Of a stretch of 64,000 bases of DNA, positions 1 through 64,000 are shown in pieces. How positions within the stretch are numbered: the first letter of the stretch is position 1; every line of letters begins with the position of its first letter. Made by a program: the position numbers and the translations under genes. A model generated the notes under the pieces. It searched no databases and was not told the DNA's origin. It saw only the letters and a program-made list of their open reading frames with translations. Origin of the DNA: Fibrobacteria bacterium (GTDB taxonomy: Bacteria; Fibrobacterota; Fibrobacteria; UBA11236); assembly GCA_041746255.1 (NCBI GenBank), contig JBGTHM010000014.1, positions 17,713-81,712 of the forward strand. Direction: 5' to 3'.

Positions 1-372
1 CAAAGAGGGGATGCCCCAAATCGCCCCCTCCCGCGCCGCAGCCACCGTACCGGAATAGATGGCGTTTATGCCTGCGTTCTCCCCCAGATTGATGCCCGAG
101 ACCACCAAATCGATTTTCTCGTTTTTAAACAGGTGGGAGACCGCGAATTTAATGCAGTCGCAGGGGGTGCCTTCAATTTGATAGGCGGGGTAAGCGGGGC
201 TGTCGATTTTCTTGTAGAGGAGGCCGCGGTTGTAGGTGAAAGCCTGCGCCATGCCGCTTTGGTCGTGGGTAGGCGCAACTACGCGCACATCGTGGCGTTC
301 CGCCAGAGCTTCCGCCAGAACGGAAAGAATCGGGCTGAGGATGCCATCATCATTGGTCACTAATATCTTCAT
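1..372 (-). CDS. surE: 5'/3'-nucleotidase SurE, N-terminal part (runs off the window edge)
   Basis: Reverse-strand translation from the ATG (complement of 370-372) gives MKILVTNDDGILSPILSVLAEALA..., matching the SurE N-terminal NDDGI/SPGI signature. The ORF stays open to position 1. It is not in the ORF track because it is truncated. Confidence 0.7.
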   Translation of the reverse strand, partial: MKILVTNDDGILSPILSVLAEALAERHDVRVVAPTHDQSGMAQAFTYNRGLLYKKIDSPAYPAYQIEGTPCDCIKFAVSHLFKNEKIDLVVSGINLGENAGINAIYSGTVAAAREGAIWGIPSL

Positions 373-527
373 TAGGGCATTAAAAATTGCGATTGAAAAG
401 GTGCTGCCCACCCAGGGTGGAAGATTGATAATTTACCTAATTTCAGCGGTTTAGCCAAGGCTGGAAGGCGTTTCCGGAGGGTTTGCCAAGGCTTTTTGGG
501 GAGGGTTCGGCGAAGCCCCGGTGATAC

Positions 528-591
528 GCTCCGCCCCATGGCCATAAAGGGGTCGGGACCGGGTTGCAGGGCGGAGCCCGCCCCACTTTTT
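528..591 (+). promoter_or_regulatory. Attenuator-like leader with mutually exclusive hairpins and a T-run, in the hisS 5' leader
   Basis: gctccgccc (528-536) is the exact reverse complement of gggcggagc (569-577), giving a 9 bp long-range stem. The alternative is gggcgg (569-574) + agc + ccgccc (578-583), a GC hairpin followed by cacttttt (584-591), which resembles an intrinsic terminator. It lies about 90 nt upstream of the hisS ATG. Confidence 0.35.
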
Positions 592-680
592 CACCCTTCC
601 TTTTCAGCCGTTTATGGACGGGCCTCGTTAAGTTATTATTCGGCTCCCGCGAAAGAATGGAAATCGGGGCATAGTAGACC

Positions 681-1967
681 ATGAGCAATAAATCCTTTCA
701 GACGCCCAAAGGCACCCGCGATTTCTATCCGGAGGAGATGCGGGTACAGAACTTTCTATTCGAGAATTGGAAACGAATCTGCCTCCTCTTCGGTTTCGAA
801 GAATACGAAGGCCCAACTTTCGAATCCCTCGACCTGTATATCGAAAAGTCCGGCGCTGAAATCGTGGGCCAACTGTATAATTTCCGCGATAAGGGCGACC
901 GCGAACTCGCTTTACGCCCCGAAATCACGCCAACCTTGGCCCGCATGGTCAACCAGAAGGGGCCCAGCCTCAAGCTTCCCGTGAAATGGTTTTCCATTCC
1001 CCGGCTTTACCGTTACGAAAAAGCGCAAAAGGGTCGCTTGCGGGAATTTTTCCAACTGAACATGGACATAGTCGGTACCGATAAAATCTGGGCCGAAGTG
1101 GATTTGCTCACGGCTATTATTGAGATGATGCAGGGTTTCGGGCTTACTTCCGAAGATTTCACCCTCAAAATTTCCAGCCGAAAATTATTGTCCGCCTATT
1201 TGGACCGCATCCAGGTTCCGGCCCAGGCCAAACCGGCGGTTTATTCGGCGCTGGATAAAAGGGCCAAGGTCGGGCCGGAGGCCTTTCAACGCCTGCTGGG
1301 AGAAGCCGGTCTCGTTCCGGAGCAATGCCGGGATTTGGAAGACTTTTTTACCTGCCGCACCTTGGATTCGGTGCGCGAGCGCCTGCCCGACGCTGCCGGC
1401 GAGGAACTCGCCTGGAAGGAAGCCTTGGCGGAGCTGGACGAACTCTTCCTGTGCCTGCGGAATCTGGGATTTGGCGGATTTCTCGATTTCGACTTGAGCG
1501 TCGTGCGCGGCTTGGCTTACTATACCGGCGTGGTTTTTGAAGTATACGACCGCAAGGGCGAGATGCGAGCCGTGGCGGGCGGCGGGCGCTACGATAATTT
1601 ATTGGAAAATCTCGGCGGCAGGTCGATGTCTGGCGTTGGCTTCGGCATGGGGGACGTCGTACTCTACGATTTGCTGCGTAGCAAAAATCTGGTGCCGGCC
1701 TTTTCGGATCGGGTGGATTATTTTCTCGTGACCTTCGGAGAAATGAATTGCGAGGCGCTATTGTTGGCTCAAGCCCTCCGCCATAAGGATTTGCGGGTGG
1801 CCTATGCGATTGCGGGAGGCAAAATCAAGAAGCAGCTTTCGCAGGCCCATGAGTGCAATGCCGCGAAAGTTATTTTCGTGGGATCTGAAAGCGCCCCCCC
1901 GGGACGCTTCGAAGTGAAAGACCTGACCAGCGGCGAGCAGGTTTTTCGGGCCTTCGAGGAGCTTTAA
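681..1967 (+). CDS. hisS: histidine--tRNA ligase
   Basis: 428 aa ORF. Class II aaRS motifs; N-terminus MSNKSFQTPKGTRDFYPEEM and a HisRS-like anticodon-binding C-terminus. Confidence 0.9.
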   Translation: MSNKSFQTPKGTRDFYPEEMRVQNFLFENWKRICLLFGFEEYEGPTFESLDLYIEKSGAEIVGQLYNFRDKGDRELALRPEITPTLARMVNQKGPSLKLPVKWFSIPRLYRYEKAQKGRLREFFQLNMDIVGTDKIWAEVDLLTAIIEMMQGFGLTSEDFTLKISSRKLLSAYLDRIQVPAQAKPAVYSALDKRAKVGPEAFQRLLGEAGLVPEQCRDLEDFFTCRTLDSVRERLPDAAGEELAWKEALAELDELFLCLRNLGFGGFLDFDLSVVRGLAYYTGVVFEVYDRKGEMRAVAGGGRYDNLLENLGGRSMSGVGFGMGDVVLYDLLRSKNLVPAFSDRVDYFLVTFGEMNCEALLLAQALRHKDLRVAYAIAGGKIKKQLSQAHECNAAKVIFVGSESAPPGRFEVKDLTSGEQVFRAFEEL

Positions 1968-2018
1968 TCGAAAGTAGTGGGTGGATGGAAACGGCAAGCA
2001 AGCAAACGGGGAAATAGA

Positions 2019-2411
2019 ATGTCGAACGAAAGCTTATACGAAGGGTTGCAGGAGAATATCCAGGCGCTGGCATTACCCGCCATCGAAACCTGGGAATTCC
2101 AATACCCCGCGAGCGAAACCCTTATCGAAGTGCATATACCGGAGTTCACCTGCGTGTGTCCTAAAACCGGGCAGCCCGATTTCGCATCCCTCCATATCTC
2201 TTACGTTCCGGAAAACCTTTGCCTGGAGCTGAAAAGCCTTAAGGAGTACATGCTGGCTTTTCGAAACCTGGGAATTTTCCACGAACACGTGGTGAATCGG
2301 GTGGTTCAGGATTGCGCCTCCGCTTGCAAACCCAGGAGCATGGAAGTCAAAGGGGTATTCAATGCCCGCGGAGGAATTCAAACCACCGCGACGGCGCGTT
2401 ATGGCGCTTGA
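2019..2411 (+). CDS. queF: NADPH-dependent 7-cyano-7-deazaguanine (preQ0) reductase QueF
   Basis: Carries the QueF signature [14 protein letters not shown] (E-x-FxCPxTGQPD). I trimmed the ORF-track start at 1977 to the internal ATG at 2019 ([10 protein letters not shown]), giving about 130 aa, the size of type I QueF. Confidence 0.8.
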
Positions 2412-2470
2412 GTCACAAAAAAATTACACCATGCCGGAAAAACCCGGTTTATAAGGAGCCCAGGAAGCAA

Positions 2471-3544
2471 ATGCAAAAGATCCATAATTTCAGCGCCGGT
2501 CCGGCCATCTTACCCCGTCAAGCCATGGAAGCCGGCGCACGCGCCGCACTCGAATATAACGGCATAGGGATGTCGCTGCTCGAAGTCTCCCATCGTGGCA
2601 AGGAATTCGTGGCCATCATGGATGAAGCCCTAGCCATCGTCAAGGAATTGTTGGGAGTTCCCAAGGGATATTCCGTAATGTTTTTACAGGGTGGCGCCAG
2701 TTTGCAATTCGCCATGATTCCCTACAATCTGTTGGACGAAGGCGAAACGGCAGCCTATCTCGAAACCGGAGTGTGGGCCCAGAAAGCCGCCAAAGAAGCG
2801 CGGCTTTTCGGAAATGTCGAGGTGGTCGCTTCTTCCAAGGACAGGAATTTCAGCTATATCCCCAAAGGCTATCGGGTGCCGGCGACGGCGAAATACTTCC
2901 ACGTCACATCCAACAACACCATTTTCGGTACGCAAATGAAAGCCTTTCCCGAATCCAGCGTCCCGATGGTGGCCGACATGTCCTCGGACATTTTCAGCCG
3001 GCCGGTGGATGTTTCGCGTTTCGGCCTTATCTACGCAGGCGCCCAAAAGAACATGGGTATTGCAGGCGCTACCCTGGTCATCATCAAGGACGAATTGGTA
3101 GGCAAAGCGAAAAGAGGCATCCCGGCCATTCTCGACTATAAATCCCATATCGATAACGAGTCGATGTATAACACGCCCCCCGTTTTCGCGGTTTATCTCG
3201 CGCTGGAAACCCTCAAATGGGTGAAACAGAACGGCGGCGTAACGGCCATGGAGAAGCGCAATGCCGAAAAGGCGGAGCTGCTGTATGGCGAAATCGATTC
3301 CAACCCGTTCTTTATCGGGACGGCCGCCAAAGAAGACCGTTCGCATATGAACGTTACTTTCGTGCTGGAGAATCCCGAACTGGAAAAAGAATTTTTACAA
3401 ACCGCCGAAGCGGCGGGGCTATCCGGGCTGAAGGGCCATCGTTCCGTGGGCGGTTTCCGGGCATCCATTTATAACGCCATGGGCATTGAAAGTATTCAAG
3501 CCCTGGTTCAAGTGATGCGGGAGTTCGCGCGCAAGAATGCCTAG
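2471..3544 (+). CDS. serC: phosphoserine aminotransferase
   Basis: [15 protein letters not shown]... is a typical SerC N-terminus. PLP-dependent class V aminotransferase of about 357 aa. The ORF-track N-terminal extension from 2312 overlaps queF and was trimmed; aaggag lies 13 nt upstream of 2471. Confidence 0.88.
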
Positions 3545-3551
3545 CGCCTCC

Positions 3552-3587
3552 GCTGGAATAGGGGGGAGTGGCTTTTCCTATTCCAGC
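3552..3587. terminator. Perfect 10-11 bp inverted repeat between the convergent serC and panC genes (putative bidirectional terminator or RNA-stability hairpin)
   Basis: gctggaatagg (3552-3562) pairs with cctattccagc (3577-3587) around a 14 nt loop. It overlaps the panC stop codon. There is no clear U-tract on either strand. Confidence 0.4.
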
Positions 3588-4411
3588 AAAACGTTATCAA
3601 TCAGTCGTGTGGTTCCGTAAAAGGCCGCCACGGCCAGGACCGCTGGCCCATCCACCCTCTTAACAGGTTCAAGCAGTGCTTGCGAAACGATTTCCACGTA
3701 CTGGAGGGAAGTCGGGTGCGAAGCTTCGATTTCGCGACGGGCGATTTCCATCAGGGCTTCTGAGCCCTGTTCTCCTTGCTGGAAAGCTTCCCGCGCCAGA
3801 GTCAATCCCCGGAAAATGGCCGCCGCCCGGCTGCGTTCGTCCTCGGTGAGATAAGCGTTGCGTGAACTCATGGCCAGACCCGAAGGCTCACGCATGGTCT
3901 CCACCAGTTCCATTTCGAGGTCGACGTCGAAGTCGGCCACCATTTTTTTTAAGATCAGTGCCTGTTGGATGTCTTTTTTTCCGAAGTAGGCCCGCGCCGG
4001 CCTCACGATATGGAATAATTTCAACACCACCGTGCACACCCCGCGGAAATGCCCGGGCCTGGCGGCACCGCAAAGGTAACGGCCCAAGCCCTCCACCTCG
4101 CAGTAGGCCCGGTGGTCGGGAGCGTAGAAGGACTCGGCCGTCGGCGCGAAAACCGCCGTGACTCCGGCGTTACGGCAGACTTCCAAATCCTTCTCGATGG
4201 GGCGGGGATAAAGGGTGAAATCCTCCTGCGGGCCGAACTGGAGCGGATTCACGAATATGGAGACCACGGTGGCCGCGTTCCTCCCGCGGCTTTCCTCCAT
4301 AAGATGCACATGGCCGGCGTGCAAGGCGCCCATGGTCGCAACGAAACCGATGTCGGGGGCGAAACCGCGGCGCCAGCGCTTGAAGTCGGCAAGCGAATGG
4401 AAGACCTCCAT
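3578..4411 (-). CDS. panC: pantoate--beta-alanine ligase
   Basis: 277 aa with the HxGH motif (MGALHAGHVHLM) and overall PanC architecture. Confidence 0.88.
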   Translation of the reverse strand: MEVFHSLADFKRWRRGFAPDIGFVATMGALHAGHVHLMEESRGRNAATVVSIFVNPLQFGPQEDFTLYPRPIEKDLEVCRNAGVTAVFAPTAESFYAPDHRAYCEVEGLGRYLCGAARPGHFRGVCTVVLKLFHIVRPARAYFGKKDIQQALILKKMVADFDVDLEMELVETMREPSGLAMSSRNAYLTEDERSRAAAIFRGLTLAREAFQQGEQGSEALMEIARREIEASHPTSLQYVEIVSQALLEPVKRVDGPAVLAVAAFYGTTRLIDNVLLE

Positions 4412-4417
4412 GCTATC

Positions 4418-5587
4418 TCACGTCATATCCGGGGAGAAATAGGTGACTCCCTCCGGGAATTTTAGGATTTCCCGCTCCAGTAATTCCAAATCGGCGGGGC
4501 TTTTCACGAAGTCGATGCGGTTGGTGTTGACGATGAGCAGCGGTGAACTTTTGTAATGGTGGAAATACGCGTTGTATGTCTGGTTGAGCGTTTCGATATA
4601 GGCCTCCGACATGTTACGCTCATAAGCGCGATCCCGTTGTTTGATGCGCTGCATCAAGGTTTTGGTGTCGGCTTGCAGATATATCACGAAATCGGGGCGC
4701 GCAGTATCTTTTTCCAGCAGACTCCACATTTTTTCATAGAGCGCCAATTCGTTTTCGTCGAGATTAAGCGCGGCGAATATTTTGTCCTTGGCGAACATGT
4801 AATCGCTGATGATTTGCCCGGCGAAGAGGTTTTGCTGTTCGAAGTTCTCCCGGATTTGCCGGTGGCGCGAAAGCAGAAAGAAAATCTGCGTTTGAAACGC
4901 ATAGCGCTGTTTGTCCTGATAGAACCCGGATAGAAAGGGATTGTTCTCGAAATCCTCATAGAGCGCGGGAATGCCCAACCTTTGACCGAGTAATTTCACC
5001 AAGGTCGATTTACCCGCTCCGATAACGCCTTCCACGCATAGATAGCGCAGCGAGTCCGGCGCTTTGGCAGGTGCTTTCGCTTCGCCGCCGAAAGGGCGGA
5101 TGTCTTGCCGTCCCTGTTCCGCCATGATTCCCTCCAGGCATTCCGCCACGGTACGTTTCGTACCGGGGATGGCCAGCTGATCGTCCAGTTCGGCCAGGGG
5201 GACCAATACGAATTGCCTTTGTGTCAAACCGGGATGGGGGATTTGTAAGTCGGCCTCCGCTATTTCCAGATCTCCGAAAAGGAGTATGTCCAAATCGATT
5301 TCCCGGGGCGCCCACCGCTCTCGAACCTGCCTTCCCAGGCGCTTTTCTGTGTCCCGGCAATAGGTCATGAGTTCCCTGGGAGTCAGCCGGGAGATAAAAG
5401 CGACGCATTGATTCAGATAGGGGGCTTGGGGGCCGGGGCCCATGGGCGGAGTTTCATAGATGCGGGAGGCCTGCAGGGGGCTTTCGGCCACCGATTGCAA
5501 TGCCCTGAGGGCTTGACGGAGGAAATCCTCCCTGTCGCCGATATTGCTTCCCAGGGCCACGAACACCCGGTTTTCCGATGATTTCAC
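4418..5587 (-). CDS. folK: Bifunctional protein: 2-amino-4-hydroxy-6-hydroxymethyldihydropteridine pyrophosphokinase (HPPK, FolK) fused to a deoxynucleoside kinase
   Basis: The N-terminal roughly 160 aa (VFVALGSNIGDRE...ETPPMGP...IDLDILLFGD) is HPPK. The C-terminal roughly 210 aa has the P-loop VEGVIGAGKST and dCK/dGK-family features (RIKQRDRAYERN lid region). The start was set to the GTG at 5587 (VKSSENRVF). The 60-residue extension in the ORF track up to 5767 has no support. Confidence 0.7.
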   Translation of the reverse strand: MKSSENRVFVALGSNIGDREDFLRQALRALQSVAESPLQASRIYETPPMGPGPQAPYLNQCVAFISRLTPRELMTYCRDTEKRLGRQVRERWAPREIDLDILLFGDLEIAEADLQIPHPGLTQRQFVLVPLAELDDQLAIPGTKRTVAECLEGIMAEQGRQDIRPFGGEAKAPAKAPDSLRYLCVEGVIGAGKSTLVKLLGQRLGIPALYEDFENNPFLSGFYQDKQRYAFQTQIFFLLSRHRQIRENFEQQNLFAGQIISDYMFAKDKIFAALNLDENELALYEKMWSLLEKDTARPDFVIYLQADTKTLMQRIKQRDRAYERNMSEAYIETLNQTYNAYFHHYKSSPLLIVNTNRIDFVKSPADLELLEREILKFPEGVTYFSPDMT

Positions 5588-5887
5588 GGAAGCGCCCACC
5601 TCATTTTGAATTATGCTATATTGAAAAAGAAATACCGCATGGCTCAACCGCCAAATGTAACTTAATGCGGGAGAGGCTTCTTGCCATTCCCGCTGCCGGA
5701 CCACCCGATAAAAACCCAACCACACAACCGAAAAAACAGCAAACGAATCAAGGGATAACCCAGGCATCTAATCGGCATTATTGACTAGGAAAGTCCAATT
5801 TTTATCTTTTAACCCAGCCGACTCATCGTCTTATCTGCAACCTCTCAAGTTACCCTACCACATTTTTTATTCAAATTTTCAAGGAGA

Positions 5888-7381
5888 TTGATTTTGGCAC
5901 CCAGAACGAAAGCCAGCTTGAAAAAATCGTATGCCAAGCCCCACGATTCCGACGGCCAGGAAGAATCCGGCCCGAGTGAAGAACAATATTCTGAAGCGGC
6001 GCCCGACGGTGAAATGCACGGCCGCCAATCTCCCGATAGGGATGAGTCCGCCTATGTCGAACGGGGGACGGAAGACAATGGTAACGGCGATATGTCCGAT
6101 GCCGGCGGCGGCCGGACTTTGCAGGAAGCGAAGAACCGCTGGAACGATTTGAAAAAAATGAGCATGAAGGACCTCATCGGATTGGGTCTTTCGCTGAACA
6201 TTCCCGACCCCCGCATGCTGCGCAAACAAGCGCTGCTTTTCTCCATCCTGGAAGCCGAAAGTCCGGGCAATTCCGCCATCTATGCCGAAGGCGTGCTCGA
6301 GGTCATGGACGAGGGATACGGATTTTTACGCTCACCCGATCATTCCTATGTCGCGGGACCCGACGATGTTTATGTCTCCTCGACCCAGATCAAACGCTTC
6401 GGTTTGCATACCGGCGACGTGATTTCGGGCCTGGTACGCGCGCCGAAGGACAATGAGAGGTATTTCGCGCTGCTGCGCATCCAAAAGGTCAACGGCGAAA
6501 ATCCCGAGCATGCCAAGGATAGAGTGGGTTTCGACAATCTCACGCCTCTCCATCCCGAGGTCCCTTTCGATCTCGAATATGACAAGTCCGAAATCAGCAC
6601 CCGGGTGATGAATCTTTTCACTCCCATCGGCAGAGGGCAGCGCGGCCTCATCGTGGCTCCGCCCCGTGTGGGTAAAACCGTGCTTTTGCAGAACATCGCC
6701 AATGCCATCGTCCGCAACCACGGCGAAGTAAAGCTCATGGTGCTGCTCATCGACGAGCGCCCGGAAGAAGTTACCGACATGCGCCGCAATGTTCCCGCGG
6801 AGGTTTTCAGTTCCACATTCGATGAACCACCGGAGCGGCATATACAGGTCGCCAATATGGTCATTGAAAAAGCCCGTCGCCTGGTCGAGCACGGCCAGCA
6901 CGTCGTAATTCTTCTCGACAGTATCACCCGCCTGGCGCGCGCCCACAACGTGGTGATTCCCCATTCCGGTAAAATCCTTTCCGGCGGCGTGGACGCCATG
7001 GCCTTGCAAAAGCCCAAACGTTTTTTCGGGTCGGCCCGTAACATCGAAGGCGGCGGAAGTCTCACCATCATCGCCACCGCCCTGATTGAAACCGGCAGCC
7101 GCATGGACGAAGTGATTTTCGAGGAGTTCAAGGGTACCGGCAATATGGAATTGATTCTCGACCGGCGCATCGCGGAAAAACGCATTTGGCCCGCCATCGA
7201 TGTTTTCAAATCGGGCACGCGTAAAGAGGAATTGCTCATGTCGCCCGACGACCTGCGCCGCGTCTGGATTTTGCGTCGCTACCTTCAGGATCTTTCCCCG
7301 GTGGAAATCATGGAGTTCCTGGTGGAAAAACTCAAAGCCAACCCTTCCAACAAAGAATTTCTGGATTCGATGAATGGCTAA
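5888..7381 (+). CDS. rho: transcription termination factor Rho with an acidic low-complexity N-terminal extension
   Basis: The core ([10 protein letters not shown]...[23 protein letters not shown]...) matches Rho primary-site domain and RecA-like ATPase motifs. The roughly 80 aa Asp/Glu/Ser/Gly-rich N-terminal region is atypical. The start is uncertain: TTG at 5888, with an alternative ATG at 6014. Confidence 0.85.
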
Positions 7382-8183
7382 GCCGGGTCGCATCGGAATA
7401 TTAGGATGCGGGAATATGGGCGGCGCTCTGGCCAGGGGACTGGCCTCTGCGCGGATTCTATCCGCACCCGGAGATTTGTGGCTTTACGATGTCCGTCGTG
7501 AGGCAGCCGAGGCTTTACAGGCTACCCTTAAAGCCAGCGTTGCCGACTTACCGGACGATGCCATCGCGAATTCCGATCTCTGCGTGTTGGCGGTCAAGCC
7601 GCAGGTTTTTCAAAAAAATCCGGCGATGTTCCGTCCCGCCGCCTCCGGAAAAATTTTCGTCAGTATCATGGCCGGGGTTACCTCGGCCTCGCTACGCACG
7701 GCCTTGGGGGATGATTGCCGGGTGGTAAGGGCCATGCCCAATTTGCCGTTGTCGGTGGGACAGGGGGCTACGGCCATTGAAGCCGATGGCCATGACGAAG
7801 AAACCCTGGCCAAGGTCGAGGCTCTCTTCCGGTCTTCGGGTACAACGGTGCGCGTTTCCGCCGCGCATATGGATGCCGTTACGGCGCTTTCCGGTAGCGG
7901 CCCCATGTATTGCTTCGAATTTTTGGAGGGGCTGATGGCCGCGGGCGTCAAGCTCGGTCTCTCGCGCGAAGTAGCCGAGACACTGGCATTGCAAACCCTG
8001 AAAGGGTCGCTGGCCCTGCTGGAATCCACCGACGAAACCCCGTCGCAATGGACCCGCAAAGTCTGTTCCCCCGGTGGCACCACGATTCATGCCCTGCATG
8101 AACTCGAGCGTAAGGGATTCCGTGGAATCTTGATGAGTTCCGTCGAGGCGGCCGCCGTGCGGTCCCGCGAATTAGGCGGGTAG
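7374..8183 (+). CDS. proC: pyrroline-5-carboxylate reductase
   Basis: [23 protein letters not shown] is a Rossmann NADP-binding N-terminus typical of ProC. 269 aa. Overlaps the rho stop by 8 nt. Confidence 0.85.
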
Positions 8184-8307
8184 TCCCGGCGAACCCGGTG
8201 CAAAGCACCCTATCCTTCCCGTATTAATCTCCCTTGCAGCCGCCTTTCCTTGCGTTTAGGGCCTCTTCTATGGCTATAATGGTTAAACTGCGGAAGGAAT
8301 TTCGGCC

Positions 8308-9540
8308 TTGCGCCTAATTTTCATTGGATTTCTTTTCTATGCCGTCGGAATGACACACGCCAAAAGGCATGTGGCCGTTTTGGGCGTATATGCCCCTTTC
8401 CCTCCCGATCTACTCCGGGAGTTTCCCGCACACATTGGCCGGATGCTCAGCTCCGACGATCAATTGGTGGTTTATGATTTGCGTAAAAACCATGCGCAAG
8501 CTCTCGATAGCGCGGGTGGAAATGCGGAGGGGTGGAATCGGCAATGGTTGAATTCCCTCCATGGAGGAACGGTCCAGCAGGGGCTGGCGGTTCACTGCAA
8601 CGACATGCGAGAACTATTGCAATGCCGTTTGGAATTGGTCGGCATGGGATCCGATTTGTCCGTGACTTACGACACCCTGTTTTTCCATGCGGAAGCGAAA
8701 TCCGATCCGACCTCGCTTCCGCAGGAATGGGCGGACGGTTTTAAGCGAATGTGGGGCGGGAACGAATCCAGCAGAGCCTCTGCGCAGACGACGGAATTCT
8801 CACCGCCGCTGCATTCAGCCATGCTCATAAAAGGCACGCGGGTCCTCTATCGGGATTCGGTCCGGTTTTTCCCCCAGGGTACGCGCCTGATTCGGGGAGA
8901 GAGGGGGCCGGTAGTGGAAATGAAATTGGGCGATCAACGCTTCTTTCTCTTTCCGAAATCATCCTATTCGCTTCCAACTTCCAGAACGCTGGTATTGGAT
9001 TCGGGAAGGCTTGACTTGGTGGGTGGGAACGATTCCAGCTTTCTGCTGGGCCCCTCACTGCGAGCTGTCGGAAAGGCCAAGCTCGCATCCTTATCCCACG
9101 AAGGCAACACCACCGTACTCCGGCTGTTCCGAGGACGCCTGGTGGTATTTCCCTTATTGGGAACGAAAAACTCCTTTGAGCTTCAGGATATGGAGAGCTT
9201 TTCCACCCGGGGATATGCGGGTGAAAGAAATCTGCTCAGTCTTGAGGAAGAGAAGAGAATGCGGCGCGACTTGGAAGAATTCATGGCGGGAGCTTTGTTG
9301 TCCCAATTACTGGCCCCTTCGGCGGCACTTCGCGAAAAATTGTTTTACACTCAAAATACCATCCGCTCCGCGGATCCCGAGTTGGTCGATTTCATGGGCG
9401 CGGGCGTAGAACGTTTTGGTATCCCATCCGGTATTCCCACCTTGGAGGGGGAGTTATGGCGGCATGAAGACAAAAATCCGGACGCGGCCCTTCGCGACGC
9501 GGGCTGTTACCTATGCAGTCCTTTTCGTGTGGGTAGGTAG
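8308..9540 (+). CDS. hypothetical protein with an N-terminal hydrophobic segment
   Basis: 410 aa ORF with no recognisable motif. Hydrophobic N-terminus MRLIFIGFLFYAVG. Start ambiguous (TTG at 8308 or ATG at 8350). Its 3' end overlaps the next gene by 77 nt. Confidence 0.45.
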   Translation: MRLIFIGFLFYAVGMTHAKRHVAVLGVYAPFPPDLLREFPAHIGRMLSSDDQLVVYDLRKNHAQALDSAGGNAEGWNRQWLNSLHGGTVQQGLAVHCNDMRELLQCRLELVGMGSDLSVTYDTLFFHAEAKSDPTSLPQEWADGFKRMWGGNESSRASAQTTEFSPPLHSAMLIKGTRVLYRDSVRFFPQGTRLIRGERGPVVEMKLGDQRFFLFPKSSYSLPTSRTLVLDSGRLDLVGGNDSSFLLGPSLRAVGKAKLASLSHEGNTTVLRLFRGRLVVFPLLGTKNSFELQDMESFSTRGYAGERNLLSLEEEKRMRRDLEEFMAGALLSQLLAPSAALREKLFYTQNTIRSADPELVDFMGAGVERFGIPSGIPTLEGELWRHEDKNPDAALRDAGCYLCSPFRVGR

Positions 9541-10675
9541 TTTCTCCGTAGCGGCCCAGAAAAGCAACGCTCTGGTGGGTGGGGCCAAGGCGGGTATTCC
9601 CTGGACCTTCGAAACGTCGCTTGGGGGTACCCAGCTATGGGAGGACGGCTCCGCGGCGGACGCCTTTGCAAGTTACCAGCTTATGGCGAGCGGACGATTC
9701 GTCTTCCAGCCGCTGGCCTGGGCTTGGTTTCAAACGGGGTTACAATCGGCCAGTACCCGTATCCCCGAAGCTACGTCCGAAGTCAACGAGCCGGTATCCC
9801 TGAGCGCGATAGCCAATGTGGAAATCATTCCCGCCTTCTTGTACGCTAATTTTGGTTTCGCTTTTTCTTTTTTTGAGGAAACCTTACCCCTCGAAGACAG
9901 TGCGGCATTGTTCGATTTTCAAAACGGGTACCGCTACGGATTGCTTCCCTTGGGGTTGAATGTCAAAACCCTTTTCGGCGGAACCTTTCTGCGGCAAGAC
10001 TGGGGCCCTTGGCTGCTTTTGACGGGATTCAGCATGGGACGCTCGGCTCCCGTGACGTTGTACGAAGACCATACCTTTACGCCTCCCCACTTGATCAACG
10101 GCTCCTTCCGCCTACGCCATAGAAAACAGGATGCGGATCACAGAATCGAAATTGCGGCCACCTATTTTTCTGAAGAAAAGAACGCCGCGCAGGAAGCGGC
10201 GCATCAAGAAGGCATGCGATGGTATTTCCGTTACAGTCTGACGCAATTGTTCAACAGCAAGGGCCTGGAGGTGGCATTGGGGGGCGTCTGGCACGCTGAA
10301 GATAAAAATCGCCGATTGCTGATCCGGTCCGAATTGGAGCACCTTGGAACCAATGATAACCTGCAGCGGATTTTCGTCGACGGCACTTGGATTTGGCGGG
10401 TGAAGCCGAAATGGCTGGCCCACCTTTATCTGAGGCCGTCGCTGGTTTTCCAGGCCGGTGCGGATAGCAAGTGGGGGTATGAAACCGAGGTTTTCCTCCG
10501 TTCCCGTATGCGTTTTTTCGGCTCGCATGATTTCGAAGTCGCGCCGGGAGCGTTGCTGGGCCGTTTCCATGGCCAACCTGTAGCGGCCGTGGCATTCAGG
10601 GCGAAATATGCTTTCCACCATCTTCCGGCCATCAATGACGAATTCGCCTGGGAATCGGTAGATGCGCGCAAATGA
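9464..10675 (+). CDS. hypothetical secreted protein, probably an outer-membrane beta-barrel
   Basis: Clear signal peptide (MKTKIRTRPFATRAVTYAVLFVWVGSFSVAAQ), aromatic/Gly-rich alternating pattern, and an ending rich in Phe/Trp. Start trimmed from the track start (9416) to the ATG at 9464. Confidence 0.5.
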   Translation: MKTKIRTRPFATRAVTYAVLFVWVGSFSVAAQKSNALVGGAKAGIPWTFETSLGGTQLWEDGSAADAFASYQLMASGRFVFQPLAWAWFQTGLQSASTRIPEATSEVNEPVSLSAIANVEIIPAFLYANFGFAFSFFEETLPLEDSAALFDFQNGYRYGLLPLGLNVKTLFGGTFLRQDWGPWLLLTGFSMGRSAPVTLYEDHTFTPPHLINGSFRLRHRKQDADHRIEIAATYFSEEKNAAQEAAHQEGMRWYFRYSLTQLFNSKGLEVALGGVWHAEDKNRRLLIRSELEHLGTNDNLQRIFVDGTWIWRVKPKWLAHLYLRPSLVFQAGADSKWGYETEVFLRSRMRFFGSHDFEVAPGALLGRFHGQPVAAVAFRAKYAFHHLPAINDEFAWESVDARK

Positions 10676-10713
10676 GGCTGGAACAGGGTGGGGCCAATGC
10701 AGTTGAATAAGGG

Positions 10714-12258
10714 ATGGGCGTAATGGAAAAATCGGAATGGTCTGCAGGTAGCCTCTCGGCGGGAATGGACGCCTTGAAGGCGGCGAAACGGGAGTTGGAG
10801 AAGGGCCGGCCGGTGTCGCAATCCATCCGCCGCATTGCCCATATCCTCCGGGTTGCGGGAGTCCGACATGGATTGGAAAACCTGAGTGTCAGCGCATTGG
10901 GCGTGGAATCGGCCGACGAAAAACAGCTTGCCCCGGCGCTCGACAGACTCATTTGGGAATTGAACAAGATCAGCGGAAAGCTCCCTTTCGCGGAGCCATC
11001 CACGGTTTTGATTGTGGAAGAGGACGCGCAGATGACGCGCCTGCTTATCAGCGTATTGGGCGGCCCGGATCGCCGGGTACTCACCGCGAAAAGCGCGGCC
11101 GAAGCCCAAGCCATCATCGACAAATCCCCGGTGCATATTGTAGTGCTGGATTTATCCTTGCCCGACATGGACGGCAGGGATTTCCTGATCCGAATCAAGG
11201 AGCGTTCGATAACGTCGGAGTTACCCGTGTTGGTGCTCTCCGGCCAAGCGGGCGCTCAGACGAAAACCGAATGTTTCGCATTGGGCGCGGAAGGGTATTT
11301 CGAAAAACCCATCGCCCCCGAAGTATTGAAAGCCGTGGTTTCCTCCCGACTCGAGAGGGCGCTTAAAGACAAGCGGGAAATCCGGCAGGATTCGCTTACG
11401 GGCCTACCCAACCGTGCCGGCTGCTACGACGCATTCCGCCGCATGTCGGCATTATCCGCCCGGAAACGTGAGTCGATGACTCTCGGCCTTATCGACTTCG
11501 ATTGGCTGCAGCTGGTCAACCAGACGTTCGGGCATGTCCAAGGCGACCGCGTATTGCGTCAAGCCGTGCACGTTATGCTGCAAGCCCTGCGAAAATCCGA
11601 CTTGCTGGCGAGATGGGGGGGTGATCAATTCCTCTTGCTGCTTCCCGGAACCGATATGGAAGGCGCAAAAGTCGCCTTGGCAAAAGTGCAGGCGGATATT
11701 CTGGAAGCGGGCGCTTGGCTCGAAAACGAGCGTATTTCCCTCGCCTTTTCCGCGGGAATCATGGCCGTGCCTCCGCAAGCCCAGTTGGAAGACTGTCTTG
11801 CGGAAGCCGACAGGTTGCTTTACCTCGCCAAGGCCGGAGGCCGAAGCCGCATTCTTTCCAGCAGCGACGGGATGCGGATTTCGCGCACGTCGATTCTTTG
11901 GCTGGGAGGCGATCCCATTCTGTCTTCGGCGGCGCGCGAAGCGCTGGAAAACGAAGGTTTTGATGTGGCGGTATGTTCCGGTCCCAGCCAAGTCGCCGCT
12001 GAAGCGGGAGTCAGGCCTTTTTCCCTGGCGATCATCGATTTGCCGGGCCATGCGCTGGGCAGGGAGCCAAGTGCCCTCCCTCCGGAATTACAGGCTTGTC
12101 CGGAAGGGGCGCCGCAGCTGCTTTTATTGGAACCGGGTTCGGAAACCCTGTTCCCCTTTATCCCCCCGGAACGGGTACGCGATTACCTGTATAAACCCTT
12201 TTCAGCCTATCAGCTGACGGCTTGCGTACACAATCTGCTGCGAAAAGAGGTCCATTGA
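10714..12258 (+). CDS. response regulator with a degenerate GGDEF domain (retained I-site) plus a C-terminal receiver-like domain; possible HPt-like N-terminus
   Basis: Receiver motifs LIVEEDAQMTRLL...VVLDLSLPDMDG. GGDEF-domain region SLTGLPNRAGCYDAF...RKSDLLARWGGDQF has RxxD + GGDQF, i.e. the I-site is kept but the active-site Glu is replaced by Gln. The C-terminal 150 aa is receiver-like. The N-terminal 100 aa contains AHILRVAGVRHG, which may be an HPt histidine motif (weak). Confidence 0.65.
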   Translation: MGVMEKSEWSAGSLSAGMDALKAAKRELEKGRPVSQSIRRIAHILRVAGVRHGLENLSVSALGVESADEKQLAPALDRLIWELNKISGKLPFAEPSTVLIVEEDAQMTRLLISVLGGPDRRVLTAKSAAEAQAIIDKSPVHIVVLDLSLPDMDGRDFLIRIKERSITSELPVLVLSGQAGAQTKTECFALGAEGYFEKPIAPEVLKAVVSSRLERALKDKREIRQDSLTGLPNRAGCYDAFRRMSALSARKRESMTLGLIDFDWLQLVNQTFGHVQGDRVLRQAVHVMLQALRKSDLLARWGGDQFLLLLPGTDMEGAKVALAKVQADILEAGAWLENERISLAFSAGIMAVPPQAQLEDCLAEADRLLYLAKAGGRSRILSSSDGMRISRTSILWLGGDPILSSAAREALENEGFDVAVCSGPSQVAAEAGVRPFSLAIIDLPGHALGREPSALPPELQACPEGAPQLLLLEPGSETLFPFIPPERVRDYLYKPFSAYQLTACVHNLLRKEVH

Positions 12259-12267
12259 GCGCAGCAT

Positions 12268-13842
12268 TCAAGCATAGACTTTGAAATCGATTTCCTGGAA
12301 AATCGTATCGGTGTTTTCCAGGTTGGATAAAAAGGCCGCATGGACGGAGTCGGCTTTTATCTGGCGATAGAGTTCGAGGGTGTTGTGGATGTGGACGCGG
12401 GTTCGCTTCACGGCGTATTCCACCGTGGTTCCGGTTTTCATGATGAACCCCCAGTCGGACGCCTGGGCCAAAAGCAGTTCGCGGGCCATTTGTTTGCGCG
12501 CCCTATCGAATAAATCACCCGTCGATGGAAGTTTCGCGGCTTCATGCATGCATTCGGCGGCGTGATGCAGATGAGGATAGATCCATTCATTGGACCCGTT
12601 GAGCCAGACCTCCGAATAACCGCCCGCTCCCCACGACGAAAGGCCCGGATTCGATTTGGGAATGCCGCCATGCCTCTCCAGGTAATCGCGTGGCGTCGAC
12701 AGTTGGATTTCATCCTGTTCGGTCATGACTTTACGCATAACCGTACCTAACCACTGCGGCCCTTCGAACCACCAATGCCCGAAAAGTTCGGCATCGTAGG
12801 GGCTGATGATGTTGGGCGGGGTATCCAGGTGCGGCGCGAGATGCCTGACCTGTAATTGGCGGTTGAAAAGGAAGTTGGCGGCATGATCGCGCACCGCGTC
12901 TTTGGCCCATTGTTCCACATAGGGCTCTTTATACTGGCCGCTGCCGGTGATCCGGTGGTATTTGATGCCCGTATTGGTACGGATTCCCATGGGATGAATG
13001 TACGGTCGGATATAATCCATGTCCAAATCATGTCCGATATCCCGATAAAATTCCCGATACCGGTAATCACCGGGATATCCTTCTTCGGCTGACCATACCG
13101 CTTTGGAAGACTCGTGATCGCGCGCGAAGCAGAATGTGCCCGCTTCGGTTTCGATGGGTGCGTGCACGCCCTTGGGCGAAGGCGGCAGGGCTTGCAGGAT
13201 GCCGTGCGTGTCCACGAAAAAATAGCGAAGCCCGGCGTCTTTGATTTTCCGATCCAGGCCACGGTAGTATCCGCACTCGGCCAGCCAGATGCCCCAGGGG
13301 TCTTGGCCGAAATGCTTGATATAATTGGTTACCGCAATTCCCAATTGCGCGTCCACCGCCTTGGGCGTCTGGCGGAGATTCGGCAGAAATCCGTGCGTCG
13401 CGCAGCAGGTGATGATTTCCAGATTCGCCGACTTCTGGAATTTACGGAATCCGTTCAGAAGGTTGCGGTCGTATTTCATGAAGGTGCGGTGGCAGTCTTC
13501 GAACATATTACGGTACATGGCCGCAAGATAGCAGAAGGGAGGGAAATTCTTGGTGCGCGAGCATTCCTTCTCGGCCAGTTCACGCAGTCTATTGAGGTGA
13601 TTGAGGTAACGGTTTTGTAAAAGCTCGTCCGCCAGCATTTCGCAAAGCGGAGGGGTGATGCTCATGGTTATTTTGAAGGGCAGGCCCTCCCGCTCCATGG
13701 CTTCGAACTGTTGCAACAGCGGTATGTAGGTTTCCGTTATCGCTTCGTAAAGCCACTCCTCTTCGAGGAAGCGGGGGTGTTCCGGGTGCCGGACAAAGGG
13801 AAGATGCGCGTGAAGGACGAAGTTAAGATACCCCGTCAGCAA
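12268..13842 (-). CDS. glycoside hydrolase family 57 protein (1,4-alpha-glucan branching-enzyme type)
   Basis: MLTGYLNFVLHAHLPFVRHPE...EWLYEAITETYIPLL is the GH57 N-terminal catalytic signature. 524 aa, consistent with GH57 branching enzymes. Confidence 0.8.
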   Translation of the reverse strand: MLTGYLNFVLHAHLPFVRHPEHPRFLEEEWLYEAITETYIPLLQQFEAMEREGLPFKITMSITPPLCEMLADELLQNRYLNHLNRLRELAEKECSRTKNFPPFCYLAAMYRNMFEDCHRTFMKYDRNLLNGFRKFQKSANLEIITCCATHGFLPNLRQTPKAVDAQLGIAVTNYIKHFGQDPWGIWLAECGYYRGLDRKIKDAGLRYFFVDTHGILQALPPSPKGVHAPIETEAGTFCFARDHESSKAVWSAEEGYPGDYRYREFYRDIGHDLDMDYIRPYIHPMGIRTNTGIKYHRITGSGQYKEPYVEQWAKDAVRDHAANFLFNRQLQVRHLAPHLDTPPNIISPYDAELFGHWWFEGPQWLGTVMRKVMTEQDEIQLSTPRDYLERHGGIPKSNPGLSSWGAGGYSEVWLNGSNEWIYPHLHHAAECMHEAAKLPSTGDLFDRARKQMARELLLAQASDWGFIMKTGTTVEYAVKRTRVHIHNTLELYRQIKADSVHAAFLSNLENTDTIFQEIDFKVYA

Positions 13843-15083
13843 ACCGTCAATTCCTTGAGATTGTATAAGAACGATTCGGTCATCCCGCTTCGGGAAGTAA
13901 GCGTCATATTGATATTGTTCTTCTCCACGGGAAGCAGGATGCGGAAATAACCGTCTGCGTCGGTGACGACGTTCCGGTCGTCGACTTTAACGGCGGTTCC
14001 CGGCCTGACCTTGCCTTTGATTTCCAGTTCGGCGGGAATGGGTCCCCGTCTGCCGCTCCAGTCTGTTTCCGGAGCCTTCGTCATGCGGGAGCTGGAGCTG
14101 AAGATGTCCGAGCTGGGATTGAAGAAATCCATGAAGGCGCCGTTGCCTTCGAGGATGAAATGTTCTGAACTGCCGAAGTGCATGGTGCGGGAACCGCCAC
14201 GCAGCAGAATGTTTTCGTTTTCGAGACGACGCTGGGTTTTTCTCCAGGTTTCGGGCAGTTCGGAGGCTTCCGAGGCGATAATGGAAATGAAATGCCCGTT
14301 GTCGCTAAGCCAACCCAATTCGATTTGGTAGGTCTGTCCGCTATCGGGAACCTTGAACCACCATTTGCGCTCCATGAAATGCACGGGAATGAAGGTGAAG
14401 TTCGTCTCGAAAAGATCACGCGAGTCCCAATTGATTTTCAGAACTTCGCGATAGGTTTCGGTGGCGTCGCGTTTTTCTTGGGATTTCCGCTCCACCAGGT
14501 CCGAGGTAAGCTCCCAATAACTGAACATCCATTCCGGGTCCTTGGGCATCAATACCAATTTGTCCTGATAATATTCACGAGGCAAATCCGGAGTATGGTC
14601 GGGAAAACCGAAGGGCCGGTGGGTTTCGAATTGCAGAAAAGTTTTGGCCCGCAAGGTTTTATCGGGACTGGAGCCCGGCTCGATGATCGCCAGGGTCAGC
14701 TCTTCCAAGGGGCTGGCTTCTTTTGGGCGGGAGTCTGCTACACGGTTGGTTTTGCGATTGGTCTTGGGGCTTCCGTTCGTAGCGGAGGTCTTTTCCGCTC
14801 TGGATGCTTCAGTCGATGTGGAGGTTTTTACAAGGGTTTCCGGTTTGGCGGCCTTTCCGAATCCAATCTTGGCGGCAACCCTTTTTACCGCAGCCTTAAT
14901 CCGCGATTTGCCTTCCGGTTTGGAAGTGGCTGCCTTCTCTGCGGCTTTCCCTGCTTTTTCCTTAGGGAGGCCGGCTTGCTTGGCAGCGGACTTGGTTGTG
15001 TCCGAAGGTTTTTGAGTTTTCCGCGTTGCGGATTTTTTATCAGGCTTCTTATTCATGTTCCGCTCCTGGCTTGATGAAATCAT
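13836..15083 (-). CDS. hypothetical protein with a Lys/Ala-rich N-terminal tail (possibly DUF4912-like), translationally coupled to the GH57 gene
   Basis: 415 aa. The first roughly 100 aa are K/A/T/S-rich and low complexity (histone H1-like). The conserved C-terminal region has W/F/Y-rich motifs. Overlaps GH57 by 7 nt. The DUF4912 assignment is from memory of GH57 neighbourhoods and was not verified. Confidence 0.5.
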   Translation of the reverse strand: MISSSQERNMNKKPDKKSATRKTQKPSDTTKSAAKQAGLPKEKAGKAAEKAATSKPEGKSRIKAAVKRVAAKIGFGKAAKPETLVKTSTSTEASRAEKTSATNGSPKTNRKTNRVADSRPKEASPLEELTLAIIEPGSSPDKTLRAKTFLQFETHRPFGFPDHTPDLPREYYQDKLVLMPKDPEWMFSYWELTSDLVERKSQEKRDATETYREVLKINWDSRDLFETNFTFIPVHFMERKWWFKVPDSGQTYQIELGWLSDNGHFISIIASEASELPETWRKTQRRLENENILLRGGSRTMHFGSSEHFILEGNGAFMDFFNPSSDIFSSSSRMTKAPETDWSGRRGPIPAELEIKGKVRPGTAVKVDDRNVVTDADGYFRILLPVEKNNINMTLTSRSGMTESFLYNLKELTVC

Positions 15084-15116
15084 TCGAAGCCGATGACGGA
15101 ACGCCCTATGGGGTTC

Positions 15117-16289
15117 TCACCGGCTATTTCTCGAAGACCGCCCCCAATTTCCAACACCCGTTAAAGAAAGCGACAACTTCACGTAATCTTCGGAAATCAA
15201 ATTAATTTCTGTAGACCCTCGATGTCCATAGGCTACAGCGACATTTAAATTTCCTCCTCGTCTACCCAACGGCAGGCCGGTGCCGACAGCGAGAAAATAA
15301 TGATTCGCTGCATCTAAAGATAGATATTCATATCCCACGCCTCCCCGCAAGGCGATTTTCTTGTGGTAGGGGTCGTATAGGCCGCCGGTTCCAACCTTTT
15401 CAAACCCAAACCCCACCAGATGAGAGGGATTCACATCCCCGTTCACTTCGAATAGCAAGGAAGAATAGTCCGCGGTCAACACTTTGTTGGGCGACAATTT
15501 ATATGCTGTACCTAAGGCGAAACTCCAGGGAAACTCCTTTTCGAATTCAAGCCAATCCGGGGTTTCGACACCGGTTATGCTCCGTTTACGCTTTTGCGTC
15601 AAATCGGCGCCGGCGGAAACCGATCCCGCCAGGTTGAAAAGCCTGTGCCGAAACATGGCTGATAGGGCAGGGTAACCTCCGCTACTTTTCACCTGCAAGG
15701 TGTCTCCGGTTAAATTCCGGGAACCGTCTCCAATTCCGGTGAATTCGGATGCGAAAATGCTTCTTTCGCGGCCGATCAGCCAGTGGTACCCGGCTCCGAT
15801 GGCTATCCGGTTTCCGATGGGAAAGGCCCAAGCGGTGACCAATTCATGCAACCCTCCTTCAAATTGCAGGTTTTGCCGTACGTTCCCCTCATTTTCCATC
15901 GGCGAGAAGGAAAACTCCCGGGAAAAACGCTGCCAATACGACACACCGAAGTTACCGAGTTTTCCGGCATGGAAATCCATCCCGATAAGCGGAAGGGCGA
16001 AGGAGCCGGTGCGGTTCGATGTGGCCTCGTCGCGCAAATAATCCACATCGCCTTCGAAAGTAGCCGAAAAGGTGGTTTGTCGGCTGAAAGCCTGCCGGGA
16101 GTGATTAAGCGGTGCCACTCCCGGGTCTTCGCTGGCCATGCCCGAAGAGCCCATGGCCCGTTCACGCGTTCCATAAGGCATAAGCTGGATTCCCAGGTCG
16201 TTTGGCTTGAGGCCAAAGGGAGAGCTTTCGCCCCAGGCAAGAAATTGGGAAAGTCCGTAAATGAGAAAGAGCGAACGATAATGACGCAT
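15117..16289 (-). CDS. hypothetical outer-membrane beta-barrel protein
   Basis: Signal peptide MRHYRSLFLIYGLSQFLAWG. Alternating hydrophobic beta-strand pattern with many GxG/aromatic girdle residues. 390 aa. Confidence 0.5.
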   Translation of the reverse strand: MRHYRSLFLIYGLSQFLAWGESSPFGLKPNDLGIQLMPYGTRERAMGSSGMASEDPGVAPLNHSRQAFSRQTTFSATFEGDVDYLRDEATSNRTGSFALPLIGMDFHAGKLGNFGVSYWQRFSREFSFSPMENEGNVRQNLQFEGGLHELVTAWAFPIGNRIAIGAGYHWLIGRERSIFASEFTGIGDGSRNLTGDTLQVKSSGGYPALSAMFRHRLFNLAGSVSAGADLTQKRKRSITGVETPDWLEFEKEFPWSFALGTAYKLSPNKVLTADYSSLLFEVNGDVNPSHLVGFGFEKVGTGGLYDPYHKKIALRGGVGYEYLSLDAANHYFLAVGTGLPLGRRGGNLNVAVAYGHRGSTEINLISEDYVKLSLSLTGVGNWGRSSRNSR

Positions 16290-16303
16290 AGGGTTTTTCC
16301 GGT

Positions 16304-19148
<2,845 letters not shown>

Positions 19149-19175
19149 GGTTAAAGCCTGAGCGACGGGGCTGGG

Positions 19176-19502
19176 CTATTTGTCTTTTTTAAGGAGAGCG
19201 ACGACTTCGGGAACCATATCGATGGCTTTGCCGAAAACGTCCTTCTCTTTGGTCAAGCTCATGATTCGGGCGGTACCATCGGTGACGGCAATGAATGCCA
19301 CAGGCTCCACGGTAATGCCTCCACCGGATCCGGCCATCTCCCCTTTGCCGCTGTTGGATCCCATTCCGAAGCCGATGGAGACTTTCGAAACCGGCACCAA
19401 GGTGGTGTTCTCCAATTCGATGGGCTTCCCGATTACCGTATCGGTTTGGGCGATGAATTTCAGCTTTTCCAGGAGGGTCGACGCGAGGTTTTCAAGGCTC
19501 AT
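19176..19502 (-). CDS. GerW/YtfJ-family (Spore_YtfJ-like) small protein
   Basis: 108 aa with a Gly-rich core GMGSNSGKGEMAGSGGGITVEPVAFIAV, typical of the YtfJ/GerW family. Confidence 0.6.
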   Translation of the reverse strand: MSLENLASTLLEKLKFIAQTDTVIGKPIELENTTLVPVSKVSIGFGMGSNSGKGEMAGSGGGITVEPVAFIAVTDGTARIMSLTKEKDVFGKAIDMVPEVVALLKKDK

Positions 19503-19595
19503 GGTGCTAATATATCTTTCCGCCTTTCGATGGCAAAGAGTAGGAACCGTGAAGAAGGTAATTAAATAATGGAGGCGGTGAAGGGAGGCTCGCCG

Positions 19596-19669
19596 TGCGA
19601 GTGCCAGGATTCGAACCTGGAGTCTTCTGATTCGTAGTCAGATGCCTTATCCAGTTTGGCCACACCCGC
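19596..19669 (-). tRNA. tRNA-Arg (anticodon ACG)
   Basis: The reverse complement reads GCGGGTG...TCTGA-CTACGAA-TCAGA...CCAGG-TTCGAAT-CCTGG-CACTCGC-A. The cloverleaf has one G-U pair in the acceptor stem. Anticodon loop CTACGAA gives ACG. CCA is not encoded. Confidence 0.85.
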
Positions 19670-19745
19670 AGCAAGGCGAAAAGCTTGTCTGCTTGGCCTC
19701 CCTTTCAGCCGATTGGGGCAAAGGTACTAAACAGGGGCTGGGGCT

Positions 19746-20681
19746 TCAATGACTTTCCCGCTTCAGCACCACCCGTAGGCGGTAGAAACCAGCGAGTTGT
19801 TGGAACATATTGAGGCGTATGACGTAAAGACCGGGTGCTTCGGCATTTCCCACGCCGAGCTCAGCACGATGGCGGGCGAGGCCGGGTACGAACCCGTTGA
19901 ATTGCGCACGACCCAGGTTTCGGGTGGAATCCACCTGGATAGCGAGTTTGGGATTGGTGTCGTAAAAAAGGGAGTCGAATGAGGCTTCGGGGTAGGGCCC
20001 CAACAGTTCCAGTTTGATATTCATCGCTCGCGGACCGTCCAATAAGACGGATAGCGTGTCCATGGGGAGCAGGCGAATCAATTTCGCATCGCGCAAGTCA
20101 AGCGGGCTGCGTTGAGTCAGGCCGTCGAGCTTACCTTCGGTCCACAACGTATCTCCTGCGTCAATCGGGAGACGCCATCGGCTGGAGGTCCCGAAAAGCG
20201 TATCGACCTCATCCTCCCTGTCCCGGTCGAAAAAATCGACATCGGACCAAGTGTAGGGGGCGAAATCCAGCTGGATTTGTCCCCGGCGGTTGCCGGCCAG
20301 ATCGGTCAGGTGGGAAAGGACGATGGCAAAGGACTTGCCTATCTCGAAATGGGTACGCCCGAAATTTTTATGCGCCCCATGGATGAGCAATTTGCGATCG
20401 CCCTGGAAAAATTTGGAAATTCCATCGGACCCTATCGTGGGCAGAAATTCGACCGCCAAAGCGGCGGTATCGATGGGTTCGGAGAATTCAATCAAGACGG
20501 TATCGGTAACGCCAAACCGATATTTGCCATCGAGCTCGCTCAGATTCAGGGAGATTTCCGGAGCCCCTCGGTCCACTTCCTCGGTTGCGCACGAAGCTAA
20601 AAAAAATCCTGAGCCAAGGAGCAGCACGACCAGGGAAAGAGCCCGGGTCGAGAGAAGTGAGTCTCGAATTCGGTTTAGCAT
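19746..20681 (-). CDS. hypothetical lipoprotein
   Basis: Signal/lipobox MLNRIRDSLLSTRALSLVVLLLGSGFFLASC. Start set to the internal ATG at 20681; the track start is 20750. No known domain. Confidence 0.5.
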   Translation of the reverse strand: MLNRIRDSLLSTRALSLVVLLLGSGFFLASCATEEVDRGAPEISLNLSELDGKYRFGVTDTVLIEFSEPIDTAALAVEFLPTIGSDGISKFFQGDRKLLIHGAHKNFGRTHFEIGKSFAIVLSHLTDLAGNRRGQIQLDFAPYTWSDVDFFDRDREDEVDTLFGTSSRWRLPIDAGDTLWTEGKLDGLTQRSPLDLRDAKLIRLLPMDTLSVLLDGPRAMNIKLELLGPYPEASFDSLFYDTNPKLAIQVDSTRNLGRAQFNGFVPGLARHRAELGVGNAEAPGLYVIRLNMFQQLAGFYRLRVVLKRESH

Positions 20682-20841
20682 GGAATCGATTATACAATAT
20701 AATGCCATATGTGTCTTGACGGGTACGGAAAGAAACACCTCATAGTTCAAGCGGGCCGGGAAGGGATATTTTCTACTTTAAGGTGGTTAAGGCAATGGAC
20801 TTCGGTCGGCTGCGGGTAAGCCAATTGGGCGATTATCGGGT

Positions 20842-23109
20842 ATGAAATCATTTTTCCGTTCCATCTCGCAACCTTTCCGTGATAAGGACGATCGGGGCCG
20901 TATCTGGTTCTGGTTCAAATGCCTGGCCATCCCTTTTTTTTCCCTCCAATTTCTGGTTCTGGGGGTGATTGCTTTTTATACCCTGAACCTCCCTTCGCTT
21001 GAAAGTCTGGAACGCATTGAACCCAGTTTAATCACCCGGGTGTACGATAGGGATACCTTGTTGGTGCATGAGTTCTATACGCAGCGTAGGGTATGGATGC
21101 CTTATGAGGATATTCCAGAAATGGCGATGCGGTCGGTTTTCGCGGTGGAGGACAAAGATTTCCATTCGCATTGGGGAGTCGATTTGGATGCCGTCCCCAA
21201 AGCCTTGATTCCCGGCCTGTTCGGACAACGCATTCGCGGGGCTTCGACCTTGACCCAGCAATTGGCGAAAAATCTGTTCCTGACTCCGGAGCGTTCCTTT
21301 GCGCGGAAGGTCAAGGAGGTATTGGTCGCATTGAAAATAGAGCAAACCTATACCAAGGCCGAAATTCTGGAATTCTATTTCAGCCAGGTGTATATGGGCG
21401 CGGGTGCCTACGGTTTCGAGGCGGCGTCGCAAAAATATTTCTCCAAATCCCTGGCCGAACTTGAACCGCATCAATACGCGCTGCTGGCGGGTTTGTTGCA
21501 ACGGCCTGAAGCCTACCGACCGGACGTCCATCCGGAGCGGGCACTGGCACGTCGCAATACGGTACTGGGGGCAATGCGTTCCGCGGGAGTGCTGACCCGG
21601 GCGCAGAGCGTGGAGGCTGCGGCCCGACCGCTCGACATAGAAGTCAAGGCTCCGCAATCCGCCTTCGCCGCCTATTTCGTCGAAATGGGGCGTCAATTCA
21701 TGGAGAAAAAATGGGGTGAGGATCTCATTTATAATCAAGGCGCAAGCGTCTATACCACCCTTGATTCGGGCGTGCAGGCGGTGGTGGAATCGGTGTTCAC
21801 GGCCAACCTGGAAAAAATCCAACGCCGCATCCGCTATCGAACCGCCCGTCAGTTGGATATGCCTCGCCTCCTCAAGCGAAACATAGACCTGGTGGTGCGG
21901 CATTGGGACGAGACGTATCCTTTGTTCGACTCGCTCTATTTGCGAGCCGACACGCTTGAGAAAAAGCGATTCCCCGATTCCCTGCGCTATCGTCATGCCC
22001 AGGCGGCCTTGGTGCTTTTAGATAACCCTACGGGCGCAATTCGCGCCCTGGTAGGCGGTGAGGATTACCAAGCATCCAAATACAACCGGGCGGTGCAGGC
22101 GAAACGGTCCCCCGGATCGTCGTTTAAGCCCTTTGTTTATGCCGCGGCTGTCGACAACGGAGCCGGTCCCGGCGAAATGCTGAACGATCAACCCATTACC
22201 ATACCCGATCCCACCGATTCCACCAAGATGTGGCGTCCGCATAATTATGAAGACGAATTCGAAGGGAAGATCGATATGCGACGCGCCCTGTACCGCTCGA
22301 AAAACCTTCCCGCCATCGAAACCGGGATGCGCTTCGGGCTCAATACCATCGTTTCCTACGCGCGCAAATTCGGTTTGAAACACAATGTACCCGCCGTACC
22401 CTCGCTGAGCATTGGCTCCGCCGAGGCCACCTTGATGGAAATGACATCCGCGTATACCGCCTTTCCTGGCTTGGGCGTACGACCTGAACCCTACCTGATT
22501 GAGGTCATCGCGGATAAGAATGGTAGGTCGATTTATAACAACGTTTCCGCGACCCATGAAGTTCTCAGCCGTCAAGCGGCATGGATTATGACAACCATGC
22601 TGGTGGACGTCAATATCAGGGGTACGGCGGCTTCCGTGTGGGCGAGCGGTTTCAATTACCCTTCCGGAGGCAAGACGGGAACGACCAACGATTATACCGA
22701 CGCATGGTATATCGGATTTACTCCCCATTACACTCTGGGTGTTTGGGTGGGAGTCGATAGTAATATGCCGTTGGGCCCAGGCCATACCGGAACCAGCGAC
22801 GCCCTTCCCATGTGGTTGGGCGTGATGCGGTCGCTGCATAAAGATCTTCCCTTGCAGGGCTTCACGCGTCCCGAAGGGGTGATTCAGGCCAGGACCTGCC
22901 GCCTCTCGGGCCTGGTAGCGCAGGACTTCTGCCCGGCATATAACGAGGACTTTTATATCCAGGGCAGCCAGCCGTCCGAAACCTGTCAACCGGAATTGCA
23001 TTCCCACCGGGCTCATGAGGATGTTTTCAACGCCAATCAGCGGAGACAGCGAAGCGACTCCCCGGTTTCCGGTGAGGATACCAGTCCACGGATTCGCAAA
23101 ACTTTCTGA
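20842..23109 (+). CDS. mrcA: penicillin-binding protein 1A (bifunctional transglycosylase/transpeptidase), copy 1
   Basis: N-terminal TM segment, GT51 motifs (EDKDFHSHWGVD, RGASTLTQQLAKNLFL), transpeptidase motifs (SSFKP, SxN, KTGTT). 755 aa. Confidence 0.9.
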   Translation: MKSFFRSISQPFRDKDDRGRIWFWFKCLAIPFFSLQFLVLGVIAFYTLNLPSLESLERIEPSLITRVYDRDTLLVHEFYTQRRVWMPYEDIPEMAMRSVFAVEDKDFHSHWGVDLDAVPKALIPGLFGQRIRGASTLTQQLAKNLFLTPERSFARKVKEVLVALKIEQTYTKAEILEFYFSQVYMGAGAYGFEAASQKYFSKSLAELEPHQYALLAGLLQRPEAYRPDVHPERALARRNTVLGAMRSAGVLTRAQSVEAAARPLDIEVKAPQSAFAAYFVEMGRQFMEKKWGEDLIYNQGASVYTTLDSGVQAVVESVFTANLEKIQRRIRYRTARQLDMPRLLKRNIDLVVRHWDETYPLFDSLYLRADTLEKKRFPDSLRYRHAQAALVLLDNPTGAIRALVGGEDYQASKYNRAVQAKRSPGSSFKPFVYAAAVDNGAGPGEMLNDQPITIPDPTDSTKMWRPHNYEDEFEGKIDMRRALYRSKNLPAIETGMRFGLNTIVSYARKFGLKHNVPAVPSLSIGSAEATLMEMTSAYTAFPGLGVRPEPYLIEVIADKNGRSIYNNVSATHEVLSRQAAWIMTTMLVDVNIRGTAASVWASGFNYPSGGKTGTTNDYTDAWYIGFTPHYTLGVWVGVDSNMPLGPGHTGTSDALPMWLGVMRSLHKDLPLQGFTRPEGVIQARTCRLSGLVAQDFCPAYNEDFYIQGSQPSETCQPELHSHRAHEDVFNANQRRQRSDSPVSGEDTSPRIRKTF

Positions 23110-25170
23110 ATGGGGTTCCCACGGAATAGTCGCTACGTGACATGGCAGTGGTTCAAGCGCCTGGCTTTGATTCCGGCCTTGGCCAGTTTAATCTGCGCAG
23201 CCCTTTTTCTTTCCGCGTCCCGGTCGCTGCCTCCGTTGGAAAACCTCGACCAGATACAGCCCAGCTTTGTCACCCGCCTCTACGACAAAAACGGCGAACT
23301 CGCCGAAGAACTTTTCGCGCAACGCCGCATCTACCTTCCCATTGAGAAAATGCCTCCGGTTCTCCTCGATGCCGTGATGGCGGTGGAAGACCGGGAGTTT
23401 TTCCGCCATTGGGGAGTCGACCTCTCCGCCATTCCCGCGGCGGCCCTGCAAGGCCTGACGGGTCGCATGCGGGGAGCTTCCACCCTGACGCAACAACTGG
23501 CGAAAAATCTGTTCCTGACGCCGGAACGATCGATGATGCGAAAGGTTAAGGAGATTCTGGTCGCGATACGCATCGAGCAAACCTATACCAAACGGCAAAT
23601 CATGGAGATGTATCTCAACCAAGTGTATCTGGGCGGAGGCGCCTATGGCTTTCAGGCGGCTTCGGAAAGGTATTTTTCACGCCCTCTCGATTCACTGGGA
23701 GTAGCCGACTATGCGCTGCTCGCGGGGTTGTTGCAACGCCCTGCCTTTCTGCGGCCGGATAAACATCCCGAAAGAGCGGTGTCCAGGCGTAATGTGGTAT
23801 TGCGGGCGATGGCCGCCTCCGGATATTTAACCGAGGGTGAATATCGCGAATTGAGTTCCTTACCTCCCCGCCTGGACCCGCGTTCGGAGCTGCGCTTGGC
23901 CAAGGCCCCCTACTTCAGTGAAACGGTGAGGATTAATCTGGCGCATCAGTGGGGAGAAGGATTTCTCGACAGCGCCGGATTGGAAGTGCATACCACGCTT
24001 GATTTGCGTGTGCAGGCTGACGTCGATTCGGCCTTGCAACGCAGATTAAAGCGGCTGCGTACGCCTAAACGGCCTGTGCAGGGGGCGGTGGTGGTTATCG
24101 ACAATGCCACGGGCGGAGTGGTGGCCTTGGCGGGGGGAGAAAATTTTTTCCGTTCCAATTTCAATCGAGCCGTGCAAGCGCGCCGGCAACCGGGATCCGC
24201 CTTCAAGCCCGTGGTATTCGCCGCAGCCATCGAAATGGGCGAAAGCCCGGGGAGTTTGGTTGACGATCATCCCATCGCCATTCCCGATCCCGGCAAACCG
24301 GGCAAAGTGTGGGAGCCGGGGAATATCGAAGGCAACTTCGAAGGGGTGATGAGTTTCCGCAAGGCGCTGTACCGCTCCCGGAATATTCCCGCCATTATCA
24401 TCGCTCAGGAAACCGGTCTCGACACCGTGGCCGGGTTCGCCCGACGTTTCGGAATGACGGGCGAAATCAAACCGCTACCCTCTTTGGGAATAGGCGCAGC
24501 GGAAAGCAGTTTGCTCGAGATGACTGCGGCCTATAGCGTCTTTCCCAACGAAGGCCTCTTACGGCCCCCCTATTTTCTGGAAAAGGTCAGCGACAGAAAT
24601 GGTCATGTGCTGTTTCAAAACGTGCAATTGCAAAGCCGGGTGCTGAAGAGCGAAACGGCTTGGTTGCTCACCGACATGCTACGAGACGTCAATGTGCGAG
24701 GCACCGCCGCCGCCATTTGGGCCGGCGGCTTCCGGCATCCATCCGGCGGCAAAACCGGCACCACCAATGATTATCGCGACGCTTGGTACATCGGCTTCAC
24801 CCGGAAATATACGGTAGGGGTTTGGTTAGGATTGGATGATTTCGCTTCGATGGGGAATAGCGTTACCGGTACCAGCGCAGCGGTTCCGATTTGGATAGAC
24901 GTTATGAAAAATCTGCATCGGGGTATTCCCCAGGAAAATTTTCTTCGTCCCGCCGGCTTGGAAGAGGCGACTTTCTGCGCGCTGACGGGCAAGCGGGCCC
25001 AATCCTTCTGTGACAGCTCCTACACCGATTGGCGCGTCCGCGGAGGCGCCTGGCAGGATTGCCTGCGCGAGGCGCATGGGTTCTGGGACAGGGTGCCGGG
25101 AGTCAAAGGCGTGCGTAATTTTTTCAAGCGCCTTTTCGGAGGCGAAAAAGACGCGGCTCCCAAGCGCTAA
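23110..25170 (+). CDS. penicillin-binding protein 1A paralogue, copy 2 (tandem)
   Basis: Same GT51 + transpeptidase architecture (EDREFFRHWGVD, RGASTLTQQLAKNLFL, SAFKP, KTGTT). 686 aa. The ATG directly abuts the stop of copy 1, and nucleotide-level similarity to copy 1 is visible. Confidence 0.88.
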   Translation: MGFPRNSRYVTWQWFKRLALIPALASLICAALFLSASRSLPPLENLDQIQPSFVTRLYDKNGELAEELFAQRRIYLPIEKMPPVLLDAVMAVEDREFFRHWGVDLSAIPAAALQGLTGRMRGASTLTQQLAKNLFLTPERSMMRKVKEILVAIRIEQTYTKRQIMEMYLNQVYLGGGAYGFQAASERYFSRPLDSLGVADYALLAGLLQRPAFLRPDKHPERAVSRRNVVLRAMAASGYLTEGEYRELSSLPPRLDPRSELRLAKAPYFSETVRINLAHQWGEGFLDSAGLEVHTTLDLRVQADVDSALQRRLKRLRTPKRPVQGAVVVIDNATGGVVALAGGENFFRSNFNRAVQARRQPGSAFKPVVFAAAIEMGESPGSLVDDHPIAIPDPGKPGKVWEPGNIEGNFEGVMSFRKALYRSRNIPAIIIAQETGLDTVAGFARRFGMTGEIKPLPSLGIGAAESSLLEMTAAYSVFPNEGLLRPPYFLEKVSDRNGHVLFQNVQLQSRVLKSETAWLLTDMLRDVNVRGTAAAIWAGGFRHPSGGKTGTTNDYRDAWYIGFTRKYTVGVWLGLDDFASMGNSVTGTSAAVPIWIDVMKNLHRGIPQENFLRPAGLEEATFCALTGKRAQSFCDSSYTDWRVRGGAWQDCLREAHGFWDRVPGVKGVRNFFKRLFGGEKDAAPKR

Positions 25171-25188
25171 TTGGTACCTTTTTTTGGC

Positions 25189-26064
25189 ATGCTGAAACGA
25201 GATTATCTGAGCTGGTGGTTTCGCCCCGCCTTCCTGCGTAGCTGGGGTAACCGATCGGATACCCTCTTCGCGGGCCCATGGGTGGGGGAGTTCGGCTGGG
25301 AGCTTTTGAACTGGCAGGGATTCCTGCGCAAACTGAGCCGAAACTATGTGCGCACCATCGTCTGTTGCCGCAAAGGCAGCGCCGCCCTCTACGCCGATTT
25401 TACGGATTCATTCGTCTTTCATGAATTGCGCGGAACTCCGGAGGCGAATGCCTTGCGGGAGTCGCCCGATAAAACGGCCATGGACGCGCTGTTATCGAAT
25501 ATCCCGCACGGCGCGAACTGGTTACGCCCGCTGGGTTACCAACCCTGGTCGCGACAGGAATTCATCCGCTTCGGAACCCCAAGGGAAGATTTGACTTGCG
25601 ATATCGTCTTTCACCCTCGCGGAAGAGGCTTCGGAACGGATCGCAATTGGCCGGCGCATAAGTGGTCGTCCCTCATCGGGAAATTGCATGACCAGGGCTA
25701 TCGGATTTCCTGTATCGGATTGCCGGGGCAAACCTTGGATATCGAAGGACCGTTCACCGATTACCGTGGACTTCCTTTGGATAAGACCATGGACTTGCTG
25801 GCCTCGGCCCGCCTGGTGCTGGGGCCTTCATCGGGACCCATGCATCTGGCCGCCCTATGCGGAACGCCCCACTTGGTGTGGACCGACAAGGGACGCTATG
25901 CGCGTGGCCGTACCAACCGCGACAAATACGAATGGTGGTGGAATCCGCTGGGAACGCCCGTGCGCGTTCTGGACGAAGATGGATTCGATCCTTCCGTTGA
26001 AAGAGTTTTGCGGACCGTAGACGATTTTATCTCGGGGATCGCGACACCCGGCAAAATGGATTAA
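25189..26064 (+). CDS. glycosyltransferase family 9-like (heptosyltransferase-like) protein
   Basis: C-terminal motif GPSSGPMHLAALCGTP resembles the GT9 GxDSGxMHLAAAxGxP motif. About 290 aa. Start set to the ATG at 25189 (MLKRDY). Confidence 0.5.
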   Translation: MLKRDYLSWWFRPAFLRSWGNRSDTLFAGPWVGEFGWELLNWQGFLRKLSRNYVRTIVCCRKGSAALYADFTDSFVFHELRGTPEANALRESPDKTAMDALLSNIPHGANWLRPLGYQPWSRQEFIRFGTPREDLTCDIVFHPRGRGFGTDRNWPAHKWSSLIGKLHDQGYRISCIGLPGQTLDIEGPFTDYRGLPLDKTMDLLASARLVLGPSSGPMHLAALCGTPHLVWTDKGRYARGRTNRDKYEWWWNPLGTPVRVLDEDGFDPSVERVLRTVDDFISGIATPGKMD

Positions 26065-26918
26065 ACCGTAAATTCCATCTGTTCACGAGCGAACACCACT
26101 TTGATGGACGGTTCGCGGACTGCGCAGGTATCCACCACCTTTTTTTCCAGGGCGGTGAGAAAATCATCGTCGTGATCGGGGTCGTGGTGGAATACACACA
26201 GTTTTTTCACTCCCGCCGCCTGCGCGATTTCAAAACCTTTTTCCCAGGTGGAATGCCCCCAACCTTTAAAGTGGGAGTCGTACTCTTCGGGAGTGTACAT
26301 ACCGTCATAGATCATTAAGTCGGCGTTTTGGGCCAAGGCTACGATATTCTTGTCCGGACCCTTTTCGGCATGCTCCGTGTCGGTGGCATAAACCACGGAA
26401 GCGCCCGTGGACTTCTCCGTAAGCTTATAGACGGTGACTCCATTGGGATGTCTTCCCAGGGTATGGCTGATTGCGCCCAGGGGTTTTTCGTCCAGGCTCC
26501 TTATTTCTTCCGTTTTATCCGGAGTCAAATCGCGATAAGTAATCGTGGCATTCAAATCCGTTAAGGATACGGGAAAATTGGGTCCTTCCATCTGGCCGGC
26601 CAGTATTTGGCGCAGGGACGCCTCCGCCTGGCCGCGGCCATGCACTTTGATGTGGAAACCCTCCACATAATTGGGCGCGAAAAAGGGAAAGCCTTGAATA
26701 TGATCCCAATGTAAATGGCTCAAGAAAAGATCGATTCCCGGCTTGGCATTTCTAGCGAGTAAATCCTTTCCCAGCAAGCGGATGCCGGTACCCGAATCGA
26801 AAATGACGACATGACCCTCCAATTCCGCCGAAACGCAGGAGGTATTCCCACCGAACTCGACAGTTTTACGGGAAGGCGTGGCGATGCTACCCCGGACACC
26901 CCAGAACTTAATTTTCAT
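26061..26918 (-). CDS. MBL-fold metallo-hydrolase
   Basis: HxHxDH motif (FLSHLHWDHIQG) and an N-terminal MKIKFWGVRGS...GGNTSC pattern typical of the beta-lactamase_B_2 family. 285 aa. Confidence 0.7.
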   Translation of the reverse strand: MKIKFWGVRGSIATPSRKTVEFGGNTSCVSAELEGHVVIFDSGTGIRLLGKDLLARNAKPGIDLFLSHLHWDHIQGFPFFAPNYVEGFHIKVHGRGQAEASLRQILAGQMEGPNFPVSLTDLNATITYRDLTPDKTEEIRSLDEKPLGAISHTLGRHPNGVTVYKLTEKSTGASVVYATDTEHAEKGPDKNIVALAQNADLMIYDGMYTPEEYDSHFKGWGHSTWEKGFEIAQAAGVKKLCVFHHDPDHDDDFLTALEKKVVDTCAVREPSIKVVFAREQMEFTV

Positions 26919-27033
26919 CCAGACTCATCCTTGCGTCTGCCGAGTCCTATTACGGCTTATGAACATTTTGACATTGTACCCCATTTTGGGAGAATTTCCC
27001 AAGCTGGAATCCATTTTGGGGGAAAATAAGCTT

Positions 27034-28752
27034 TTACTTACGATGTTTGTCGGTTTCGCTATAGAAGCTATCAAGGCGAGCCATGACTTCTTGGCGGGAA
27101 ACTTTAGAGAAATCCGCTTCGCCCCGCACTTTCCATTCTACTTCCTGGGTGGCCAAGGTCTTTTTACTCAGAGCCAGCCGCACAGGAATTCCCCATAAAT
27201 CGGCATCTTTGAATTTGACCCCGGGCCGCTCGTCCCGGTCGTCGAGCAGCACTTCATAGCCTTTCGCTTCCAGTTCCTTGACGATGCTTTCGGCTTCTTC
27301 CATGACTTCGGTGTCCATGCCGATGGTCACCAGAAGAACGTGGAAGGGCGCGAGCGGGGGCGGCCAGATGGGACCGAAAGCGTCGTGGCTGTTTTCCGCC
27401 ACGGCCGCCATCAGCCTGCCGATGCCGATACCATAACAGCCCATGGTGGGAATTTGTTGTTGCCCTTTTTCGTCCAAAAAGCCGGCGCCCATGCTTTCCG
27501 TGAATTTTCGCCCCAACTTGAAAATATTACCGATTTCGATGCCCCGAACCGCACGCAGCCGGCTGGTTCCATTTACCTGCTTATGGCCGCTTTGGGCCAG
27601 GGCGAAATCACCCACCGAATCGACGTGAAAATCCCGGTTCAGATTGGCGTTGAGCAGATGGTAGCCTTCTTCATTCGCGCCGATGACGAAATTTGATCCT
27701 TCGGCCAGGGAAATGTCGGCTAATACGCGGAGGTTTGCATTTGTAGCCACTCCATGCGAGGAAGCGTAGCCGGGTACGATGCCGAATTTCCGGATGAAAT
27801 CTTCGGAAGCGGGTAAGAGAATCGAGGAATGCAGGAAGTTTTTCACTTTCACTTCCGCCACTTCCAAATCCCCGCGAATCATCACCAGAACCAATTGTCC
27901 CGCATGATCAAAAAAGACGGCCTTGGCGGTTTGGCGCTTCTCCAACCCCAACAGGTTGCAAACCTCTTCGATGGTCTTTTTCCCGGGAGTGGCCTTTTTC
28001 TCCAAGGTCAACGGGGGTTCGCTTTGCGACTCCCTATCGAAAACCGCGATTTCCTGATTGGCGGAATAAGTTCCATCCTCGGACAGAATGAGATAGTCCT
28101 CTCCATGCGGGCTTTCCAACATGAATTCATGCGCGAGTTTCCCCCCCATGATACCCGTATCGGATTGAACAATAATGGGATTGATTCCCATACGGGAAAA
28201 TATTCTCTGGTAGGCGGCGAAGGCCTGGTCGTAATAGGCATCCAAGTCCGCATCGGAGACATGAAAACTGTAGGCGTCCTTCATGACGAATTCGCGTACG
28301 CGAATCAGGCCTCCCCGGGAACGGGGTTCGTCCCGGAATTTCAGCTTGAACTGGTAGATCATGAACGGCAATTGTTTATACGAAGACAAAACGCTGCGGG
28401 CCAAATCGGTAATGGCCTCTTCATGGGTCATGGCCAGCACCATGTCATGCCCCGATCTGTCTTTGAAGCGCAATAATTCCGGCCCGATGGCATCGTAGCG
28501 ACCCGATTCCTGCCAGATTTCGCAGGGTTGGGCCAGGGGTAGATCCACCTCCTGGCCGGAAATGGCGTTCATCTCTTCGCGGATAATGGTTTCAATGCGG
28601 TTGAGAATGCGCTTTCCGAGAGGCAGCACCGAATAAAGCCCGGAAGCCAGTTGCTTGATATATCCGCCTCGGAGCAGGTAGATGTGACTGGGCATTTCGG
28701 CCCCGGCGGGATTTTCCCGCAGGGTTTTGACTAGGAGTTGGGATATTTTCAT
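27034..28752 (-). CDS. proS: proline--tRNA ligase (bacterial type with editing domain)
   Basis: MKISQLLVKTLRENPAGAEM is a ProRS N-terminus. About 572 aa with class II motifs. Start set to the ATG at 28752; the track began at a TTG two codons upstream. Confidence 0.9.
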   Translation of the reverse strand: MKISQLLVKTLRENPAGAEMPSHIYLLRGGYIKQLASGLYSVLPLGKRILNRIETIIREEMNAISGQEVDLPLAQPCEIWQESGRYDAIGPELLRFKDRSGHDMVLAMTHEEAITDLARSVLSSYKQLPFMIYQFKLKFRDEPRSRGGLIRVREFVMKDAYSFHVSDADLDAYYDQAFAAYQRIFSRMGINPIIVQSDTGIMGGKLAHEFMLESPHGEDYLILSEDGTYSANQEIAVFDRESQSEPPLTLEKKATPGKKTIEEVCNLLGLEKRQTAKAVFFDHAGQLVLVMIRGDLEVAEVKVKNFLHSSILLPASEDFIRKFGIVPGYASSHGVATNANLRVLADISLAEGSNFVIGANEEGYHLLNANLNRDFHVDSVGDFALAQSGHKQVNGTSRLRAVRGIEIGNIFKLGRKFTESMGAGFLDEKGQQQIPTMGCYGIGIGRLMAAVAENSHDAFGPIWPPPLAPFHVLLVTIGMDTEVMEEAESIVKELEAKGYEVLLDDRDERPGVKFKDADLWGIPVRLALSKKTLATQEVEWKVRGEADFSKVSRQEVMARLDSFYSETDKHRK

Positions 28753-28841
28753 TCCCAAATAATAAAAACTTCACGAATACCGCAGAATAGTGACAAGGGA
28801 GGCCGCCACCGGATAGAATCGGTACGGAGAAATCGATCCCT

Positions 28842-29255
28842 ATGTTGTCTCGGATTGCCCAAGTATTTTCCTCCTACGGGGTCTGGCCAATTGGTCCCAG
28901 CCAGGAAAGTCCCTACTCTTCCCCGGAAGTTCAGGTTCCCGCCCAGGGATTTGCCCAGGAAGCCTTTAAATTGGAACTGAGCCGGGGAATCGGAACGCTA
29001 ACGCCTGTAGAGGGGGCGACCAAAACCCAGAACCCGCCCTATTCACAGGCGACTGCTCCACCCCCAAGCCCATCAACCTATAGCCCCCCGGTTCTTGCCC
29101 TTGCCTCTCAGGCACCCGTTCAGCCGCCTAAAGATAGTGCCGGTAATAATGGGGCGAATCCCACCTCGGCCAATAAGCTTCCCGGTTTTGCCGCCTATGC
29201 GGGTGAAAACAGCCGGTCATCCGGAAATTCCTCCCGGCTCGATTTCTACGCCTGA
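28842..29255 (+). CDS. possible Pro/Ser-rich small protein (low confidence)
   Basis: 137 aa ORF in a 554 nt divergent intergenic region, GGAG 12 nt upstream. Low-complexity Pro/Ser/Ala composition. Could be a non-coding spacer. Confidence 0.25.
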   Translation: MLSRIAQVFSSYGVWPIGPSQESPYSSPEVQVPAQGFAQEAFKLELSRGIGTLTPVEGATKTQNPPYSQATAPPPSPSTYSPPVLALASQAPVQPPKDSAGNNGANPTSANKLPGFAAYAGENSRSSGNSSRLDFYA

Positions 29256-29312
29256 AATTATTAGGTATTTTTCCCGATTACACCCCGGTTTTCGGGGTCG
29301 GGAGCCTAATTT

Positions 29313-29846
29313 ATGACCTTGAAGCAGGAGCCGTCATCGGCACAAAACCCCTCCGCCGGCAGTAAAGCCTTGGTGGGCATTATCATGGGGAGCATCTCGG
29401 ACCGGGACACCATGATCGGCGCGGCTCAAATTCTCGACGCCATGCAAATCCCTTATGAAATGCAGGTGGTTTCGGCCCATCGCACTCCCATGCTGATGGT
29501 AGAGTATGCAACCTCGGCCAAAGCGCGTGGGTTGGAGGTTTTGATTGCCGGCGCGGGAGGCGCGGCGCATCTTCCCGGAATGACGGCTTCGCTGACGCCT
29601 CTTCCGGTTATCGGAGTTCCCGTGCAATCGAAGACATTGAACGGCATGGATTCGCTGCTATCCATCGTGCAAATGCCGGCCGGAATCCCGGTGGCGACCA
29701 TGGCTATCGGAAACGCAAAGAATGCCGCCTTGCTGGCCGCACGCATTTTGGCGCTCAAATACCCGGCCATAGCCGAAGCGGTGGACCGGCATATCCAAGC
29801 CCAAGAAGCTGAGGTCCGCATTATGCGCGAAGAGATGGGCCGATAG
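29313..29846 (+). CDS. purE: 5-(carboxyamino)imidazole ribonucleotide mutase
   Basis: [15 protein letters not shown]...[24 protein letters not shown] are classic PurE motifs. 177 aa. Confidence 0.9.
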
Positions 29847-30985
29847 TGGCTGCGATTTTACCCGGTAGCACCATCGGTATGTTGGGTGGCGGCCAATTGG
29901 GGAGAATGTTCGCCTTGGCTGCACGCAACCTCGGCTATCGCATCATTACTCTGGAGCCCGAACCCGATTCCCCTTGCGGGCAGGTCGCCGATGCTCAAAT
30001 CACCGCGCCCTACGACGATAGCGCGGGCCTGAGGCATTTGGCGGAAATGTGCGATGTCATCACTTTGGAATTCGAAAATGTTCCCAGCGCGGCGATAAAA
30101 ACTTTGGAAAGCCTGAAGAAGCCGGTGCATCCCGGAAGCGGCTTGTTGAAAATCACTCAAAACCGATTTCTGGAAAAGTCCTTTTCGCTGGACGCGGGGG
30201 TGGTTCCCACGGCCTTCGCGAAATTACGCGCGAAGGAAGACCTGGAGACTTCCGCCCGGGAGATTGGGTTACCCGCCGTTATCAAAACCACCATGGGCGG
30301 TTACGATGGGAAGGGCCAATGGGTGGTTTCCAGTTTGGAAGAGGCGCAAAAAGCCTGGGATGAGGCCCACGGCCAGGAATTGATCTGGGAGAAAAAGGTC
30401 GATTTCGTCAAGGAATTGAGCGTGGTTTGCGCCCGCAATTCCGTCGGGGAGGTGAAAGCCTATCCGGTTTCGGAGAATATCCATAGACGCAATGTATTGG
30501 ATCTTTCCATCGTCCCGGCGCGCATTCCGGAGGAGCAGGCGCGCGCCGCCCGCGAGGCGGCCTTGCGATTGGCGGAAGCTTTGGGGTTGGTCGGAGTTTT
30601 TTGTGTTGAGTTTTTCCTGCTTGCCAATGGCGACCTGCTGCTGAATGAGATGGCTCCTCGCCCGCATAATTCCGGCCATTATACTTTGGACGCCTGTATG
30701 TGTTCGCAATTCGAACAACAATTGCGCGCCGTATGCGGCCTACCGCTGGGATCCGTAGAACTGCTTCGCTCCGCCGTGATGGTGAATATCATGGGGGAAG
30801 GAACCGGCGATCGGCTCACGGGCACGGAGTCGCTGCTGGCGGATCCCGCGGTGAGCCTGCATCTCTACGGGAAAAAAGGCGCCAAGCCGGGACGGAAAAT
30901 GGGCCACTTCACCGTATTGGGTAGCGATGTTGACGAAGCTTTAGGCAAAGCCCACAAGCTTCGTCAACTGCTGACTTGGTCTTGA
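29846..30985 (+). CDS. purK: N5-carboxyaminoimidazole ribonucleotide synthase
   Basis: ATP-grasp protein starting GMLGGGQLGRMF, with PurK-like length (379 aa). Located immediately after purE. Confidence 0.85.
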   Translation: MAAILPGSTIGMLGGGQLGRMFALAARNLGYRIITLEPEPDSPCGQVADAQITAPYDDSAGLRHLAEMCDVITLEFENVPSAAIKTLESLKKPVHPGSGLLKITQNRFLEKSFSLDAGVVPTAFAKLRAKEDLETSAREIGLPAVIKTTMGGYDGKGQWVVSSLEEAQKAWDEAHGQELIWEKKVDFVKELSVVCARNSVGEVKAYPVSENIHRRNVLDLSIVPARIPEEQARAAREAALRLAEALGLVGVFCVEFFLLANGDLLLNEMAPRPHNSGHYTLDACMCSQFEQQLRAVCGLPLGSVELLRSAVMVNIMGEGTGDRLTGTESLLADPAVSLHLYGKKGAKPGRKMGHFTVLGSDVDEALGKAHKLRQLLTWS

Positions 30986-31183
30986 TGAACCCACCTGGGA
31001 ATGGGGTGACGGGAACTACACCGCTTTAGGTATTGGGATTTATTGGATCCTCTTCAGTTTATTCTGTTCCACGTGAATTCCGTTCGTGTATTTGATCCAG
31101 ACATTCCCTTCCAAAATTTAGATTGTACTAAAGTGGCGACAATCGGCCGGTGCGGCCGGAAATTCGCCCACAAGGGGTATCAC

Positions 31184-31705
31184 ATGGACGTCAAGACGTT
31201 TGATAAAACCGACGAACTCGCGGACTTCGTATACGACGAGATATGCAATCTTCAGGAGAAAGAAGCGCTGGCCAAAATCGAGGCGAAATTGAAAGAGGTC
31301 GCTGCGAATTTGCCGAAAGGGTATTCCATCGCATTAAACTTCACGCTCGAAATTATCGACGAACATCGGGAACGATCCCTGAAAACCTTGCAAACGGGAC
31401 TTTGCTGTGAGCAGGGTCAGGATCCGCAATTCTCATCGGTAGGCGCCTCCCCCGCAAAATATGTGGTGGATGGAGCCATGATGAAGGTGCCGCATGATCA
31501 TTGCCCCAATTGCTGGGCTTTCTGGGGCTTTAAATCCCGTACCAAAGAATGCCGTACTTGCGGATACCAATTGGGTCGTGAAGTGAAGTTGTTGTTGGAT
31601 AGCAATGTCTGTCCTTTTTGCGAGAGCAGCGAAATCTCCCTTTCCCATCCCCGGTGCGGAAGGTGCGGCTACCACGCCGATACCGGCATGGTCGTCTGGG
31701 GCTGA
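31184..31705 (+). CDS. hypothetical protein with two C-terminal zinc-ribbon motifs
   Basis: 173 aa starting at the ATG at 31184 (MDVKTFDK). The pairs CPNC...CRTC and CPFC...CGRC form two CxxC-x(n)-CxxC ribbons. Confidence 0.5.
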   Translation: MDVKTFDKTDELADFVYDEICNLQEKEALAKIEAKLKEVAANLPKGYSIALNFTLEIIDEHRERSLKTLQTGLCCEQGQDPQFSSVGASPAKYVVDGAMMKVPHDHCPNCWAFWGFKSRTKECRTCGYQLGREVKLLLDSNVCPFCESSEISLSHPRCGRCGYHADTGMVVWG

Positions 31706-31760
31706 CAGACTTTCATTGGCCATTCCCGCGCCATCCCCTATAATGGAAAAGGGAGGCATC

Positions 31761-32120
31761 ATGCAGGAAATCGACGAAATCGTCCATCGTCTCCGGCAAA
31801 GGGATTACGCCTTGAAGGATGTGCGTGAAGCCGCGGAAATCGTCGCGGGTTTGCAAAGCCGGGAGCAGATTCTCACCTTGTCGGAAAAATTGCGTTGCGA
31901 CCATTCCCGTCAGGTTCGCATCATGGGGTTGTGTTTGCTTAACGCCCTCGCGAACCAATATCCTCCCGCCCAAGCGGCATTGGGAAAAGCCTCCGCCGAA
32001 GAATCCCTCCATTTGGAAGCCATTAAGCGGCTGGATACGGGCGCCGAGCAAGTGACGACCTCTTATCCGGGTATGGTTTCCTTGATTAAATGCTGGTTGA
32101 AAGAATCCAAGGCCTCCTAA
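31761..32120 (+). CDS. hypothetical small alpha-helical (HEAT-like) protein
   Basis: 119 aa. Strong RBS gggagg 5 nt upstream of the ATG at 31761. Predicted helical repeats (RQVRIMGLCLLNALAN). Confidence 0.5.
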   Translation: MQEIDEIVHRLRQRDYALKDVREAAEIVAGLQSREQILTLSEKLRCDHSRQVRIMGLCLLNALANQYPPAQAALGKASAEESLHLEAIKRLDTGAEQVTTSYPGMVSLIKCWLKESKAS

Positions 32121-32225
32121 GCGATTTTTGCAAATTCCCGATAATTTTGTGAGATTTCCTGCATCCTCCCGCTGTGGGAGGATTTGGTTGCGATTAACCC
32201 TTTTCGTGCCTTCAAGGAGAATCCC

Positions 32226-32660
32226 ATGAAAATTTTCCGGATTTTGGCTGGACTCGCCATTGTAGCGCTTCTTGCTTCCTGCGCCAGCCGTTCCGAACGG
32301 CCGGAGGTCGGCGGTTTCGTCACTTATGGTCTGTACTTTGCCAGTTTGCCTTCGGATCCCACGGTGACCTTCAGCCTTTCGCTGAGCCAGAACAAGACCT
32401 ATACTAAAAGAAGGCATAAAGACGATTGTCTGCTCTCGGAAACAGGCGGTATTTGGAATGCTGATCATGAAGGGCTGGAATTTCATATGGACCGCCTCCG
32501 TCATCGGGGAGATTGCGATTCGGCTTGGGAAGAAAAAAACGAGAAAAAGGTCAGTCGGAGATTCATTCGAGGAATGTCGGCAGCGTCCTTCGAATTGCTC
32601 GACGATGGCGATGGTTACATGGAGCCTGAATGGCTTACCTTCCGGAAGCGCAATCTGTAA
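32226..32660 (+). CDS. hypothetical lipoprotein
   Basis: aaggag RBS 6 nt upstream of the ATG. Signal/lipobox MKIFRILAGLAIVALLASC. 144 aa. Confidence 0.55.
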   Translation: MKIFRILAGLAIVALLASCASRSERPEVGGFVTYGLYFASLPSDPTVTFSLSLSQNKTYTKRRHKDDCLLSETGGIWNADHEGLEFHMDRLRHRGDCDSAWEEKNEKKVSRRFIRGMSAASFELLDDGDGYMEPEWLTFRKRNL

Positions 32661-32702
32661 TTTAAGATTGTCGAAGTTTGCCGGGAGGCGTTATCGGCTT
32701 TA

Positions 32703-34004
32703 ATGAATTTATTGCAGCAGTATTGTGAAACTCGGCGGGTGACCGAAGGGCTGTGTCGGCCACTCGAAATTGAAGATTATGGCCTACAGTGCATGGACGA
32801 TGTCAGTCCGCCCAAATGGCACCTCGCGCATACCACGTGGTTCTTCGAAACCTTCGTCCTTCGCCCTGAACTACCCGCTTATCGGATTTTCCACTCCCGC
32901 TTTCACGAACTCTTCAATTCATACTACCTAACGGCCGGAGCCCCCCTTTCCCGTTCACGGCGGGGGCGGCTTTCGCGACCGACGGTAGCGGAGATCTATG
33001 CCTACCGCCGGCATGTGGACGAGGCCATGAGAACGTTGCTTGGGGATGATCCGCAAGCGGTGTCGCCCCAAGCCGCAGGGGTTGTCGAGCTCGGCATTCA
33101 TCACGAACAGCAACACCAGGAATTATTGTTGATGGACATCAAATACAATTTCTGGTGCAATCCCTTACGTCCGACCTACCTTGAGCCAAGGTCCGCTTCG
33201 GCTGATCACAGCGTGACGGTTTCAGCGCCGGGGTGGGTCGGTTTCGCCTCCGGTATACGCGAAATCGGCGATAGGGGAGAGCGTTTTGCTTTTGACAATG
33301 AAAAGCCGAGGCATTTGCAGCACCTGGAGTCCTACTCGCTGGCCGACCGTCCCGTTACTTGCGGAGAATTCCTCGAGTTTATCGAAGCCGGGGGTTACGG
33401 CCGCCCGGAATTATGGCTATCCGACGGTTGGGACGCGGTGTCGCGGCTGGGGTGGAATGCCCCTCTGTATTGGGAGCTGGAAGGCGGAGAATGGAGGCAA
33501 TATACGCTGCGCGAAGGCATGCGGCGCATGGATGAAGCCGAGCCCGTTTGCCATATCAGTTATTTCGAAGCGGACGCCTTTGCGCGATGGTCGGGGAAAA
33601 GATTGCCCACCGAAGGAGAGTGGGAGACGGCGGCGAACTCCGTGGTAAAGGAGGAAGGTGACGTCATGGTCGGTGCGAACTTTCTCGAAAGCGGGGAACT
33701 GCATCCTCGCTCCCTGAATCGGGCCAGCGGCGGAGCGGCTTCCCGGCCCGGCTTGCAAAAGCTGTTCGGGGATGTGTGGGAATGGACCCAAAGCGCGTAT
33801 TCAGCCTATCCGGGGTATAGCCCACTCCAGGGAACCCTGGGCGAGTACAACGGTAAATTCATGAACAATAATCTGGTTTTACGCGGCGGCGCCTGTGTCA
33901 CCCCGGGATCGCATTTACGCGTGAGTTACCGGAATTTTTATCGCCCGGATAGTCGATGGCATTTTTCGGGCGTACGCCTGTGCCGGAATGGAAAGAATGA
34001 ATAA
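32703..34004 (+). CDS. egtB: ergothioneine biosynthesis sulfoxide synthase EgtB (DinB_2 + FGE-sulfatase domains)
   Basis: WHLAHTTWFFETFVL and the iron-binding motif HHEQQHQE (HX3HXE). The C-terminal FGE-like domain ends GVRLCRN. 433 aa, with no fused methyltransferase, so it is EgtB rather than OvoA. Confidence 0.8.
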   Translation: MNLLQQYCETRRVTEGLCRPLEIEDYGLQCMDDVSPPKWHLAHTTWFFETFVLRPELPAYRIFHSRFHELFNSYYLTAGAPLSRSRRGRLSRPTVAEIYAYRRHVDEAMRTLLGDDPQAVSPQAAGVVELGIHHEQQHQELLLMDIKYNFWCNPLRPTYLEPRSASADHSVTVSAPGWVGFASGIREIGDRGERFAFDNEKPRHLQHLESYSLADRPVTCGEFLEFIEAGGYGRPELWLSDGWDAVSRLGWNAPLYWELEGGEWRQYTLREGMRRMDEAEPVCHISYFEADAFARWSGKRLPTEGEWETAANSVVKEEGDVMVGANFLESGELHPRSLNRASGGAASRPGLQKLFGDVWEWTQSAYSAYPGYSPLQGTLGEYNGKFMNNNLVLRGGACVTPGSHLRVSYRNFYRPDSRWHFSGVRLCRNGKNE

Positions 34005-34968
34005 TACCCTGGAACCCTTATGCGATTTGGCTCCTGAAATGGGAATGCAACCCGAAGAAATCCTTACCGGCCTCACGAAAACGCCGAAAATTTTACCGCC
34101 GAAATACTTATACGATTCGCGGGGATCCCGGCTTTTCGACCGTATTTGTGACTTGCCGGAATATTATCCCACCCGATCCGAAGTCGAAATACTCAATGAA
34201 CATGCCTTCGAAATGGCGGCATCAATCGGGAACGACGCCGTGCTGATCGAATACGGCAGCGGCAGTAGCCTGAAAACGGATATTTTGCTCAAGAATTTGA
34301 CCGAGGTAGCCGCCTACGTTGCCATCGATATCGCACGCGAACATTTGCTGACTTCGGTGGAGAGTTTATCGGAGCGCTTTCCCGATCTCCGGATATTCCC
34401 CGTATGCGCTGATTACATGCGCTTGGATACTTTGCCGATTGAAGGGGATTTACCCGGCGGCAAGAGGGTGGTTTTTTTTCCGGGGTCGACTCTGGGTAAT
34501 CTTCACCCTCAGGATGCGGCTTCCCTATTGCGCCGCATGCGCCGGCTGTACGGGCCCGATGGTTATCTCATACTCGGCGTGGATTTACGCAAAGATAAAC
34601 GGGTGCTGGAAAACGCCTATAATGATTCCCAAAATGTTACGGCCCAGTTCAATTTAAACCTGCTTCGCCGTCTGAATAGAGAACTGGGAGCCGATTTCCG
34701 CTTGGAGGCCTTCCGTCATCTGGCCTTTTTCAATGCGGAAAAATCCCGGATTGAAATGCACCTGGAATCGCTTTGTAAACAGTCGGTCACCCTGGTGGGG
34801 AAGCAGGTGTGGTTTGAGAAAGGTGAAACCTTGCACACGGAAAACTCTTATAAGTATGGCCTTGAGGAAATTCGCTCCCTGCTGCGCGCGACCGGTTTCG
34901 ATCCGGTGGCGAGTTGGACGGATTCCCGCGGACTTTTCAGCCTTCACTTCGGTCGATCCTCCTACTAG
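33988..34968 (+). CDS. egtD: L-histidine N-alpha-methyltransferase EgtD
   Basis: YLYDSRGSRLFDRICDLPEYYPTRSE is the EgtD N-terminal signature. SAM-methyltransferase fold. 326 aa. Overlaps the egtB stop by 17 nt. Confidence 0.8.
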   Translation: MERMNNTLEPLCDLAPEMGMQPEEILTGLTKTPKILPPKYLYDSRGSRLFDRICDLPEYYPTRSEVEILNEHAFEMAASIGNDAVLIEYGSGSSLKTDILLKNLTEVAAYVAIDIAREHLLTSVESLSERFPDLRIFPVCADYMRLDTLPIEGDLPGGKRVVFFPGSTLGNLHPQDAASLLRRMRRLYGPDGYLILGVDLRKDKRVLENAYNDSQNVTAQFNLNLLRRLNRELGADFRLEAFRHLAFFNAEKSRIEMHLESLCKQSVTLVGKQVWFEKGETLHTENSYKYGLEEIRSLLRATGFDPVASWTDSRGLFSLHFGRSSY

Positions 34969-35046
34969 GCCTGGCAGCCTGAGCCCCCAGCCGTTCCTTT
35001 GCCAACCTATAAAAGGCTTGTGCGGTATTTTTCAAACATTTATCTC

Positions 35047-36285
35047 ATGAATAAGGGGGTGGATGTGAAACCAACGGGGGGCGAAATGGGGAATAAGGCG
35101 ATCGCTTTGAATCATGCCAAGGAGGGTATTGATTCCTCCGACTTCTCGGAGTTGACCGAACCTCGTGAGGGATGGTGTGTTTCCCTTTATCTCCCGCTTG
35201 TAACCACGGGTAGGGAACTCCACCAGTCTCCCATCCGCTTGAAGAATCTCAGGGGCCGGGCTTATGAATTGTTGCGGGAAAAAGGCATGCGCGGTTCCGA
35301 CTTGGAAGCGTTTTTCGAACCCTTGGACAACCATTTCTCCACCGCTTTCATTGATAAATATCAGGGGCAGGGTTTGTGCCTTTTCCTGGCTGAGGGTTTC
35401 TTTCGCTGCTTCTATCCTCCCTTGCGATTCGACGAATTCGTACACCTTGGCCATCGCTTTCATTTGAAGCCGCTGCTTCCCCTCATATCGGAGGGGCGAA
35501 GGTCGTATCTGGTGCTGGCCCTGGGCTTGCATCAAACCCGGCTTTTCCGGATGACGTTACAAAGTATGGAAGAAATGGATTTGCCGGGCGTGCCGTCTAC
35601 GATCGAAGGAGCGCTGAATAAAGATGTTCCGGAACAGGGTCAGCAATTTTATACCGGAACTCCTTCGCAAGGACCCGGTCGCATGAGGCCGGCTATTTTT
35701 TTCGGCACCGGAGGCGGCCGGGACGGTCGCGAGATGAAAAGAGAGATCCTGCAATATTTCAAAATCGTGGATGGCAAGCTGCAAGGCGTAATGGCGAATG
35801 AGCGCGATCCTCTGCTGCTGGCGGGGATTGATTATTTACTTCCGCTTTTTCGAGACGCTTCTGCTTATGGAAATATCCTGGATGAAGCCATCACGGTCAA
35901 TTCGGAAGGAATGTCGGTAGGCGCTCTTCATGCGCTGGCCTGGGAGAAAGTCAAGCCGCAACGGGACCTGGCGGTGACGGAGGCTCTGGAAAAATACCGG
36001 GCGAAAATGGCGTCCGGTCTGGGAGGCAATGACCTCTTCGCCGTAGTCCCCGCGGCAGCCTATGGTCGAGTGGAACAGTTGTTTCTGCCGGGCGGGCGCA
36101 ATAAATGGGGCGCCTTCGACATGAATTCCGGACGGGTGGAAATCCATTCCACCGAGAAGGAGAATAGTGTCGATTTACTGGACCTGGCGGCGGCCCAAAC
36201 GTTGCGGAACAACGGAGAGGTTTTCGTCCTGGATGCCGAAGCCATGCCCGACCATACCGGCATCGCCGCAGGCTATCGCTACTGA
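35047..36285 (+). CDS. hypothetical protein with an eRF1/Pelota-like C-terminal domain (baeRF-like, bacterial archaeo-eukaryotic release-factor family)
   Basis: The C-terminal end ...VDLLDLAAAQTLRNNGEVFVLDAEAMPDHTGIAAGYRY resembles the GGIGAILRY terminus of eRF1/Pelota domain 3. About 410 aa. Start ambiguous (ATG at 35047 or 35086). Confidence 0.5.
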   Translation: MNKGVDVKPTGGEMGNKAIALNHAKEGIDSSDFSELTEPREGWCVSLYLPLVTTGRELHQSPIRLKNLRGRAYELLREKGMRGSDLEAFFEPLDNHFSTAFIDKYQGQGLCLFLAEGFFRCFYPPLRFDEFVHLGHRFHLKPLLPLISEGRRSYLVLALGLHQTRLFRMTLQSMEEMDLPGVPSTIEGALNKDVPEQGQQFYTGTPSQGPGRMRPAIFFGTGGGRDGREMKREILQYFKIVDGKLQGVMANERDPLLLAGIDYLLPLFRDASAYGNILDEAITVNSEGMSVGALHALAWEKVKPQRDLAVTEALEKYRAKMASGLGGNDLFAVVPAAAYGRVEQLFLPGGRNKWGAFDMNSGRVEIHSTEKENSVDLLDLAAAQTLRNNGEVFVLDAEAMPDHTGIAAGYRY

Positions 36286-37394
36286 TCCGATTCCGAATCC
36301 TTTGCTCGACCCGCTGTGGGGCTATCCGACTGCGAGTGGAGTTCGGCGCGCACCCGCGGCAGTGCGGCGGGATATTCCCTTTGGATAAAAGCAATCATGC
36401 GTTCGCGCAGCAGGCATCGCAAATCCCAGGCTTGGGAGGCATCCTTCGCGCTGACTAGAAGCCGCAGTTCCAGGGTTTCCGGTTTGGAATCGGTGACTTG
36501 CAGCCCGCACACTTTTCCGTCCCAAAGGTCGGTGGTTTTGACCTGTTTCAACAATTCTTGGCGTATTTCCTCCACGGGTACCGTATAGTCGGTATACAGG
36601 AATACGGTGCCCAGGATATCCGCCGAGACTCGGGTCCAATTCTGGAAAGGCGTTTCGATAAAATAAGTTATGGGTACTACGAGGCGCCGCAAATCCCAGA
36701 TTCGCACAACGACATAGGTCAAGGTGATTTCCTCGATGCGTCCCCATTCCCCTTCCACAATGACCACGTCATCCATGCGAATAGGCTGGGTGATGGCGAT
36801 TTGAATTCCCGCCAACAAGGTGCTGATGCTTTTCTGCGCCGCCAAGCCGATGATTATACCCGCAATGCCAGCGGAAGCCAGGATGCTCACGCCGATCTGG
36901 CGGATGCTCTCGAAAGTCATGAGCATGAAGGCGGCCGATGCGATAATCACCACCACCAACAGGACTTTCTCCAGAACCCCGATCTGGGTATACACTTTGC
37001 GGGCCAGCAGATTATCACCCGCGCCTATGTCATGCCTTTTCAATACCATGTCCCGCAAAAAGGAGATGCCATTGATGAGGAGAAAGGAGATGGAAGCGAT
37101 AAAGAGCAGGCTCATGCTGTGATGGAAGAGACCCATGGCCGATGGGGGCAGGCGCAGCGAAGGAACCACCAAGTTGATGAAAAGCAGAGGAAATATGAGA
37201 CGGCTGGGTTTACGGGCATACCGCAGTAGGGCTTCGTCTCCAAAAATACCGGTATGGCCGCTGAGCCGACCCAGGATTTTGAACAGCATGGCATGCACAA
37301 TGAGGCCCAGCAGGATTGCGCTGAGCACATACCCGGCTGAAATCAGCAGGTCATGCGAAAAATAGGCATGGGGTAGGGTTTTAAGGAATTCCAT
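36279..37394 (-). CDS. mechanosensitive ion channel (MscS family)
   Basis: N-terminal TM helices followed by the MscS beta-domain region (LVVPITYFIETPFQNWTRVSADILGTVFLYTDY, GEWGRIEEITLTYVVVRIWD). 371 aa. Confidence 0.8.
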   Translation of the reverse strand: MEFLKTLPHAYFSHDLLISAGYVLSAILLGLIVHAMLFKILGRLSGHTGIFGDEALLRYARKPSRLIFPLLFINLVVPSLRLPPSAMGLFHHSMSLLFIASISFLLINGISFLRDMVLKRHDIGAGDNLLARKVYTQIGVLEKVLLVVVIIASAAFMLMTFESIRQIGVSILASAGIAGIIIGLAAQKSISTLLAGIQIAITQPIRMDDVVIVEGEWGRIEEITLTYVVVRIWDLRRLVVPITYFIETPFQNWTRVSADILGTVFLYTDYTVPVEEIRQELLKQVKTTDLWDGKVCGLQVTDSKPETLELRLLVSAKDASQAWDLRCLLRERMIAFIQREYPAALPRVRAELHSQSDSPTAGRAKDSESDQ

Positions 37395-37507
37395 AGCGTA
37401 TAGGCGGCAAGGGTCGCTGCCCGAATTAAAAGTATCATAATCTCCCCTTTTTGGGGGTAGAATCCATTCAAGACCTTCCGCGAGTGTCTACCGTCGGGTT
37501 TACGGTG

Positions 37508-37768
37508 TCAGTTGGGGCTATTGAACTGCAGGATTTCGCGGCGAATTCGGCGTTTTGCCAGCGATTGCGATATGCCTCTCCAGATACCATGGGGTCGGGA
37601 AAAACCACGTGGCTTGTTTAGCGAGACCAATCGTTTATATATTCGGAATGCGAACAGAGCCAAGCCTGCTTTGGCGATGAATGCGCCCACCATCAGGTTC
37701 CGATTTTCCCGGCGGCGCGAGGACAACCCGCGAAAGTTTTTCCTCCAACTGCGAACGGCATTCGACAT
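37508..37768 (-). CDS. possible small basic protein (low confidence)
   Basis: 86 aa Arg/Lys-rich ORF with a strong RBS (aaaaggag, 6 nt spacing) in a 570 nt divergent intergenic region. No homology recognised. Confidence 0.3.
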   Translation of the reverse strand: MSNAVRSWRKNFRGLSSRRRENRNLMVGAFIAKAGLALFAFRIYKRLVSLNKPRGFSRPHGIWRGISQSLAKRRIRREILQFNSPN

Positions 37769-37965
37769 GGTAAGCTCCTTTTGGTGGAATTGAAATACTT
37801 TCGCTATCCGATTAAATAAAAATCCGATAGGCCATTAGGCAAAGGGAATCGAGTCTGTAAATTTGCTTCCGATGCCTATGCGACTTTTATTTTCAATGGC
37901 CTTTTACTATAACTTTGAAGCATGACGGAATTAATCCCGCCCCCCGGCCTGAAAGGAAATTAGCG

Positions 37966-38967
37966 ATGCCAGCAGCGATGCAAGTCATGCGATTGGATGC
38001 ACCCGGCGAGATGCTACGCAGGGTGGAGGAGCCGATACCGGTTCCCGGCGCCGGGGAGGTGTTGGTAAAAATCCGGCACGCGGGGATCAATCACCGCGAT
38101 TTGTGGATTCAAAAGGGAATGTACAGTTCCATGGCCCTACCCTGTATTCTCGGCTCAGATGCTGTCGGGGAAGTGGTGGGCGGCGATGACGAACCGAAGT
38201 GGAGGGGGCGGGACATTCTCATTCTTCCCTCGCTGGAATGGGGAAGTGATGACAAGGCTCAAGGCCCCCGATTCCGCATACTGGGGATGCCTGATGCGGG
38301 CACTTTCGCCCAATATATTCGCGTCCCTTGCGAAAATATTTTCGCCAAACCCGCCCACCTTTCCGACCCGGCCGCGGCGGCATTGCCTCTGGCGGGACTG
38401 ACCGCTTATCGGGCCTTGTTTACCCGAGCGCGATTGCAGCCGGGCGAACGGATTTTACTTACGGGAATCGGCGGCGGGGTGGCGCTTATGGCCCTGCAAT
38501 TCTGTCTGGCGCAGGGAGCGGAGGTATTCGTCACCTCCTCGCAAGAGCCAAAACTTAAGAAAGCGAAAGAACTGGGGGCCGCCGGGGGCGTTAAATACTC
38601 CACTCCAGCGTGGAAAGAAGAATTACTGGCTCTGGCCGGAGATTTCGATTGCATTTTGGACAGCGCCGGTGGAGATTCCTTTCAGGAACTGCCGGATGTT
38701 TTGAAGCCTGGCGGGAGGCTGGTCTGTATCGGAGCGACCCGCGGTAATCCACCGGGCCTGCCCCTGCGAAAAATCTTCTGGCGACAAGCCACCCTCCTGG
38801 GAAGCACCATGGGTTCGCCGACTGAGTTTTCGGCCATGCTACGCTTTGTGGAGGAGAAACGCATCGAGCCGCTCGTGGATCGAACCTTTCCCCTGGGCGA
38901 GGTCAATCAAGCCCTACAGCGCATGGATACCGGCGCGCAAATGGGTAAATTGGTGTTATCGGTTTAG
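37966..38967 (+). CDS. MDR-superfamily NAD(P)H:quinone oxidoreductase / zinc-binding alcohol dehydrogenase family protein
   Basis: PVPGAGEVLVKIRHAGINHRDLWIQKG...LGSDAVGEV, with a GxGxxG Rossmann (LLTGIGGGVALMALQ). About 333 aa. Start trimmed to the ATG at 37966. Confidence 0.75.
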   Translation: MPAAMQVMRLDAPGEMLRRVEEPIPVPGAGEVLVKIRHAGINHRDLWIQKGMYSSMALPCILGSDAVGEVVGGDDEPKWRGRDILILPSLEWGSDDKAQGPRFRILGMPDAGTFAQYIRVPCENIFAKPAHLSDPAAAALPLAGLTAYRALFTRARLQPGERILLTGIGGGVALMALQFCLAQGAEVFVTSSQEPKLKKAKELGAAGGVKYSTPAWKEELLALAGDFDCILDSAGGDSFQELPDVLKPGGRLVCIGATRGNPPGLPLRKIFWRQATLLGSTMGSPTEFSAMLRFVEEKRIEPLVDRTFPLGEVNQALQRMDTGAQMGKLVLSV

Positions 38968-39011
38968 ACGACGATTGTTTTTGTGAAAACGGGTAGGCCG
39001 ACAGACCAAGC

Positions 39012-41414
39012 ATGAAGATTGCCGCGCTTTTATGGATATGGATACTCGCGACTTCCCTTGCCGCGGCGGAAAACAGCGGTAGCGACAGTACCAAATCGCA
39101 CATAGACAAGGTGGTGGTAGAGATGCCATCGGGCTTCCATTTCCGAGTGGCGGGTTATGTCGCGGCGGTGGAAAAGGGCTATTACGCCGACGCCGGTTTG
39201 AACGTGGTCTTGCAGGAAGGCGATCCCGAAAGAATTGCTTCGGAGCGGGTGCTGAAGGATCAGGCGCAGTTCGGAATTTCCGGATCGGAAATCGTTCTGA
39301 ACAGGATGCGGGGCGATCCCGTTGTGGTCTTGGCGGTGATATTCCAGCATTCGCCCCATGCGCTGATGGTGCGTTATGACTCCGATATACTCACTCTCAG
39401 GGATCTTATCGGGCGCAAAGTCATGATCGAAATGAACCAGCGCGACGCCGAACTGATGGCGATGTTCCGGAAAGAAGGCATCGACATGTCCGGAATTACC
39501 TTCCTACGCAATTCAGGGGATATCGGCGATCTCATTCTCGGAAAAACGGATGCCATGGGCACTTATGCAGCCTTGGGCCCGGCGCAATTGCAGTCGCGCG
39601 GAATCCCCACCAGCCTTATCCATCCGTCGCATTACGGAATCGATTTTTACGGCGACTGCCTGTTTACGACCCAGGAGCAGGTTCGCTTTCATCCCGAACG
39701 GGTTGAGGCGTTCCGTCGGGCCACCCTGCGAGGGTGGAAGTTCGCGATGGAAAATCCGGACGAACTCATCGATTTGCTGATGACCCGTTTCGAAGGGGAT
39801 AAACGAGGGCTTCGGCGATCCCATTTGCGCCATGAGGCCGAAGCCATGCGGCAACTCACCGACATTAATCTGGTGGAACTCGGGTATATGAACATCGAGC
39901 GCTGGGAACGTATCGCCAAAACCTATGCGGATTTGGGCATGGCCGCGCGTCCTTACACGCTGGAAGGCTTCGTTTATTCTCCGCCGGGTAAAACCGATTA
40001 TTCCTGGGTGCGGTGGATTGTCGCCATCGTGGCCGTCGCGACCATGCTCATCCTGGGAATTTGGCTATGGAACCTTCGCCTGCGCACCGAGATTTCCCGT
40101 CGAACCTCGGAACTCACGGGCAAGAACGACGAACTCATGCGCGAAGGGGTGGAGAGACGCAAGGCCGAGGAGAGCCGAGCCGAGCTGGAGGAACAGTTGC
40201 GGCAATCCCATAAAATGGAAGCCATCGGACAGCTCGCCGGCGGTGTCGCCCACGATTTCAATAATTTGTTGACTCCCATTATCGGATACGCGGAACTGAC
40301 GCTCATGGAAACGCCTCCCTCCTCACGCCAACATTCCAATCTCTCGCATATTCTCAAATCCGCCGATCATGCGAAAATGCTGACCACCCAACTGCTGGCT
40401 TTCAGCCGCAAACAGGTTTTGGAGATGAAAGTGCTCAACCTTTCCGAGGAGATAGCCCACTTCGAAAAGATTCTACGCCGCATCATCCGGGAGGATATCG
40501 AAATCACGACCCGTCTCGACCCTGATGTCGGCCGGATCAAGGGTGACCCGACCCAGTTCCAGCAAATTCTCATGAACCTGGTGGTAAATGCCCAGGACGC
40601 CATGCCCGGCGGGGGAAATCTCACCATCGAGACCGGCAATGTGACGTTGGACGAGGCTTTCGTACTCACCCATCCCGACGTGGTTCCCGGCCACTATGTC
40701 AGTTTGACGGTGAGTGATACGGGTGACGGTATGGACGAGAATACGCGCAACCGTATTTTCGAGCCGTTCTTCACCACCAAGGAGAGGGACAAAGGCACCG
40801 GGTTGGGATTGGCGACGGTGTATGGAATCGTCAAACAACACGGCGGCAGTATCTGGGTGCAATCCGAGCCGGGTCAGGGTTCCACTTTCAAAATCTTCAT
40901 TCCCCGCACCGACAATTCGGTTGACGAAGTCGAAGATGAGAAGCACGGATCCGCTCTCGTCCATAATGGCGAAACCCTGGTAGTGGCGGAAGACGACGAA
41001 ATGGTACGGAAACTCACGGTGGAAATCCTCGCTTTGCACGGATATAACGTGCTGGAGTCCGTTACTCCCGAAGATGCTTTGCAAATTGCGCGGGACTATG
41101 CAGGGGAAATCCACATGCTGGTCACCGATGTGGTAATGCCCAAGATGAACGGCATTGAATTGTACCGCAACATGCTCGCCATTCGACCCGGAATCAAGGT
41201 GCTGTACCTTTCCGGCTATACGGACAACATTCTCGCTACCCATGGGATGAGCGCTTCCAATATCAAGCTGCTGCAAAAACCCTTTTCGGTGCAAAGCCTC
41301 ACTTCGAAGGTGAAGGAAGTATTGGAAGAGGAGAAACCCGGGAAGGCGCAGGCGGATGACGCAGCCGAGGAGGTGGGTCAAGGTTCGCGGAAATCGCCCG
41401 AATCGTCGATATAA
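39012..41414 (+). CDS. hybrid sensor histidine kinase: periplasmic substrate-binding-like domain, TM, HisKA, HATPase_c and C-terminal receiver
   Basis: Signal peptide, then an NMT1/SBP-like periplasmic domain of about 300 aa. TM helix [23 protein letters not shown]-box [16 protein letters not shown]. ATPase G-boxes ([15 protein letters not shown]). Receiver with LVVAEDDE...[13 protein letters not shown]. 800 aa. Confidence 0.85.
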
Positions 41415-42916
41415 TTCCAGTCCTTGCCGGTTTGTACGCGCGCGAGACCCTTGAAAAAATTGCAGGCGGCATCGAAGCGCGGTGCTATGACGACGGCGCC
41501 GGTTTGATTGATGTATCCGAAACGCCCTTCAATTTTGACGACCGCCAGGTTTTCTGAAAACCAGGATGCGAAATCGAAACGCGGCGGGATGGCGAAATTT
41601 CCGACGGTGTCGATGAATCCCCATTTACCGCCCTGAATTTCCCCCGCGCCTCCGATTCGGCCTCCCATATTGATGCGAGCCAACCCCTCGGAAAAGGGAT
41701 AGGCGAAATCGTAGCGAAGCGGGATGGCAAGCCTTCCCTCTTTATCGATGTACCCCCATTTTTTGATCCAACCGAGCCATATCGTTTGCTGTACGGCGGC
41801 CAAACCTTCCGAGAAGGAACCGGCCCGATAAAACCTCTGGCCGATGCGGCGGGCGCCGGTACCATCAATGTAACCCCAGGAAGCTTTGCCGCCCGGTCCG
41901 CTGCGAACCGCAGCCATCCGCTCATGGAAATGCCCGGCCTCGTCGAATTGCGGCGGTACGGTGACCCGGAAATCGGAAGAGGAATAGCCCCACTTCCCGT
42001 CTATCAGCACGCGCGCCATCTCTTCGGAAAAGTGCAGGGATTCGCGCGCGTCGGGAGGAATGATCATGCGTCCTTCGCCGTCGAAATAACGCCACTCGCC
42101 GGCCAGATTGCGGGTTCGGCCCATGCCATTCCCGAAGTCTTCCGCTTCGTCGTAATCGGTGGGTACAATCAGCGTCCCGGAAGCGTTGATGAATCCCCAT
42201 CGGCGTCGCGGGTAGTTTCCCATGGCCACCCGGGCGCAGCCTTCGCGGAATGGGGAGGCCGCATCGAAGGCGGGAGCTATGGCGAACCGGCCGGTCGCAT
42301 CCACGTAACCCCATTTTCCGGAACCGTCCTCCGCGCTTATTACCGCTGCCAGCCCCTCCGAAAAGCGTTCCGTTTCCAGAAACCTACCGGGGATGGCGGC
42401 GTTGCCCCGCGCATCGATATAGGTCCAATAATCACCGGAAAGAACCCGGGCCCGTCCTCCGTGAAAACCGTCGGCGTTTTGATATTGCGGGGGTATGACC
42501 ATGCTGCCGGTTGCGTCGATGAACCCGGCCTTGCCGTCGACCCATGCCACGGCGAATTCCTCACTGAAATCGCCCAGCCGCTCGAAATGCGCAGGCACCT
42601 GGAATTCACCGGCCTTGTTTATGAAGCCCCATGCAAGTCGGCCCGCTTCATGCAGCCCATTGCCTTCAGGCGTCGACTTCACGGCAGCCAGACCCTGATG
42701 GAAATCCCGAGCTTCCAAAAAGGTTTGTTTTATCGCAAACTCGCCGTCTTCATTGATATAGCCCCACAGACGCACATCCCCGATTTTCGGTTCAAAGGAA
42801 ACCGCCGCCAGGCCTTCGGAGAAGGACGAAGCCGTGGAAAAACGCGGCGACAGGAGGCACCTGCCGTTTTCATCGCAATATCCCCATTTTCCTTCGGATT
42901 TGAATGGAACCAGCAT
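41378..42916 (-). CDS. WG-repeat (KWG-type) protein
   Basis: 512 aa made almost entirely of about 12 tandem W-G-(Y/F)-I(D/N) repeats (KWGYCDENG, LWGYINEDG, AWGFINKAG...). Confidence 0.75.
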   Translation of the reverse strand: MLVPFKSEGKWGYCDENGRCLLSPRFSTASSFSEGLAAVSFEPKIGDVRLWGYINEDGEFAIKQTFLEARDFHQGLAAVKSTPEGNGLHEAGRLAWGFINKAGEFQVPAHFERLGDFSEEFAVAWVDGKAGFIDATGSMVIPPQYQNADGFHGGRARVLSGDYWTYIDARGNAAIPGRFLETERFSEGLAAVISAEDGSGKWGYVDATGRFAIAPAFDAASPFREGCARVAMGNYPRRRWGFINASGTLIVPTDYDEAEDFGNGMGRTRNLAGEWRYFDGEGRMIIPPDARESLHFSEEMARVLIDGKWGYSSSDFRVTVPPQFDEAGHFHERMAAVRSGPGGKASWGYIDGTGARRIGQRFYRAGSFSEGLAAVQQTIWLGWIKKWGYIDKEGRLAIPLRYDFAYPFSEGLARINMGGRIGGAGEIQGGKWGFIDTVGNFAIPPRFDFASWFSENLAVVKIEGRFGYINQTGAVVIAPRFDAACNFFKGLARVQTGKDWNYIDDSGDFREP

Positions 42917-42936
42917 GGTTTGCCTTCACCCTGTTT

Positions 42937-42955
42937 TGAGCAATGATATCTTGCT
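42937..42955. promoter_or_regulatory. Perfect 6 bp-arm palindrome (GAGCAA-N7-TTGCTC), candidate operator in a divergent promoter region
   Basis: gagcaatgatatcttgctc lies 21 nt upstream of the WG-repeat gene start and about 80 nt upstream of the receiver gene. The inner gatatc is itself palindromic. Confidence 0.35.
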
Positions 42956-43033
42956 CATGCCACCATGGGCAAGGCAAAAGCCCGCAGAGGAATTCCCTGG
43001 TTTTCCGGAGCTGGGATTTAGTACTCTACTTCC

Positions 43034-43471
43034 ATGCAAACACTCGCGCCTGAAAAACACCGGATCCCCATCGCAGCAGGAACCATATTGCTGGTTGAGG
43101 ACGAAGACATCGTTCATCGGCTCCTATGCCAAGTGCTGGAAATGCAGCATTACCGGGTATTGAAAGCGACCACGGGAGCGCAAGCCTTGGAGTTGGCGGG
43201 GAATTTTTCCGGAACCATCGATTTGTTGGTGGCGGACGTGGAACTGGAAAGGTCCATGACCGGTTGTCAACTGGCCCGTTCGCTGCGGCGATTGCGGCCC
43301 CAGATGAAAGTCCTGTATATTTCCGGTTATTGCCTCGATTTGAACCACATGCCGGACTGTGCTTCCATAAGGCGGGAAACCCAGGAGCTCATGGCGGGCT
43401 ATCTGGAAAAGCCTTTCAGCCCCTCGGCGCTGGCCGAGAAGGTGCGGTCGGTGCTCAAGGGAATTCATTAA
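43034..43471 (+). CDS. single-domain response regulator (receiver only)
   Basis: LLVEDEDIVHRLL...LLVADVELERSMTG...KVLYISGY is the CheY-like fold with the phospho-acceptor Asp. 145 aa. Confidence 0.75.
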   Translation: MQTLAPEKHRIPIAAGTILLVEDEDIVHRLLCQVLEMQHYRVLKATTGAQALELAGNFSGTIDLLVADVELERSMTGCQLARSLRRLRPQMKVLYISGYCLDLNHMPDCASIRRETQELMAGYLEKPFSPSALAEKVRSVLKGIH

Positions 43472-43531
43472 GCATAGCGATTTATCGCCGGGGCCGACCG
43501 CGGCCGCCGGTAATGCCCGGCAGGGATTGAC

Positions 43532-44023
43532 TCAGGCCAGCAAGGCGGCCGATGCGGGTCCCGACAGGATTTTCAGGAAATTCAGCACCTCTGGGGTAAC
43601 TGCTTCGTGACGTAACGCGCAAGGCGCCCAGATGATTCCCTTGCACTCTCCCGTCTTCCAAAGCGGTAAAAGCGCCACGTCTCCCGGCACATCGGGCTCG
43701 AAGCTGGGAAGAAAACAAGCGCGCCCTTCCCGCAAAGCCCAATCGAGAATTCCCTCTTCGATATGCTGGCGCAAGAGTTCGGCATACTCCGGGAAAACTT
43801 CGCCCGCAAAGGGAAGGTGGAGCAAGGCGCCCCCACGGGACGCCAAGGCGGCGGCGCAATGGGCCAGTACCGCCGAAGTGAGGGCCTTGGAAATGATACG
43901 CATGGCGTCTTCGGGCTTTGCGGCCCGCATCAATTCCTGAGTCCACCCCGAAAGCCGGGCGAGGGTAATCAGCGTCGAGGATTCTCCCTCGGGCTGCAGG
44001 GCATTTTCGCTGGGCGTGTTCAT
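43532..44023 (-). CDS. GAF-domain protein
   Basis: 163 aa predicted GAF-like fold. Overlaps the upstream HDOD gene by 4 nt. Weak motif support. Confidence 0.45.
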   Translation of the reverse strand: MNTPSENALQPEGESSTLITLARLSGWTQELMRAAKPEDAMRIISKALTSAVLAHCAAALASRGGALLHLPFAGEVFPEYAELLRQHIEEGILDWALREGRACFLPSFEPDVPGDVALLPLWKTGECKGIIWAPCALRHEAVTPEVLNFLKILSGPASAALLA

Positions 44024-44940
44024 GGAGATTCTCCCAGAAAGTCGCTGGCGCGGTCATATTCCATTATCAGCTCACCGATTTTATCATCCAGATTGACCGG
44101 GTCGAAATTGAGAATCCGCTGCGACAACTTGGCGATATTCGCGGGCATCTCGCGAGGCGCTTCCATCGAGGAATAGCCGAGCCGTGCTCTGTGCGCGAGG
44201 TGGTTTCCCAAAAAGACCAGCAAAGGAAGTTCGGGCCGTTCGGCGGGGCAGTTTTGCGGCGCGTCGTGATATTGAATAGCCTCAACCAAAACCGGCGGCA
44301 AGCTCCATTTCTCCGCGAGCCAGGCTCCGACTTGCGCATGGGTGACACCGAAAACTTCCGTTTCGGCCTCTTCCTGGCTCATGCCTCCCGGCACCGCCAA
44401 GCGATGCACCATGTCCAAATCGTCATAGAGGTAGATGGTCAAGACCAAGCGCCCGATATCGTGCAGCAGTCCCGCCACGAAAGCCTCTCCCGCGAGACGA
44501 TAACAGACGCTGCGGGCGAGCATGCGCGTCGCCGAGGCCACGGCCACCGAGTGTTGCCAGAACCGGCTCCAATCCAGACCCGCACCCGACGATTCGCGTC
44601 TTAAAGTGGTGAGTACCGAGAGACCCAGTCCCATTTCCTTCACGGCGTCGAATCCCAAAACCACCACGGCGAGCTTCACCGTGCCTATCTCCCGGGGAAA
44701 ACCGTAAAAGGAGGAGTTGGCCACCTTGAGGATGCGGGCGGTCAAAACCTGGTCCTGCATGATCAATTTGGCGAGGCCGGCCGCGGAAGTGCGCGGGTTG
44801 TCCACCAACTCCAGCATCTTGGCCGTTACGGTGGGAAGGGAAGGCAGCGTGAGGATGGATTGGGTGACGCGTTTGACGCGTTGCGCTTTCTCGGCTTGCG
44901 AATAAAGGGGAGCTCCTCCCGAGTGCATTTCGCGGCGCAT
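44020..44940 (-). CDS. HDOD-domain signalling protein
   Basis: HD-related output domain features (GLLHDIGRLVL, LGFDAVKEMG). 306 aa. Confidence 0.7.
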   Translation of the reverse strand: MRREMHSGGAPLYSQAEKAQRVKRVTQSILTLPSLPTVTAKMLELVDNPRTSAAGLAKLIMQDQVLTARILKVANSSFYGFPREIGTVKLAVVVLGFDAVKEMGLGLSVLTTLRRESSGAGLDWSRFWQHSVAVASATRMLARSVCYRLAGEAFVAGLLHDIGRLVLTIYLYDDLDMVHRLAVPGGMSQEEAETEVFGVTHAQVGAWLAEKWSLPPVLVEAIQYHDAPQNCPAERPELPLLVFLGNHLAHRARLGYSSMEAPREMPANIAKLSQRILNFDPVNLDDKIGELIMEYDRASDFLGESP

Positions 44941-44945
44941 GGGGT

Positions 44946-45791
44946 TTAAGCCCCTATCTTCTGGAGCAGCTTTCCTTTGAGCTTCAACATGGCTTTGGAA
45001 TGGATTTGGGAAACCCTCGATTCGGTGAGGTTGAGCACTTCGCCGATTTCCTTGAGAGTCAACTCTTCGTAGTGGTATAGGGCCACCACCAGTTTTTCTT
45101 TTTCCGGGAGAGCGGAAATCGTCTCCTTCAAGATCCGTTTCACTTCCTTATACCCCAGCTCCTGCAGGGGATTGCTACCCTGCGAATCTTCGATGGTATC
45201 GATAAGCGAAAGCGACTTGTTCTCTTCTCCGCGCGCGGGTAGCGCCTCCTCCAGGGATAATATGGTGGTGGGCGCTGAATCGGTCACCATGGCCTCGAAT
45301 TCGTCCAGGGTGATATTGAGATGGGCGGCCACCTCATCGTCATAAGGCATGCGGCCATATTCGTTTTCCAATTGCGCGTAAGCCTTGTGCAGCGTACGCG
45401 CCTTCTGGCGGACCGATCGGGGTACCCAATCGAGAGTCCTCAATTCATCCAGGATGGCGCCGCGGATTTTATGGGTCGCGAAGGTTTCGAACTTGAGCCC
45501 CCGTTCGGGTTCGAAGGTGTCCACGGCTTTGAGGAGACCCATGATGCCCGAACCGACCAGATCGTCGTATTCAACCGAAGCGGGAAGATTGATGGCCACT
45601 CGATGGGCGACGTGTTTGACTACTCCGGCATAATGCACCAGGAGCTTGTCCTTTAATGCCTTGTCGCCGGTGGCGCGGAATTCGGTCCAGGTCCGGAGAA
45701 TATCCTCTTGCGGAATGCCGGCTTCTTTGACGGAAGGCTGCGCCAGTCCTTCCATGGTGGTCTTGCCCTGTTTGTTTTCCCGGATGGTCAT
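44946..45791 (-). CDS. fliA: flagellar RNA polymerase sigma factor FliA/WhiG (sigma-28)
   Basis: Sigma-70 region 2 (YDDLVGSGIMGLLKAVDTFEPERGLKFETFATHKIRGAI) and region 4 (LTLKEIGEVLNLTESRVSQI). Its position right after flhF is conserved. Confidence 0.88.
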   Translation of the reverse strand: MTIRENKQGKTTMEGLAQPSVKEAGIPQEDILRTWTEFRATGDKALKDKLLVHYAGVVKHVAHRVAINLPASVEYDDLVGSGIMGLLKAVDTFEPERGLKFETFATHKIRGAILDELRTLDWVPRSVRQKARTLHKAYAQLENEYGRMPYDDEVAAHLNITLDEFEAMVTDSAPTTILSLEEALPARGEENKSLSLIDTIEDSQGSNPLQELGYKEVKRILKETISALPEKEKLVVALYHYEELTLKEIGEVLNLTESRVSQIHSKAMLKLKGKLLQKIGA

Positions 45792-45806
45792 GGATGAACT
45801 TCAGCC

Positions 45807-46145
45807 CTAGGGCTTCTTGCCTTTTTTGACCGCGCCGGACGCGCCTTCGTTTGCGGTAACGGCCGATGCTTCCGGGGACTTGAAATGCGTGAGAATCCCC
45901 CGTTGTTCGGGAAGCAAGGTGGCGTCACGGGCGGAGGCCATCAGCGATTTGACGAAAGTATCGCTGACGATGAGGAAGAATATCCAACTCGCCGTCGCCA
46001 GCAGCAAACCTTTCACCAAAGCGGTTACGATAGTTTGCCAGGAAAAATCGGAGGATAGAAACAGTGAGAAGCCCACGGTAAAGAAAAACAACAGGGTAAT
46101 GAGATACCGGGTTATTTGTTGGGTCAGCCGGGCCGTTTTTGTCAT
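45807..46145 (-). CDS. hypothetical small membrane protein (sits where flhG/ylxH is usually found)
   Basis: 112 aa with two predicted TM helices (ITRYLITLLFFFTVGFSLFL, LVKGLLLATASWIFFLIVS) and a Lys-rich C-terminus. No P-loop. Confidence 0.5.
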   Translation of the reverse strand: MTKTARLTQQITRYLITLLFFFTVGFSLFLSSDFSWQTIVTALVKGLLLATASWIFFLIVSDTFVKSLMASARDATLLPEQRGILTHFKSPEASAVTANEGASGAVKKGKKP

Positions 46146-46276
46146 AGTTTACAGCGTTTCGCTCCCAGAGGGATGGGGGAGAGTGCAGTCGGCAATCTCC
46201 TTACAGCCCAATTATGGCTTCCGGTTCCCTTCGGTTGCAAGCAGATTCTCCTCTCCACCTCACGGGGGCGGGCGCT

Positions 46277-47623
46277 TCAGGCCACCATACGGGCATTGGC
46301 CTCCACCATCGCAAATAACCCTTGCAATACCAAGGAGGCTGCGTTTTGCGCGGTGGCGGCGCAAATGTCCTGGGGTATGGACTGGCCGTTGCAGATAAAG
46401 GAAACCGGGAGCACCGAACTGGAGAGCGAGGGGATGCATCCCAGCCCCAAACATTCGTCCACTTTGGTGAAGATGAGAGAGGACGCCCCGAGTGTCTGAT
46501 ATTGGTCGGCCATGCGCTGGAGTTCTTTCAGCCTTGTGGTGCAGCTTAGGGTCAGGTGTATTTCGTCGGGTTGCACGGCCAGAACCAAAGCGCGTAATTC
46601 CTCCCAGGCCTCGGGCTTGCGGTGGTTTCGTCCGGCGGTGTCAACGAGGATATAATCGCAATGGGCGAAAGAACGTAAGGCGTCGCGCGCGTCGGCGCCA
46701 TCGAAAACCGTGCGCACGGGAATTCCCGTCGACTGTCCGAAAACCTTCAAATGTTCGTCCGCTCCCATGCGGTGGCCGTCTGCGGATAGGATGGCGACTT
46801 TCAATCCCGATTCGAATTGCGCGCGCGCGGCAAGTTTTGCGATGGTCGTGGTTTTTCCCACACCGGTGGGCCCAGCCAGCATGCAAACGGCCGGCTTGCC
46901 TTGGCGCCGACGCATACCGGGCAGCACGCGAATGCGGCGGGAAAGCCACCTCTCCAGCCAGGGCCCCACTTTTAGGGGATCAGACGTCTGGGAGGGAGGA
47001 AGCGCTTCGGAAAGCTGGGTCAGGGCCTGGCGTGCAAGTCCCGGGTCCATGTCGATGGAGAGGAGGATGTCGTTCAGCCCTTCGAGATGCACGGGCAAGG
47101 GGGCGGCGGCCGGGATGGGAATCGCCTGGGTTATCGCCTGCTGTTCGGCGCGGGAGGAATTGACCGCGGCCAACATATCCTTGATTTCACCGCGCAGAAT
47201 CTGCAGTTCCCGCGTCGGCATTTCCACGCTTTCACGGACTTGTTTCAATTCGGTGCGAATCCAATCCATCATCGCCGGCTCGGGCGTCTGTTCCTTGGGA
47301 GCTTTAGCAGGAGTGGTTTTGCCCGGCGCCGAGACGGAATCCTCCTCCACCACGGGAAGCCTGCCACGCCAGTCATAGGTTTTGGGCGCGGCGGGTTCCA
47401 TCCGTGTTTCCTGCCGGGGCGGTTCCTTGGAAGTTATGGGCTGGGGCTTGGCGTACAAGCTTTCGTCGAGGGCGGCCGTGACTTCCACGAAATCGCGGTT
47501 GCGTCCCAGAACGCGGCGCGACCCTTTTTTGGTTTTTAGAATGACCGCCTCCGGTCCCAGTTCATCCTTGATCTGGGACAGGGCTTCTTGCATGGTTTCC
47601 GCTTTATACGTTTTCATCTTCAT
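46277..47623 (-). CDS. flhF: flagellar biosynthesis GTPase FlhF
   Basis: N-terminus MKMKTYKAETMQEALSQIKDELG. SRP-type GTPase motifs GPTGVGKTTT, DTAGR. 448 aa. Confidence 0.88.
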   Translation of the reverse strand: MKMKTYKAETMQEALSQIKDELGPEAVILKTKKGSRRVLGRNRDFVEVTAALDESLYAKPQPITSKEPPRQETRMEPAAPKTYDWRGRLPVVEEDSVSAPGKTTPAKAPKEQTPEPAMMDWIRTELKQVRESVEMPTRELQILRGEIKDMLAAVNSSRAEQQAITQAIPIPAAAPLPVHLEGLNDILLSIDMDPGLARQALTQLSEALPPSQTSDPLKVGPWLERWLSRRIRVLPGMRRRQGKPAVCMLAGPTGVGKTTTIAKLAARAQFESGLKVAILSADGHRMGADEHLKVFGQSTGIPVRTVFDGADARDALRSFAHCDYILVDTAGRNHRKPEAWEELRALVLAVQPDEIHLTLSCTTRLKELQRMADQYQTLGASSLIFTKVDECLGLGCIPSLSSSVLPVSFICNGQSIPQDICAATAQNAASLVLQGLFAMVEANARMVA

Positions 47624-49700
47624 TCAATACCACCGTGCCTGCTGCTTTGACGTTTATGCCGTTCACGATTTCACTATAGGAGAGAACGGCTAGGGTAGGA
47701 AAAGAACCTTCGAGAATTTTTTTCATTTGATAGCGGATGCCGGGCGAGCAAAGTAGCACGGGCTGCTGGTTGCCCGCCACCATTTTTTCCACCAGCGAGG
47801 CGAGCTTACCCACCAGTTTGCTGACCATTTCGGGCCGGATTACCAGGCGGGGCCCGCGGTCGGTGCTTTGTACCGACGCTTCCAGCATTTGTTCCAGTCG
47901 GGGCTCGAGGCTCAGAACGTTAACGTAGCCCTTCGCATCCTTGAAGCTTTTGCAAATATGCCGGGAGAGCGCCTGCCGGGCTTGTTCGGTAAGGAACACT
48001 TCTGATTTCGATACTTTGGCGGCATTGGCCAGGGCTTCGAGTATGGTGGCCAGATCGCGTACGGCGACTTTTTCCGCCAACAGATTGATCAGTACTTTCT
48101 GCACTTCGCCGATGCTCAGCATAGCCGGAATCAATTCTTCCACGACGGTGGGGCTGGTGGTTTTGACATTGTCGATAAGCGACTTCACGTCTTGGCGGGT
48201 CAGGATTTCGCCCGCGTTGGTACGGATGATTTCCGTCAGGTGGGTGGCGATGACGGCCGGAAGCTCTACGACGGTGTATCCGGCGATTTCGGCGTTCTCC
48301 CGCTGCGATTGGGTGATCCACAGTGCCGGCAGTCCGAAGGCGGGCTCGGTAGTGGGCGTGCCCGGTACCTTTTGGCTCACGCCTCCGGGGTCCATGGCCA
48401 AGAAGCATCCGGTCATCAATTCGCCGCCCCCGACTTCGATGCTCTTGATTTTAACCAGGTATTCGTTGGGCTTGAGTTGGATATTGTCGCGTATGCGTAT
48501 GGGTGGGACGATGATTCCGATATCGGTGGCGCATTGACGGCGCAGCATGGTGATGCGTTCGAGTAAATCTCCCCCCTGATTGGGATCAACCAGCGATATC
48601 AGTCCGTAGCCGATTTCCAATTCCATCTGGTCGACGCGGAGGTAGGCTTCGATTTTATCGGACTCCGGCTCCATTTTCGCATCGGCCTGGTTTTGTTTCT
48701 CCAAGGCCTCGGAAACCCGTTTGGCCTTGCCGGCGCGATTGACCAGGTAACCGACGCCGGTAATCGAACCCGCCAGAATCAAAAAGGGCATGGTGGGCAT
48801 TCCTGGAATTATGGCCGCCACCGCCATGAAACCGCCGCCTAGATACAACGATTTAACGTTCTGGGTCAATTGCATGGTGACCTCGGTACCGAGATTCTTT
48901 TTCGAAGCCGCGCGGGCGACCATGATACCGGCGGCGGTGGAGATCATCAAGGCGGGTGTTTGCGTGACCAGTCCGTCGCCGATGGTCAATTGGGTGAAGG
49001 TGATGAGGGAATCCTGGAAGCTCATGCCCTGCATGGTCATTCCCACTACGAATCCCGCCAGGATATTGACCAGGGTGATGATGATTCCGGCGATGGCGTC
49101 GCCGCGGACGAATTTACTCGCGCCGTCCATGGCGCCGTAGAAATCGGATTCCCGGCTGATGTCGCGTCTGCGCGTTTTGGCTTCTTCTTCGGTGATTAAA
49201 CCCGCGTTCAAATCGGCGTCCACGGCCATTTGCTTACCCGGCATGGCGTCCAAAGTAAATCGCGCGGCGACTTCCGCGATGCGGCCGGAACCCTTGGTGA
49301 TGACCACGAATTGGATGATGACCAGGATGATGAAAATGATGACGCCCACCACGATGTTCCCTTTGGTCACGAAGGTGCCGAAGGTCTGGATGACTGCGCC
49401 CGCCTCGCCTTCCGAGAGAATGAGCCGGGTGGACGCGACGTTCAGGGATAAGCGGAACAGCGTGATGATGAGCAGGAGCCCGGGAAACACCGAGAAGTCG
49501 AGAACGTTTTCGATATACATGGAGATGAGGAGAATGATAATGGCCAGCGATATCATTACCGACAGGAGAATATCCAGCACGAATTGGGGAAGGGGGATCA
49601 TCATCATGCCGATAATGCCCACCACCATCAAGGCGATGGCCATGTCTTTTTGCTGGACGATGCGGTCCAATAGGGTCGGCTTTATGGCTAGTACTTGCAT
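47604..49700 (-). CDS. flhA: flagellar type III export protein FlhA
   Basis: 698 aa with eight N-terminal TM helices and the conserved FHIPEP region (RFTLDAMPGKQMAVDADLNAGLI). Confidence 0.92.
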   Translation of the reverse strand: MQVLAIKPTLLDRIVQQKDMAIALMVVGIIGMMMIPLPQFVLDILLSVMISLAIIILLISMYIENVLDFSVFPGLLLIITLFRLSLNVASTRLILSEGEAGAVIQTFGTFVTKGNIVVGVIIFIILVIIQFVVITKGSGRIAEVAARFTLDAMPGKQMAVDADLNAGLITEEEAKTRRRDISRESDFYGAMDGASKFVRGDAIAGIIITLVNILAGFVVGMTMQGMSFQDSLITFTQLTIGDGLVTQTPALMISTAAGIMVARAASKKNLGTEVTMQLTQNVKSLYLGGGFMAVAAIIPGMPTMPFLILAGSITGVGYLVNRAGKAKRVSEALEKQNQADAKMEPESDKIEAYLRVDQMELEIGYGLISLVDPNQGGDLLERITMLRRQCATDIGIIVPPIRIRDNIQLKPNEYLVKIKSIEVGGGELMTGCFLAMDPGGVSQKVPGTPTTEPAFGLPALWITQSQRENAEIAGYTVVELPAVIATHLTEIIRTNAGEILTRQDVKSLIDNVKTTSPTVVEELIPAMLSIGEVQKVLINLLAEKVAVRDLATILEALANAAKVSKSEVFLTEQARQALSRHICKSFKDAKGYVNVLSLEPRLEQMLEASVQSTDRGPRLVIRPEMVSKLVGKLASLVEKMVAGNQQPVLLCSPGIRYQMKKILEGSFPTLAVLSYSEIVNGINVKAAGTVVLNEDENV

Positions 49701-49764
49701 ATTCTTAACGAGAAACTTGAAGACTGCAAGATTCGGGCCAAGTCCCTGTGTCCGAAAATAGCGC

Positions 49765-49792
49765 TAAAGTTACGCAAGGATCCGACCGATAA
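49765..49792 (+). promoter_or_regulatory. near-consensus sigma-28 (FliA) promoter motif, oriented antisense to the flhB-flhA operon
   Basis: TAAAGTTA (49765-49772), a 12 nt spacer, then ACCGATAA (49785-49792), against the consensus TAAAGTTT-N11/12-GCCGATAA. It lies in the 153 nt flhB-flhA spacer and points toward the 3' end of flhB. Confidence 0.4.
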
Positions 49793-49853
49793 GGGGAGGG
49801 GGGAGTACCGTGGACCCGATTTTCAGCGGAAATTCGACGGGTCGAAATTTTCC

Positions 49854-50918
49854 TCAGGCGGCTCCGCGTTTTTTGAGGCCGTAGACATAGGCCAATATTT
49901 CCGCAACGGCGGCAAAGAATTCCGGGGGGATGGGATCCCCGACTTCACCCACTTCGAAAAGGCTGCGGGCCAAGGGTTTGTCTTCCACGATAGGGATGCC
50001 TTTTTCACGGGCGGTTTCCCGGATTTTTTCCGCGATAAGCCGTTTGCCCTTGGCGAGTATGACCGGTGCGGTATCTTGGCCCTGTTCGTAGCGCACGGCT
50101 ATGGCGATGAATACGGGGTTGGTGATGACCACGGTGGCTTTCGGTACTTCTTTCATCATGAAGTTCTTGCGCATTTGCAGGCGCATCTGCCGGATTTTTC
50201 CTTTGATTTTGGGATCACCGTCCGAAGCCCGCGCCTCGTCTTTGATCTCCTGCTTGGACATGCGCATGTCTTTTTCGTGCTTGAAGCGGACGTAGGTGAG
50301 GTCGAGCAGTCCCAGCACGATAAGCACCAAGGCGCACTTGATGAATACCTCGATGGAAATGATGAAAATAAACTCGCCGATATCCGCAACCGTGGCATCC
50401 GCGAGCAAAAGGTAATCCTCGAAATGGGAGGAGATGACATGATAGGCCACGATTCCCACGATGATCATTTTCGCGATGCTTTTGACCAATTCGACCACGC
50501 CCTGGGAGGAAAAGATTTTTTTCAATCCCTGCAGCTTGTAGATTTTTTCGAATTTGAAACCCACCGCCTTCCAGGACCAGAGTAGCCCGACCTGCATGAT
50601 ATTGATTCCCAGCCCCAAGACCAACAGTACGGCCAGAAAGGGTCCTAAGAGGATAAGCAGGGAAAGCATGCCGTAGCCGTAATGGTAATGCAGGGCTTCG
50701 GGTATGGCTTCGAAATTGGAAATGGCCAATAGGCTTTCGGTGGTGACTTTGCGAAGGCCTTCGCCCATGCGGCTTCCCAGCAGCCATATCAGCAGGCAGC
50801 CGGCCAGGAGCATGACGGCCGAGTTCAGGTCGGTGCTTTTGGCGACATTTCCGTCTTTGCGCGAATCATCGATGCGCTTGGCCGTCGGCTTTTCTGTCTT
50901 GTCGCTTTTATCGGCCAT
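49854..50918 (-). CDS. flhB: flagellar type III export protein FlhB
   Basis: MADKSDKTEKPTAKRIDDSRKDGNVAKS is the FlhB N-terminus. NPTH-type autocleavage region (VVITNPV). 354 aa. Confidence 0.9.
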   Translation of the reverse strand: MADKSDKTEKPTAKRIDDSRKDGNVAKSTDLNSAVMLLAGCLLIWLLGSRMGEGLRKVTTESLLAISNFEAIPEALHYHYGYGMLSLLILLGPFLAVLLVLGLGINIMQVGLLWSWKAVGFKFEKIYKLQGLKKIFSSQGVVELVKSIAKMIIVGIVAYHVISSHFEDYLLLADATVADIGEFIFIISIEVFIKCALVLIVLGLLDLTYVRFKHEKDMRMSKQEIKDEARASDGDPKIKGKIRQMRLQMRKNFMMKEVPKATVVITNPVFIAIAVRYEQGQDTAPVILAKGKRLIAEKIRETAREKGIPIVEDKPLARSLFEVGEVGDPIPPEFFAAVAEILAYVYGLKKRGAA

Positions 50919-50964
50919 GCGTCACCTCCTTCCCTCAGGCCCGTGGCTTTCCCTTTGCTACGGG

Positions 50965-51771
50965 TCAGGATCCCAGGAGGCGTATCAGCCCGATGCTGTA
51001 GCCTTGGATGGAAGTCTGCTCCCTTGTGAATACCAACCATAAAAAGGGAAGCACCAACGAGAGGGTGGCGATTCCCAAACCCAGCTTAAGGGGCATGGCC
51101 ACCATCCAAACGTTCATTTGCGGCATTATCCGCGTGATGATGGCCAGTCCCATGGTGGTGATAAGCAGGGTAACGATGATGGGCGCGGCCAACTTCAAGC
51201 CGAATATGAATGCGGCGCCGGTCATATGGGCGATAATGCCCGCCACTTCGCGGGCATGCCATTCCGCGGTGGTAAGGGGGATGACCCGGAACGATTCCGC
51301 CAGGGCGTGGATAAAGAACAGGTGGCCGTCCCACAGCAAAAACAGAATGCCGAAAATGAAGAGCAGGAAATTTCCAATGGCCGATCCCTGGTCTTCGGCG
51401 AGCGGATTGAACATTTGCAGCATGGCGAATCCCGTTTGCTGATCCATCCACGAGCCGGCCATGCGTAAGCCCAGAAACACGAAGCTGGCCGCGAAACCCA
51501 TCACAATGCCGACATACAATTCACGCAAAGCCATGGACAGCAGTTCTATCGGCGATTCGGGAATCGCCAACAATTGCGTGGGCAAGGCCAGATAAAGTAT
51601 CAGGCTGATAAAAACCGAAACCCCCGCTTTGAGCTGGAAGGGCACTTCGGGAGCTCCCAGCACGGGAAGCAGATAAATCACGACGCTGGTCCGGAGGAGA
51701 ATGAGGAACAAGACTTCCAGCTGCAATACGCTGAAGTCGCCTATGCCGGGAATGGACGCCCAGGGATTCAT
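50965..51771 (-). CDS. fliR: flagellar export apparatus protein FliR
   Basis: 268 aa polytopic membrane protein in the conserved fliPQR position. Confidence 0.85.
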   Translation of the reverse strand: MNPWASIPGIGDFSVLQLEVLFLILLRTSVVIYLLPVLGAPEVPFQLKAGVSVFISLILYLALPTQLLAIPESPIELLSMALRELYVGIVMGFAASFVFLGLRMAGSWMDQQTGFAMLQMFNPLAEDQGSAIGNFLLFIFGILFLLWDGHLFFIHALAESFRVIPLTTAEWHAREVAGIIAHMTGAAFIFGLKLAAPIIVTLLITTMGLAIITRIMPQMNVWMVAMPLKLGLGIATLSLVLPFLWLVFTREQTSIQGYSIGLIRLLGS

Positions 51772-51789
51772 GGAACGGATCCTGTCCTT

Positions 51790-52059
51790 TCAGCGTAGCA
51801 GCGAAGGGATGAGTTGGAAAAGTTCATTGATGAAGCCCTTATACAATTGCAGCATCAAGGGAAGGAAAAGCAACAGGGAAAGGCTGATGGAAATGATTTT
51901 GGGTATGAAGGTCAGGGTCATTTCATTGATGGAGGTGGCGGCCTGGAATATGCTCACGGCTAATCCCACCACCAGGGCGACGACAAGCATTGGAGCGCTT
52001 AATACCATGATGATATAGAGCGTGTTCCTCCCGATTTCAAGCACGATGGCTTCGGACAT
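51790..52059 (-). CDS. fliQ: flagellar export apparatus protein FliQ
   Basis: 89 aa with two TM helices. MSEAIVLEIGRNTLYIIMVLSAPMLVVALVVGLAVSIFQAATSINEMTL matches the FliQ signature. Confidence 0.9.
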   Translation of the reverse strand: MSEAIVLEIGRNTLYIIMVLSAPMLVVALVVGLAVSIFQAATSINEMTLTFIPKIISISLSLLLFLPLMLQLYKGFINELFQLIPSLLR

Positions 52060-52083
52060 GCGGAATTCCTTTTTCGGGACCTA

Positions 52084-52911
52084 TCATCGGAAACTCAGTA
52101 CCAATTGCTGAATGACCAGGTTCCATCCATCGACCATTACAAAAAGGATCAGCTTGAAAGGCATGGAAATCATTACCGGCGGCAGCATCATCATGCCCAT
52201 GGACATCAGCACCGAGGCAACCACCATGTCAATGACGAGAAACGGGATGTAAATCAGGAAGCCGATGATAAAGGCGGCGCGAAGTTCGCTCAGGGCGAAA
52301 GCCGGGATGAGGGTCATGTTTCCGATATCGTCGATATTGCGGGGCGAGGGGGATTTGCTGATGCGTACCATCAAAGCCAGGTCTTTTTCGTTGACCTGTT
52401 TCAACATGAATTCCCGGATGGGTTCCATAGCCTGTTCGATGGCCACGGTGAAATCGATTTCCTCCTTGAGATAGGGCTGAATCGCCGCGGTATTGATTTT
52501 GTTGAAGGTGGGAGCCATCACGAAAAAGGTGAGAAACAGGGCGAGTCCCATCACCAGTTGTTGCGGAGGCGTGTTCTGGGCGCCGATGGCCTGCTTGAGA
52601 AAGCTCAACACCACTACGATCCGGGTGAAGCACGTCATCAGGATGAGAATGGAGGGAGCCAGGCTGAGAATGGTGAGCATGGCCACCAATTGCAAGGTGA
52701 CGGCCACGTCCTGCGGAGACCGCGCCCGATCGAAGCCGACGTTGAAGGTCGGCAGCATCTGGGCTTCGCTTGCCGAGACGCCGAGTAATACCAGTCCCAT
52801 GGCAAGCAGGGGTAGTCGGTAAGATGGGTGGGTGATGGCAACCGCCCCGGGAGATTTTTTTCTCAAGTCGGCTTTAGAAACGTCCGATACAGTCGATAGG
52901 GCCCCCATCAT
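52084..52911 (-). CDS. fliP: flagellar export apparatus protein FliP
   Basis: Signal-like N-terminus plus conserved FliP motifs (SFLKQAIGAQNTPP, IPAFALSELRAAFIIGFLIYIPFLVIDMVVASVLMSMGMMMLPP). Confidence 0.92.
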   Translation of the reverse strand: MMGALSTVSDVSKADLRKKSPGAVAITHPSYRLPLLAMGLVLLGVSASEAQMLPTFNVGFDRARSPQDVAVTLQLVAMLTILSLAPSILILMTCFTRIVVVLSFLKQAIGAQNTPPQQLVMGLALFLTFFVMAPTFNKINTAAIQPYLKEEIDFTVAIEQAMEPIREFMLKQVNEKDLALMVRISKSPSPRNIDDIGNMTLIPAFALSELRAAFIIGFLIYIPFLVIDMVVASVLMSMGMMMLPPVMISMPFKLILFVMVDGWNLVIQQLVLSFR

Positions 52912-53507
52912 CCCTCCTCGAGCAAATCGGAAACACGTTTAGGTTTTTTGAAACGCTCCAATACTTTGTTGAAACTTTCCGAGAATGCGGCTGCATTTCC
53001 TTCGCCCTGGGTTCCGAATCCAAGTTCGGAAGGCGTTTCCGTGAATTCATGGAGGAGGGATACCGATTGAGGGGATATACCTATGATTCCCATACGGGGT
53101 CCCATTCGCAATGCGACCACTTTATGCTGAGAATCGAGATAGCAGGTTTCGAGCACCTGGAAAAAGTCCTGGCCCATTCCTTTGGGCTTGAAACCCGCAT
53201 TCCTTTGCAACCGTTTCAAAAATCTTAAAGTTACGACTGCGAGTATAAGTACGAAAATCAAACCGAAGAATATTTGCAGACTGAGGCTGAGTATGCCGGT
53301 AGGTTCGGTGGCGCGCGATTTTCCGGGGAGGGGATTCGACCCCGTGTTTCCGGAAGGCAGGCCGTGGGCGGCGTCCATTTCATTTTGCAGGCGTTGGAAT
53401 TTCGCTTCCAGAGCCTGCTTGTCCGAATCGACTCCGCCTGGCCGGGTCTCCGGCGCGGCCATGACTGCCGCTTGCAGCAGAAAGATCGCCGATAAAATGA
53501 ATCTCAT
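52908..53507 (-). CDS. fliO: flagellar biosynthesis protein FliO (FliZ in Bacillus nomenclature)
   Basis: 199 aa with a single TM (ILSLSLQIFFGLIFVLILAVVTL) and the conserved LRMGPRMGIIGIS segment. Lies between fliY and fliP. Confidence 0.7.
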   Translation of the reverse strand: MRFILSAIFLLQAAVMAAPETRPGGVDSDKQALEAKFQRLQNEMDAAHGLPSGNTGSNPLPGKSRATEPTGILSLSLQIFFGLIFVLILAVVTLRFLKRLQRNAGFKPKGMGQDFFQVLETCYLDSQHKVVALRMGPRMGIIGISPQSVSLLHEFTETPSELGFGTQGEGNAAAFSESFNKVLERFKKPKRVSDLLEEG

Positions 53508-54508
53508 TGTAATTGCCGGATTCTTTCCTCCGGCGACACCAGGGAGATGATGCGGATGCCGAAATATTCGTCCACCACTACGACTTCGCCCTTGGCTACG
53601 ACTTTGTCATTGACCAGCAAATCCACAGGCTCGCCGGCCAGCCTATCCATTTCGACAATGGATCCGGGCCCCAGCTCCAGGATGCGGCGTATGCTTAAGT
53701 TGGTTCTTCCCAATTCGATGGTGACGTTGAGACCAATGTCCATCAACATCTGGATGTTCGGTGAATTTTTATCGGATGAACCCATTTTCGCAACGGCGCT
53801 ATCCATCCAGGCGTTTTCGGGTTCCGGAGCATCGGGAAAGGCCGAGGGAAATCCCTTGTCTTCCACAACCGACGGGGCGGCGGACGCTGAAGTCGGATCC
53901 GTGAAGCTGATCACCAGGGGTTGGGAAAGAACCAGGGACACAATTCCGGCATCCACTCCTTTAATGGTCAGTTTGTACTCAATGGCCACCGATCCCTTGG
54001 AGGGAAAATCCCCCTTGTCGGGATTGAATTCACGTGTCTCGCATTGCGATGCGCTTAGGGGAACGTCGTAGCTTTTTCCGAGGGCGGCGGATAGCGAACC
54101 CATCCATTGATTACAAAGCTCAGTGACCGCGTCGCGATGCTCTTCCGAATATTCGGGTTCGCCCTCGGCTCCGAGCATGAGGGCGCCCAGGCGGGAGGCG
54201 GTTTTTTTTCCGATCAGAAAATGCAGGCGGCCTTCGAAACCTTTGTCGAAACCCGATTCGATGGACAACGATTCCGGAAATTCGGCAGCGAGTTTTTCTT
54301 TGTCGGCGAATGCGACTCCGCTCTCGGTTATCTTCAAGGAGTCGCCCAGGTTGGCGCTTAGGACTTTACGCCCCTCTTCCAGGAAATTATCCGCTGCCTG
54401 AGCGATGGAGGCGCGATGGAATGATGCGGCTAGGGAATCGCCATTCCCCGTCAACCCGCTGGTCAGGGCATCCACTTCTTCCTGGCTTAACAGTCCGTCG
54501 TCAGCCAT
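53504..54508 (-). CDS. fliY: flagellar motor switch phosphatase FliY (CheC-like domain plus FliN/SpoA domain)
   Basis: N-terminal LSQEEVDALTSG CheY-binding motif, a central CheC-like region, and a C-terminal FliN SpoA domain (NVTIELGRTNLSIRRILELGPGSIVEMDRL...). 334 aa. Confidence 0.82.
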   Translation of the reverse strand: MADDGLLSQEEVDALTSGLTGNGDSLAASFHRASIAQAADNFLEEGRKVLSANLGDSLKITESGVAFADKEKLAAEFPESLSIESGFDKGFEGRLHFLIGKKTASRLGALMLGAEGEPEYSEEHRDAVTELCNQWMGSLSAALGKSYDVPLSASQCETREFNPDKGDFPSKGSVAIEYKLTIKGVDAGIVSLVLSQPLVISFTDPTSASAAPSVVEDKGFPSAFPDAPEPENAWMDSAVAKMGSSDKNSPNIQMLMDIGLNVTIELGRTNLSIRRILELGPGSIVEMDRLAGEPVDLLVNDKVVAKGEVVVVDEYFGIRIISLVSPEERIRQLQ

Positions 54509-55526
54509 CTTCGCCTACTTCCATATCGATAAGGGAGGTGACCTGCACGCATTTGTTGCGTCCCACCACTCCCACCTTGCCGAAGAACTTGGGTTTCCCG
54601 CTGATTTTGATGGTCAGGTCGCTATCAGCGAGTTTGTCGAGTACGACCACGTCGCCGTTTTGCAATTGCAGCAAATCCCGCAGTTTCAGTTTGGCTTCTC
54701 CGATAATGGAGGTTACCGGCAATTCGGTACTGTTCAGCTCGGTTTCCAGCACCCTCCGGGTTTCCTGAGTGGTGGTACGCTGGCCGGAAATCCAGGATTC
54801 CCCGCTTAATTTCGAGATCACCGTTTCGAGCATGATGAAGGGGAAGCAAAGGCTGATCAGTCCCGATCCATGCTTCATCCTGACTTCCAACGAAATGAGG
54901 ATGATGGTTTCGTTGGGCGGAGCTATTTGGACGAATTGGGGGTTGGTTTCATAGCTGTCCACCTTGGGCGTGAAGATTCCGACATGCTCCCAAACCTCTT
55001 TGAGGTTGAGTAGGGCCCTTTCGACGATTTTATTCAATACGTTTTTTTCGATGTCGGTGAGTTCCCGATTGTGATCGATGGGCCGGCCTTGTCCGCCGAA
55101 CAAGCGGTCGACGATGAAGAAAACCAGGTTGGGGTTCACTTCGAAGATGGCGGCGCCCTCCAGGGGCTCCATCTGGAATATGTAAATGCAACTGGGATTG
55201 GCCACCGACATCACGAATTCGGAATAGGTGAGCTGATCCACCGAAACAATGTCCACTTCCACCAAAGTCCGCAGGTAGCTGCTCAGGGTGGTACTTAAAA
55301 GCCGCGCATAACCCTCATGGAGGTTTTGCAGGGTGCGCATCTGGTCTTTGGAAACGCGGTCGGGCCGCCGGAAATCATATAACGCGACCGGACGCGCGGG
55401 TTCCGCTTCGTCGCGCGCATAGGACTCCCCGCCGGCAGCCGGGGTGGATTCGTCCTCGCCCGAGCCCCCCGTCGAAACGGCGGCGAGCAGGGCATCCACT
55501 TCTTCTTGCGAAAGTATATCGCTCAT
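54501..55526 (-). CDS. fliM: flagellar motor switch protein FliM
   Basis: MSDILSQEEVDALLAAV N-terminal motif and a FliM middle domain. 341 aa. Confidence 0.9.
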   Translation of the reverse strand: MSDILSQEEVDALLAAVSTGGSGEDESTPAAGGESYARDEAEPARPVALYDFRRPDRVSKDQMRTLQNLHEGYARLLSTTLSSYLRTLVEVDIVSVDQLTYSEFVMSVANPSCIYIFQMEPLEGAAIFEVNPNLVFFIVDRLFGGQGRPIDHNRELTDIEKNVLNKIVERALLNLKEVWEHVGIFTPKVDSYETNPQFVQIAPPNETIILISLEVRMKHGSGLISLCFPFIMLETVISKLSGESWISGQRTTTQETRRVLETELNSTELPVTSIIGEAKLKLRDLLQLQNGDVVVLDKLADSDLTIKISGKPKFFGKVGVVGRNKCVQVTSLIDMEVGEDG

Positions 55527-55535
55527 AAGCCTGTC

Positions 55536-56093
55536 CTACTGAACCAGGAACTCCGTAAAAAAGGCATTGCGGATCTTCCCTTGATCTCCAGGCAGGATTG
55601 CATTTACGTCGGAAACGATGGTTTCCTGGATGCGTTTTTTGCCTGCGGGTTTGAGCAGGTCTTCATAGGTTTGCGAACTGAGTATGTTGATGATCAAATC
55701 CTTGATTTTCGGCATGCGGCGCGCTATTTCGGCAATCAGCAGCGGGTGTCCGATATCGTCCCATTCCAATTGCACCGCGCATTTCAGATAATGGGAGGCG
55801 CCGGTGGTCCCCACTATGTTCACGGTCAACTCGACCGGGGCCGGCAAGACCATGCCCATTTGGGTGTGTAATTGCTGGGCTTTGCTCTCGGATTCTTCCT
55901 GTTCTTTGATTGCCGCCTCGCTGACGTCGTCGCCCTTGAGTTTTCCCACGATATAAAAAGCGATTCCGGCCATGACGACCAAATCGATTATCAGCACCGC
56001 GGCGATCAGAATTATTTTCTTGCCGGCTTTGGGCTTGGCCTCTTCGGGCGGAGCCGCCTCGGTTTTCTCGGCCTTTTTTTCTTCGTCAGCCAT
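55536..56093 (-). CDS. fliL: flagellar basal-body-associated protein FliL
   Basis: 185 aa with a Lys/Glu-rich N-terminus, a single TM and a FliL C-terminal domain (VELTVNIVGTTGASHYLKCAVQLEWDD). Confidence 0.8.
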   Translation of the reverse strand: MADEEKKAEKTEAAPPEEAKPKAGKKIILIAAVLIIDLVVMAGIAFYIVGKLKGDDVSEAAIKEQEESESKAQQLHTQMGMVLPAPVELTVNIVGTTGASHYLKCAVQLEWDDIGHPLLIAEIARRMPKIKDLIINILSSQTYEDLLKPAGKKRIQETIVSDVNAILPGDQGKIRNAFFTEFLVQ

Positions 56094-56129
56094 TACATTT
56101 CTCCGGAAATCGATACGGAACCGATTAGC

Positions 56130-56354
56130 CTACGAGATTCCGTCCTCCGCCGGCGCATTGCGTATTGCGATGCCCGAATGGACGGCTCGTTTGTATTCTA
56201 CCACCCTCTTGACGACCTCTTCAACGGGCTCCAGCACCACGAATCTCCTACCCCCGCGCATGACGATGGAGGTATCGGGCGAGGCTTCGATGGTTTCGAT
56301 CAGATCCGCGGCGATATAGATGGTCTGCTTGTCCATTTTGGTGACCTGAATCAT
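56130..56354 (-). CDS. flbD: flagellar protein FlbD
   Basis: 74 aa. MIQVTKMDKQTIYIAADLIETIEASPDTSIVMRGGRRFVVLEPVEEVVKRV matches the FlbD family found after flgE in Firmicutes, Spirochaetes and Thermotogae. Confidence 0.8.
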   Translation of the reverse strand: MIQVTKMDKQTIYIAADLIETIEASPDTSIVMRGGRRFVVLEPVEEVVKRVVEYKRAVHSGIAIRNAPAEDGIS

Positions 56355-56479
56355 ACGGCTGCCGCTCCGGAAGTTATCCCGGTAATATCGTTATTTCGGA
56401 AACGCTGTCCCATTGTACTTTTACCGGAAAGCGGGGTGCAAGCGCTGATATTCACCTCGGCGCCGCATCCGCTTCAGGA

Positions 56480-58627
56480 TTACCGTTTAAGGGCTACCAG
56501 CTCTTCCAAAAGGCTATCACTTACGGTAATAACCCGCGCATTGGCCTGGTATCCACGTTGGGTGGTTATCATGGCCGTGAATTCCTCCGCCAATTCGATA
56601 TTCGAAAGCTCGAGGGCACCCGGTTTGATGGTACTGGAACTCTGCTGCCCGGCTATGGCCATTACGGCCTCGCCGCTGTTATTGCTGGTGGTGAAAACCG
56701 AATCCTTGACGCGTTGCAAGCCGCCGGGATTGGTGAATTCGGCCACCATGATTTGGGCCAGGTCTTTGGTGGTGCCGTTGGTAAAGGCGCCCGTAATTAC
56801 ACCATCCTCGCCGATGGAGATATTGCGCAGCCTACCCATGGGATAGCCGTTTTGACCCACGGCCGAAGCGGTGGTGGGCGAGCGGAACTGGGTCAGGCCA
56901 TTGAAACTTCCCGGGCCGCCCACATTCAGGTTGATGCGCACGTTGGCGGAACCATTTTTCGGGTCGAAAAGAAAGGCCGAGGCGCCGTCATTGAAAGTGA
57001 AGGATGCAACGGTTCCATCTTGCCCGAAAGTGATTCTTCCGTTTTGTCCCTGGAGTACTTCTTCCTGCCCCGCCAAGCGAACGTCCCACAGCCATTCGTT
57101 GGGCTGTCCGGTATGGGTGAAGCGCATGGTGGCGGTATGCTCCTTGCCGATATTGTCATAGATGGTGATGGAGCTTTCCGAAACCCCGGTGTCCTTCGCT
57201 TGTTGCAGGGTGGTCACGTTCATATTGGAATTGAAGAAAGTGGGCGAGGGGTTGGTGTTGTTGCCATCGGTGCCGAGCACGGATAAATCGCTGATGGCGA
57301 AGGCCGATTCCGGCATACCGCGAACCACTATCGAGCCGTCGGGAATATTGTCGGCGGATGCGCCGATATTCATCGAGACCGAGAGATTGTTTCCCGTAGT
57401 TCCGTCCCGTTCGGGAAGATTGAAATTATCCTTGATGCGATTAAGTACATCCTGGAAGGTGGTGGCTCCCACTCCCGTGGACACATAGGTCAAATCGGCG
57501 ACGTTGTTGGCGGCTTCACCGCCGACCGTTCCCCCGAAGCGGATGGGGTCACCGTCTTCCAATCCCAGGCGGTTGCCGTTTCCGTCGAAGGCTTCTTCAA
57601 GTCGGTCGGTGGCTTCGGAGGGAGAGCGCAAGGTATCGGTGACTATGGCCAAGGGACCGCTTCCGCCCGGTATGGTGCTGGGCACCGAAAAGGCCTTGGT
57701 GACTTTCGGACTGGAAATGGGTCGATTGGAAGTCACTTGGAAATTATTGATATCCGCGGCATTGCCGTGAATGGTGATGGCGCCGCGTTGCGTGCCGCTC
57801 ATTAAGGGAGTGACGGCTTCCACCGTCGTCACGCCTGCGCCGACGGCCGCGCTGCTCAAGAATGCGGTCATGGCCAAAGTCAGGTTGGCCATGGTGGTGG
57901 CCTCGGTGACGATGAGATTCTGGGTGACGGTGACGCCGCCGCCGTTAACCGCGGAAAAGGTGAGGATATCCCCGGCTTGGATTCCCAGCGATTCGCCTTT
58001 GCTGTCGCTCAGGGCGCGAATGGTATCTCCGCCTTCGGCATGGTGGAGGAAGCGCTGCGTATGCAGTACCGAACCTTTGGCGCCGGAATCGGAATCGAGG
58101 TTACGCGCGAAGTCGACGGCGGTGGTAGCCTTGGCCGGCGCCTGGTCGTTAAAAGGAATGACGATGTTCTGAATGGTGGAGGCGGCGGTGAAATTACCGT
58201 TGGCATCCGCCATTTTGCCCTGCAGCACCATGCCGTTGGTGGGAAGCACCATTTTTCCTTCGGAATCGAATTGGAAGGCGCCGTTACGGGTGTAATAGGT
58301 GCCGAGGCCGTCGGATACGGCGAAGAAGGCCGATCCTTCAATGGCCAAATCCGTGATCTGGCCGGTGGATTCCAAATTACCCTGCGACATCTTGCTGTCG
58401 ATGGAACCGATATTCATGCCCAGGCCCACTTGCATGGGATTGGTGCCGCCGCCGTCTCCGGGAGGACGGGTGGAACCGCTGAGCAATTGCGACAGCGATT
58501 CGGCGAAGGTGACGCGCGACGACTTGAAAGCCACCGTGTTCACATTTGCGATATTGTTACCGATTACGTCCATGCGCGTCTGGTGGTTGCGCAGGCCGGA
58601 TATGGATGAATATAGGGATCTCAACAT
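56480..58627 (-). CDS. flgE: flagellar hook protein FlgE (long form, 715 aa)
   Basis: N-terminal MLRSLYSSISGLRNHQTRMDVIGNNIANVNTVAFK and C-terminal TAMITTQRGYQANARVITVSDSLLEELVALKR D0/D1 segments. The large central insertion is Thr/Gly/Asn-rich. Confidence 0.9.
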   Translation of the reverse strand: MLRSLYSSISGLRNHQTRMDVIGNNIANVNTVAFKSSRVTFAESLSQLLSGSTRPPGDGGGTNPMQVGLGMNIGSIDSKMSQGNLESTGQITDLAIEGSAFFAVSDGLGTYYTRNGAFQFDSEGKMVLPTNGMVLQGKMADANGNFTAASTIQNIVIPFNDQAPAKATTAVDFARNLDSDSGAKGSVLHTQRFLHHAEGGDTIRALSDSKGESLGIQAGDILTFSAVNGGGVTVTQNLIVTEATTMANLTLAMTAFLSSAAVGAGVTTVEAVTPLMSGTQRGAITIHGNAADINNFQVTSNRPISSPKVTKAFSVPSTIPGGSGPLAIVTDTLRSPSEATDRLEEAFDGNGNRLGLEDGDPIRFGGTVGGEAANNVADLTYVSTGVGATTFQDVLNRIKDNFNLPERDGTTGNNLSVSMNIGASADNIPDGSIVVRGMPESAFAISDLSVLGTDGNNTNPSPTFFNSNMNVTTLQQAKDTGVSESSITIYDNIGKEHTATMRFTHTGQPNEWLWDVRLAGQEEVLQGQNGRITFGQDGTVASFTFNDGASAFLFDPKNGSANVRINLNVGGPGSFNGLTQFRSPTTASAVGQNGYPMGRLRNISIGEDGVITGAFTNGTTKDLAQIMVAEFTNPGGLQRVKDSVFTTSNNSGEAVMAIAGQQSSSTIKPGALELSNIELAEEFTAMITTQRGYQANARVITVSDSLLEELVALKR

Positions 58628-58654
58628 GATTCGCCTCCTTGACGATGGTTATGA

Positions 58655-59443
58655 CTATTTTGCGGCGGTGATTCCCACCCGTACGACATCCGAAAGGGCG
58701 ATAGGTTGCCCGTTTACCGTTATGCTTATCTTGTCCTGGTGATACTCCACGGCTTCGGCCGTGCCTTCCATATAGGGATAGCCCGCATCCTGCATGCCAT
58801 CGGGAGAAGTGACGCGCACGGTGTAGGTTCCCGGAGGCGCGGGAGTGCCGTCCATTTGCACGCCGTTCCATTTGACTTGGGCTTCGCCGGGATTGTCCAC
58901 GGCCAAGGCCGCGACGGCTTTGTTATCGGAATTGACGAAGCTGACTATGGCGCCCGGTCGGTCGGAGTGGATATTGACTGCGATAGGTTCGGAACGATTC
59001 AAGGTCACATTAATGGTGTCGATATTGGCGCGCACTTGCTTGCCGATAAGCGAGGTGGCGGAGGCGTTGGAAAGGGTGGCCGCGGATTCGCTTTGGTTTC
59101 TCACCATGGATTCGAGATTGGCGGCGAGTTTTTCGATGGAGGAATTGATATTCTGCGTGCCTTCCAAGCTGGAAAACTGGGCCAATTGCGCGACGAACTC
59201 GGTATTTTCGGAAGGGTTGAGCGGATCTTGAAAACGCATCTGGGTGACCAGCAGATTCAGGAAATCTTGTTTCCCCAGGGATTTCGAGGCTTCGCGGAAT
59301 AATTTATCATCGCCTTTTTCCACGGTTTGCGAGGTCATGCCTCCCGCTCCGAAGTCGGCGCTGATTTTTCTCTCCTTCGCCTTGTTCTGATTGTTCAGCA
59401 TATCCAAGACGTTAAAGGTCGGATTTTCGGTTATCGGGTCCAT
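58655..59443 (-). CDS. flgD: flagellar hook assembly/capping protein FlgD
   Basis: LGKQDFLNLLVTQMRFQDPLNPSENTEFVAQLAQFSSLEG is the FlgD N-domain, followed by a C-terminal Ig-like domain. 262 aa. Confidence 0.88.
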   Translation of the reverse strand: MDPITENPTFNVLDMLNNQNKAKERKISADFGAGGMTSQTVEKGDDKLFREASKSLGKQDFLNLLVTQMRFQDPLNPSENTEFVAQLAQFSSLEGTQNINSSIEKLAANLESMVRNQSESAATLSNASATSLIGKQVRANIDTINVTLNRSEPIAVNIHSDRPGAIVSFVNSDNKAVAALAVDNPGEAQVKWNGVQMDGTPAPPGTYTVRVTSPDGMQDAGYPYMEGTAEAVEYHQDKISITVNGQPIALSDVVRVGITAAK

Positions 59444-59474
59444 AATGTTTTTCCTCGCTGGTGTTCCCTAAGCT

Positions 59475-61445
59475 TTAAGCCACAATCTCCAGGGTATTGT
59501 ATCCCCAGCGTTGCCCGGTATCTTCACCGGGTCGGCTCCTCGTTTCGGAACCCTCTTTTTCGGAATTTTTATCACGCTCGCGTTGCTGTTGCCGGGTAAA
59601 AAAGGATTGCGCGTTCTGTCCTTCGGGATTGAACAGGTTGCGATGGGGATTCTGGACGCTGATATCCATTTGTGTCACCCGCACCCCCTGCAATTCCAGA
59701 GTTTCGCGCAATTGCGCGAGGTTGCTTTCGAGCATTTGTTTGACTTGCTCGTTTTCCACCATAATGCTGGCTTTCATAATACCGTGGGCCAGATCCAAGT
59801 TGATAGCCACGCGACCCAGGTGTTCGGGCCGTAGCTGGATACTGATGGACTCCTTACCCTGCAGAGTCAAGGCTTGCAGCTTGCCGGTTATTTGCTGCAA
59901 GACTTCTTTATAGGGGACGGAAGTGAACAGATTGGCCGGAGGCAAAGGCGTAACGCCGGGTCTTTCGAGAGACGACGCAGTATTCAGTCCCTGGCTCAAA
60001 TTGATATCCGCATTTTTGGCGGTAGCTTCGTTGAAAGTCGGTTGGCGGTATCCTTCGCGATTGCCTTCGCGGTTACCGGCGTTTCCATCGAAACCACCCA
60101 ACATGCGCCGGGCGAGTTCCGCTTCGGTACGCAGAGCCGATTCCGAGGGCAAGCCTTCGGTGGGCCGCTGTACCCGTTCTTCCGCGCGCACGATAGGTTC
60201 GGCGGCTACCGCTCCGGTTTGCGCCGTGGCCTGAACGATGGTTTGCACGGCAGCTTGTGGGACGGTTTGTTGCGTGGCTGGTTCGGAAACATTTTTCACT
60301 ACAGTAACAGAAATGTTTCCTTCGGAAATTCCGTCGGCGACAGTGGCAGCCATGGCAGCGTTGGAAACCGCCGGAGTAGACGGAAACGTACCCGCCTGCA
60401 TACCGGAGATAACCTCCGCTTTCACCCCATGGCCGATTCCCGTATTGACTTCGGGATTCGCCACGGGCGCATCCGTCTTAACTACGGGTTGGGTGGGTTG
60501 CGTAGCCTTCCCCATTTTTTCCAATAGCGCTTGAATCTTTCCTAATAAAGCCGCTTCCACCTCTTTGTCGAGGGGCTTGGCCGCCGGGGCCGTTTCACCT
60601 GCTGCTACGGGAGTCTTTTGTGCGACTTCGCTGTCGGTAACCGCCGTAGGCAGGGTGGGGGAGGCTTCCTTCCCCGTCTGGATAACCGGGATTTGTCCAC
60701 TTGGTTTTTTATCCGCTTCGCCGGGATTTTGAGAGACGGATACCATAGGCGGCATTTCGCTGCGCAATTCAGCGACTATCACACGCAAACGATCCAAGCC
60801 ACCGGGCTGGGACAACATGGCTTCCAGGTTTCGCAAAAACCCGGGACTTCTGATTTCTTCCTGGGTGAAGTCGAGACCGAGCTGACGCAAAAGGTTTTCG
60901 ATTTCCTGATAAGCCGAGGGCGCCGCATATTCTGCTTGCGCCGCATCTTGATCGATGTCGGGATTTTCGCCGGCCTCGTCATTCCCGTTTTTGTCAAGCT
61001 TCTCACTGTGTTCGCTACGCCCGGCAAGCTCCTTTTCGGAAACCATCCGCTTTTCGCTGTCGCCCTCTACAGATACTTTGCGAGCATGGTTGGGTTCGTT
61101 ACGGGTTTCCGAAGTTTCGTGCGAGGATACCTTCGATTTTTTCGCTTGAATGGAATCGGCATCCGATTTCTGGGTCCTTTTACTCTCCAGAGCCACATTT
61201 TCACTTCGTCTCTGCGCAGTGGAGTTACGGGCGTCCGGGGTTTCGTGTCCCACTTTATCCGCCGGTTTATCCGCAAGTTTCTGCGCCTGTTTGGCCGAGT
61301 TCTGATTTCTTCCCAGGCTGGCCTGCAAGCTACGGAAAAACCCTTCGGGCCCGGACCGCCGCGTATCGGGCGGGGTCGGTTTTGCCCCGGGCGCAGACGC
61401 TTTGGAAGCTCCGACTAAATTCAAGATTTCGCTGGCATTACCCAT
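59475..61445 (-). CDS. fliK: flagellar hook-length control protein FliK (long, low-complexity N-terminal region)
   Basis: C-terminal Flg_hook domain (ISIQLRPEHLGRVAINLDLAHGIMKASIMVENEQVKQMLESNLAQLRETLELQGV). The N-terminal roughly 450 aa is Ala/Thr/Pro/Glu-rich and disordered. 656 aa. Confidence 0.8.
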   Translation of the reverse strand: MGNASEILNLVGASKASAPGAKPTPPDTRRSGPEGFFRSLQASLGRNQNSAKQAQKLADKPADKVGHETPDARNSTAQRRSENVALESKRTQKSDADSIQAKKSKVSSHETSETRNEPNHARKVSVEGDSEKRMVSEKELAGRSEHSEKLDKNGNDEAGENPDIDQDAAQAEYAAPSAYQEIENLLRQLGLDFTQEEIRSPGFLRNLEAMLSQPGGLDRLRVIVAELRSEMPPMVSVSQNPGEADKKPSGQIPVIQTGKEASPTLPTAVTDSEVAQKTPVAAGETAPAAKPLDKEVEAALLGKIQALLEKMGKATQPTQPVVKTDAPVANPEVNTGIGHGVKAEVISGMQAGTFPSTPAVSNAAMAATVADGISEGNISVTVVKNVSEPATQQTVPQAAVQTIVQATAQTGAVAAEPIVRAEERVQRPTEGLPSESALRTEAELARRMLGGFDGNAGNREGNREGYRQPTFNEATAKNADINLSQGLNTASSLERPGVTPLPPANLFTSVPYKEVLQQITGKLQALTLQGKESISIQLRPEHLGRVAINLDLAHGIMKASIMVENEQVKQMLESNLAQLRETLELQGVRVTQMDISVQNPHRNLFNPEGQNAQSFFTRQQQRERDKNSEKEGSETRSRPGEDTGQRWGYNTLEIVA

Positions 61446-61457
61446 AATATTTCCTGA

Positions 61458-62075
61458 CTAGGCTCCCGGATTTTTCGCGGCGGCCTTAGCCGGTTTCGGC
61501 TCTAAAGGTTTTTTGCCCATCTTTTCGGTGATACGGGCGGTGCGTTTGACGTCCATGGCGGCCATGGCGGCCATGATTTTGGAAGTGGCGCGGGCCTCGG
61601 GTATTTTCTGCAATATTTTCACGATCATGCGGTCATCCAGGCTGAGCAATATGGGCGCGGCTTCTTCCGGCCGCATGGCTCCGTATACTTCGGCCAGGGA
61701 GGCGATTTTCTTGTCTTGCAAAACTTCGCTGCCTTGCACCAATTCTTCGATGCGCTTGCGGTTGACCATGATTTCTTCTTTGGCCTTGATGGTTTCCAGC
61801 TTCAGATTTTCGAGGCGCTCGATTTCGCGGTTGACTTCGCTTTCCTTGGCGGCCAATTCTTTTTCTTTAAGCTGCAAGGCCATAAAGGTTTTGGTTTGCT
61901 CGGCTTCGGTGGCCTTATATTCTTCATGCGTACGCAAGTAAGCGGCCTGGGGGTCGTCTTTACCGTCACCGTATTCCAAATGCACCACTCCCATGGCAAG
62001 CATGATTCCCACCAGAACCACGGGGAAGAGGAACATGGTGACGATGGAGAGGCCGATTAAATCTTTAAATTGCAT
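61458..62075 (-). CDS. YlxF/FlbB-like flagellar protein (MotE / MgtE-N-like family)
   Basis: 205 aa with an N-terminal TM, a coiled coil, and LAEVYGAMRPEEAAPILLSLDDRMIVKILQKIP resembling the MgtE_N/YlxF family. Directly upstream of fliK, as in the Bacillus fla/che and Borrelia flgB operons. Confidence 0.6.
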   Translation of the reverse strand: MQFKDLIGLSIVTMFLFPVVLVGIMLAMGVVHLEYGDGKDDPQAAYLRTHEEYKATEAEQTKTFMALQLKEKELAAKESEVNREIERLENLKLETIKAKEEIMVNRKRIEELVQGSEVLQDKKIASLAEVYGAMRPEEAAPILLSLDDRMIVKILQKIPEARATSKIMAAMAAMDVKRTARITEKMGKKPLEPKPAKAAAKNPGA

Positions 62076-62113
62076 ATATCCACTGTCGGTTTATAACCCA
62101 ACTCGATAGCTAA

Positions 62114-62130
62114 CGCAAGTGACGTGCCAA
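62114..62130 (-). promoter_or_regulatory. sigma-54 (RpoN) -24/-12 promoter upstream of the ylxF-like/fliK/flgD/flgE operon
   Basis: The minus strand reads TTGGCACGTCACTTGCG, i.e. TGGCAC-N5-TTGC, a perfect match to the core consensus. About 40 nt upstream of the ATG at 62075. Confidence 0.6.
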
Positions 62131-62279
62131 GTGACAAACACCCGAAAAACGCCCAACCCGCAGCAATTAAGCCGGGTAGAAGGCAATTTATGCTGGAAGC
62201 GCAGGGGACCCGGGCAAATTGTGCCCAGAAAACCCGGCGGGTACGCCGCCGGGCGAGGGGTTACGGAGGAGGTACTTAA

Positions 62280-63437
62280 TCAGGCGCGGGGCTTATGCTG
62301 ATACAGCATGATTCCCGAGAGGATTTTGGGAGCAAAGAAGGTGGATTTCTCCGGCATCACGATTTCCGGATTCCCCAATCCCGCATCCGCCACGGCCATC
62401 AATTCCTCCAAGGAGACGGGATGCAAAGCCACGGCGATTTCGTATTCGCCCTGGTCGACTTTGCTTTTCATGGCCGCCAAATCGGATTCGGGGTAATAGT
62501 CGAAGTGGTTTTTGAGGGCAATCAAGCTGTGATCGAGGTCCAGCAAGGGATAAAACTCCCTTTCCAGTATACTGCAATCGAGCCGCCCCACTACGTCGGT
62601 GGGAACCTGCTTGGCCTTCAATAAAAAGGCGCCTTCGCGGGTATACAGGCAAAACTCATGTTTAGCCGGAGTATGGAATTCGGCGACCGGCTCGAGGGCA
62701 AGGTGCTCACGAGCGACGGCGAAGGATTTCCGTCCCTTAATAACCCGATTATAAGCGAGAATAGCCGCTTTTTCGACAATATAGGCCATGGCATGGCTTT
62801 GCCCGTTCAGCAAGGCGGCATGGTAGCGGTGATGCCCGTCGGCTATATAAAGAGGCTCGGGCCGAATGGCCGAGGCCAGCTCGTGGCCGGTAGGGGAGTC
62901 TTGAGGAATGCGGAATATGCGGTTGTGAATGCCGTGCAAATCGTTGTATCCGCCGAAGTCGCTGGTGAAGGCGTATTCGGGCGACACGGTGCGGGTCACT
63001 TCTTCCAAGACGCTCTGTATGGAAGCGCGAGTGAGCAGGAATATGGGCTCGAGGGTGAGCCCCGTCTTACGGGTAACTTCGATGCGACCCTTCACTTTTT
63101 CGTCGAAGGTTTTTTCGTGCCGGATGATGTTCTTTTCGGCATAGGGGGTAACTTCCACCGCCGCCATGAAGCCGAGGCGGGTCTGTCCCGAAAAAGTCTG
63201 CTCATACACGTAAAAACAGGGCTCGGAATCGTCGCGCAACAGCCCTTCTTCGCGAAACCGGTTGAGGGTTTGCACGGGGTCGTCGCCCAGGGTGACATGG
63301 TAAAAGGAATGCGGGTTGCTCCGCAGCCGCGCTTCGAGGGGCGAGCCTTCCTTAATCACGTCGTAAGGGGGGGCGCTCAGGGTGGCGATATTTTCCGGAC
63401 GGGGTCTGAGCCCCGCCAATCCCGCTATTTCAGCCAT
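62280..63437 (-). CDS. DUF1015-family protein
   Basis: 385 aa. The N-terminus MAEIAGLAGLRPRPENIATLSAPPYDVI and overall length fit the DUF1015 family. Identified from memory of the family, not verified. Confidence 0.5.
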   Translation of the reverse strand: MAEIAGLAGLRPRPENIATLSAPPYDVIKEGSPLEARLRSNPHSFYHVTLGDDPVQTLNRFREEGLLRDDSEPCFYVYEQTFSGQTRLGFMAAVEVTPYAEKNIIRHEKTFDEKVKGRIEVTRKTGLTLEPIFLLTRASIQSVLEEVTRTVSPEYAFTSDFGGYNDLHGIHNRIFRIPQDSPTGHELASAIRPEPLYIADGHHRYHAALLNGQSHAMAYIVEKAAILAYNRVIKGRKSFAVAREHLALEPVAEFHTPAKHEFCLYTREGAFLLKAKQVPTDVVGRLDCSILEREFYPLLDLDHSLIALKNHFDYYPESDLAAMKSKVDQGEYEIAVALHPVSLEELMAVADAGLGNPEIVMPEKSTFFAPKILSGIMLYQHKPRA

Positions 63438-63562
63438 TATTTCTCCTTGCGAAGGGTGGATGCGTTAAAATCCCCCTTCCTTTTTGCTTGCACATTGCCA
63501 TCAAGCGGATAAAAATAAAACTTATTGAAGATGAACCAAGGAAAGGTCGGGTTTATGCTCTC

Positions 63563-63874
63563 ATGAGCAGTTGGATTTGGTTGGGCTCGATGCTGGCGGG
63601 GGCGGCCTATCTGGCCGGCGTGCATGCCTGGGTATACCGAGACCGTATCGTGCCCGGGATTATGGCCGTTTGCCTGATTTTCCCCATGTTTATCCACCTG
63701 ACGGGCTCGCTGAACGCCTCCATTCTGCGGATTTTGCCGTTGATAGGGGTAGGGATGTTCCTGCACCGTTACGGCTTCGCGGTGCTCCACCAAATCAAGC
63801 TGCTGTGGTTCACGACGCTGAATCTGGCCACGGTGGTGACGTATTATTATGTGCTGGCAATGGTCTGGTCCTGA
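63563..63874 (+). CDS. hypothetical small membrane protein (low confidence)
   Basis: About 103 aa with three predicted TM helices. Start chosen at the ATG at 63563. Confidence 0.3.
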   Translation: MSSWIWLGSMLAGAAYLAGVHAWVYRDRIVPGIMAVCLIFPMFIHLTGSLNASILRILPLIGVGMFLHRYGFAVLHQIKLLWFTTLNLATVVTYYYVLAMVWS

Positions 63875-63957
63875 CGACGCCGGGGGTGACCGGTAAAGTC
63901 GGTGGCTAAGGCTTGGAAACGTTTAAAAAGAGGGTATTTTTACCTGTCCCAACTTTC

Positions 63958-64000
63958 GCCACTTTAGCTCAGTTGGTAGAGCGGCTCATTCGTAATGAGT
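63958..64000 (+). tRNA. tRNA-Thr (anticodon CGT), 5' portion only; truncated by the window end
   Basis: GCCACTT-TA-GCTCAGTTGGTAGAGC-G-GCTCA-TTCGTAA-TGAGT. D-arm TAGCTCAGTTGGTAGAGC matches bacterial tRNA-Thr. Anticodon loop TTCGTAA gives CGT. Confidence 0.7.

Follow-up and report, generated by a model that had tools for sequence, protein, structure and literature searches.

A divergent Fibrobacterota member of the Balon family of bacterial eRF1 relatives, encoded next to ergothioneine genes

An open reading frame (ORF) lies directly 3' of egtB and egtD, on the same strand, in a stretch of 64,000 nucleotides of contig JBGTHM010000014.1 (assembly GCA_041746255.1, positions 17,713 to 81,712), hereafter called the window, the host of which is an uncultured Fibrobacterota bacterium. 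The locus raises the question of what kind of translation factor the ORF could encode, how such a protein would act on the ribosome and whether the ergothioneine genes have anything to do with it. A preliminary description had read the ORF at 35047-36285 as a bacterial relative of eRF1 and Pelota (a baeRF-type protein), guessing the superfamily from the C-terminal nonapeptide, and had remarked on its place after egtD on the same strand. As checks it had proposed a Foldseek comparison, a look for GGQ- or NIKS-like loops and a comparison of gene neighbourhoods; a similarity confined to the terminal nonapeptide was to count against it. The features of the locus are collected in Table 1.

Table 1 Features of the Balon-like gene, its product and its neighbours (positions in the window; amino acids in 412-aa numbering)
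Feature	Position	Strand	Basis or remarks
egtB	32703-34004	+	DinB_2 and FGE-sulfatase domains; TIGR03440 549 bits, cut-off 360
egtD	33988-34968	+	Methyltransf_33; TIGR03438 397 bits, cut-off 291
Conserved non-coding block CTTGTGCGGTATTTTTCAAACATTTATCTCA	35017-35047	+	39-69 nt 5' of ATG 35086
Balon-like (baeRF) CDS, probable extent, 399 aa and stop	35086-36285	+	ORF, homologues, Pfam, NF052287, start comparison with L003, dN/dS
N-terminal domain	35119-35496	+	approx. aa 25-150; equivalent to the decoding-centre domain of Balon/aeRF1
N-domain loop and start of helix, PLVTTGRELHQSPIRLKN	35194-35247	+	aa 50-67; column counts, 120 members and Balon
Middle domain	35497-35958	+	approx. aa 151-304; Pfam match aa 154-304 and model
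Long Gly-rich loop of the middle domain	35614-35724	+	aa 190-226; pLDDT <50 at aa 194-204 and 215-224
C-terminal domain (Pelota/eRF1 domain-3-like)	35959-36282	+	aa 305-412
Predicted two-strand beta-hairpin insert of the C domain	36106-36144	+	aa 354-366; DSSP strands 354-358 and 363-366
C-terminal motif A-A-G-Y-R-Y	36265-36282	+	family columns
MscS-type mechanosensitive channel gene	36279-37394	-	Pfam MS_channel_2nd; convergent, 7-nt 3' overlap with the baeRF gene

The uninterrupted ORF extends from 34999 to 36285 on the forward strand, with a first possible start codon, TTG, at 34999 and the stop codon at 36283-36285. Read from the ATG at 35047, the start used by the public gene call and in the preliminary description, it consists of 412 codons plus the stop. 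This ORF is intact and terminates in ...EVFVLDAEAMPDHTGIAAGYRY, the C-terminal end of the translation being ...NNGEVFVLDAEAMPDHTGIAAGYRY; the frame, the ending and the orientation shared with egtD are thus as first described. The start codon is another matter. In the locus of a relative encoding a 69 % identical protein (L003), the counterpart of ATG 35047 is missing, and that of ATG 35086 is kept, with AAAGGAGGG in front of it; at the equivalent position the window has six consecutive G (35076-35081). Judged by this comparison, the ORF given earlier is real and its start more likely lies at ATG 35086, which would give a product of 399 instead of 412 amino acids, a size that also fits the typical family length of 380-390 aa. 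Counted from the end of egtD (34968), the gap before ATG 35047 measures 78 nt and that before ATG 35086 measures 117 nt.

An identical protein is already present in public data (P0001). Homologues numbered 212 at E ≤ 0.001; when P0001 and the 69 % identical relative are set aside, the best of them reaches E 7.6e-82. Compared with the orthologue in L003, the baeRF gene has a dN/dS of 0.23/1.38, approximately 0.17; in the same pair of genomes purE, purK and the MscS gene are more tightly constrained (0.06-0.09) and egtD is similar (0.18). The ORF is certainly a true gene, far beyond chance, and is under purifying selection.

The protein scores above the gathering cut-offs of five Pfam baeRF families (3, 7, 6, 11 and 8), most strongly with baeRF_family7 (111.9 bits, cut-off 27.2, E 3.6e-32, aa 154-304) and with baeRF_family3 over its middle domain (109.6 bits, cut-off 31.5, E 2.8e-31), families 6, 11 and 8 giving weaker matches. 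It therefore belongs to the baeRF-1 clade of the aeRF1 superfamily, together with these families of Burroughs and Aravind (2019), the models of which cover the middle domain only and were defined before any function was known. The suggested baeRF identity is borne out by these matches, and with the models matching the middle domain the similarity is not confined to the terminal nonapeptide. The sequence of Balon from Psychrobacter urativorans, rebuilt from the alignment, scores 105.6 bits on baeRF_family3, compared with the 109.6 bits of the query.

The best match in NCBIfam was NF052287 (E 1.2e-22), which aligned end to end, query aa 34-412 on model positions 2-361. This model, the 'AOC03_06830 family ribosome hibernation factor', is built around P. 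urativorans Balon (NCBIfam). The query scored 80.9 bits, under the equivalog cut-off of 330, and so would not be named Balon by the NCBI rule; other members of its subfamily scored 148-176 bits, and on NF052288 the query obtained 14.9 bits against a cut-off of 480. A single-sequence search of PDB sequences with the query gave nothing meaningful, a family profile being needed. The profile used for the PDB and cluster searches and for the structure model (A1, an alignment of 47 family members) matched Balon chain 8rd8_B over residues 3-369 (E 1.8e-36) and Mycobacterium smegmatis Balon, MSMEG_1130, via the N domain (E 1.3e-5). The query has approximately 18 % amino acid identity with P. urativorans Balon and a median of 37 % with the rest of its subfamily, the members of which share a median of 45 % among themselves. 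The 2024 paper took as homologues of Balon those proteins of 300 aa or more that iterated HMMER searches recovered, and the query (399-412 aa), with its full-length profile and NF052287 matches, comes within this definition. These results support a divergent but ordinary member of the Balon family, a bacterial relative of eRF1. The superfamily guessed from the nonapeptide was right, the closest characterised relatives being the Balon hibernation factors.

The subfamily to which the query most likely belongs is a sister of Balon and is both large and already covered by Pfam, as seen from the Pfam matches and from the number of 50 %-identity clusters found with profile A1 among 1.84 billion representatives (11,915 at E ≤ 1e-3 and 5,686 at E ≤ 1e-30). 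Members occur in Cyanobacteria, Chloroflexota, Gemmatimonadota, Desulfobacterota, Planctomycetota and others, and most of their database entries are labelled 'hypothetical' or 'baeRF3 domain-containing'. We know of no experimentally tested member of this exact subfamily. Its cyanobacterial members have approximately 21 % identity with Psychrobacter Balon; for the Balon of Synechocystis, 30 % identity with Psychrobacter Balon has been reported (bioRxiv 10.64898/2026.07.03.736309). The supplements consulted of the Balon paper contain no mention of Fibrobacterota.

The AlphaFold2 model built with A1 (mean pLDDT 85.2, pTM 0.78) has the three-domain fold of aeRF1, with an N domain, an RNase-H-like middle domain and a Pelota-type C domain, disorder being limited to the N-terminal extension and aa 194-224. 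The middle domain is equivalent to the domain of Balon and aeRF1 that binds the peptidyl-transferase centre. A Foldseek search of the PDB, as proposed in the preliminary description, placed the three chains of P. urativorans Balon on top (E approximately 1e-21, TM 0.66-0.76), followed by Msmeg1130 (4e-18), archaeal aRF1 (2e-13) and Rv2629 (1e-12), with eRF1 and Pelota/Dom34 ranking lower (TM approximately 0.2-0.4). The predicted structure thus resembles Balon on the ribosome more closely than it does aeRF1 or Pelota.

Motifs were counted in the 120 best homologues aligned with Balon. The loop and the beginning of the helix in the N domain, PLVTTGRELHQSPIRLKN, align with THREHPANDQDPIALKN of Balon, which holds the sole HP dipeptide of the Balon N domain, and the motif Q-x-P-I-x-L-K-N is common to both proteins (DQDPIALKN in Balon). 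The HP motif of Balon, which we take to be this dipeptide, H27-P28, aligns with G55-R56 of the query and is absent from it; at the first of these positions 100 of the 120 family members have G, and R, P or A comes second. In Balon the HP motif contacts A1492 and A1913 (PMC10901736), and the Balon of Synechocystis reportedly uses other residues at this position (bioRxiv 10.64898/2026.07.03.736309). Near the decoding centre, the T-H-R of the subfamily is L-V-T in the query, and L-V-T or L-E-I in its clade.

The long loop of the middle domain (aa 190-226) is found at the place of the GGQ loop of eRF1 and of the lasso loop of Balon, which wraps A2602 (PMC10901736); it is longer than the lasso loop and differs from it in sequence. 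Another element of Balon is its bL27 trap loop. The subfamily has here the motif F-H-G-[H/Q]-G (H in 102, G in 111, H in 72 or Q in 35 with T in three, and G in 99 of 120 members). In the query the motif reads F-F-G-T-G, and the 69 % identical relative has G at the position of the T (F-F-G-[T/G]-G). Neither of the loop motifs looked for, GGQ and NIKS, is present in the query. GGQ occurs in 15 of the 120 family members, in no single conserved column, and NIKS in none of the 120. The query and its relative (P0002) share the changes of their clade, P-L-V-T-T-G-R for P-T-H-R-x-G-x and F-F-G-T-G for F-H-G-[H/Q]-G, and in the Fibrobacterota clade neither loop that is predicted to lie opposite an active centre of the ribosome has kept its subfamily motif, other residues having replaced it. 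This clade-specific remodelling is the sole unusual point of the gene.

The hairpin predicted in the C domain opens with W354-G355, which are near-invariant in the family (W and G each in 119 of 120 members), and aligns with residues 310-322 of Balon. A two-strand insert has been noted in baeRF-1 proteins (PMC6514570) and a beta-loop described in Balon (PMC10901736); in the model, the hairpin may correspond to this beta-loop, by which Balon contacts EF-Tu(GDP). The protein ends in a family motif, A-A-x-[F/L/Y]-R-Y (A in 111, A in 117, R in 119 and Y in 106 of 120 members), and P. urativorans Balon ends in ...ALVTRY.

The closest known system is Balon (AOC03_06830) of P. urativorans (PDB 8RD8, 8RDV and 8RDW; Helena-Bueno et al., Nature 2024). 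On vacant and translating ribosomes alike, Balon binds in the A site, for which it does not depend on mRNA; there it holds the peptidyl-transferase centre in an inert state and brings in EF-Tu(GDP), and its mycobacterial homologues bind the A site likewise (PMC10901736). Hibernating ribosomes carrying a Balon have likewise been observed in a cyanobacterium (bioRxiv 10.64898/2026.07.03.736309). As the homology extends over the full length, the fold agrees and both catalytic motifs are lost, the mechanism of Balon is assigned to the query, which by analogy is probably a three-domain, Balon-type, non-catalytic factor of ribosome hibernation in the A site. From homology and the predicted fold we infer its binding to the ribosome, the time of its expression and its contact, if any, with EF-Tu: during starvation or stress the protein would enter the A site of the 70S ribosome without reading mRNA, its N domain would contact the decoding centre and its C domain would point toward the factor-binding site, perhaps with EF-Tu(GDP) as a partner, and the ribosomes would be held inactive and protected until growth resumes. 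Counting against a function like that of Balon are the identity of approximately 18 %, the replacement of HP by G-R, the longer loop and the lost T-H-R and F-H-G-[H/Q]-G motifs.

The query, known here from its sequence and a model, differs from P. urativorans Balon also in its score on NF052287 (81 bits, equivalog cut-off 330), in the other motif of its loop and in having no RaiA/HPF neighbour. With the mycobacterial proteins Msmeg1130 and Rv2629 (PDB 8V9J, 8V9L and 8V9K), the genes of which lie in hypoxia-response contexts, its detectable likeness in sequence is limited to the N domain. It shares common ancestry, domain order and the C-terminal ...RY with aRF1 and eRF1 (Foldseek E 2e-13 to 1e-8) but lacks their NIKS and GGQ motifs. 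With Pelota/Dom34 only approximately 130 residues align, the match does not extend over the whole length or the Pelota-type N domain, and no GTPase or ABCE1-type partner is evident for the query. Pelota splits ribosomes, whereas Balon-type factors store them.

The genes upstream, egtB and egtD, are genuine ergothioneine genes that do not belong to the baeRF system. The window and the relative have one gene order in common, purE-purK-zinc-ribbon protein-two unknown ORFs-egtB-egtD-baeRF-MscS. Among named sequences, those closest to the ProRS encoded in the window (65-67 % identity) come from Fibrobacteria MAGs, and the title 'Bifidobacteriales' of the relative's contig therefore looks wrong. The egtB of the relative was considered as a decayed pseudogene, and this was rejected, the break being a scaffold gap of 100 N. 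In tblastn searches within 6 kb, EgtB or EgtD were found only in the lineage of the window (L001-L003) and in none of 79 other loci. The adjacency of egtD is therefore uninformative: the place of the gene behind egtBD is peculiar to the lineage and does not amount to a functional module.

The neighbours of the gene in the window are egtB, egtD, the MscS gene, purEK and genes for a double zinc-ribbon protein and a Zn-dependent dehydrogenase, the last of these being followed further downstream by a hybrid histidine kinase, a WG-repeat protein, an HDOD protein and FliA/FlhF/FlhA. Balon genes tend toward stress-response operons (RaiA/HPF, Hsp20, OsmC/Y and others), a tendency rather than a strict rule. 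This typical location is not seen in the window, and no HPF/RaiA or other classic stress partner was found among the genes examined, approximately 10 kb to either side. The window contains no baeRF paralogue. Neighbourhoods were compared, as proposed, by clustering and by counting Pfam families in 261 ORFs around the gene at 78 loci, 141 of them immediate neighbours and 120 in second place. No partner gene conserved across phyla emerged, the commonest neighbour families reaching just 4-5 clade-bound loci. At these 78 loci HPF was an immediate neighbour in two of 141 cases, Usp occurred twice and Na/H exchangers three times. MscS-type genes were sporadic (four of 141 immediate neighbours, and L064; some Nostocales and one Brocadiaceae contig), and in Syntrophales epmA (an EpmA-like lysyl-tRNA-synthetase paralogue), efp (EF-P) and epmB (LAM_C radical-SAM) adjoin the gene. 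Published accounts describe contexts that vary and relate loosely to stress, and the neighbourhoods of the subfamily agree with them.

In the spacer between egtD and the baeRF gene, a block of 31 nt (Table 1) is identical in L003 at 28 positions; outside it the spacer has diverged and contains a 30-nt indel. Since the block was kept while the spacer diverged, the baeRF gene appears to have transcription signals of its own, and the block is probably its promoter or operator. No second copy of the block was found within the window, no match in a sigma-70 promoter scan of the spacer, block included, and no significant fold of the leader RNA (z-score -0.66), the block lying outside any stable fold; an Rfam search detected tRNAs only. 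No terminator was predicted between egtD and the baeRF gene, and transcription may read through from the one into the other.

A hibernation factor is not the only protein that could be built on this fold. It is also the fold of aRF1, eRF1 and Pelota, and an active rescue factor of the eRF1 or Pelota kind, releasing nascent peptides or splitting subunits on stalled ribosomes, would agree with the rescue roles that Burroughs and Aravind proposed for baeRF-1 proteins, a few families of which, such as family 10, retain the catalytic glutamine (PMC6514570). The glutamine that 35 of the 120 subfamily members have in the F-H-G-[H/Q]-G loop could be taken in the same sense; the variability of this position, where the query has T and the relative has G, argues against a catalytic glutamine, and we consider rescue activity quite improbable. 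Burroughs and Aravind also tied the innovation of baeRF-1 proteins to biological conflicts and described lateral transfer (PMC6514570), which would suit a system of phage defence or of conflict between bacteria aimed at translation. PADLOC gave no match for the gene or its neighbours, 2.9 million viral contigs yielded no relative and no conserved neighbour resembling an effector or immunity protein was seen at 78 loci, all of which makes such a role very hard to credit.

The surroundings of the gene suggest two further possibilities. A partner of the ergothioneine pathway, whether an enzyme, a chaperone or a regulator of EgtB or EgtD, might be looked for on the same strand directly 3' of egtD, where no terminator intervenes; against this, the protein is folded like a ribosome-binding factor, the conserved block of the spacer suggests separate transcription signals and the association is missing from the 79 loci of other lineages, so that this highly implausible explanation is already close to refuted. 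It is unlikely, though somewhat easier to entertain, that the clade consists of Balon relatives which still bind ribosomes but in which the mode of engagement, the trigger or the timing has changed, for example to oxidative or osmotic stress, in a lineage-specific stress island containing egtBD (antioxidant) and MscS (osmotic valve). The replacements specific to the clade in both predicted active-centre loops, under purifying selection, would agree with such a change, as would the order egtB-egtD-baeRF-MscS kept in both members of the lineage, the conserved upstream block and the greater distance of the query from its subfamily than of the members from each other (the median identities given above). 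However, the arrangement is found in two genomes only, so the synteny may reflect shared ancestry, linkage to egt genes does not extend across phyla, and loop sequences also vary between functional Balons (PMC10901736). A Balon-type hibernation factor remains the reading that we prefer.

The gene opens no new question, its adjacency to ergothioneine genes having no cross-lineage support, and it adds a divergent Fibrobacterota member to the Balon/baeRF family. It suggests that neither the HP motif nor the lasso-loop sequence of Psychrobacter Balon is family-wide. A large subfamily now labelled 'hypothetical' or 'baeRF3 domain-containing' matches, in structure and over the full length, hibernation factors defined by experiment, which aids its annotation.

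The public gene call for the identical protein (P0001) places the start of the Balon-like gene at ATG 35047, corresponding to 412 amino acids. This codon has no counterpart in the relative with 69 % amino acid identity, whereas ATG 35086 is kept there and is preceded by a Shine-Dalgarno-like run, so a product of 399 amino acids, starting at ATG 35086, is more likely. Upstream of the gene, 28 of the 31 nt of a non-coding block are the same in the relative, while the remaining spacer has diverged. No second copy of this block was found within the window, and neither an RNA fold nor a sigma-70 match was found for it; it probably serves as a promoter or operator of unrecognised type.

The contig carrying the relative (L003, CAYNXV010000146.1) bears the record title 'uncultured Bifidobacteriales bacterium'. 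This contig and the window share synteny, with 58-89 % protein identity between their genes, and the closest relatives of the ProRS encoded in the window are from Fibrobacteria MAGs; the 'Bifidobacteriales' label therefore looks wrong. The order of a double zinc-ribbon protein gene and three small ORFs is also kept between the two contigs. The three ORFs had no Pfam matches; a lipoprotein-like signal sequence is present in the one at 32184-32660.

The ergothioneine genes directly upstream of the Balon-like gene form a set of two, egtB and egtD. No egtA, egtC or egtE was present among the genes examined within approximately 10 kb. The EgtB of the window scored 330 bits with the model of the selenoneine synthase SenA, which is under the 420-bit cut-off of that model. 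Elsewhere in the window, genes for flagellar export and its regulation (FlhA, FlhF, FliA), together with an HDOD protein gene, indicate that this Fibrobacterota lineage is motile.

Features in the window and MscS-type genes at related loci
Feature	Position	Strand	Remarks
egtB and egtD	32703-34968
Double zinc-ribbon protein gene with three small ORFs, jointly	31043-31705, 31758-32120, 32184-32660, 28842-29255
Non-coding block CTTGTGCGGTATTTTTCAAACATTTATCTCA	35017-35047		31 nt, upstream of Balon-like gene; conservation compared with L003
MscS-type mechanosensitive channel gene	36279-37394	-	Adjoins Balon-like gene
FlhA, FlhF, FliA and HDOD protein	44946-49700	-
MscS-type gene	L064:359-1294		Beside subfamily member
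MscS-type gene	L005, L006, L009, L010		Beside subfamily member, gene +1

In the alignment of 120 subfamily members, the motif F-H-G-[H/Q]-G is well conserved (query amino acids 217-222) in the loop replacing the GGQ of eRF1, which is predicted to face the peptidyl-transferase centre. Balon of P. urativorans does not have this motif, and the Fibrobacterota pair, i.e. the query and its relative, has lost it.

In Syntrophales and 'Deltaproteobacteria' MAGs (L034, L056, L058, L065 and L077), an EpmA-like lysyl-tRNA-synthetase paralogue, efp and a lysine-2,3-aminomutase (EpmB-like) gene adjoin the Balon-like gene as genes -3 to -1, in divergent orientation. This neighbourhood is translation-related and limited to one clade. 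MscS-type genes make up 4 of the 141 immediate neighbours of subfamily members, and adjoin them in Fibrobacterota, Brocadiaceae and some Nostocales, three lineages unrelated to one another; this recurrence weakly hints at a link to osmotic stress.
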